Positions 1 to 64,000 of a DNA stretch of 64,000 nucleotides are shown one piece after another. The notes beneath the pieces are model-generated. The model saw nothing but the letters and a program-made list of their open reading frames with translations, was not told the origin of the DNA and did no database searches. The stretch comes from Botryllus schlosseri. Its lineage: Eukaryota. The DNA lies in NCBI GenBank assembly GCA_051294905.1, contig CM119371.1, forward strand, positions 38,814,001 through 38,878,000. The letters are read 5' to 3'. Made by a program: the position numbers and the translations under genes. Position 1 is the first letter of the stretch. Every line of letters begins with the position of its first letter.

Positions 1-1826
1 TTAAGCGAAATATTTCACGTTTCACCGAGTTCGCCGTGCGTCAGAGTCTTTTGATTTGAATAGGCTCTTCCCATCTATCGCTACATGCGTCTGATCGTTT
101 GCGTGGAAAGGAGAAAGCTATCATTGGCCGTGTATAAACAGAGCTGGTCAATGACGAAATACTCCCACTAATTCTGATTACTCGACTCGATTTTTTCTGA
201 TTGTTGTATAGAAGTTAGTATGATTGTAACATACTCGCACTTTGACCTGAATAATTTTTAGAAACAACTATAGTTTTCTTTTTAATTTATAGTTTGCAAT
301 GCATAAGTATTTATGGGGAAAAATAGCATCATTTTTACGAATGAATTGGCCATGAGAACGGCATGGAACGGCCATCACGGTAGCTGCAAAATATATATAT
401 GCAGATTATTGTGGGTTTTGTTTGTATGTTGTCATTGGCCATTTAGCGTTAGTCGCAAATATGAATCTTGCTATTTCGAACCTCTCATTAACTGCGAAGA
501 GTACGGGAACCCCCGACCGTGCCTACTTTTGAAATTACCTATTTGAGTACCTCCCTAACTCTCATTTTGTAATTACACTGAAAGTAGTTTAAACATATCT
601 TGGTAATTTCAGTTTCAGACTGTAATTTAGTAGGGATTTCAGGGATTACTTCTACATCTGATTGGCACGACCGATTACCTTGACTTTCTATTGCATTAAT
701 CAGAGTAATATTGTTTTGGTTTAGATTGTATTTCGCTGGTATGTGTATTTAATATATCGTATCGTGACTTTATTAAGAGTTTTGCACGAGGAATTTGTTA
801 TTGTTTTATGGCTGGGAATTAATATCATCAAAAACGTACTTCATTCAAGACTACGCATCCTTGATTTATAACTAACCATATACAACTAACAGCGTGTGGT
901 TGTTTAACCAGAATAGGCTTCAGGATTCTGCGGTTGAAGGCTTTTAATTCTACCTGTGGACTACACCAGAAGACAATGTTAACTATTAACTTGCTTTTAT
1001 TCGAAGAAAACTATTGGCACAGAATAAGAATGTATACACATCGTACTACCGAAATTACAGCAATTGTATCATAATGTATGCAATTAAAACATGTCACTAG
1101 ATGGCGCGTAGCGAGATCAACTACAGAATTCCATTCCGACCCTAAGAGGTTTATTTAGGCTACAATCCACTCATGCGGTATCTTACAAAAGTCTAAAACG
1201 TAAATGGACCATGCTACAATTATGCAGAATAGGAGCAGCCAGTAGTAATACGGGCATGGTGTAATGTAACCGTAAAAGGACCATAGATAACAAATTACCA
1301 TCGCTACTAAGATAACATGAACACTGAACAGCCAGCCTATTTATGTTGTATATATCTGATTCTACCCAATCCAATATGTGTTAGCATATAATAATGTCCA
1401 GTCAACAGTATCCGCCAACCGACCTTCGTTCATAGGGGGGCCTGAGAAATACGTAGAACTGATGTTTCAAATAAGTGCATTACGTCGTAAGCGAATTTGC
1501 TATGCCCATGTGCCTTTTCTCAAATTGCAAATGAGTGAATCGCCAGAGATGCAATATCATCATTTACATTATCGTGGTTGAGCTGATTACCTACAATTCA
1601 AATCAGGGACAATCATGCCATCCAATCCGCTCACAGATATTACCCACACAGATCGAAGCCAAACTATTTCATAATTGGTTCCGGTGAGTAAAATTATTCG
1701 TAGTAAGTTATAAAAGTTTGACACGTCCAGCAAAATCCGCGAAAGCCGTGATATAGGCTGCTAATCCAACTAGTGCAAAAGGTAAGCATTTAGAAATATA
1801 ATAATCATAATGACCAAAATCGCGTA

Positions 1827-2176
1827 CTAATAAACCGTCGATACCATAGTGTTCGTATTTTGTTCGCTCTCTTCTTCCACGGAGTTCATGCCGACTGACT
1901 TGAGTTTAGCCCGAACAATAGCGTGAAAGGATGGGGGGTAAACGTTGTAGGAACTGTAGCTCGGACGGCAGAAGGTGAACGACTGAGTCCGCACGGCGGG
2001 TCTACTTTTTTTGCTACTGCTCTTTCGGTCGCTCCATCTGCGCTTCGAGACCTGGTGTACATTCTGGGAGCGTTTGGTGCAGCAGAACACGAGGCCAATG
2101 GCCGTCAGCAGTAGGATGATGAAGATGATCGCCGCCGGTAAGATGACCGCTAGCAGGAAGGTCTCGCTTGGCAAGT
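1827..2176 (-). CDS. Exon 11 (TM helix + cytoplasmic tail, stop)
   Basis: ttttctccag|ACTTG acceptor; hydrophobic helix, then CC and a basic tail; ends STVY-TAG. Confidence 0.88.
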
Positions 2177-5100
2177 CTGGAGAAAAGTGAACACTGGTTT
2201 AACAGCCGGCTCCGGCAGACAACTTGATTTCAAGTAGGCCTTGCGTAGACTTTATGACAAGTGGGACCACTATAGCTAGGGTTGCATTTGGTACAAAAAA
2301 ATCAATATAAAACGGACATATTTAAAACATGGCCCTTGTTTAAAACCTGTCCTTTTTTAGGCCACGAAGTCATGGATAGTTAAGTGTGGCATCACAGTTG
2401 AATTGCACTGGCAACTAAAAATACGTCTTCTCTGACGAAAAAAGAGTCCGACCCCTGCCTTAACTGGACCAAAAATATCTTTGAGTAGAAATACATCGTT
2501 GTGCAGCATTTTTGCGGTCGTCGAGTATCTTAAGATCCTCCATTCTGTTCCAATGATCCATAACTACGTACTATAGATGTTGCGACGATTTCGAGGGTTC
2601 CAACCATTCCGCATTTCGTATATGTCGAGTATATAATGTAGAAATTTTCAATTTCATACTATATCCTCTGTCAAAAGCATTTACACAATAATAGTTTACT
2701 TTTAACAATGAATTCATATTTTGAAGGCTATTTCAAACACTGTTTAAAACATGGCATGGATCAAATGAATCGCACACACACACTTGTAACTTTCTCCCTA
2801 TATACGACATATAAGCATCTTATCGCGCGCGCTTGAGACCGCAAGCCAGAGGTTATTTATCTCGGATGATCTGCAAACGTCATCAATCGATATTGACTTT
2901 TAGTTATTTGTATAGTCGAACTGTATGAAATATGAGATCAGCCACAGGATCATGTCATTTATTATGGTGATTATAAAATGCTAGTACCATTATCGTCCTT
3001 TTCGTCCGTGATGATTTCTTCTCGCATCGTCACCGGTCCGACTCGAATTTTGTACACTAGACAAGAAAGATATCAATAATGTAGGCAGTTGTAACGTGGA
3101 ACAATATGTTGATATTATTCGGAATTCCATGCAGTGAATTTACATATAAACCATGGAATCAGAACGTCACCCGACAAAATAAACCTCTTATACCGCCAGT
3201 CTCGTGCCTTTACTTCAAGCATCATTGGTTAGCAATGAAGTACTTCCTATTTATCCGACTACTCAAGTAAGCAAGGGTTACTTTCGCCACTTACTGAAGT
3301 GCTCATATTTTCGAACTGATTCCATTTCAACGCAACGGGTTTTTTGCGAAACTTCTTATTTTAATGCCCTGGCTTCGAATAGCAGAAAGTAGTTATTATA
3401 TACACTTTCATCAATTTTAATGCGTCCCTCAATAAACTCAGTATCTGCGATATTGACTGTGTTTTCGATGTTCGAATTTTCATCAATCATTTTATTTTTG
3501 TTGCGAAGATGCATTCCCAATTTTTTATTATCACCCGTTACGATTAAATGCTAGAAGTATGGAACTTCTGGACCAAATAGACTTTTTAAAGTGACTTACC
3601 AGAGGAATTACCAGGCCCTAATTTTTTGACTTCCCCTTGAAGCAGTGTTGGGATGACTCGAGTCATGACTTGACTCGAGTCAGACTCGAGTCACCTTTTT
3701 CGTATGACTTGACTTGACTCGAGTCACTTTGCTAAAATGACTTGACTTGACTTGACTCGGCGCATCATAAATGTGGATTGACTCGTGACTCGGAGGAAAA
3801 TGCACGAGTCAATTTCAAGTCATCAAGTATAATCGGTGTCGATAAAAATCACTGTATCTTGCATATCTTCGGATTGTTCGCCAAACGCTGGTGTAACCCG
3901 TGAGAGCGACCAATCATTTAATGATCGTGCATTTTACTGGGCCTCCATTGTTATCTCACAAATATATTGACCGCAAACGAAGTGATCGAAGCACACAGCT
4001 TACCTTACGTTGTATAGTAAACTAGCATAGTAAAGTAATCTAATCGCAAAATGTATATTTCTGTTCTCTGTTCTTACCTTAACCAAACCTCTTGTTTTAT
4101 TGAAATTGAATTTGAATATAGTTTATATCGTCCTCAACTGTTGGCGCAGGCTCGAATTGTGTCATATCAATTTGTAACTGGGTAATGCATTGCATCTCAT
4201 CAATTCTCTTTCTATTTCTCTATTTTGGCTGGCAACTATATAAACTGGGGCTATGCAATTATATACTTATATTCGTTCATCGTTTCAAGTCAATGACCAT
4301 ACTCATCTGTAGGCTATTTCAGACAGCTAGCAAAATGCCATGTCGTAAGCATGCCTAATACTTCGAAAGGGCAACTTGACTTGAAATGTGACTTGACTCG
4401 TGACTTGACTTGACTTGACTCGACTTGACTCGAGTCACCTCCAAAAATCGATTGACTTGACTTGACTCGAGTCACCTTTGAAAATCGATTGACTTGACTT
4501 GACTCGAGTCAAAATGTGCAATGACTCGAAATGACTCGTGACTCGAAGGTAGTGACTTGATCCCAACACTGCCTTGAAGTAGATTTTAGATATAATAGAA
4601 ATCGCTGCATCTACTTGCACTTGCGTAGCTGACAACGGTATAGCGTTACTTCTACTTATACATGGGCAGCACTCTGTGAATTTCTGGATTCAGCCCAAAA
4701 GTCTTGATTCTGTCCCCTGTATCCACGAAATGTGGATGTTTTGGTAGATTCCATTATCATTGTAAGGCTAATGGAGAGCTACAATGTTTCGATGATGAAC
4801 CAGATTTTCGTGGCAATGGCATGACAAATCTAATAGAAAAAAGCTATGATTACCTTCTTCCTCGGTAATGTCTCTTTGTCTTCTTCGCGGTGAATCGTTG
4901 CCAATTCTAAAACACATAGTCATTGTTAATAGCTGCCAGCATATCCGTAATGTTATACAGTCCTTCGGGAGTTATGTGGGTATCACATTTTCATAGTATC
5001 TTGTAAATCCGAAAAGGGAACGACTTATGGTCCGAAACGAGAGAAGGAGATAATATTTCACGAAAATAGGGAGCTCCTGAACAAGAGCAGGAAACAGTTA

Positions 5101-8100
5101 TTGGTAAAGAGAGCTCCGCAGCAAGAGTAGGACGTATTTGATGATAAGAGAGAGCTCTAGAGCAATAGTATTTTAAATGAGAACACTAGAGCAAGAGAAC
5201 GAGATAATTTATGTTAGATCCGGAAGGAGATGGGCCTATATTTCCACATGAAATGATAACCCATGAGAGGTGGAAAAATTACTATTATGGTCTGACAAAA
5301 CGAATGGAAATGATATAAAGATCACCTATTAGGGGTATCAAACCCGCAGTTGGGGGCGCAGTTTTCACCCACGCACGGATGGAACGAACATCCGATGAAG
5401 GTGGGTGTGTTCTCTCGAATGTCTCTTGAAGAAAACTCCATTCTCACATCGGGCCTGCGTCCGTTGTCTATGATGCGCGCGGTCCCGTTGCATCTGCAAC
5501 CGATCAACGTGGTGGGATTTACAATTGTAATCTGCAGGATTAAGGGGGGTCAGCGTCGTAACGCTGCTCAACTCACCCTTGCTGGCTGACCAAAGGAGAT
5601 CTCTCCTGTTGATTTTCGACCCAGCATTCGTCTACGACCACATTCACATCTTCATCCGGACTGTTGAAATATACGCCCTGAAATTTGTATTCAAACAGAG
5701 TTATTAGAAGCATTCGATTTTGTTACTCTCAATTAAAGTTTACGGGTATCGCGGTATACTTCATCTCGATCAATAGTAGAAGTAGAGATTTTCTGTACTT
5801 GGGTAAACTAAGATGATGTAGAAAAACAATGTTTAGAGAGTACTCGATCGACTAGTTTCAAAAAGTATATTTCTTGGACAATGATCGCTAATTTTTAAAA
5901 GTCATTAAGACATTTGGCAATACTACTTTCAACTTTACAGCATCGAATAGTTTTGACCTAAAAAAAAGTATGGACTATAAGTACAAAGGCTATATCTGCT
6001 TAAGCACCACGAGAAATGGAGGTAATTCGATACTTAGCAGCTCTCCGCTGATCGCTTATGGCATCGCACCTGGACGACAATTCCTCCCCAAAAGCTTTTC
6101 CCCGTGTCGATAGCATTTCCTTCCCTGACAGGATCTGTGAATTTGTCGTCCATAGAAAGTACAAATACGCCTTCCAAATCCTGTCTTCCGGTAACCGGAT
6201 TTTTCACGGGCGTTTTGCCGCTGCAAATTGAAAAGGTATGATAAATGTATATCCATGTAAGCTGTGTGCATAATTCATTACCCAGCTGATAGAGCAATCA
6301 TAATAATATTAAATAACGTGACTACTAAATCCTAGTAGTTCCGAACGAACATTAGTGTTATGACCTAAAAACTAACAGTATTGCCGAGAGCAGAAGTATC
6401 TGTAACACACGAAAAAACAGTGCCACGTTTACAGTAGTGAATATCAGTTTTATCACATCATCACATGTCAAACTGCATATTCCAGAGATAAGATCTACTG
6501 CACGAAGTCAATCCAATTGCTGATTAGCCTTATGGTGTGATACGGTTTCACTCAATAAATTCGCAAGATAGCACTTCTTGTAAGTTACACGGTTATATGA
6601 AGCATAAAGTTTGAAATAAGTTTGTCTACTGTGTTCCTACTAAGAGAAACGCGCCAACGAATCAACGATATATCGATTATCATCGTCCTTATGGAATATT
6701 TTGGTTGAAATTAAAAATTAATTTTATGTTACTGCTATTAAAGTTACCATAGGAAACCCTTAGGTATTTATGGCCTATACACGTACATCAGATACTTACG
6801 CTACTTCGGGTGGGTTGCCGGGAACAACAGACGTGACCGTGGTCGATGTATCCAAAGGAAACTTGCAAACCACTTTGGCTCTAAACGGTTGGCCGACGAA
6901 GATGTCTCCCACTTTCGGCGAGTTCGTGATGTAATTGGTGTAAAGAACTTCCTTGTCGACGACCTGGTTTTTGAATAAGAAAATAAATCCACTTGGATTG
7001 GGTATTGTTCAAAGAAAATTGAAGTATAGTTTATTAGCTTTTGTAGCTTACTTTTCATGTTATTTATCTGACCACTCATCAGAGCGTTCATGCTCTACTT
7101 CTACTTTAAGTAGTAGAACACCCTAGTCATTCCAGCTACATAAGTAGTATGATTGATTTGTGTAGCATTTTACATTATGAAATATCATAACCGTCCTCTC
7201 TCCGCGACAACAGTGTGTAATTACGTCCATGTGCAACCCGTGACGTACGGGTGTGAATACACGAAACCATAATATTATTAAGACTTACAACACGTCATAA
7301 ATCAAACACAAAATTTTAATCAAAATGATGCTTGCACCCATAGGCGCCGACTGACGAGGTTACGAGGTGGCAGCCACCTCGTACAAAATGCTCAAACGCC
7401 CAAGTGATTTGTGACCAGTAATTAGTAATAAGGCGAATCGATGCCACCTCGTTAGAGACGTCTTCGATTTCGATACGCGCGTGTGCCAGGCGCGTAGCCA
7501 CGGGGGTTTCGGGGGTCGAACTTCCCTATTTGAAACGCGAAACCCCGTCATTTTGAAATGATCATTCTAACTCTAATATTCAGTTGCAATTCAATAATTG
7601 TGTAATCAGTGCTCCGTGCGGCGGATTTGCGAGAAACGTGTTGTCAATTAGCGAGAAGAATCTGTGATGATCTCCCGCTGAGATGGTCGCGAAATTAGGT
7701 CATTCATTCACGCGCGCGTGGCAATCGTCGCTTGCCTGATTTATCGCGTCTCGATCAAGCCTGGTTTCGCAGGCTTCAACAAGCGCATCTGCAATAGGCC
7801 CAGTTTACACTGTTTCATCGCTTAACTGCGCAATCGAATCTGCATTGGCGGCTTCGGCCTGGTGTGCACGATATCATCGCTGGCCTACACAATGGCGTAT
7901 GCATTAGGCCTGGAGTGAAAGATATCATTGCTGGCCTATGGCCTAACTATCGCGTCTTGGGCCTAGCATGCTTTGGCTCCTATCTCTCGCTGGTTTCGAG
8001 ACAATGGGGTCGAGTTTACGCTATTTAGCCTTTGTTTTATGTCATATTGATTAAAAAGCGACATCGCGAAACTGAATAACATCGAATCGCTGCAAACAGA

Positions 8101-11100
8101 CTTTAACGTGCGAAATTGATTCCTGCTAATACTTGAACGTAACGATCAGAAGATGTGTATCATTTCTCGAGTTCTGAAATACGACAAAGGTTTGAAATCG
8201 GTGCCATCAAGTTCGGACATTTTGAATTGCGAAAACTGTAGCCGAGACTGCGTAATACGCGCGCGTATTTAATTGTTCACCAGAGATCAGTGACTCGCTA
8301 ATTGACAGCACTCCCGGACTCTTTGGCAAGCTTATCATACGCCTAAAATCGTCGATACGAAGAGATTATATGATCGCCATTTATACATGTACTTGACCCG
8401 AATTGAATTGATGCTATATTGGTAAATTTGAATAAAATCCAACTCCCCCTAATTTTTCGACTGGCTACGTGCCTTGCGTGTGCTGAGAAGCACCATCCTA
8501 GATCTCCTCTGCCGACCAGGCGCCCAAATATACGTTCTGCTTTTCTGAAATCTAAATTATGTGCACCCATATTCGTTTACAAAACCATTCATGAGCTATA
8601 GCTAGCTTCGTGATAGGTAATAGGAGCGCGAAATTGGAGGGCGTGTTGGTGTGTGCCTGCAAATTGGAATTCATTTCTGCGCAGATTCGTTTCTCTAACA
8701 AGGCTTTGCCAGTGGCATTAATCGGGAAATGTAGCAATACAGCTTAAACACCGATATAATGAGAAAACGATTGTCGCGACGAAATCTACTCAATATGGTG
8801 TCACACTCAAAACCGATTCGTGGCGATACTGATTAGATTACACGCTTTCTCATTTGCCCTCATCCATATTTCTTGTTACCTACTTGATACATTCGTACTC
8901 CGAAATTGTCGCACAAAGTCATATTTTTGTGTTCCTTTCATTATTAACGTGATGCATCACAAATTCTGATTTTATTCGATTCGTTTGAACAAGGAACCTT
9001 CTACATTCCGATTAACTTGATTACTGGATGTACTCGTATCGAGAACAACATTATCGAATATTAAACTATAAGGCATTAGATAGACAGTGGATTTCTATTG
9101 GTAAGATCGCGGCATGCGTCCGGAAGTGGAATTAATTCTAGCCCAGGGGTGGCCAACCCGCGGCCGTAGAACGAAATTGTGCGGCCGTCAACACGTAATT
9201 CAATTGGTATGCGTTGGCGGCCGTCAACATGCAGATTGAATTTACGAATTGACCGATGTACTCATGAAATGCTTCGCGAACTCAAATCGAGAAATGCACC
9301 AATGTTTTCATCATTAAACAATTGGGCGATGCGAATTGATCAACGCGAAGCAAGAGACAATTACTGATTGGTTGCGCGATTTCGCGTTTGTAATCATCAT
9401 TATTGTCTGCTTGAAGTATTCGAGAGTTGTCGTGTGTTACTTGCAAGGCCAGTGAGTAGTGTATTTCGTTGGTCACACTGGGCATTGCGCGTGAATAACA
9501 TTGATGCAACGGCAGATTCCGTCGGACGGACTGGTACCGCAGGCCGCAGTTACACTTCAAATGATCGTACCGTTTTAAGATTCCATTTAATAACTCGACT
9601 GCATGGCTTGATATTCATGAGTGCAGGGCCGATATTAAAACGTCATGCGAATGGTTTAACTCTGCACGTACACGGCATGCAGTAAAGTGCGTTTTCGTGC
9701 GACGATGACGTCATCGATATGGAACAATTATGACGTCACAAGACTTCGCCACCTCGTAAAAAAATAAAAGTCGGCGCCTATGCTTGCACCTATAGGGTCC
9801 TAGGAATATATGCACGTTGGCACGTAGGATTTATAAACCCGATATAATTCTGACTGCAGTTCTGTTTTCTTGTATCACATTTTGGAAGAGTTATACGCAC
9901 TATTACTATCGAACCTATTACGAAATATCAAATCAATATCCATATATTCCTCGATATGCAGTCACGTAGATGACGAAACAAGATGGGGGAGCATTTCTGC
10001 ATACCTGTCTTGTAGTGCCACATGCTTCCATAGCAGGAATGTGAAATACCAAATAATTCCCCTTTCGTTGTGCGGCACATCTATGGTCAGCGAGATGGAT
10101 GCCGTATTGCTGTACGTTGTACCAATCCGCTACGTTCGTGTCCATGGATAGCAGCATTCGATCCGTCTCGCATTCGATGGAAATGGTGTGGCCTGAAATG
10201 TCACCAAGCTTTCACTCGATCGTTTATCCAGCGACTTAGGAAGACTAGTCCTTTGACAAGCAATCATATGACAGAATATCATATGACACTTCGGCACACT
10301 CATTCGTCAAGGGGTTAAACCAGTGACGTAGCAGTCAATTGGCGGTTTCGACTCCGCGCCACGGGCGGCAGGCGGCAAGGGGCGGCAAAATGAGACTGCA
10401 CAGTGCACACAGTACGGAGAGATGGGTCATCTCGAGCTAATTTGTTACGATTACGATTTGGTATCGCAGACCAGAAAACTGCAGAAGGTGAAGTAGTCCT
10501 GGGCCTTTCAACTTTTAATTATACGCTCGACAAGTTCAATTTTGAGGTGGCTATATAGCTCTTTTATTTGCCTAATACATTAGTTTCCCAAGCAATATAG
10601 AACTTCTGCGACTCGGCACATTATTGTGACTTTTTGTTTTGCTTTGAAAGTATTGCTTTAACATGAAACCATATATTTCAAAATTTACTGAAGAAAGTCA
10701 GGGGCGGCAGCATACACTCTCGCACCTCTAGGTAAAACCTGTATGAGTATTTGGGTTAAAGCTGGAGTTAGAGCGTCGTTAGGGTTAGATTCAAAGGTGA
10801 TCGAGGTATTTTATAGCTCACGCTCAAGTAGAAGTAACTTCGTGAATTTCCATTCAGGTACATTTAGAAGTAGCCTAGATATGCCTAGAAAATGAATATT
10901 ATCAAATATAAAGGCATCTAGACTAAAACATAACCACTAGAGTTAGTAGTGATAGTAGGCAAAACCTACTTGAGTAGTTTTACTAATAAGAAGACTTCGC
11001 CTTATATTCCCTTCTACTACTAATTAGAAGTACTTTGAACCCTATGGTTCGATTAAGGGTTGGGTCATGATTATGGCTGTGTTTAGAATGAGGGTCAATT

Positions 11101-14100
11101 CAGGGGTTAAGGTTGGGTTAAAGTTAGTTTTGAGATGATAAATTCACATGCTCTGCACCGCCTGCCAGAGTGCCCCATCTCTACTGTTGTTTGTCGTAAT
11201 ATGGCATTCTGAATTGCGACACTCTAGCATACGGTAATTAGCATGCGACTTCGCGCTTCCATTGCTAATTAAATGTTTCGATTGATTAAGCAAAACCAGG
11301 CCTGAAACTACGTACTTTGTTTCTTACTAGGAAAGAGATACTTCGACTGTACTTGATGACACATTTACGACGTCAATTCTACTTCAGTAAAAGCGAAGGA
11401 TACGTTGACCCTCTCCGCCGAAACTTTGTCAAACCGGACAGACTAAGAAGGTTTGTAATGCACAACATATTGCGATTAACCGTCATGTACAGTCGAGCAG
11501 TGCTAATATGGTACACCCCTCCCAACACAGCCCTAGTTGCTAAGGACCAAACAAACCCCATATACATGAAGGGCTCAATTCTACTAACCGCATAGATCAC
11601 CGGACACCTCCAATGTAGCCGGTCGCTGCAGTGATATAGTATCGATGCTCCAGCCGTAAACTACATTTCTCCCCGCCCACAAGAATCCTGACCGACGATT
11701 CTTACGTCCGGCGTTGAAAATACGAGACGCGCTAGTTTGCAGCTTGACCTCGTCGTTGAAGAGGTTCCTGATTTTCAACGTGCAATTGGCCATCGACTGT
11801 ACTTGAGCTTTCGAGAGCACTTTCGACCAAACGTAAAAGTCCGTGAACTTTCCGACCATTCGTTTTGTTTCCGTTGAGAAAACGTTCCGCTTTTTTCGTT
11901 TACTTCGAAATCCGGTGCTAACTCGGATCGTGTGCTCCGAAATGGAGCTGGCGTTGATCGCCTGGTCTTCGTCGATGAGGTTGAACTCGCCACCGCCGAT
12001 GTAGTATCGACCGCCGCTCGCGAGAACGTGCCGTTTCTGATGTATGGGAAGATACAAATGAGAGAATGAGAGTGTTGTTGTTCGTTTTTCTTTATGCAGT
12101 TCAATAAATATACCAGAGATGATCAGTACCAAAATACTTGTTTTTGTACAGAATTAGGTATAATCTAGTTGTATTTCTAACCGATATTGGACAGTGACGA
12201 AGTAGGCTATTTCTACTTCGCAACTTGCAAAGCTTCCTCAATTGGTTTTCATTATAGACTACTACTTCCTTACAATTTTCACTTTTTTAGTATAAAAACA
12301 CTTGAATTACGTACTTTTCAAATCGCTACTTCTACTTACACCTGACTACCGACCATGACTACTCTTACTCAGGGGGAGCGGTTGTTTTGGACTTTCTCGT
12401 CGTCTACTAAACTGAACTATTAGGGATAAGTACTTTCTTGTTACAAGTTAGAAGTTTATAAGTTGAAAGTAGTTTCACTATAAGGTTGCAAAACGGTTAT
12501 GAGTCGAATTCACGTAACAACCTCTTGAACCAGCCCCTATATCAAGATAACTGAATATTTTCGTAGAATATTCTAGCTAGCTATGTGTAAGTAACGTAGC
12601 AACAATTCGTTACAGACCACCTCCGATTGACAGTGCGGTGGCGAGTTATAATTCGTAAACGCTAACATCCAAGAGAATTAACACTAAATGTAGAACTATG
12701 TGTTTTAATGCTACTTAGTGGTCCTGGCAATTCACGTGAAAGGTAAGCACGATAAAGATTTAGGCATTGCGTTCATGCCATTTATTGATGTAGTCGAGAA
12801 CCACAGGTATCGCAAGACTGGCTAATGGCTTTTCGCGAAACCGCTAAAACGTACTGGGTGTGGGGTTCGAACCCACGCGGACATTTGTCCATTGGAACTT
12901 AAGTCCAACGCCTTAACCACTCGGCCAACCCAGTTCCACGGCAGACTCCTGATATTTCGAATGCTGTTGCACCATATGAATCAGTGTAGAAGGTTTCTTT
13001 AGTCAAGTTGGCTTTATCTTAGAGACATTAATGTATATATACGATATTTAAATAGGGTGGACAATAGATAAGATATTCAGATTGATACGAAGTCGAATAT
13101 TTTAGGCTGATAGTCTTCAGGGGTAATCGTCAGCAACGGTAGGGTTAGGAAACAATTCAATTTTTCAGCCCGTAATAAGATGAGCTTATGCGATTTGGAG
13201 GCAACAGGTGATTAAAAAGCAACGTCGCTATGAACGCTTGGCTGCCACAAGCCAATTATCCCTGTGGTAACTTTTCTGTCACCTCCAGCTTGAAACTCGC
13301 AAGCACTGAAGGATCGATAGGCCGCGCTTTCGCGGTCCGTATTCATACTGAAAATCCGGATCAAGCGAGCTTTTGCCCTTTTGCTCCACGCGAGGTTTCC
13401 GTCCTCGCCGAGCTCGCATTAGGACACCTGCGTTACTCTTTGACAGATGTACCTCCTCAGTCAAACTCCCCGCTTGATATGCGGATCGCCCGCGGCTCGG
13501 AGGCCGCGGGCTTAAGACCAAAATCGTAGGCCGGCTTCGCGCCGGCTCGCTTCTGCCTCACTGAATGAGCGAAAAAATGACCAGAGTAGCGGAATGAATA
13601 CTAATATTATTTATTCAGTCAGCGAAAGGTGTCCAAGATCAGAATAAATTCAGAATCCGTTATGCGAATTGTAGAGTTTGAACCTACGCGGCGTATAGAT
13701 AGTTGATAGCGTCGCTTTGAATTCAATACGATATGTCTACGGTGAACCCATGAATCTAACACTTACTTTCATTTGCTGACCCCGATCGATCTGTACCCCG
13801 TCTTTGAATACTTTCCATAACCCGTACCTCGACGACCAAGTCGCACACACGTGATGCCATCTAACGTCATCCAGTCCAAGACTGATAGGGGCTGATTGTT
13901 TACCTTTGACCACAACATAAACATCTCCTGGGCTGCCACTGCCTTGTTTCGAAGTTCCTTTTGTGTTCAGCCCGATTAATCCAAACTCCACACGCTCCTT
14001 CTGATTGACGTAGGCGAAAACAGTGCCAGTTCCGTCTTGGTCTAGTGATTTAACCCATGCGCACACGGTGATGGCTCGCAGTCCGCTTTTATTGATATCG

Positions 14101-25986: not shown

Positions 25987-26650
25987 CAGGGGTTCCCGAA
26001 CTAGGGGTCTCAACCCCACTGTGGTCGTTTTCATTTTCTCTTGGGTCGCGAAGACGATAATTATAATCAAGAATGTCAATTAAGCAGATGCTATCGGCAG
26101 CTCATTTCTGAATATTTTAGCTCATTTTAAAAACAAAAGATAATACGACCTCAAGGAAATGCGAACCCGGCAAACAAAGTATCAGATCATTCGAAGCGTC
26201 ATTTTAAACCGTTTACTACTATATCGTAAGGTTGGTGTCTGGTCATTAGTATGAAGATTAAAGTATCGGGAGTATTGAAACCGATAAGATGGTAAATTTT
26301 TCTTTCGGGAAAATTACAAGTGACCGGTAGTGCTATGCATTAAACGTATATTACGCAGAAATTCACGTAGCAACACTTGACTACTTCGTCGGATATGGAT
26401 AGGAAATCATTCCAAAGGACCTAAATACGTTGCTCCACTTTTGATTGAGTTTCTTAATCCAAAGACGGAGGTTCTATAACTGTTATTACTGCGCACATAG
26501 TCACCAGCTTTCCAACATAGGCCGTGAGTAGGTTTGAGTGAAAATTTGACAAATTTTTAGTCATCAGCACGCCAAATTGAGAGGAGGGGTCGCGGAACAT
26601 TCTTGAATCGCAATTTGGGGTGGCGACCATTAAAAGTTTGACAACCCCTG
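25987..26650. mobile_element. Charlie/Buster-type hAT MITE
   Basis: CAGGGGTTCCCGAACT...AGTTTGACAACCCCTG; TSD GCCTACAG/GCCTACCG. Confidence 0.75.
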
Positions 26651-28021
26651 GCCTACCGCATTGCCTGAGCGCACCATTAATTTGTTATGGTTGAGAAAAT
26701 ATCAACTATATTTAATTTGGTTGGTGAGTGACATTACATTTTTGTGTACCATAAAAGATACATATTTAAACGTCAAAATTAGTGATACTCAGATATTCGA
26801 TTTTGCTCAACTCTCATAATTACGCTACAGAAAACCAACCACCAGTGATATGCATCGTATAAAGTATAACCACAATTTACATTTCTCCGTGCATTTCAGA
26901 AATAACATTCACACTTTTCAAATACAACTGTTGCACTCAGAAGAACAATACTTTCAACCCGAAAATGTTAATCATTGGCGCATCTAAACATGTACAACGC
27001 GACTCATTCATTACAAATTACAGGAACACTGTCGGCGGCTTATAATCGAGAGCCGTCACCTTGTGCGAGTCAAAGCCGATTACCGCATATGTTCAAATGC
27101 AATTAACATGGCCTGAAGTGTCACATAGTTTATAAAGGCGGTGTCGGAATTTCAGCGGACTTCTATAAATCCAAGACATTTCCAACGACCATCACGTATA
27201 GCGTTAATATTCTGATGGCCGTCCGCATTATGAAGTCCTATCAAACTGATCTGATCATTAGCGGTAGATTGTTATCTTTAAATTATAAGCGTTAAAATCG
27301 AAATGAGATATTGATATCCATGAACCGTACTCGATAATCTGAGAGCATATTCTACGAAATACGTTCTGCGTCTCACGCGCAATGATACCGACTGATAACA
27401 GAATTATTGGCATATTTTCACTGTCAGCATGTCCGTACATGTTATGATGCTGATCACAAACTGACTGACTATCAATCCAGACTTGGACAACCACAAAATT
27501 TTCAGTTTTTTGAAATTAGATTAGAATAATTAGAATTACAGCTAAGCAATCTTGCTAACAGCCTAATATACTGTCTTTAATGAAGGCACTAAGGATGGTA
27601 TAACCGTCAGCAACACGCTTCTTTCTTCTGTGCCATTAATTCTTTATTAATTCCGACAAATTATGACTAACCTTCCCGTCATTGTTACATTGCTCGCCTC
27701 AAGGCGCCTGAAATCTAGATACAGCAAGCGTAAGTGCTTTCGAAGATAAACCGTTATTATACAGAGCGAATGAAACATATTTGCCACAGGCCTAATCCGA
27801 AAATCTGGCTGTATTTGTATATACGTCACGACCTTGCCTATTTGTCAAAAATAAATCGTAACAAGAGGATGAAGGAGATACGTCTTCAATTACGTTGAAA
27901 TTGTTGAACCAATCAACTTCGCATCTGTATTTGTAACAATATATATACGAATCTTGCCAGGGTTATACCTACATACATTTGAGCATAAATCTACATAAAT
28001 CGTATCAACTGTATTCATTCT

Positions 28022-28173
28022 GAAGAGATGCTTGGAGGTACAGAACTTCAATATACTATTGAATAGTATATTTATACATCCATTCCCTCTCTACTAGATG
28101 CTGACGATTAGCCTTGACGAATGTCAGTCCGAAATGCTCAAGTTTACTACAATATAAATATTCTATTGGCTAT
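28022..28173 (+). mobile_element. Hammerhead-containing repeat, degenerate copy C
   Basis: GAAGAGATGCTTGGAGGTACAGAACTTCAATATAC...CTACTAGATGCTGACGATTAGCCTTGACGAATGTCAGTCCGAAATGCTC. Imperfect 17-bp flanking repeat TCAA(C/T)TGTATTCA(T/C)TCT. Confidence 0.65.
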
Positions 28174-30293
28174 TCAATTGTATTCACTCTATTCACACAT
28201 TTGCGACAAAAATTACGTTTTCGATGCATTGCAAGTTTCCAGACTACTGTGTCGAGATTTGAACTCATTATTTCGATATCGTACGCAAAGCTTTGTCGCC
28301 GCTAATCCCTGGAAACTCCGAATTTGGTATTTTTTACCAAGGTGAATTTTAGATCAGATAACAGATGTTTCGAATGCGCTGTTATGTCCCGCATTATTTG
28401 GTCTTCAGTTTAAGCTAGCCAAATATCGCTGATGAATGTATATCTACAATATATAAATATATATAGGACTGCTGAAAAGTATCGGGACCGTTTTGCAGAT
28501 TTCAAGGCTGTGCGTCTAATGGGAAGTAAAATATGCTAAGTCAGGATACTAGGTTCACCGCACGTGATATATTCGAAACTAATTTAGTAGGCTAAGTCGA
28601 TATATGATATTCAGTCATGAATCGTATCGAGAAATTATTATTTTCCTATAGCTGCCGCTTCATAGAATCTCTAGGTTTCATGTAAAGCTCGACAGCTGTG
28701 AACATCACTGTGCCCATTCACAGTTTACACCAAATACACACTAGACCTCGAATACCGACTTGACCTGTACCTCAAACAACTTCCTGAATGTTGAATGATG
28801 AAGCATGCTGTTATAGAAGCCTGTCTGTTCCTTGTCCTCCAATATAGCGAGATAGTAACTGCGAATTCTAGTAAGGCCTCCGCATAAGTATGGTTCATTC
28901 AAGTTTAATGAGATTCCTAGTTGTTTATATCAACGTAGCCTGCGTCGTTAGATGATTTAAATTATGCCTTTAGAATGACGTACGTCAACGTGATGTGAAG
29001 GTCCTATCGTTATGATACGTTAAGGGTAACAGTAAATGCCTTAGCATTGGAATCATTATGAAGATATTGCTGCCTGTGTGAAAATTAGGGGTATTAATAG
29101 ACCCACGCAATAGAACGAACGCGTTCGAAATATCGAGTGTCTAGGCAAACAGTGTCGTAGCATCGCGACATTCAAGATATCCGTGTAATTTTGAAGGCAC
29201 AACGGTTGTGACCAATGCTGTTTGGACCGGATACAGACTAAGAAATGCGCACAATTGCTACAAAAATAAAAAGGTGAGATTATTCGAATTAGGACTATAA
29301 TAAATTTTACATCGTAATACTCGATCACAACGGCATAGATATATATAACTAAAGAGGTATTTTTAATACTTGGTAGATATGTCAAACCCCTTGCCTATCC
29401 AGAATAAAAACTCTGGTACAATACGATCAAAATTTCAACCTCCAATGCACATCCTGAGTAAGTCGCAGACATTCATATTCGACTCCGATAGTCATCACTG
29501 TCTACCGAAGCTACGACAATTGTATTTTTAAACGATTGATACCTCAATATGTTCAAATCTTTCGATTTCTATATTCGGTCAAACGCGATATAGTTTTTAG
29601 GACACTGCCTTTGGTGGCGCTGCACTACACTGAATTCAGAAACGATAACGAACATCTAGACTACCTCAACCAAAGGTAGTTGGAATCGCTACACACGTTA
29701 CAAAACCCAGGAGGTTGAGCTCACTGATATACCATGCAAAATCCCTATTAAGCATGAAAAGATATAGCCATCTGAAATTGACCTTGATTCTGGTGCTTTA
29801 CAAAGATACATCGACTGTTATAATCTCCCTTCCTCTTAACCTGGCGCGGCACTAACTTCAGTACTTCGTAAATTTCGGATCATCCGTCGCCGTCATTACA
29901 GTAAAAATACCACGATGTGAAATTTGATGAAACGTCGATTTAAAAGAGAAACACGTTTCCCGTCAATTAAGACATAAATTCGCATCTTCGAAAACACGAC
30001 TTTCGGTATCTCGGCAGATCGCCTACGGGTAAATTCAAATCAAGAATAAAGACTATTACTCTCAACTTTTGAATGGCATATTCAAAATGCCGTGTCAGTT
30101 CGATGAGAAGATCTTTGATGCGTATCTTACAATTTGTAACGCACTGCTCACAATATTTATGTCGTCATATGGAGTATGTAACTGATCACTTATCAAAATA
30201 AACTTTGTTTTAGCCACGGTCAAGCGACGGCAGTATAACTTTCTTTGAACTTCGCGTTCCAGTATATGGTAGGCTGCAATCGAGTACCTGGGT

Positions 30294-30601
30294 TTGTTTG
30301 TTTGTTTTATTCACAACATTGGCGCTTATCGCCTATTTGGTTATTTGCGCCCAGCACATTAATTGCATTAATACAAGGTCTTTTGCGTCCTTGCTTCGTT
30401 TTCTGGTCTTTAGCTGCCATCTTTCCAGAGCTCGGCTCTCTCTTCTTCTGGGCTTTTCAAGGCACTGTATTCACAGTGGGATCGGCGATGAGAAGCCCAG
30501 ATAAACCTCCGACACATAGAAACATGGCAGAGCCGAGAATCGAATCAGCAACCATTGGTGTCGTGACTGCAGTGTTTAACGAACTGCGCGAATCGCTTCC
30601 C
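30294..30601 (-). mobile_element. tRNA-derived SINE (diverged subfamily)
   Basis: 13-bp TSD CGAGTACCTGGGT; (CAAA)n tail; tRNA-like head; body shares GGAGGTTTATCTGGGCT, AAAAGCCCAGAAG and GGCAGCTA with the other SINEs. Confidence 0.7.
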
Positions 30602-31479
30602 CGAGTACCTGGGTGATTCGATTCTGAATCAATTATTCGGCTTCGAGTTTAGTCTAATATGCTATTTTCAGCCATCTACTGCAATCAGTAGAATTAGCAC
30701 TCTATTCTTGTGCTCGAAATAATTCGCCCACCAGGGTTGAAACCAAGTAACAAGGTTCCGAGTCACAAGTCAATCTCACTTTTATATAGCTTTGACTCGA
30801 GTCACGTCGAGTCATTTTCAATTCACCACCGAGTCAAGTCCGATTCCAAGCCATTGAGCTGAGCAGTAGTTCCCAAACTTTTCCCAACCATGTACCATTT
30901 CAAGGTTTTATGCAGTGCTCGCGTACCACGTACAAATTACGTGCTGCGAAGGCGGTCAACAAATATTTTCACCGTGTTGAGCTACCGAAGGCAGCAAAAC
31001 AGAAACTAAACTGTCCATTTTACGGCGCAGAATAGGATTTCTGCAAGAGATCCATTTAGAATTCTTGTGGTTGAATATATTTAAACGGAATTCGGTAAGT
31101 TAAGAACCACAGTGCTTTACGACTACATCTCTTCCCCGTTGGTCGTCATTGGTGGGATTGTCCCTACCCACACGAGTCGTAGTGTTGTGACTCAATTCCG
31201 AGTCTGAGTCAATGTGTTCACTGTTCGGTTTCGAGTTTAATCCGGTTCAGCCCACTTTTCAACTCTGCTTGAGAATGGCTTGCATTCATGCTATCGTCAT
31301 TTCCTCAGTCCTAGCAGTTTCTAGCCCTATTTTGCGAGTATCATGACTGATAGACGAAATACCAATAATGTGGTAACGTTACAAGTTCTTCGAAATTACA
31401 AGGAAATGCCTACCTTGGCCGTCCTATTCTTGAGTCATATGACTCGGTTCTAGTCATGCACAATGACTCGGGTACAATC

Positions 31480-32178
31480 CACAATTCCTACAGAAGTATT
31501 GGAGGTTTATCCAGGCTCCTCCTCGGCATCTTATTCTTGTAAGCGGTGTCTTATAGAAACCTAGAAGTGATCGGTGCTAAAGTCGGCAGCTAGGGAATAA
31601 AAACGTCGAAAATTGGTATGGTGTAAATAACTAGGGCTGGGCAAAATCGAGTACCTGAGTGATTCGATTCTGAATCACGTATTATGCTTCGAGTCGAGTC
31701 GAGTATTCGAGTATCACACATTATGACGTCATAACAGAATGTAATATGTCAAAGCTCAAATATGTAATTTTTATGCCACAGCAAAGAATATAATGCCTGT
31801 TATCCATCACATTGAAGATGCTTTCATATTTTTTCGACCATACCGATTTCATTGCACTTCGTGAAAAGGTTATGGGATGATTATGACTTCGAAAATGTGT
31901 TATTTCACGTAAGCTCTGTAGCTTTGTACTGTGCTTCGTATGCTTCAATGCAGCCAATCAGCGTTTTAAGCCTTCCACATTGGAAACTAGCATCAAAACT
32001 ATAATTCTCGTTGATAAATTAACTTTCAGTAGCGAGGAGCTTGTAATTTCAGTACTCGACTCGAATCATTAAAATTAATACTCGATTCAGATTCGAGTAC
32101 TCGAATCATTGTGCCCAGCCCTATAAATAACCTTAGTAGTCGAAAGACACCATGAATACCTCAAAACAACCAATCAAC
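31480..32178 (+). mobile_element. 5'-truncated SINE interrupted by a MITE
   Basis: GGAGGTTTATCCAGGCTCCTCC...CCTAGAAGTG...AGTCGGCAGCTA...GGTGTAAATAAC[MITE]CTTAGTAGTCGAAAGACACCATGAATACC matches the SINE body at 33043-33312. Confidence 0.65.
31632..32123 (+). mobile_element. hAT MITE, TAGGGCTGGGCA family
   Basis: TIR TAGGGCTGGGCA; perfect TSD TAAATAAC; copies at 48939-49465 and 58554-59065, and a decayed one at ~34670-35047. Confidence 0.9.
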
Positions 32179-32245
32179 TCGAGTACAAGTCAAGTCAATA
32201 AAAAATTGACTCGAGTGGAGTCATTTAACACATATGGAAAAACTC

Positions 32246-34411
32246 GGGTGCCTTTATTTTGTACATGCAAGCTAATGAAAAGCTAATGCAGCTAATTAAG
32301 CTAATGAAAAGCTAATTAAGCTAATGAAAAGCTAATTGAGCTAATGAAAAGCTAATGAAAAGCTAATTAAGCTAATGAAAAGCTAATTAAGCTAATGAAA
32401 AAGTAAGCTTATGAAAAGTAAGCTAATGAAAAGCTAATGAAGCTAATGAAAAGCTAATTTAGCTAATGAAAAAGTAATCTAATGGAAAGTAAGCTAATGA
32501 AAAGCTAATGAAGCTAAAAGCTAATGACGCTAATAACTATGCTGTAGCACGGGGGCCTTTCGACCCGCCTGGCGGGAGCAGACCTTTTAACGTGGCTCAT
32601 GCATTTCAAAGGGGAGTTTGGACTTTGAAAATTTTCGAGCTCGCCTATACTTTAACGTGGGCGACATAACTGCCGCAACTTTGCCGCGCGTCGCCTACCT
32701 GAAAACACGCGGCCCTATGGCAAACCGGCTATACTTGCTCGGATCGACTAGTCGCTTAGCTTTACGACGCACCGGAGCCGAAATACGACGTTTCGTGTTA
32801 TAGCTCGGCTCCTGTGATGCCCAGCCCCAAGCTCGACCCCTCGTTGGAAGCGCCGCAAAGAGACGAAGCCGAAAGTTTCGGAAAATTAAAAAAAAATTCT
32901 TGGCCGATGCAGACTGAAAATGATGACACCGACGACGAGGCTAGCGTAAGCAACGATTCTGCACCTGTCAAAAACAGCATCGTTTTTCATGGCTTTGCAC
33001 AACTTCATAATAAAGTGTTTGAAGTTGAGGATCAGTTGTTGTTTGTTTTTGGGGCATTCATGGTGTTTGTCGACTACTATGGTCATTTACACCAGGCCGA
33101 TATTCTTCTTATTTTCCGTAACTGCCGACTCATAGCACGGCCCACCTCTAGGCTTTTGTAAGACACCGCTGACGCGGATGACGTGGCGGGGAGGAGCCTA
33201 TAGGTAAATCTCCAACACTTAGGTATCGGAATTCGGAAGTCGACCTCGGTCGGACTCGAACCCGCACCCATTGGTGTTGCAGCCGCGGATTATACCACTG
33301 CGCGATCTCGCCGATCAGTTGTTGTGTCCTGCCTTACAAGATCAAGCAGGAGGTGCTTATGACAACCTCAAAAGCACATTTAAATGCATTCAGCGAAAAC
33401 TGAGACAGGTGACATTGGAGGTCAAGCAACAAAGAATGCAAAATATGCATTAAATGACTTTGCACGATATGTTGAAGCAGTGTTTTCCTAACATTCAGTT
33501 ATGGTGCTTGCTGTTGAAATTGTTGAACCCAGAAATTGTGAAGAATTTTTGCGTACTTATCTGGGATGCGAACTTAAACGGGTGCGTACTTAAGCGGTAG
33601 ATTACTGTACTGCGTCCGCTGCGTCGAACGATACCAGAAAAGTGAGAATCGAGAGAAAAATTTAAAATCAACTCCAACTTCCCTATCCTTTAACATGGTA
33701 ACGAAATTGAAAAAAAATTGAAGTCCCAAAAAATTTTCGGAAACTTAAAAAAAAAATTCTCGGCCAAACACCCCCCACGACTTGGCTCACACGAAATCTG
33801 GGACCGACCCAAGCAAGAATAGCCGGTTTGCCATAGGGCCGCGTGTTTTGGGTTAGGCGACACGCGGCAAAGTTGGGACAGTTATGTCGCCCACGTTAAA
33901 GTATAGGCGAGCTCGAAAATTTTCAAAGTCCAAACTCCCCTTTGAAATGCATGCATGGGCCACGTTAAAAGGTCTGCTCCCGCCAGGCGGGTCGAAAGGC
34001 CCCCGTGCTACAGCATAGTTATTAGAGTCATTAGCTTTTAGCTGCATTAGCTTTTCATTAGCGTACTTTTCATTAGCTTACTTTTTCATTAGCTTTCCAT
34101 TAGCTTCATTAGCTTACTTTTCATTAGCTTACTTTTTCATTAGCTTAATTAGCTTTTCATTAGCTTAATCAGCTTTTCATTAGCTTTTCATTAGCTTAAT
34201 TAGCTTTTCATTAGCTTAGTTAGCTTTTCATTAGCTTACTTTTCAATAGCTTACTTTTTCATTAGCTTAATTAGCTTTTCATTAGCTTAATTAGCGTTTC
34301 ATTAGCTTTTCATTAGCTTAATTAGCTTTTCATTAGCTTAATTAGCTTTTCATTAGCTTAATTAGCTGCATTAGCTTTTCATTAGCTTGCATGTACAAAA
34401 TAAAGGCACCC
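32246..34411. mobile_element. Foldback / Mutator-like element with long minisatellite-containing TIRs
   Basis: Arms ~32246-32746 and ~33805-34411 are inverted copies (GGGTGCCTTTATTTTGTACATGC + AAGCTAAT arrays + ~210-bp unique inner part); perfect 9-bp TSD GAAAAACTC. Confidence 0.9.
33043..33312 (-). mobile_element. Full-length tRNA-derived SINE inside the foldback loop
   Basis: Head GGCGAGATCGCGCAGTGG (A box)...GGGTTCGAGTCC (B box); CAAA/CAA tail; 13-bp TSD GATCAGTTGTTGT (33030-33042, 33313-33325). Confidence 0.85.
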
Positions 34412-35082
34412 GAAAAACTCGAATTAAGTTGAGTCACAAAAAAAAAATCGTGGCTAGAATCGAGTCATTACTACAACCCGGCCTTATTGTGACCAGTTGA
34501 AGCACAGAACAGGAATTATTAATACAAGCATCAAAAGCCGGCTAGTAATAGGAAATGGCAAATGAGTTGTGTTCACAGCTTGACGAAATCGACATTCCAT
34601 CATCAGACTTCATGATAGCTTAGACCGCGTCGCTATCGAGTATACCTTGGTGATTAGATTCCGATGGAGCATAATATGATTCGGATCGATTCGAGTGTTC
34701 GAGTACTAGTCATTATGACGGCATAACAGCATGGATGTTTTGGAAGCTCAAATATGTACTTTATATAGGCCTATGCGATCACAGAAAAAACAATGGCAAT
34801 TACACTACATAAAAGATTTTTTTTCTAATCATACCTATTCATCATACTTTGTGACAACGCTCATTCATGATCACTGTTTCAAAGATGTGCGGTTTCTATG
34901 AAGATATGTAGTCTTATGCTTACTGTTTTGCAGGCTGTGATGGAACCATCGCTCAGTGTTTCAAGGATTTACATATAGGACGAAAACATCAAAACTATAA
35001 TTCTCGTTAACTATTCTTTAAAAGGGTGCATGATTTCAGTACTCGATAATGTGGTGTCTAAGGTAATAATTCTAATGGTTGT

Positions 35083-35350
35083 GACGGGATAGCGTTGTGG
35101 TATAATCCACAGTTACAACATCCATGGATTGCGGGTTCGAGTCCGATCGAGATCAACTCCAGTGATCCTGCCTAATTGTTTTAGTTTTATCTAGGCTTAT
35201 CTCCTCTTCGTCATATCATCCGTTGAAGTGGTGTCTTAAAAAGCCTAGAAGTGGGCCGTTCTAAAAGTCGGCAGCTACGGAATCGCAAATAGAGGATACC
35301 GGCTTGGTGTAAATGACCATTGTAGTCGACAAAAACCATTAATACCACAA
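35083..35350 (+). mobile_element. tRNA-derived SINE
   Basis: TAGCGTTGTGG A box and GGGTTCGAGTCC B box; body colinear with 33043-33312. A 3' fragment also lies at ~36505-36565. Confidence 0.75.
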
Positions 35351-37254
35351 TTCTGATAATTTGCGTCGGGTAGTTACATATGACTATTTCCGGTGCACTG
35401 AAAATATGCGCTTCTTACCGGTATCAGTTAATTTATCAGAATGAACTGTAGTTTCGAAGGTAGGGTTATTTACCACGACGAAATCCTTCAAATTTTGATT
35501 TTACTTTTCTCAGTATTCGCGACATGTAGTACAAATGTAAATGGCATATCTGTCAAGTCGCGACCAACCTACTACATTGCCACAATGCGCAATGAAATAG
35601 GTCTGGTCGTTAAAAATACCCAATTATGTTTAATGGGACGGAGAACTGGCATATTGATATTTGTGGTTGCATAAAAGTTAGATATTTCAACTTACAACAT
35701 CTTTCACGCTGTTGCGAAGCCATATTGAGTGATACACGAATATACGTGACTCGAAGGTACTCCGGCATTCGATTTTGCTCAGCCTTACTTACATCACAGA
35801 AGATCGTGATTAGAAGCACATATCGAGTCTAATAGTCATTTGCTACGTGATCATGCAACATCCAATTGCCACGCTCCCTTGTAACAACTCGGTGTCTGCC
35901 GCTAATAGCAGCACTCGAGATCAAAAGGTGGCCGCGTAATGTTGCTTACGTCACCACAATAACAAAGTCAGCTCAACATCCTGCATTCTGTAAATAATCC
36001 TGCCTATCACAGTGACTGTTTCATTTTTGCTGGATACAGCTTCCGAGAAAATTCATCCAGAGTCGGTGTTACCGGTGCCAGACGAAGTTCGCTTAATTAC
36101 CGACTTGCCTTTGTGACGTGAAGTTTTAATTGCCGCCCTCTGTCGATCGACTCTGTCGCCACCGTTCTCCCGCCAATACAACAAAAGATCATTGTATTCA
36201 CTGTGCGTCCGATGGATTGATGCTTGGTTGGCAGATGGCATCGCTTCAGTATTGTAAAAATTACTGGATTGTCAAAAACTCAAATCCATAATTAGAACTA
36301 CAACCGTTATCACGACACAGTTGTCATGGCAATTCACTGCGGCAACAGTAACACAGGCATATCCTCAAAATACTTTCACTGTACAAATTCCTAAGATTTT
36401 CTATAACGCCTCCTCGTCCTGTCAGCCGCGTGAATGATGTATTAAAAAAGCCGTGTAGTGAACCGTGCTACAAGTGGTTTAAATGCGTAATCGTAATGAA
36501 GAACGGCGGTCTGGTTTAAATGACCATTGTGGTCGGAAAACACCATAAATACAACAAAAAAAGCAATCCATAGAGAAAATAATCAAGTACTTTTCCTTAA
36601 CAACCTGTTGAGTAGTAATGCAAATAGTTTAAAAACAATAGCGACTTGGTATCATTAGCCAGATACTACTTGAGTACTCGGAAACAATACAAGTACGTTG
36701 TTACTGACCAATGACCATCCGAAGGAAATCACATATATATCAGGGGTGGCCATCCAAAATTTAGTTAGCCTGACCGCGAAAATTGAGATGTTCGTGACTG
36801 AATTATCATCTCCGACGCGTGGCGTTGCCAGGGTCAGTCTGATTTTTCTAGATCTTCGTATGTTACCATAAAGTAGAATTCTTCGCGCCTCGCGTGATGC
36901 AATGACGCTGGATTTTTCGCTTTTAACAGCGGTATCACCTCCAGAAAATCAAAAATTAAAACTACGGTCAATTTATATAATGGAGTGTAAATGTATTCGC
37001 ATTTCGTAATTAAGGGAGTAGGCCTACATATCGTCTAACGCCCGACTACGCTGGTGCGCTCACAGAAAGGTCGTGAGCGATGAAATCTTAGGGCACGAAA
37101 CTATGGACGCATGTTGGCCGAAACCTTTTACATTGATGCGACCAGGCGACTACTAGTTTTATCCGTGCAAAGTGAGCCCAGCAGTATACAGAGGCGACCT
37201 GAAAGATATGCAAGTACCAATGACATCGACCGAATTCATTTATTAACCTTAAAC

Positions 37255-38411
37255 CAGTGGTTCCCAACCTTTTTCGACTCATCGCCCCCTTTTGAAGATC
37301 CACACCGATCATCGCCCCCCAAATATTGGAAACCGAAAAACAGCACTTCGTCAGCCCCTTCCCCCCAAAAAACGTTGGTCTTTGGCCCCATGGGGTGATA
37401 AACCAAACCCTAGACCCCCCTCAGCCCGTGGGCTTTTTGTCGCTACATATCAGCTATACCCTATTCCCTGTACTGTTTGGTGAGTCACCGTATTTCGTCT
37501 AAACGCGCGAAGCGCGACAAATTTATATAATTCATGTTTGAATCGGTAAATATATGGTCGATGTGGTATGTTGGAAAAGGTAGGACCCCTAAATAATAAT
37601 TAAACATCTTCGGGCAGAATCGTTGTTATATTGACTTCTGTACATGATGCTATTTCGTGACCTCCTATATCTGCTATGTCAGAAGATATGGAAATCGTCA
37701 AAACGTACCAAACTAAAAGACGCACATGATTTCATATTCGTATTTCTTTACTGGCAAATAATTTTTTCCTTGCGGGATGGCATTTGTCCTGTAGGGTTAA
37801 GGTCGCCAGGACAGGAACATTCGACACCAGCCATTGAGGCGCCTATGGACAAATAAACATATATGTATATATATCGAAGTTTTCGGTCAGCACAAGGGCA
37901 TTCCTTTTCGGCCAAGGTCTTCTCGCTGCTGATCGTTCTGGCACACTTCTCGGAGTCGCATTTTACATGGTATCTAACTTCATATGTCTTGGTGCGTCGT
38001 GGCGCAGTAATGGCCGACGCCGAAGTGTCCTATTTCCATAAATCATGCGTATTTTTGTTGGGTGACGGGGACCCCATGGAAATATTAAATCGCGCACAAC
38101 GCGAAAATTGTTTAAAAAAGTCGCATTAATTTCTAAAAAATTACGCTATAATTCATGTCAATTCACGAATTAATTTTGGGCTTCCTTCGATTTCGGGTCC
38201 CCACCCCCAATTGGGGGGTTTGGGGTGCGGTAGTTGCGGTCCCGACTCCAATATAGCCGTTTTAACATACCATCGCCCCCTTCGTTGTTTTCGCCCCCTA
38301 TCGCCCCCTTCGTCCGTTTTCGCCCCCCTATCGCCCCCTTCGTTATTTTCGCCCCCCTAGACCGCCAAATCGCCCCCTGGGGGGCGATATCGCCCACGTT
38401 GGGAACCACTG
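37255..38411. mobile_element. Charlie/Buster-type hAT MITE with TCGCCCCC repeats
   Basis: TIR CAGTGGTTCCCAAC; perfect TSD CCTTAAAC. Confidence 0.9.
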
Positions 38412-38979
38412 CCTTAAACGATGTTAGCGCGGCTAGAACATAAATAGTCAACAACATTCCAGCGCAATTATTCCAGAATTTCGTGTGGCCCTTTCGCAAA
38501 AATGTTGGTCACACCTGAGGTATACGCAGGGCGATTATATAGCTCACTCTAGGGATGTAATTTCACACAAGTATATTAAACTGTGTACACTGAATGACGA
38601 GACTATTTTCCCAAGGTCCACCCCGAATCCGAACTGCAACTCAAAATGTGGACGTGGACTTTCAAAGGTTCAATTCAATGAATGTATGTTGCGCTGAGCT
38701 GTCAATTAATTACAAGGCGGCGGCCCGCTCGCTTCCGGATCGGTCACGTCACAAAGAGAACAAATTGCGACACAATGGGCTCTCGAATGAGGCGTTTCTA
38801 ACCGCCAAATAGCACAGACGTTACAATGACGCCGAAGTGTATGCTTTGAAATTACGGCTGTGTTGTTTAATAACGTAGCCTACGATAAAATGTAAGGAAC
38901 CCGTAATCAAGGACAAGAAATGCATAGATTTGAGAAAGGCGCTAAGAATGTATACAACTGTACTGTACATCCTATTCAC

Positions 38980-40751
38980 CAGTGGCGGCTCGTGACTAGT
39001 TGCAATCTTCATCATGATGACGTCATACCGGCATACTCTAGCATCACAATGTGACGTCATCGTATTCAAGCGAGACTTGCAGCTAAGAGTCTAGCTGTGC
39101 CGTGAGAGTTCACGTTTCTACTGTCGCAGTGTCGAGATACTCGGGCAAAATGCTCATCCATCGAAGCCGTATAAAATAATCAATTCAAATCAAAAAGAAC
39201 CTCTGTTGAGAGAAAGTCCCTTATATCTCATTGTCTCTACGAATAAGCCACGATTAATTTACATCAACCACCCTGGAGAACATGCAGATCCTACAAGCTC
39301 ATTGTACCGACAGACAAATTTATGGAATGTTCTTCAGGCTTAATTTATCTGGGACATAACATTCACTCTATCAAACAATTTGTTGAACTATCCACTTGCA
39401 ATTGGGGAATTCGATGTGCTTTCTTACTCTTTGCCAAATATTAAAAAAATTTACTGGTATATATCTTGGAAATCAAATGCTGTCAATTGATGAGCAGTAT
39501 CAGATGCTGCAAATCATTTCGAATAGTCTTTGAAGACGAAAGACGATAGCAGCGTCGGTGATTCGGCTTCGGAAACAGTGACGTGCGGTGAGGTTCACGG
39601 CTGGTGAGGCACGCCCCCCCCCCCCACCCACATACAAAAGAAAAACACGCACGTAAAGAGACTTGAAATGTGAATAACAACAGCAGCGGGTATAGAGTGC
39701 ATTTTCTTTGCACACTGGTAGCCGTTGCAATTTCACATTCTATAATACATGTAGGACTGGCCGCTATTGTGCCAAATGGGCATGTTTAGACAAATAATAA
39801 TTACTATCTTTTCAAGTAGACCTTCTGGTATAAATTATTCGACGAACATGAAAAAAACATCAGTTACAAATTTTATTCAGTAAAAAAACACTAGATTTGC
39901 TGAATTTCGAAAGAAAATGCACTAGGTCAAGTCAAAATACACTATATATATCTAGTGTTTGGGAATGGCACCACTACCACAAACAACAACGCAGGCTTTT
40001 GTAAGTATGGCTATCACAATCACATACCACAATTAACGGTTGAAGGGATTGCAGTCGAACACAGCATAAAGGACACAAACAACGACAATGCAGCCTATGC
40101 ATATAGCTATCACATACCACAATTTAACGTAGCTATGGGTGCAAAATACATAGCCGCTACATATTAAGTAAGGGAATGTATTGGCTTCGCATTACGCATT
40201 GGCCGTCGCTATATTCTTATATAATTCCTAAAAGACTGTTCGATTCCGAAATCAGTAGCGCGTTTCACTCGGTTACGATTGTCCAATTGTTAGCGAATAG
40301 TGCATGAAGCAGATTCGTTTGTGCCTCACCTAGCCATCGTTTCTCTACGATGGCATTGTCTGTAATAAAGGCGAAGGTCACCTTCCTTGGCGATTTTTGG
40401 GGGTTCTGGTGCTCTGACACTGTTAATATTTAGATATTGGGAATCAGTGTGACTATAGCATTTCATTGATTCCAGTTATTAAGAATTCCGAGCTATTTAT
40501 GATGAATTGCATTGTTGCAGGTGAGGCACGATCCGCCCGTGCCTCACCTGTGCCTCACCTCTCCTTTCGCGCTGTATTTTTGAATAATAATTATGCAAAT
40601 TGATGATGTTTGGTGAAAAAATGTTCCAATTTAGTTATTTATGAACATCGATGTGTAACATCAATATAATCATCGGCTCATGGAGGGGTTTCACAATTTT
40701 CACTTACTCATCCAGACGACCTCACCTGCCTCATTGGACCGCGCGTCACTG
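38980..40751. mobile_element. Probable degenerate hAT-like element with GCCTCACC subterminal motifs
   Basis: Termini CAGTGGCGGCTCGT...ACCGCGCGTCACTG and repeated (G)CCTCACCT/GGTGAGG; flanks do not form a TSD. Confidence 0.45.
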
Positions 40752-40997
40752 TTCGGAACAGCATACGAGATTTCAGCCTTGAAACGACAAATGCACGCGC
40801 GCACACTCACATGGTCTCATGTCGCATGTGCGAAGTTCATATTAACACCTAATCACAAAATCATGGGTGACATATCATAATTTTGTATTACCGATATTGC
40901 TTGGTGTATTCGGCTAGTTCTGAAAAAGAAATCTCCCACTACGAACCATTCTTTAAGATTGTAAAATATTTTTATTAAACAGCGATAAAGAAAATCA

Positions 40998-41070
40998 CGC
41001 CCGATAAGGGACTTGAACCCTTGACCGTTGGATTAAAAGTCCAACGCTCTACCGACTGAGCTAACCGGGC
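40998..41070 (-). tRNA. tRNA-Lys(UUU)
   Basis: GCCCGGTTAGCTCAGTCGGTAGAGCGTTGGACTTTTAATCCAACGGTCAAGGGTTCAAGTCCCTTATCGGGCG. 73 nt, TTTT downstream. Confidence 0.95.
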
Positions 41071-44035
41071 TCACGATCTTGCCGCTCTCTCGAAGAACTC
41101 TGTTACAAAAAATGATAAATGCCATCGAACCTAATCTGCATAACAAAATCATATTTGTAGGCGTCTATGTTATTTTTCGTGCGACCAAACCCTGAACATT
41201 GGAACTGTGTAAATTACCAGCAATCATGAAAAGGAAATGGTTGTTTTTACTGGTATTGAGTTTCTACATCTCTTCCTTATGCAATAGTCTTTTTATTCAA
41301 TATGGCGAGTACCTTCCATTTAATCCATTTGATAACATTACAAGTTTGCAGAGGACAAAACAGTGCGGATACGGGATTTGCGAAGGCACGCCTTTGTAGT
41401 ATTCATAATTTCTAGTCGTGGTGAAGATGGGAAGAACATTACGAAGCTAAATAAATACAAATTGTCGATATAGGAAGTGAAATATTATTGATGCTATGGG
41501 AAATTAAACAATAAACTCTGACAATTGAAGATTGTAGATGAGCGACTGAACCAGAGCGCCAGCGATGATTTTAGCATCTCAACAGAATTCGCAATATTTT
41601 GCCTGAAAATTTGACGGGACTGTTGAATGTCAAATGTCGTTGTTGACTTGTATTTTGGGTGGATTTGCACGAATCCTGCTCCAAATTTTGGGGTAGAGAC
41701 AGGATTTTTGTATTGGCATTGCTCGGTAACGTACAGCTTTCACATCGAATTTCGTAATACAGGCTAATACGCATGCAATGGGACCGCAAATATTTGCGTT
41801 TTGATGAGCTTGACGGTCAATCAGTCAGTAACCTTCAACTATACAGCCAGGCATGTTATGATATTGGCGAATGCGACAGGCGTCGTCGTTTGAACAAGGT
41901 ATCACAGGGCGTCTTTTTGCATATTTGTTACTCTGCATGAACTTTTGATTTATGGTGACGTATTAGAGATTAAGCAGTTCTCCAGTCGGTTCGTGTGGTG
42001 TATGTTATTATAGCCTAGTCCGGATCAGGTAGCCTACCAGAGTCATTCTAATCATTAGTTTTCAATTACTATTTTATTAAAATGCTGCTAAATCTGACTG
42101 AGTGCTTCAATTCCAATTTGTATTGTGTGGTGGAATTTCAGTTAGTAATAGGCTATAAACTAACGTCTTGAGTGCTACGGAAATTTATGAATGATTTTAT
42201 TTCGTGACATCTGAAACTCAGGAGTGTCATAGGTTACTGACAATTCCTACAATGGGGTCGTAAATGCGAGTTATATACATCGTAATCGGGTGGTAGCGCA
42301 CGGCATTTGGTGTCACGACCGAGTTCCATGTGAAAAACTAAGCAATCTGCTGTCCTGTTTTACTTTGTAAATGTTGTACATTTGCATGGAAGCTCCCATA
42401 GTAGTTAAGGATCGACGCATTGAAACATAGCAGTAGTATTTCAAGGACATTATTCTACCAATATCAAAAACGTGTGGATCTGAGGTTTTCAAACTAGGGT
42501 CGTAAAAACATCCGAGGAGTGGCGCGAAGCCGCTTGAGAGAAATGATGCTTCTTAGACGCGGAATGAGTCGAAGTTGTGCTGAGACTTTCATGATTAAAC
42601 AATAGCAATAATCCTAATTATATTTTGATGGTAATGTCATAATTGCATCGTACCACCCACACACAGATGCTAGATTTTGACTGATATAGAACATTGCACT
42701 AATCAGAAGATGTTCATTGGTGACGTGTAACTGGTGAATGCGAGTATTGCAGTGCCATTTTTTATATTGCGTATTGTTAGGTACGTTTGAGCTAAGCTCA
42801 AGTGTAGCAACCGAAAGAAATAGGTACCAAAATCAGTAAAATATCTATGTGCTATACGTGAGGCGATTGTACATCATTATGTTTAACAAAATATCCAACT
42901 GAACATTTTTGTGCAATGTCGTATTTACCGTCAGCTCGTAATTATTTTTCTCTGTGTAGTCCGAATTCTATATTTGTTATGTCTCAACAGCCATAACATA
43001 TTCCATGCCACCAAACAATGCCTGGTTGCTATTTTAGGTGTAATCGGGTAGATGTTTTTTTACTATCATCAAGGGTGGCATGTCGAAAAGGTTTGATAAC
43101 TACTGGTGTAGACTGTAGAGACTGTAGCGTATAGAAGCTTGGCATCGGGATGCCTCAATTGAAGCATATGATTTAGTCGATGCAATTCTGTATAGAAACA
43201 AGAGCTGGGCGCAATGCTTAGAGTACTCAAAGGCGTAGTGTAGTGAGACACGATTATTTCAAGTAATGACATTATAAGCCAGTTTCCACTAACAATCATC
43301 TTCTCAGAGATAAGTATATCTTCGATAATATCCACGTTGATTACCATTTGACCATTACCCATTTTTGGTTCTAAAGAGCTTCTTGGCAGGGGCGTAGCCA
43401 GAAAAAAAATTGAGGGGGGGGGGGCGAAATATTTGATGAGTCAAAGGGAGATACAGAGCGTTTGTTTCAAGATACCGCCAGCCGCCACCTGATGTAGAAG
43501 CCTCCTACTTTCCCACGAATCTGTGTCGGTTCACTAAAATTAAGATGAAGGTCACATCTGCATACTTTATCGCGGCGTGTCTGGTGTATCGTTGTAACAA
43601 AGATTAAAGATATCGCTCTATAGAGTATTACGCCATCGAAACAGCTATCCGCAAGAGGTAGCCTATCATCGGGCTATGGTCATTTTCGCAATATTTAGTT
43701 TTCTTTGGTAAGTTTGTTTTTATGACTCCCGGTGAACTCTAGTTGCGGTCTCAAAAATGTTGCTACTTGAAAAGATAGTGATCTTTCTTCTCAGCAAAAC
43801 ATCAGTGATTGCTTTAGTGTTATTCGTCTCATAATAATCTGGTAACTTCTTACCTGATGCCGGCCAATCACGGCTGAGTGGACACGACTTTCAATAGGCT
43901 AGTGATAACACAGTGTCTATACCCAATATCCGTAACCATTGGCTAGCTTTCTTGCAACAACATGGTCATTGAAAACAAATCATAAAACAGATGGGAGCAA
44001 AATTTGAATGTATTGCCAAAAACTATGAATCAATT

Positions 44036-44955
44036 TTATTTCAACTCTATTCGTCGCCTCACGCCTGCCATATTCGTATCAACTCGATCGATCTTGTCCT
44101 CGTTCATCCTTTCGCGATGGCAATGAATCACACATAAATCTGAGAGGCGATCGGAAGTCATTGTTGGGCGTAGCCAGGTCTTGACCCGCTTCATGGAGGA
44201 GAATGACCTTTCAACCTCCACCGTTGTTGCTGGCAAGGCCAGGATGACCTGGATCGCACTGTGCACGCTTGGATAATCCTTAGCACTCAGAAGAAGGTCA
44301 CGTAAACTTTCCTGGTTAACTTGGGAGTTCAAAGACGATCTCCAGAGAATTACTTCGTTACCAAGGTTATCCAAAGAATACAAACGCTCAATCTCATCTT
44401 ACTTGGCTGGCTTGTTTGGTGGAAGGATGGATAGCAACACAAGTAATGAGGGGTTGTCCCTGAAACGTTTCCGGAGAGAGTTACTCAATCCGTCGATGTA
44501 CGGGACATATACCGAACGCCGGAAATATTCCAAAGCCGATTCAGCACAGACGTTAGCACGGTAAACTTGTACCTCAACTATTCCAGGCATCTCAGCTCTT
44601 CTACTCCGAGTACTGCACAGGTTTATTTGTATATCTGCATCGAAACTTCCGGGTCGTTGCGGTCACGGTCAAGAATGCTCTGTAGAGAATTAAACAAGCT
44701 CTTCACGCATGGCATGCTGATACCAGCGGTCTGGAGCTCGCGTGCTAGTGGTTCTATAAAAGCCGAAAATCTTCCAATCAAGCAAACAGCATAAGCGACC
44801 TCAGATTTTTCTAAAGCAGTTTTCAAAGAGAATGCCTTTCCCCTAGTCTCACTGCTTGTTTCCCTCGACAAAGAACCAAGAGCATCTAGTACACGCAGAA
44901 AATTAGACTTGAAGGTGCGGATGCTCTTATATTTCTCGGACCACCTGGTTGGGCA
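44036..44955 (-). pseudogene. hAT transposase C-terminal part (frameshifted)
   Basis: CPTRWSEKY; EYFRRSVYVPYIDGL..L..RF; YPSV..ALPATTVEVERSFSSMKRVKTWLR..M..DRLSDL (hATC dimerization domain). Confidence 0.9.
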
Positions 44956-45533
44956 CACTGTAAAAAATAAAGGTGGGTTTTTGGCTAAAATTGAGGTGGA
45001 AACGATAATTCCTCCTTTCACAAGAGGTAGGAACATGGTATACACCTCTGAAGAAGGTGAAGTACGTCTTCCCACCTCCGACAATAGATCATCCACCTCC
45101 AAAAACTCTCCTATAAAGTGATATACGATACACCACTTTATAAGGAGGGTTTTAGGAGGTGGAAGATGTATTTTCGCGCGAGATCATATAATGCATCACC
45201 TGATAATGAATCTGAATGCGAATGCATAATTGTAAAAGACCTCCATCTGTAGTTTATCATGATCACGCACGATTCAACAATGCTGAAGAGACTTTATTAC
45301 ACGTCCGTCCGCCGAAGCGGTCAGTAGCAAAAGCGGAAGTGAAAGCACGATGCGATGATACTACAACTGACGTAAGGAGCAGTATAAAACACAGCTGCTA
45401 CACTATTCCGATCGAACTTGAGAAGTGCCTATAGCAGCAGTCTCACAAAATACCATAAAAAAGTTAAAAATCATCAACAAAACCGCAAACACGGGCATGA
45501 CCTCACTACATTAGCAGAACACTAGCCCTAAAC

Positions 45534-46217
45534 CAGGGCCGGCCAACCCGTGGCCCGCGAGGTAATTTCCGAAATTGGTAATGTTATAAGAAATGAATTG
45601 CACAGATCGTGAACTTGCAAGGCCGACCAAAAATTTGATTAGTCTGGAAGCAAGACTTGACATGTTATGATTAAAATATAAGTTACGACACATTGGCATT
45701 TCCGTGAGCCAGTCACACTTTGGTAGATCTTCGTACACTACAATAAAGCAGAATAATTTGCGATAAATCTATCAAAAGTAAATATTTTCTACACGCTTCG
45801 CGCAACATGTTGTCACTCGATTTCTTGCATTTAATATTGTTACCCCTTTGTGAAAATGAAAGAACGCCCAATGTATCAGATGGAGTCTAACTATATTCTC
45901 GATTACGAGACAAAGTCTCGTTCATCATATGCGACCTAGCTTTTGCGCTCGCAGAAAGACCGTCGACTATGAAACCTAGACACAAAACGATTGACGCATG
46001 TTGGTCGAAGCTTTCGAAATTGATAAATCCAGGTGCTGAATAGTCCAGTCCTGGCAAACTGAGCCCAGCGATATACTGCAGGCCCGCAATATAGTCAAGT
46101 GACAATATTATTGAGCTATTAACTTCGAAAAATTGTCGCGCTTCGCGCGGCTAGTGGCCCGCGCAATATTTCGTCGATCGAATGTGGCCCTTTGGCTGAA
46201 AAGGTTGGCCAGCCCTG
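45534..46217. mobile_element. Charlie/Buster-type hAT MITE nested in the CMC element
   Basis: CAGGGCCGGCCAACC...GGTTGGCCAGCCCTG; perfect TSD CCCTAAAC. Confidence 0.88.
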
Positions 46218-48394
46218 CCCTAAACTAACATCAATGAACAAATTCCCCAAACTAAAACCATAACAACGCCGTGCCACATCATGGGGAGAATTACCGCACC
46301 GGGAGAGACACAAGCTCCATCCCTTCCACGCGCGCTTACATCAGATCCGCCAGTGAAACAGTTATTATGAAGTGACAGTCAAGTCTTCAAACTTCTCATA
46401 TTGATGCAAAACTGCTTCTTCAATCGGTTCAGATAGCCAATGCCGTAATCGAATTTCCACCAATCTTTCAGCATACCGTTACTGTCCAGGAATCTTGAGA
46501 ATTGCAGCCAAATGAGATGATTTGATGAGATGATTTCAGAGATGGGCGGATTTGGGGAATCTGTATCCGTCCTGATCCAACAGTCAAATAGGATTTCGGA
46601 GTCCGACAGCTGAGTAACAAAATTAGGATCCGAAAAAAATCCTGCTATTGATTTAGTGCTATTTCACATAAATATAGCCTGCAAAACAGATATGAACATT
46701 ACAATCAAAAAATTAGTATCAACAAATGCCTTACAAGGGTTTATATATATTACATTTCAAATCAATAATCTTAGGTACGGTATATATTTTGAATATAAAT
46801 GCAAGTGGTAGGAACTAGGCAGAGAAACTAAGATAAAAAGACTGCGAGAACAGAGAAAGCAATATTAGTTGCTTAATGGAGAGAGTTAACATAAGTAAAC
46901 CAGGCATGCCATGATGCATTGCTGATGCCAACAACAAAATTAAATATTGTGTTACTGTGACTTGGCCAAGACCACTAGGCCCCCTACCATAATACTCCTG
47001 TAGAATGATACTAAATTTTCACAAGAAGTAAGCAGTCACAGAACAGCCATGTATCAAACAAAATGGATGAATCAATCAAAATTATCACTTGATAAAGCAG
47101 CACAGCAATGAATAGGAAATATAAATATTATTATATAACCAGCATGATGATGTGCGCAATCAATCAAAGAGTACCGGTAGTTCTTCAGTTCCAGTGTGTT
47201 TCCGAAATCATAAACATGCATAATTGACCATGCCAGCATATATTCATACATTACCTCACCACACAATCATTCCAAATGACAGCAGAAATCAGAACCACCA
47301 CGCTACCTCTGCAACAACACGGACACCTCGCTCTTCTGTCATCCTGACAACTGATATCAAGTAACCTAATGGCAGATGAACATGCAGTATAAGAATCAAT
47401 GTCTGATGAACAACTGAATTCGAAAACAAACACTTCTGCAGCTCGCTTGCAGGAACCTGCCGTCGTCCTCGTTCAGCATTCATCATCACATCACTGCACA
47501 GAAACTTAATTATGTTGCTTACGCATTTCAAAGACGTGACTGGTATCAGCGGTTTCAACGTTGTCATATATTCCCGAAACCAGCCTGGGCTTGATCCATA
47601 GCAATGAATGCATTTAACTACGAAAATAATATCGAATAATATATACTAAAGTAATGCAACGCATCAGTTACTTGCGCGGCGATTCCGTGAAGTCAGCTTA
47701 GTTTCCGCGGGAACCACATTCTCAACCGTTCAACCATCGAGTTTCATAAACACCGATTTACTTATGGTTCGACTTGCATCTTACTATCCTTTTCAGTCAA
47801 TTTCTAGTCTGTACTCAATAATGATAGTTATAATATTTATTTAGTGTACTAAGTAGTAATTCGAACACAAAAAGCGAAGATTCTAATATCTCATGCTGAC
47901 TGATCAGCCATGTCGGTTACGCTTTAATTAATCAGCGTTCGAACCTCGAAGCAGACAGATCGAAGAGACCGCGTTGGCGACGCATGTCTTCTCTTGAATT
48001 TCATTATGAAGATTATTCTTATGACTTGTGCTTTTTCTTACTACACAGACACTAGCTGTACGTTTTGAAATATGAACCGCTTCTTCCTGTTAAGGAATGC
48101 GGTATGAACGCATTCTTTTCTCGCTAGCATAAACCCGTATATAGTTGCTCAACTGTTCCTGTCGTTGTCGGCTGTCTGACGATCGGCCGCCATATTGGAG
48201 AATGGAGATTACATTACGCCACGTGAAGAAATGGAAGGTGAGACGATAATGGACTAATGAATGAATTTTCATGCTTCAAACTTGCCTTTTCAAATCTACA
48301 TCCTTAAGTCAGAGTGAGCTTTGTTTCAGTTCAGTTGAAATAATTGTTCAAAAATTTTTTAGTAACTGCAATTTATGGTCATTTTCTGATATGT

Positions 48395-48847
48395 TAGGCT
48401 TTCCATATTTTGGAAATCAAAAAAGAGGACACTTTTTCAGAAATTTGCAACTTGCAAAACCGGAGTAAAATTCTGAAAAACCGGTTAATTTTTCCCACTT
48501 TGTGATCGGTTGACTAAAAAAAAAAAAAAGGTCATCACGTCTGCTCAGAACTCCAAATAACGTTTTTACTCCATATTGCTAGGTGGATGACTAAAAAATA
48601 AAATAAAAAAAAGGTCATCTTTTCGCTCAGAGGTAAATTCACCGTTTTTCACTCTGAAATACCCGCCGGAGCTTCACTTCTGTGCTAATATGCGGCATAT
48701 CACTCGCAATTTGCTCTAAATCTGCCTAAATGTTCAAAAAAGGACAACATCTCAAAAAAGAGGACAAAAGGGCGTCCTCCGAGGACACTTTCAAAAAAGT
48801 CAAAAAAGAGGACAAATCCCCTTAAAAGAGGACGTATGGTAAGCCTA
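48395..48847. mobile_element. hAT MITE (GAGGACA subterminal repeats)
   Basis: TAGGCTTTCCATA...TATGGTAAGCCTA; TSD TGATATGT/TGATATGA; inverted copy at 63614-64000. Confidence 0.8.
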
Positions 48848-48938
48848 TGATATGAAACCATGCTATATAGTAGATCCAGTAGGGAATTGGTGTACGCAGC
48901 ACAATTGGGCGACTGGCAGGCTGACTATCACTTGTAGC

Positions 48939-49465
48939 TGGGGCTGGGCACAATGATTCGAGTACCCAAACCTGAATCTTGAATTTAGTATTAATTCTTA
49001 TGATTCGAGTCGAGTAGTAAAATACGATATTTTCGAGTACCGGTACTGATATTACGCTTCTCTCCACTGAAAGTTACTTTATACCCTAGAATTATAGTTT
49101 CGATACTAATTTTCACAGTTGAAGCCTTAAACCTTGATTGGCGGTATCGTAGCATACGAAACCTATAGTACCAAAGCTACCAAGGTTACTGGACGTAGCA
49201 TATTTCCGAAGTCATGATCATCCAACAGCATCGTCACCAAGTCGAATGAAATTGATGAAGTCGAAAAATACCAAAGCATTTTATATGTGATGGATAAAAG
49301 GCATTAAATTCTTGGTGGTGGCATAAACGGTACATATTCCAACTTTGACATCTTACATTCTGTTATGACGCCATAATGAGTGATACTTGATTACTTGACC
49401 CGACTCGAAGCATATTACGTGATTCAGAATTGAATCACTCAGGTACTCGATTTTGCCCAGCCCTA
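48939..49465 (-). mobile_element. hAT MITE, TAGGGCTGGGCA family
   Basis: Reverse copy of 31632-32123; TSD CTTGTAGC/CTAGTAGC. Confidence 0.85.
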
Positions 49466-51151
49466 CTAGTAGCATGAAAAGTTCGACTGGCTCATCAAGG
49501 CAAAGTAAAGCCTATAAATTTAAATCTGCTCATTTTTGCTGCTTCACCTGTTAAAAAAATGATTTGAGGTTCGGTTTGACGAATTTTTCTCCAAATGAAA
49601 TATTTATTCTGTTTTACTGCATATTTCAAATTTCGACTGCTTTGCAGAAGACCCGTCCCTGAAGACGAGATGAGCATGATTTCCCCTCCACGCGGAATTG
49701 GTTGAAAATATGATTGATAGGATGAAGCGCAGAAGCTGACATCGATGTCCCGAAGACAAAATGATGGATTGTGATTGGTATGTTTTTCTCTTTCTGCTAT
49801 TATATCTATTACTTTTGTTGTAATAAAGCTGTTGATTTTGACATAAGCATTGATCTCTTCAAATATTTGCATTGGGTAGGTAATTTCCATCTATAAATTG
49901 CCTCTCCGGATATAGGCCTATAAAGCGTTCTTCAGTCATGTTGCAATTGCACGGCATCAATTTTCGCACTGTTTTTAATCTATACTAATCTGTCATTACG
50001 ACGCGACGCGTTGACGCACTCCACTCTGCTGTATTGTAATGAGTTGATGTTGACCTGTATGTATTCAGTGATCAACTTGGACTTATAATATATTTTGTTT
50101 TACAGCATCTCAAAATCTAGACCGGATTGTTTCTATACCTACAATTTTTCATGAAGGATGTGGCAATTTCTTCCAGGTTCAACAGGTACGGATTTTTATG
50201 AATATTATAAGTACCTGTTTGCTTAAAATTTGGGATGGGAAAAACTATTCCACTACTGGCACAAAATCGAGCTTCAACTGTAGTCGAGTCGTGGAGATTC
50301 GGAGACGATTTTAAATACTGAAAATTACGTTTTATATTATCAATTATTGAATTATAGTATCAATACATTTCTGTTAATGTGGTGTATTCAACCTTTTTTA
50401 GTGAGGAGCAAACCTAAAACCGGTGTTACAAGCCCATGCTCCCTTTTCAGCTCGGTCCCACAACCCGCAGCTCTAACTCTGGGTCCGTGAAGCACATCTT
50501 TATGGTGTTTGCAGACCTCTAAAATTTTTTATCTGAATGGTAATATAATTTGTGATTTTCTTAGCTCGGGTAAAGCATCACTTCGGATATTTCTAGGTTA
50601 TTACAGTGTAGAAGTAGTGATTTCAAATCCACGTCAAAGCTACTTCAAGTGGAAGTAGGAAATGAAGGGCTGCAAAGTACTCAAGTAGTTCGAAAAGTAG
50701 ATATCAGCAGTTATCCGAGGTTGCTACTTTAAACTCGCCAAGATGTATATTTGTAACTTGCAAAAAAAGGACTATTGACAAGAGGTGGTTGGCGGTTGCC
50801 CTATTATTGAGCATGATTTGAACTAAAACTTTAGGGGTGTCTGCACGGATGCCTTGCCCTGATGTATAAGAAAAGGGGTCCGCACCGACAAAAAATTGAG
50901 AGCCACTCTACTAAAGGTTACTGTTCACATTAGCTGATGACTCAAAATGGTCATCACTTCCACCTGGCCAAGTCCGCGTATACATTGGCCTATTTGCTAT
51001 TTGATATCATATGTTGACTGAAAATAGGATCCGCAGTGCCCTGCTGCCGGTATATTTCATAAGCTGAATACTGAAATAACATCAATGTGTGTGTGTGTTA
51101 AGTGTATGTTTGACCTGATGCTTCTTTCACATAATAATATATTTCTTCAAG

Positions 51152-51397
51152 ACACCCACATCCGCGTGCCCTACAATTTGCTACGATACAACGAAGAAAG
51201 AGTGGACCGTCTGGTTTGATGTTGAAAAGGTGAAGAATATCGAGAGCTTCCATGAGGCATTTGCAGTGATGCTAGAAATTCATTGGATCTTCGAAATGCA
51301 GTTTGTGACTGTCATGTCAGTTTTTCTGGCGCGTTTGCCAGGTGTAAAAGACATCAGTACTGCAGAGTATGCCAAACTGGATCACATTCGTGACTAA
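51152..51397 (+). pseudogene. Terminal exon of a probable CMC-element accessory gene
   Basis: ttcaag|ACA acceptor, open for 81 aa: TPTSACPTICYD...WTVWFD...ESFHEAFAVMLEIHWIFEMQF...*. From memory, the F..AF.....H.IF...Y/F motif resembles accessory (SAMD3-like) ORFs of animal EnSpm elements. Confidence 0.5.
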
Positions 51398-51646
51398 TTT
51401 GCAAATAAAGGCATTGGAATGAAGGTGATTTAGTGTTTTGTGAAGGCTTAAAGTGTGGTTGTATGCTGTACCTCGAGGATATCCGGGTAGGATGAAGCAG
51501 AATCCGGATAGGGCAAGGTGGAAAGTTGCCCACCTTGTGATGAGGTGGGAAAATAACCACCAGGTGAGAATAAGGTGTAAAATTTCCCTCCTCTTTTGAA
51601 GGTTTTTTTTGAAACACCTTAAAAGGTGGGCCCAGTTTTTAGAGTG

Positions 51647-52979
51647 CAGAATAACGGTATGGTAATCCCCAAAATGCTGCGTCTTTTGGGACTATCTCTG
51701 AAAAAACGGATAGTTTCCCTGATGATGTCACAGGTGTTTCCTGATTACAGGAACTTTACTTTGGTCGTTAATGACCAAGTTCAAACAATGAGAGGCACAG
51801 TGTACAAAGATTGCTCGAGAGTACTTATCATGAATGCGTTTTTGTACACCACTCACGTGACCTGCCATCGTCGATGCCCCATCGTATCCCTGCCCGACCA
51901 ATTTTTGAAAATCCAGCCCAATTGTAGAGAGATGAGATAAAATACTTTCAGAAATTGCTTCTGCGGAAACGGAATCCATTTCAACAAATCCCGTGAAACT
52001 TTCGTGTACTTTATCACCTTTCACATAGGCCTACCTCAAAGCAATGCGGAGCTGTTCTTTTCCGGCAATATCGCAAGACTCGTCGGCTATTACAGACACG
52101 AACGATTCGTAAGCCTCAGCGACGATCTCTTCAACAACCATATTGCCGGCAATCCTGAGCATCTTATTTTGTATGGTAGGGCTAGTGTACTTGGCATTCC
52201 CGGACATTCGATCAAAATGTTTTATCAAATATTCGTCCCCAGCGTCCATGCGAAACTGAAGGAGCTTCATAAAATTTCCTTCGTGTTGGGAATACCCGCG
52301 GAAAGCGATGTTATTTGAGACACAGAACATCACCGTCTTAACTATCGAACTCATTATATTTCTATTTTCTCTCACTTGCACGCCATGTGCAGTGTTCAAG
52401 CTTGTGCAGTGTGCACACATTTTGATCATTTTCCATACTTTCGAGAAAAGTTTTTGCAGCCGCAGTTGCTTCTTTATGGTGAGAAGTCTCTCGATGAGCC
52501 GTAGCCTTTTCAATAAATTTCTTGAAATCGATGCATGGCTTTTTGACAAGAGCAGCATTTTTGAGGTTACCATGCTTAAGACGTGCTTGCATTACAAGGC
52601 AAATCTTGCACAAACCTCCTCCATCTGAGAGCTGGGTATAGACCAACCATCTGGAATATCTATCATCATCGAGCCACACTTCAAGAAACATGCGGCGATC
52701 TTGCCTCGTAGTATCAAGAAGTGGCACGTTTCTCAAAGCATCCGAAGTCAGAAGTCTATATCTCTCAGCATCGCCAAGCTGCGAATGGTGGTCAAGAATA
52801 TATCCAATATCGTTTGTTTTTCCCACCTCATATGATTTTTGGGGCTCTGGTATATCGGCAATTACATCTGACGCTTCTACTAGCGAAGGAACACAACTCA
52901 CTATTCCTTCTGTTGGCTGCGCATCTCGACTCCTCGCAGGGAAAAAGCTGTCCAGTCTTGTTTGTTTCGATTTTGACAT
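51647..52979 (-). pseudogene. hAT transposase N-terminal part (frameshifted)
   Basis: MSKSKQTRLDSFF; TTF-type zinc finger WLVY..GGLCKIC..H; IAFRG; SVIADESCDIAGKEQL; GQGYDGASTMAG; FVHCASHCLNL; ...RRSILGITIPLFC. Spread over several frames. Confidence 0.9.
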
Positions 52980-53389
52980 TGAAACGTAATGCGGAATCCA
53001 AATCAATTACAATCCTTAAGGCCTCTCTACACGGCACCGAATGCTTCACACCTCCTGTCTACACCGCAAGCAATTTGCTTCGTGGTCTTTAGTAAACAAA
53101 ATATTTCACCACAACAAACCCACAATTTAAACTACCCATCAGATAAATATACTATACTATGTGATACCCATCCACTTCAATATAACCTATAGACATTACG
53201 TAGCATTGTTTTGTGTAGCTCATTGAACAATGTGTGTCTTAGGTGGGTTAAAATAATAGAACCACCAATTATACCGATTATACCCAACAAAGATCCTGAT
53301 AGTCTGCGGTCGCGCTCAGCGAACCATATGCATACATAATAAAACAAGCTAATGGCATCGCTGTAAGGTGGCAAGTGGCCTGTTGAGAG

Positions 53390-55155
53390 CAGACATGGGG
53401 TAACCGTGATTAGTAATCGTAATCGATTACGACGATTACAGCATTTCCAAGTAATCGTAATCGCAATCGATTACATTCGAAAAAAATCCGAAGTAATCGT
53501 AATCGTAATCGACTACTTCACATATCTAATCGATTTCTTAGTGAAAGAACGATTACTTTTCATTTGTGCAATGCCCATGACATAAAGTGAACAATGAACA
53601 TTCATGAGCAACGAAGAGTGTGATTTAAAACAGGTTTTGGATAGCAGAAATGTCGGGTTTTCAAACGCCTCTGTACTCATTATTGCGTCACAAGTATTAG
53701 CATGGTTCTTGATTGCGTAACGAATTATCCGCACGTAGTGAATAGATATTCGATGTAAATAATGTAGTACTGTGATTGTAAGAACACCCGCTGTGGATTA
53801 TGTCACTGCACTGATTATTACACTGCACACGCCACTACCTCGCAGCAGGATAATAATCACCACTCGGCCTAGTTTCGAATAGTAACGTATATGTACAAAT
53901 TGTACATTGTACAATGTATTGATGTTTTGTTATGCTTAGGTAAACGCAATCTGACCGTAGCTGATTGGCTAGCTGTAGGCCTGTATACAATGGACAGCGA
54001 TTTGAAATTATTTACTCGTCAAATTAAACATGACAATTTCTACATCGAAGCATTAAAAACCAGGCTGCTGATAAAAAAATCATAACCGAGCCGTTATTTT
54101 CCGTTACTCGTATAACGGCAGATCGAAATATCTGTATTAAGTGGATTGCAGTCAGAAGTTGATGTTTACCTTATCATATTCTCATACGGCCCTACTTAAA
54201 ACGGGCAATAATTGTTCTTTCGCAATTTTATACTCATCATTCGGATATGCCACTAGCCATCCGCTTACACACCATGCTAGCGTGGATTTCAGCTAGAATC
54301 AGTACTGAAACAGCACTCCGCCACCGCCATTCTCACAAATGGTGATCTTGAGCTCCCCATAAGGCGATCAATGAAGCTTGTGGCGGGCGAAGTCCCCAGA
54401 CCCCCCTTAAGGACCGGACTTTTCACAAGAACTGGAAAACGCGATTTGATGCGATGGATCCGCTGTGCATTTTCTGTCAAGTCGCGCCAAGCGCGAATAT
54501 TTAGGCTCATAATTTACGACTATAACTTTGTTGTATGTTGTTAACTCGTGACCTCCTGTCTGCTATATAGTCAACAGATATTGGAGTCGCCCAAAAGTAG
54601 CAGACGAAAAGAAAACTAAACGAAAAACTTTCGTGAGACGCACCCAAAATTGTCATTTGTGCACGTGACTCATCATTTTCCTCAGTGAGTGCCCCCGGTG
54701 GCATTTGTATTGTGGGGCTGAGAGTGAGAAGACTATTTTTCGCGACCATCCAGCGCGGCTATGGACAATGGACAAATACACAATGTTTCAGCCAATGTAG
54801 CATGTCTTGGGGTGTTGCGGCGCGGTATTGGCTGGCACCGAAATACCTATTTCTGTGTGAATCATGCAATGGCATATTATGTCATACACAGGAAATGACG
54901 TCATAATGTCTCATTTAAAAATAAATACCTTCTCTCATGAGACCTTTTCATCGCATTGTTGTCTTCCAAAGATAAACTTTCAGAAGAAAAATTAATGTAA
55001 TCGTGAGTAATCGCGATTACTTTTCCAAAGTAATCGTAATCGTAATCGACTACACGCGGATTTTGCTGTAATCGTAATCGTAATCGTAATCGCGTGATTC
55101 ATAAGTAATCGTAATCGCAATCGATTACATTCTTGAAGTAATCACCCCATGTCTG
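53390..55155. mobile_element. hAT non-autonomous element with (GTAATC)n subterminal arrays, nested upstream of the transposase
   Basis: TIR CAGACATGGGGT; perfect TSD GTTGAGAG. Confidence 0.9.
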
Positions 55156-56759
55156 GTTGAGAGGCCTTTAATATCGCACCTCGCAATGGTATAGTTACAT
55201 TAGTAATTACAAATCTGCCCCCGAAAATCTACTTTATATTACTTTACGAATTTTTTTTTTTTGGGGGGGGGGGCGATCGCCCCGTTCGCCCTTCCAGGGC
55301 TACGCCAGTGCTTGGAGGTACAGAACTTCAATATACACATATATTTTTGTTCTAGTTTCTTGCGTCCGCCCCGAACGTTCTTCCGTTACCACCATGTGGC
55401 TAGTATTCGGGCTTGATACTTGCCGCTTGATGGAAACCATAATGAGCAATATAGTGAATCTAGATTGCTTTAGTCAGTGTATCGTTTCATATATTAAGAG
55501 ATGCCGACTTTACCTTAGAAGAAACGTGCCACTAATTTGGTCTTACACAGAATACTTATTATTTCTTTGACTCCCAACATAGTAATGAACAATGGATTGG
55601 CGATTGGGTGTGGAATATAATGTGTCGGTGCGGTGTCCGTTCCCTAAAAATCATGATGACTTGGAAGTTGGAATCAGTCTGAATATTAACAAATGAGGTG
55701 ATATAGAAGACAGAGTGGACACAATACATATATACAAATAAGCACTTGAACTACATGTCAAGGGGTGGATAATCCAAGTAGCATAATATCGAAAAACTGG
55801 AGAACAAAACCATTTATTCACACATATAAATTAACTGGGAATCATTTCTTTATTCGGCGATCTGTTGTACCAGTCATTCGTTACTTAACGATGTTGCAGC
55901 TCATCTCCCCCGGCCTATATTAAGGTTAACGTCAGGTATTACTATAAAGCAAGCATAATACCGCATACAACGTTCGCGCATCTTCGTCGGCACCGGTGAC
56001 CCAAGCACCTGAGTCAGTATGGGCCCGGGGGATATCATCTGGAGGGAGAACAATATATTATCCATGCAGTTGCACTGCGATCTTTGCAATGATCCTGAAT
56101 GTGGCAATCATTCGATGCGACTTTCAGCCAAACGGAAAATGCTGCAGACTATTGGCATGTAATTGAAATTCGAAGGAAATTTTTCATCGGCGAATTGGTT
56201 GTTGCTTGGTATCATGTAATTGGTGATACAAATGAATTGGATGATGCAGTCGAATTAATTGTAGATTGCAGTCAAATGAATCGTATATTGCATTCTAATT
56301 ATGAATTGCAGTCGAATTGATGTAAATGGTTTTTGCGCGGCAGTCAGAATCCTTCGATGCCGATCATAGACGAAGAAGCATGTCTAATTGGTTATGTGCG
56401 AACGATAATCGTTGTAATGCACATATATTTCCCGCGAGTTTAATATCAAGTCCGAGTTCAATTCAAGTGGTGATAGCTCGCACGTAGAACAGCTACAGCA
56501 AAATACAACTGCATGAAGATAACAGACACATAGTACAGCAACAGCAACATAAATCCGAATGAACATATTAACATAAAACTATAATAATAAGCTAAGTATA
56601 AGGGAGGCCATGAGATTTACAGTAAAGTATGCGACAACTTGAAGTACCAGCACTCGAAGATTCGCTTACGCTTTATTTAACAGTTGGAAAATGGAGCAGC
56701 CGATCCGAGAAGGCTTGATTAAAAAAGGATGCTAAAATACGAACGCAATTGAAGATTAC

Positions 56760-56931
56760 AATTAAATAGTATATTCATATTGAAATGAACCCGAATATTT
56801 TCGGCTGACACTCGTCAGGGGTAATCGTCAGCAACTAGTAGAGAATTGGAAAGAACATTGTATATCAACAATCGTATCACAAATATACTATTTAATCGTA
56901 TATTGAAGTTCTGTACCTCCAAGAAGCTCTT
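56760..56931 (-). mobile_element. Short hammerhead-containing retroposed repeat (copy D, best preserved)
   Basis: Flanked by the 14-bp direct repeat CAATTGAAGATTAC (56746-56759, 56932-56945). Homologous to 13073-13160, 14303-14406, 28022-28173 and 62240-62305. Confidence 0.75.
56789..56832 (-). ncRNA. Putative minimal type-I hammerhead ribozyme (intact core)
   Basis: Minus-strand RNA reads GCUGACGAUU-ACCC-CUGACGA-G-UGUCAGC-C-GAAA-AUAU-UC-GGGU. Features: core CUGANGA/GAAA/UH, stem I ACCC:GGGU, 1-bp stem II, palindromic AAUAUU stem III, loop II complementary to upstream GCUGAC(G). Confidence 0.75.
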
Positions 56932-58157
56932 CAATTGAAGATTACCGAAATCACTTGCCCAATCTCAGACACCTTCCATATCATATTCTGGTGTGTTATG
57001 ATAAATGAATCTCCGAATTCTTCTTTTCTGGTGTGATGTCTATAGTTTGTTGCATTGACGTTGGCTTATTTATTCTACATGCCAACGCAAATTGTGCAAT
57101 AAGTTACATGTTCTAGTTCTAGTATAATGTTTCACAGTATTGGACGTTAGCACGCAAATTACAGTCTGTGTCTTATACAGATTGAAATACTGGTGTCTAT
57201 AGCTTATGGTTTGTGTATTGCGAAATACGTGTAGTTTATTGTATCGAGGCCTTCGTGTTTTTGCAGTTCATTTCGTTTCTGAGATTTGCGGACTTCGAAT
57301 GACATGTCATCAGCAACAATTGATATTCGATTGACCTAGTATTTACAACAAGAATTGTGGCCAGCAAGCAATGCGTCATCAATTCACAAACATATGACAA
57401 ACTTTGAATCATAGCGTAGGCTACTCAATTCGATCGCTAGCATGTTATTTGTTGATTTCGATAAGATCCCCGTTATTCAAACAGTATATGTTTGAAATTT
57501 CGATGTAACGGTTTTCGTAATCGTTGATGTTATTAGGAGTCCTTGAGTTGGATAACAGCATCGTCACGAGGCTTGTTATCGCGCTCTTTACGCATAAAGG
57601 TTGCGTAACTCTAAAATATAACGTTGGTTACTCAGGGAGTATGATAAACATCGTGCTGTATATTTGAAATAATGTAATTGGCAATGTTGTATAGGCCTAC
57701 ACCGAGCGTAGCATCATAGACATTGTTATAGAAAAGCAAGTCTTAAATCGTGCATTGATGGGTATAAGGTGAAGTGGAATACACCAAATTAACTACTGAA
57801 ACAGGACATCTGCCCATCGTACTGATTTTCCGGAGCCATCAGTCTTTAACGTCCTGATCGCATTTATATAATTGTAATTTTCTGACGCACCACATCAAGA
57901 ATGGCGATTTGGTAATAAAATGTTACAAATCACGTAAATATGAAGTTACGAAAAAATCCAAATTTCTCCAATATTTAATCAGTGAGGGACACGACCTGAA
58001 AAAAGCATATCTACATAGCATGGACATTGCGAATCCAATATCTTCGCAGTCTAAATACAGGTAGTCTATGCTACACACATGCGTCATTGCGCAATGAGCA
58101 TAGCCAGAACAGAGATAGAGGCGCATACGTTCTCAAATAGATTTGAATTGTAGACGA

Positions 58158-58253
58158 GTAGAAGCAGAACTATTTGAGTTTTTCGTTGATAATCCACGGA
58201 TCAAGGATAATCCAAGAATTATCAACGAAAAACTCGAATAACTCCGCTTCTAC
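58158..58253. repeat. 36-bp-arm inverted repeat (hairpin)
   Basis: GTAGAAGCAGAACTATTTGAGTTTTTCGTTGATAAT ... ATTATCAACGAAAAACTCGAATAACTCCGCTTCTAC; 32/36 Watson-Crick pairs, 24-nt loop. Confidence 0.8.
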
Positions 58254-58553
58254 AAGTCGGAATTGACTCAAATTTGATTTGCATCGTCTTTGAAGACAGC
58301 TCAACAATTTCATGGGGTTGACTGAAAAATTTGACAATTTTGTTTTTTAATTTTTAATAATAAATTAAAAATTTCAATTCAAGATTGCACGGCCTTAACT
58401 GGTTGGAATTGAGTCAAATTTGGTGTGCATCGTTTTCTTGAACAACCTGACGATATAGTCAGTAGGCGAGTGAGATTTGGAAAAAAAAGGTTTTTTTGAA
58501 CAACCCTATTGCTCATACGCTCTAAAATTCACACTGTAATATTGTATTATGAG

Positions 58554-59065
58554 TAGGGCTGGGCAAAATCGAGTACCTGAGTGATTCGATTCTGAATCAC
58601 GTATTATGCTTCGAGTCGAATCGAGTATTCGAGTATCACTCATTATGACGTCACAACAACATGTACTGTATTAAAGTTCAAATGTGTACGTTTTATGCCA
58701 CTACAAGGAACATAACGCATGTTATCCATCACATTAAAGATACTTTGGTATTTTTTCAACCATAAAGATTTCATTGCACTTCTTGACAATGTTGCGGGTT
58801 GATCATGACTTCGGAAATGTGTTATTTCCAGTAACGTTCGTAGCTTTGCGATGTCTCGTATGCTGCGACACGGCCAATCAAGGTTTCAGGCTACCTCAGT
58901 GGAAAATATTGTCAAAACTATAATTCTCGTTAGTAAATTAACTTTCAGTTGCGAGGAGCGTATAATTTCAGTACTCGAAAAAATCTTGTTTTACTACTCG
59001 ACTCGAATCATCCAAATTAATACTCGATTCAGATTCGAGTACTCGAATCATTATGCCCAGCCCTA
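58554..59065 (+). mobile_element. hAT MITE, TAGGGCTGGGCA family
   Basis: TIR TAGGGCTGGGCA; perfect TSD ATTATGAG. Confidence 0.9.
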
Positions 59066-62000
59066 ATTATGAGGAATATCAAGCTGAAATATATTGTTTG
59101 GTGTAGCTTCCTTCCATGCATGAATTGAATAGTAAAAATTAGCTAGTAAACGACATTTTGTTTAAAGCTCAAAAGTTCAGCCATTTGCAAATACATATAT
59201 ACTGCTCGTACATAGACGCGTGACGGAGTAAAATCATAAAAATGACATACTTCAAATCTTTCTCATAGTTCGAAAGCCCCAATGGCATTGCAATGAGGCA
59301 AATCTCACATATGTCGACTTCCGAATAAAATGAAACATAAAGTACAATAAACTCACGATATCATTTTGACCTGGGACGGAAAGGAAATAGCGATTGAGTT
59401 CGTTTACCTAAAGTGATAGCAGAAGAAATATTTTTAGGAAATGCGCGCAGCTTCAATAGCCTACTCATTGGCCAGTATTGACTTAGGAACAGCCTAGAGA
59501 AACCATCGTTGGTAGTACAATCCACATTCATTTGCGAAGACACGTGTCCCACAAAATTTGGGCACCGGAACATCCAGCCAGAGTACATAATATACCTTCC
59601 GAATGGTATGTCATAACGATGACGTGTGAGATCTGCCCTTGATAGTGGGTGTTCGGTACCTAAGTCTTCAAAATATGTAATTCTAATAAAGAACATGTCC
59701 TTTCAAATAAACAGACACAGATTGCCACTGAATTTATGTTGGCGATGAAACCAAATTTTCATTTCATAAAATACAACTGAAAATCACTATCACAGAATCC
59801 TCTGATCACATGTAATCATTAACAAATTGAAAGGGTAGAATGGTTATCATAGAGAACTAATGACGTGTTATCGGTGAAGAGACAGGGCTTGTCTTCTGAA
59901 ATGAAATCACATATAGGCCTATGTCAATCTATTCGCGCCCGCTCATCTGTTTTCGTCCGAACAGAGAACCAGGACGCACTCATTACCAACAAATAAACAC
60001 AGATAGACACGCTTTCACTACGCATTTAACGTAATCACTACGTTAAGTTGTGTAACCAACACTTTCGTGCTAAATATATTAAAATTGGTGGCCTGGAATT
60101 GCAATACAGCCTTCATTCGCATACTCCCGCGAACATTTTCAACTACTCAACGTCTTCATGTAAAAGAAGTATTACTCATTCCTTTAAGCTAATCGTGTGA
60201 ATAGATGCCATTAACATCGTTAGTCGTTACATGTCGTGCGGGTGTCTCACAGCCTCGGAAACTTTCGAATATTGTCGAACGAATTGCCGCGATAAGGTGC
60301 AGAGATTAACAACGTTTCGTGATGAAAATGAGCAGTGAATAAATTGATTCAAATAACGATTTGCAAGTAGGGGACCTTGTACAATCTCTCCCATGAATAC
60401 ATATCAAGTTACGCATCCTAGCGATAATGATTCATGGGGTTAGTGATGGTTTTGGAATCGTAATATAGGCTTAGAGCGGTATAGCCCCAGTGCCCCACAT
60501 GATTTCTCTCTGTTGAGGAAACATCACATCAGTTAGAAGCTTTATAAGAGTACCAACACGGGACACTGTGCGATCTTACAGCTGGGATTCCTCCAAGTCG
60601 GAATTATCGTATCAAAACCCAAAGAGGATAAATTTCGCTGTAAAGACCTATTTTCAATCATTAAATTGAAACTGAGCTCTTTTATGAATAGCATTTGGAG
60701 CGCACGACCCCAAACTTTATCACCCTGAGCAATACATGTACTGTTCGGCTCAATTCAGTTTAATTTGATATTTTGACACAGTCAGATTGCGACACGATGA
60801 AGCATAGGAAGGAGTCGTAACCCTTATAGTGATATTTTAATCAAACTACCACCTTGGTCAGAAATATACACATAAGAGGCAGGTACAGTACACTGATTTA
60901 ATAGCAAGAACAGAAAACGTAGAAGTTAGAGAAAATGGAAATGAAGGATATGGGTACGGTAAGCGAAAAAGTTATGCCAGATGTCCAGTCATCTCGAGTG
61001 CACACTAGAATATGCCCACTCAGGTAGAATATACTTTTATTTTGACTTGAATGTACTCACTACACAAGTTACAGCAGAAAAAAAACAGGAATACATAACT
61101 AGTTCTTGCTGTAAGGACTGATTCTCCACATTCCACATATAAATTGAACTGTTTTAAGAACGCTACTTATAGCAATCGATCATAAATATGGCACTCAGAG
61201 CAACATGTGTATACTTCAAAATACATCCAACATTTAAAGAACTTTATCGTGAAGAGGTTGAGGACAACAGTGTGGCCCCTGTGTTAGGTAATCGATCCTC
61301 CCATAAATTTTTATAGTTATGATTACGTGGCACAGTCGAAGTCGCATTCTTGCGCCATACCCGAATTTACGTAACAAGACCATGCAGTATGAAGAATTTC
61401 TGAACTAATGTCATCGACTCCAGCATGGGGCAAGCACTTCTTTGTCATGTGATGTAGCAGCAAACGCACAATATATCGGTGCAAGTATAAGTATGTAATG
61501 CAAACGTTAGCATTAAGAAACGCAAACATACCAGCACCCTAACGAGGTGTTTGCAGAGGGTTGTTTGTTCCCGAGCGTTTTGTACCAAGTGGTGCGCTAA
61601 CCATGAATTGATATCAGTTCGTGTTGAAACCGGACAGGAAGAGAATTTATTTTGGGATTGGAATTTATTCGGAAATCGCGCAAACGTGAGTATTTGCTGC
61701 ATTCATATATAATTCTAAAATTCTAAGATAATTCAAAGATTCAAATGTTCATTGGCGGGCTGGTCGTAGAACTGAAACCTTAAAGCTATAATTAAATTAA
61801 TAGTGGCATACCTCTGGTGACACACGAGGTTTACTACTAATAGTTTTACGACCCCATGCGCAGCGGCGAAATTATGAAGTAGTCCGATATTGTTCGAGAC
61901 CAAATTATTGGGCGAAGACGAAAACTTTGGTTTTCAGCACTTATTTAATCCTTCTTCAATGCGGTTTCGGTTTTCGTATCGAAATTATAACTTTCGAGCA

Positions 62001-62239
62001 CTAATGCATTTGATTGTAGTGACTAATTAGACTAATTAGAGCGAAATGCCGGTAATATATTTCTAATCTAGGGATGAAATGTCTCTGTGCTCTAATTGTA
62101 ATTAAAATCTAATTTACGGCTTTCTTGAAAATGCTACAATAGAACTGTAAAGCGCGACACAAGCGAAGCTTGAAAAACGTCAATTTGCAATTCTCGTGTT
62201 TTTAAAAGTGATGTATGATTTGATAAGATTGAAAAGCAA

Positions 62240-62305
62240 ATTCATTTTGAGATGAACACGAATTTTTTTGACTGCGAATCGTCAGGGATAACCGTTGAGA
62301 ACTGA
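62240..62305 (-). repeat. Hammerhead-containing repeat, copy E (highly degenerate)
   Basis: The + strand TTCATTTTGAGATGAACACGAATTTTTTTGACTGCGAATCGTCAGGGATAACCGT aligns to copy D TTCATATTGAAATGAACCCGAATATTTTCGGCTGACACTCGTCAGGGGTAATCGT. Confidence 0.5.
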
Positions 62306-63613
62306 ATTGAATTTGATTCTGCTAATCTGGAATTTATATCTATTTCCAAGTTTTTGCGAATTCGGTCAATATTGGAAGTGCTAAAATTTTTCTAATTTCG
62401 CAACTCTGCACTGATTGTTCATTGTCGAAATTCGAAGTCTGTTGTTTAGTGTAGACCAGATCGGGAGTGTCGTCATGTTAAATGTCAGTAGCCTAAATCT
62501 CAAGTCACAAAATTGGACACTAGAATACTGATGCTCTTCAGAGTAGGGCTTGGAAAAATTAAGTGGGACAACCTGATGGTTTTGAGTTCGAATACTACGG
62601 TGCGGCGAATTGCGGTTTCAAGGCTCCCAAACTATCTCCCTGGTCAGTTTCGCAAATATTCGTCAATCGTATCTTGATAACACGGATGGGCAAGGAATCA
62701 CCCTTGCGTAATGGCAGCGTGGTTTGTGGTGATTAAACAAGGGTAAGAAGCCCGTCACCTGAGCAATCAAATTATTCGAATGGCCACAAATCAGCAGTTT
62801 AACGGGTACGTGACCATTGACTACATTACGTCATGTCCTTCCCTCGTGTTTGCTCATCAGCATACCTGTGACAGTTGGAATCTATACCCTTGGAATTTGA
62901 TACAACTTCGACTGAAATTCTCTCCATTTCAACTCGGAACCACTCTCTGCAAGGCTCGGACAGTATGCAAAAAAAAACACTTAGCAGTAATCGAGAATGC
63001 AACTACTCAATTTTAAAAATTCATTTGTTTTGTTGGTAAATCTTGCTCGAAATATCCAGCTCTCCGTTTGTGAATATTTAGTGACTCTCTGCTGTGAGCT
63101 CGACTCGCAATCGCTCAACATCAAGAACGAAATGCCCTACATCTAGCTAGTCAGCTAATTGTGCTCATTAGGCCCATCAATCACTGAAATTAACGAAATT
63201 GATATAAAGAATGAATCATTGTCGAATGTTAAAATGTAGCAGGCGTGCTGGATCTATCTTGATTTGATTAGATATGTTTATTGTATAAATAAATCTGCCC
63301 GATTGGGGTGTTGCCTGTAATGTATAACTCGTTTTTAAAGTAGGCCTAGTATCTGTAGCAAGTACAGAAATCGGTTTGTCATTCTGATCACTATCAATGT
63401 AGCAATAATCTGACGCTTTAAGAATACATTCTGGTCTGGCCTATACCGTCTAGGCGTAATCTTATATTATCATTCAAGTCCTCGTTGAAATTGTTGTCTA
63501 AGCGACTGAGGCCACTGATTTTATGGAATCAACATAGCATTTGATTGTTCCAGTTGATAATTGTTGCGATGCTTAAAAAGTCAACCTGCACTTCAGCACT
63601 ATGGAATACTGTG

Positions 63614-64000
63614 TAGGGTTACCATACGTCCTCTTGTCCTCTTTTTTGACTTTTTTGAAAGTGTCCTCGGAGGACGCCCTTTTTTTTTGAAAAGTTAAGT
63701 CAGATTTAGAGCAAATTGCGAGTGATATGCCGTAAATTAGCACAGAAGTGACGCCCCAGCGGGTAGGCTATTTCGGAGTGAAAAACGGTGATTTTAGTTG
63801 TGAGCGGAAAGTTGACCTTTTTTTAGTCATCCACCTAGAAATGCGGAGAAAAACGTTATTTTGAGTTCTGAGCGGAGAAAGATGACCTTTTTTTTTAGTC
63901 AACCGATCACAAAGTGAGAAAAATTCACCGGCTTTTGAGAATTCTTCTCCGGTTTTGCAAGTCTCAAATTTCTGAAAAAGTGTCCTTTTTTTAGATTTCC
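63614..64000. mobile_element. hAT MITE (runs off window end)
   Basis: TAGGGTTACCATACGTCC...; reverse-complement homolog of 48395-48847. Confidence 0.8.

Follow-up and report, generated by a model that had tools for sequence, protein, structure and literature searches.

The 172-bp unit at 56760..56931 of the window (the whole 64,000-nt stretch of Botryllus schlosseri DNA analyzed here, GCA_051294905.1, CM119371.1 38,814,001-38,878,000) belongs to a single dead-on-arrival insertion (56746-56945), the source of which is a young, very abundant and autonomous Penelope-like retrotransposon (PLE). On the minus strand of this insertion lies a candidate type-I hammerhead ribozyme, in which the 5' strand of helix II appears to be displaced upstream of stem I, where it would form a pseudoknot with loop II, and in which stem III could be completed only by a second copy. 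Taken as a whole, the explanation that combines a PLE insertion, a pseudoknotted type-I hammerhead and cleavage as a dimer is in our estimation probable. The wider proposition, namely that animal PLEs carry an unrecognized hammerhead defined by a helix II 5' strand upstream of stem I, a RAGATH-1-like pseudoknot and a dimer-only stem III, is advanced more tentatively, as having somewhat less than an even chance of being right.

A Penelope-like insertion and its autonomous source

The insertion displays the standard anatomy of a PLE: a short, inverted and 5'-truncated arm ending in a tail, a forward arm and a target-site duplication. Here these take the form of a 51-nt inverted arm with a 32-nt PLE "tail", a 128-nt forward arm and a duplication of 10-14 bp. 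The features of the insertion and of the candidate ribozyme within it are:

56746..56759, no strand: target-site duplication beside the forward arm; 56756-56759 may be the terminal GTAA of the element
56756..56883, minus strand: forward arm, 128 nt, the 3'-terminal part of the PLE unit (3' UTR/pseudo-LTR), 100% identical to 4752-4878 of locus L051
56756..56778, minus strand: remnant of the PLE ORF start (ATG at 56778-56776, 7 codons), in frame with the 859-aa ORF of L051
56789..56792, minus strand: predicted stem I 3' strand GGGU, from pairing and covariation
56793..56799, minus strand: palindrome A15.1-AUAU-U16.1 (U16.1 at 56794) and C17 (56793); predicted cut after 56793
56799..56803, minus strand: C11.1 (56803) and G12-A13-A14-A15.1 (56802-56799), read from the sequence
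56804..56810, minus strand: predicted loop II, 7 nt, UGUCAGC; base 1 is a 1-nt linker and the last six form the helix II 3' strand
56811..56818, minus strand: core C3-A9 CUGACGA (56818-56812) and G10.1 (56811), read from the sequence
56819..56822, minus strand: predicted stem I 5' strand ACCC, pairing with 56789-56792
56827..56832, minus strand: putative displaced helix II 5' strand (pseudoknot strand) GCUGAC, pairing with 56804-56809
56882..56932, plus strand: inverted arm, 51 nt (32-nt tail and 19 nt of the unit's 3' end), 98% identical to L051 4910-4860 reversed
56932..56945, no strand: target-site duplication beside the inverted arm, exact 14-nt direct repeat D3

The original prediction of a retroelement insertion with a perfect 14-bp target-site duplication is borne out, in that the direct repeat CAATTGAAGATTAC recurs exactly at 56746-56759 and 56932-56945. 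Since four of its bases, the minus-strand GTAA (56759-56756), coincide with the usual 3' end of the element (...TTGTAA, found at 20+ loci), the true duplication is 10-14 bp long. On the other side, the outermost base of the inverted arm (56932) overlaps the first base of the direct repeat. The inner junction of the two arms reads …AGTATAT followed directly by TTGTGATACG…, and a 19-nt inverted repeat, I1, links 56757-56775 with 56882-56900 at 95% complementarity. The forward arm, which is 100% identical also to most of the 30 loci compared, holds the hammerhead together with 7 codons from the start of the ORF; the hammerhead sits in the pseudo-LTR, 14 nt 5' of the ATG (56778-56776) as counted from the predicted cut. 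The window copy is most likely a lone and inert monomer.

The autonomous unit is 2,692 bp long with a single ORF, and at L051 tandem units lie 2,692 bp apart, with the forward-arm part being followed by the reverse of the inverted-arm part. An intact 859-aa frame in the L051 unit runs through the ATG of the window remnant. This frame contains an RVT_1 domain (Pfam, E=7.8e-9, 36 bits against a cut-off of 29.6), and its C-terminal 200 aa give a weak Pfam match to GIY-YIG (PF01541, E=0.028, 15.2 bits, below the cut-off of 22.6). Its nearest Atlas clusters are animal RT proteins, with GIY-YIG present in 27% of the members of one of them. Thus, the Penelope-like RT/GIY-YIG ORF that had been suggested as a possible neighbor of the motif does adjoin it, the GIY-YIG match being weak.

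Elsewhere in the genome, copies are truncated at varying points from the 5' side (292, 479, 512, 629, 652 and at least 1,380 nt, the shortest being 128 nt), head-to-head inverted arms recur in other copies, and two alternative 3' ends and the 32-nt tail are found. Target duplications of ~7-14 bp accompany the window copy and the loci L002, L003, L009 and L022. These partial tandems with pseudo-LTRs, inverted 5'-truncated neighbors, tail, 5' truncation and variable target duplications correspond to the PLE hallmarks, among them a 30-40-bp tail, that we used as criteria (Craig et al. 2021, PMC8557442). Tail and alternative 3' ends alike match these hallmarks and, in addition, the two RT start sites described in a PLE by Frangieh et al. 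2024 (PMC11167929), wherein two adjacent internal reverse-transcription start sites explain the 30-40-bp tail.

A candidate type-I hammerhead with a displaced helix II

Read on the minus strand, the motif runs GCUGACG (56832-56826), AUU, ACCC, CUGACGA, G, UGUCAGC, C, GAAA, AUAU, U, C17 and GGGU, which is the layout, at the coordinates, that had been predicted; the scissile bond between 56793 and 56792 had likewise been placed correctly. The bases that distinguish a type-I hammerhead, namely the core C3 U4 G5 A6 N7 G8 A9, G12 A13 A14, the A15.1-U16.1 pair and a non-G17, are all present (56818-56793), and helix II starts with G10.1-C11.1, as this type requires. Only 9 nt (G, the 7-nt loop and C) space A9 from G12, making a local stem II hairpin impossible. 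Helix II would in effect consist of G10.1-C11.1 and a further 6 bp, for a total of 7 bp, with its 5' strand displaced upstream of stem I. Stem III, for its part, cannot form within one molecule of the window copy, where AAUAUU has no loop and could give only an intermolecular 6-bp helix; the stem III pairs of the window family are all A-U. Because stem III is a loopless 6-nt palindrome (AAUAUU or AAGCUU), the active site would need two paired copies. These features support the earlier reading of the motif as a minimal type-I hammerhead with a palindromic stem III of the PLE kind. The first CUGACGA (56831-56825) was also considered as the core and rejected; by eye, its flanks give neither a stem I nor a G10.1-C11.1 pair.

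The original prediction had proposed a scan with the Rfam hammerhead models. This returned no hammerhead match for the window copy, either across the whole window at the gathering score or in 56600-57100 at E<=10. Related copies reach 16.6-22.8 bits against RF00163 (cut-off 34) and 18.2-27.6 bits against RF03152 (cut-off 56.3), and whole-genome searches with these two models yielded nothing above the cut-offs among the 59 and 73 candidates scored, respectively. The Rfam matches near the motif are all at chance level (sR55, 11.6 bits). The nested minimum-energy fold of 56775-56850 favors a rival CUGAC/GUCAG hairpin and does not exceed shuffles in stability (z = -0.31); since the program models neither pseudoknots nor dimers, this single-strand fold is uninformative.

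Copy number and covariation

The search pattern CTGANGAGN7CGAAA occurs once in the window, which is not beyond chance for the window alone, with 24 of 100 shuffles giving at least one match. Across the genome, the pattern has 8,197 matches (1,339 + 6,858) as against 5 (3 + 2) for the reversed pattern that served as control, an excess far beyond chance. The matches form several diverged families (W, X, Y and Z among them), and across these four the core bases, which the search pattern itself demands, the non-G17 and the palindromic stem III are all kept.

Covariation was examined in an alignment, A1, of 61 sequences (57 distinct), for which the 60 flanks sampled had been chosen by hand, with diverse loops in mind, rather than drawn at random. 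Overall, pairing extends to 87.1% of its cells; the figure for shuffles is 75.1%, none of the 500 attaining the real one, and pairing drops to 19.5-40.1% when the partners are slid. In the pseudoknot helix (columns 11-16 with 36-41), 85.1% of the cells are paired and both sides change in 6 of 6 pairs; the stem I columns are 82.3% paired, with both sides changing in 4 of 5 pairs. As the central pair of the stem III palindrome, 33 rows have GC and 21 have UA, the palindrome being kept as AAGCUU or AAUAUU. The pseudoknot helix comes in six versions, all of them Watson-Crick: GCUGAC/GUCAGC, ACUAAC/GUUAGU, ACUGGC/GCCAGU, UCUGGC/GCCAGA, ACUGGU/ACCAGU and ACUGAC/GUCAGU. Stem I, which is ACCC/GGGU in the window, reads CGCUA/UAGCG, CACUG/CAGUG, CACUC/GAGUG or UCCC/GGGA in other families. 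By our reading of the alignments, family Y retains the upstream pairing without the competing pairing of core and loop. As both strands covary, we accept the loop-II/upstream pseudoknot of the original prediction as real; the covariation supports a pairing of the upstream 6-mer with loop-II positions 2-7.

The window family also includes many copies with uncompensated loop changes (L096-L101), multi-copy sub-lineages with a broken pseudoknot (L100/L101), and others in which the upstream strand has been deleted (L093-L095, or 8 of the first 100 rows listed). The older diverged copies L012, L034 and L038 are decayed and gave no usable covariation. When a conserved hairpin around the upstream 6-mer was sought by eye, W and Z showed only weak A-U pairings, and X and Y showed none.

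Proposed mechanism and competing explanations

For the geometry, dimerization, cleavage and biological role of the motif, we infer the following from its sequence and context. The RNA would fold as a minimal type-I hammerhead whose stem I has 4-5 bp, whose catalytic core is complete and whose local stem II consists of just G10.1-C11.1. Six of the seven loop-II bases would pair with the 6-mer 3-5 nt upstream of stem I, and this displaced-strand pairing would tie helix II to stem I, with the single remaining loop base probably bridging the groove. Transcripts with two hammerheads, or two separate RNAs, might then dimerize and be cut after C17 or U17, leaving a 5'-OH RNA that begins 10-21 nt before the AUG of the ORF. 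Such cutting would trim upstream read-through and could possibly aid translation.

The chief competitor to a self-cleaving ribozyme, unlikely in our view and yet deserving of real weight, is a conserved fold that does not, or no longer does, cleave itself and is instead a structured RNA signal at the junction of the pseudo-LTR and the ORF. It might be recognized by the RT near the starts of reverse transcription or act as a cap-independent translation element by the AUG. The position of the motif, with the usual cDNA start following after 36 nt and the AUG after 14 nt, is in keeping with such roles. So is the RNA evidence at the predicted cut site, where one bulk and one single-cell RNA run show no pile-up of read starts or ends at a depth of ~190-215; both are ordinary libraries, 96% of the bulk and 67% of the single-cell reads come from copies, mostly monomeric, that are embedded in other transcripts, and over the 5' part of the ORF the bulk run has 0 reads and the single-cell run no more than 2. 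Published studies offer parallels: the hammerhead of a PLE is dispensable for insertion in vitro, its catalytic mutants inserting normally, and no RNA-seq ends are reported at the cut site (Frangieh 2024, PMC11167929); the minimal hammerheads of PLEs are weakly active, cleaving poorly in vitro (Cervera 2014, PMC4209133); and, in RNA viruses and some retrotransposons, ribozyme folds adjoining start codons promote translation (PMC13725137). However, the translation role in viruses required cleavage according to that last source, and the core bases, the non-G17 and the palindromic stem III kept across the diverged families would be needless for a mere protein-binding hairpin.

Two further explanations concern the nature of the insertion. 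The original prediction took the 172-bp unit for a distinct, non-autonomous, ribozyme-bearing family, retrozyme- or SINE-like and copied as a unit, which now appears very improbable. The target-site duplication would suit such a family, as would the identical order of arms that L002 (95%) and a match on contig 3 (85%) show along most of the query, and animal retrozymes have been argued to derive from PLE pseudo-LTRs (2026 preprint, 10.64898/2026.07.22.740005). Against this, both parts of the query are covered by just 3 of 59 among the matches listed; in most genomic matches the likeness is confined to the 128-nt 3' part, upstream of which they run on into the 2.7-kb element, of which every part of the 172-bp unit is a piece; and the window copy is single, not in tandem as a retrozyme would usually be. 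L002 itself differs from the window copy in the inner junction, the 3' end and the duplication, so that the two arose independently, as separate truncated insertions rather than copies of one short master. The remaining explanation, which we regard as having next to no chance, makes the stretch a MITE, a small DNA transposon whose boundaries would be the 19-nt inverted repeats, and puts the likeness to the hammerhead down to coincidence. While the inverted repeat I1 and the flanking direct repeats recall such an element, the inverted repeat is not terminal and comes from oppositely oriented arms of a retroelement with many different 5' truncation points, and the motif both exceeds its control (8,197 matches against 5) and covaries. 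The truncated copies, the full-length element and the covariation together refute this terminal-inverted-repeat reading.

Relationship to known hammerheads

The pseudoknotted PLE hammerhead that we favor has much in common with the minimal hammerheads described from PLEs by Cervera & De la Pena 2014 (PMC4209133): a pseudo-LTR site near the ORF start, type-I topology, a stem I of 4-5 bp, a conserved G10.1-C11.1 pair, a loopless, short, palindromic stem III (15.2-16.2) implying action as a dimer, and thousands of mostly solitary genomic copies resulting from truncated insertions. The departure lies in helix II. In the published PLE hammerheads this is a local hairpin, with 7-8 bp and an unpaired base between positions 9 and 10.1 in Schistosoma (PMC4209133) and with 3-9 bp in ~40 rows of File S2 of Craig et al. 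2021 (PMC8557442). In contrast, the motif here has neither such a hairpin nor the unpaired base; its local stem II is of 1 bp, and the other 6 bp would be supplied by the upstream strand. Reviews describe PLE hammerheads as being without tertiary contacts (PMC6155905, PMC7761336), and the displaced helix II, if true, would give the tertiary tie between stems I and II that they reportedly lack.

The closest known build is that of the RAGATH-1 hammerhead of phages and bacteria (RF03152). Reportedly described by Weinberg et al. 2015, it too is of type I, its stem II is a single pair capped by a 7-nt loop, and the complement of that loop lies 5' of stem I; the structure line of the model shows <_______>, and by eye CUugG pairs with CcaAG in the model and in the phage examples. 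The PLE families X and Y match RF03152 partially, at model positions 25-77. The partner strand in RAGATH-1 is presented by the loop of a 4-bp hairpin that 7 nt join to stem I, whereas here there is no conserved enclosing hairpin and the linker is of 3-5 nt. The pairing there is of ~5 bp in mid-loop, as against 6 bp reaching C11.1 here. RAGATH-1 works as a monomer, because its stem III is a 9-bp hairpin, and the motif here has no stem III hairpin. Hence, the PLE copies lack both the 5' hairpin (by eye) and the long stem III hairpin of RF03152, and the best of them scores 27.6 bits where the model requires at least 56.3. If our reading is right, the same structural solution is found in the ribozymes of phages and bacteria and in an animal retrotransposon. 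The original description of the element as possibly undescribed therefore holds for the ribozyme architecture within PLEs alone and fails beyond them, where this near-equivalent is known. Lunse, Weinberg and Breaker are said to have dealt in 2017 also with minimal type-I hammerheads of metazoan PLEs. In the PLE hammerhead literature consulted, no mention of a pseudoknotted 1-bp stem II was found, and the Lunse 2017 and Weinberg 2015 collections may include it.

If true, this architecture escapes every current descriptor and Rfam model. Standard hammerhead searches miss ~8,200 copies in this genome, so that surveys calling PLE clades or genomes hammerhead-free may undercount; the displaced-helix-II motif may indeed be the 'missing' or 'core-only' hammerhead of the PLE lineages reported without canonical motifs. 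The variant would offer a compact test system with a natural compensatory series, and could address cutting at physiological Mg2+, the requirement for a dimer, and processing versus translation as the role of a cut 10-21 nt before the AUG.

Other known systems share parts of the proposed design. The pseudoknotted hammerhead reported in 2011 (PMC3088659) likewise has a 6-bp pseudoknot, which stacks on a stem II of 1 bp and fixes stems I and II alongside each other; it is fast at 0.5 mM Mg2+, and disruptive and compensatory mutants of it were tested in that study. It is, however, of type II, with the 3' tail after stem II pairing with loop I, whereas here a type-I motif would pair loop II with the 5' tail, and its examples have a normal stem III, unlike the motif here. 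In the non-circularly permuted hammerheads (type SGC and others; PMC10085705), a linker of ~3 nt joins one side each of stems I and II, as it does here, and is thought to hold the two stems together; those ribozymes permute whole conserved blocks, whereas here only the 5' strand of helix II would have moved, with the type-I block order kept. Finally, Poseidon of Anolis carolinensis (Frangieh et al. 2024, PMC11167929) resembles the Botryllus element in its two adjacent internal reverse-transcription starts, in a hammerhead at the ORF start and in the reported lack of RNA-seq ends at the cut site. Its ORF begins inside the hammerhead, the stem II and loop II of which are described as canonical, whereas the AUG here lies 14 nt past the predicted cut site.

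Sequence and genomic distribution of the motif

The original prediction's minus-strand reading matches the window sequence letter for letter, and the layout of the motif on that strand places the predicted scissile bond at 56793|56792, in agreement with its earlier placement.

Hammerhead motif as read from the window sequence (coordinates, strand, element)
56832-56826, minus, GCUGACG (upstream strand), then AUU
56822-56819, minus, ACCC (stem I 5' strand)
56818-56812, minus, CUGACGA (core)
56811, minus, G (10.1)
56810-56804, minus, UGUCAGC (loop II)
56803, minus, C (11.1)
56802-56799, minus, GAAA, then AUAU
56794 and 56793, minus, U and C preceding the predicted cut
56792-56789, minus, GGGU (stem I 3' strand)

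The Rfam hammerhead models gave no match to the window copy, either at the gathering score or at E<=10. The core pattern occurs once in the 64-kb window and at least once in 24 of 100 shuffles; hence, this single occurrence is not in itself beyond chance. Across the genome, the pattern CTGANGAG-N7-CGAAA-N4-TH, searched in two halves split by the first base of loop II, returned 6,858 matches with T at that position (reversed-pattern control, 2) and 1,339 with another base (control, 3). From the rows listed, 60 matches were picked for their loop differences, a deliberately diverse and non-random sample with decayed copies included, and 101 nt were retrieved around each. These represent several diverged Penelope-like element (PLE) families with one common layout: an upstream 6-mer, G plus 2-4 nt, a stem I of 4-5 bp and CUGANGA; then G, a 7-nt loop, C and GAAA; and finally a 4-nt palindromic center, U plus a non-G base and the stem I partner, with AAUAUGAA 10-21 nt further on.

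The host element of the hammerhead motif

When the 495-Mb assembly containing the window was searched (59 matches listed; 40 of 503 candidates scored), nearly all matches listed cover query positions 63-190 alone, a 128-nt block (B; window 56883-56756) that is mostly 99-100% identical among them. Upstream of B the loci share further sequence, and B itself terminates at ...TATTTAATTGTAA, followed by unrelated flanks. Copies are truncated to 292, 479, 512, 629, 652 and at least 1,380 nt, an inverted copy often lies head to head with a truncated one, and tandem copies are spaced 2,692 bp apart on several contigs. The consulted portions of Craig et al. 2021 (PMC8557442) describe as the PLE signature partial tandems, neighbors that are inverted and 5'-truncated, pronounced 5' truncation and, at one end, a 'tail' of 30-40 bp. 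The elements have two alternative 3' ends, …TTGTAA and another 32 nt beyond, and the 32 nt between them correspond to the PLE tail, which extracts of Frangieh et al. 2024 (PMC11167929) attribute to two adjacent internal reverse-transcription start sites.

At L051, a tandem full-length array, the other part of the window copy (A; window 56932-56882) follows B in reverse-complement orientation, and an 859-aa frame starts inside B, with its first ATG 14 nt past the predicted cut, and extends through the tandem unit. Its product matches RVT_1 (E=7.8e-9), shows a weak GIY-YIG match near the C-terminus (E=0.028, below the cut-off) and has animal RT proteins as its nearest Atlas clusters; the suggested check for a neighboring Penelope-like RT/GIY-YIG ORF was thus borne out, with the GIY-YIG part below cut-off. 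We conclude that this is an ordinary PLE with recent activity and very high abundance.

The window holds one such insertion, a dead stub: its forward arm spans 128 nt, and its inverted arm 51 nt, made up of the tail and 19 further nt. The 14-bp direct repeat reported around it (56746-56759 and 56932-56945) is exact; as the element itself ends in four of these 14 bases, the duplication measures 10-14 bp. The proposal of a distinct short family of 172-bp units did not hold: the copy does not derive from a 172-bp master, the parts belong to the 2,692-bp PLE, and at L002, the other similarly arranged locus aligned, the inter-arm junction, 3' end and duplication are all unlike those of the window. 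In eight of 30 distinct loci inspected (the window, at 56883, and L002, L003, L006, L009, L022, L026 and L028), the 5' start of the forward arm falls in one and the same stretch of ~8 nt, at a distance of 128-135 nt from the 3' end; its recurrence could indicate where pseudo-LTR transcription begins or where the reverse transcriptase meets a strong stop.

Covariation and the competing pairing

The predicted pseudoknot between loop II and the upstream strand was evaluated in an alignment of 61 sequences (A1; 57 distinct rows), with the upstream 6-mer paired with loop positions 2-7. Covariation favors it: all six pairs change on both sides, as do four of the five pairs of stem I, and the stem III center is GC in 33 rows and UA in 21. 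Paired cells amount to 87.1%, against 75.1% in shuffled alignments (the observed value was reached in 0 of 500) and 19.5-40.1% when the partners are slid. The helix occurs in six distinct all-Watson-Crick versions, plus several containing G-U pairs; all six pairs are present in 27 of 61 rows and five in 18.

In the window, the upstream 7-mer repeats the core, so that loop II could alternatively pair with CUGAC, and the minimum-energy nested fold selects precisely this core-loop hairpin. By eye, family Y, a diverged PLE family of this genome (core CUGAAGA, loop GCCAGU), retains the upstream pairing and not the rival one. Copies of the window's own family weigh against activity: in many of them, changes in the loop are uncompensated, and the pseudoknot is broken or deleted in a few sub-lineages that each exist in several copies, which reflects either defective masters that still multiplied or segmental duplications. 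The duplication of core CUGACGA by the upstream strand GCUGACGA, which lets loop II pair with either (56812-56832, minus), is possibly an inactive/active conformational switch or the trace of an origin by duplication.

Among individual variants, L093-L095 (G000:C1:8426839-8426939 and two others) have the upstream pseudoknot strand and stem I replaced, with loop TGTCGAC, a type accounting for eight of the first 100 rows of one match listing. L100/L101 have a pseudoknot with two mismatches, in several copies.

Proposed fold and mechanism

Since the six loop bases lead straight into C11.1, they would fill the place of the normal helix II 3' strand, as judged from the geometry, and the upstream 6-mer would have the polarity of the absent 5' strand. 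The outcome would be a 7-bp helix II broken after G10.1, with the single variable loop base joining G10.1 to the far end of this helix. A one-nucleotide bridge across the deep groove of a 6-7-bp stem is classical in H-type pseudoknots. A linker of 3-5 nt, connecting the distal ends of helix II and stem I, would keep the two helices side by side. Stem III has no loop and keeps the palindromes AAUAUU and AAGCUU, which agree with the dimer model put forward for hammerheads of PLEs and newts (Cervera & De la Pena 2014, PMC4209133; review PMC6765202; both in part).

Cleavage at the predicted bond would release an RNA whose 5' end precedes the AUG by 14 nt in the window's family and by 10-21 nt in the other families; such a cut might trim the upstream transcript and perhaps aid translation, a role shown, in the portion consulted of PMC13725137, for hammerheads beside start codons in RNA viruses. 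As the cDNA ends lie 36 or 68 nt past the predicted cut site, inserted copies must come from RNA uncut at the 3' hammerhead, which agrees with the dispensability of cleavage for insertion in vitro in the extracts of Frangieh et al. 2024 (PMC11167929).

RNA reads at the site

Raw reads of one bulk and one single-cell RNA run, together with two contig sets, were aligned to the tandem junction. In the bulk run, depth over B is ~100-215 on both strands, and 96% of reads continue into unlike flanks, indicating an origin in embedded truncated copies; over the 5' part of the ORF, depth is zero there and never exceeds 2 in the single-cell run. Across the junction, no position in these runs and contig sets has many molecules starting or ending, which argues that lone copies are not efficiently cut and bears on these rather than on dimers. 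At L051 4741-4926, the two strands contribute reads on the 3' block about equally, and most of these reads continue into unrelated flanks, so that truncated copies are widespread within host transcripts, in either orientation.

Comparison with known hammerheads

In the published accounts, as far as consulted, PLE hammerheads have a local hairpin helix II, of 7-8 bp in Schistosoma PLEs (PMC4209133) and 3-9 bp in ~40 rows of Craig et al. 2021 File S2 (PMC8557442), and passages of reviews describe them as devoid of tertiary contacts (PMC6155905, PMC7761336). The closest layout is that of the phage/bacterial RAGATH-1 (RF03152): its 5' hairpin has a loop that complements loop II, which is 7 nt long and closed by one G-C pair; the layout also has a linker of 7 nt, stem I and a stem III hairpin of 9 bp. 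Thus, the solution of a 1-bp stem II with an upstream pseudoknot was already known; Perreault et al. are cited among other precedents. The PLE motif differs in lacking stem III, in its 6-bp register, in its host, an animal retrotransposon, and in that no conserved hairpin encloses the partner strand. RF03152 gave sub-threshold matches to PLE families X and Y (18-23 bits versus a 56.3 cut-off) and at best 27.6 bits over the whole genome among candidates scored, whereas true phage members score 67-86 bits. Permuted hammerheads (PMC10085705, in part) share with the PLE motif a short stem I-stem II linker.

In the literature searched, with partial coverage of hammerhead collections, we found no description of this architecture in PLEs; given that coverage and a comparison within this genome, we consider it about as likely as not that the architecture is genuinely undescribed.

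In two Naiad consensus 3' ends from the PMC8557442 supplement, as far as seen, a 9-12-nt segment upstream of CUGAnGA complements one directly after CUGAnGAGUCC (by eye, GAGCCUCCC / GGGAGGCUC). Their GUCC...GGAC-GAAA could be a stem II around a long loop, and a related arrangement of the upstream strand may be present in 'hammerhead-less' Naiads.

Other features of the window

13203-13657, minus, eukaryotic LSU rRNA match
12852-12934, minus, tRNA gene
15730-15812, minus, tRNA gene
40998-41070, minus, tRNA gene
56472-56563, two tandem 46-nt units

The LSU rRNA match covers 455 nt at 286 bits, aligning to model positions 2409-2988 and containing internal deletions; it is isolated, remote from any complete rDNA unit of the window, and could be an rDNA fragment or pseudogene. 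It lies between the first two tRNAs, which are near-identical, 83 nt long and have a long variable arm. The tandem units are 74% alike and lie ~200 bp from the PLE insertion.
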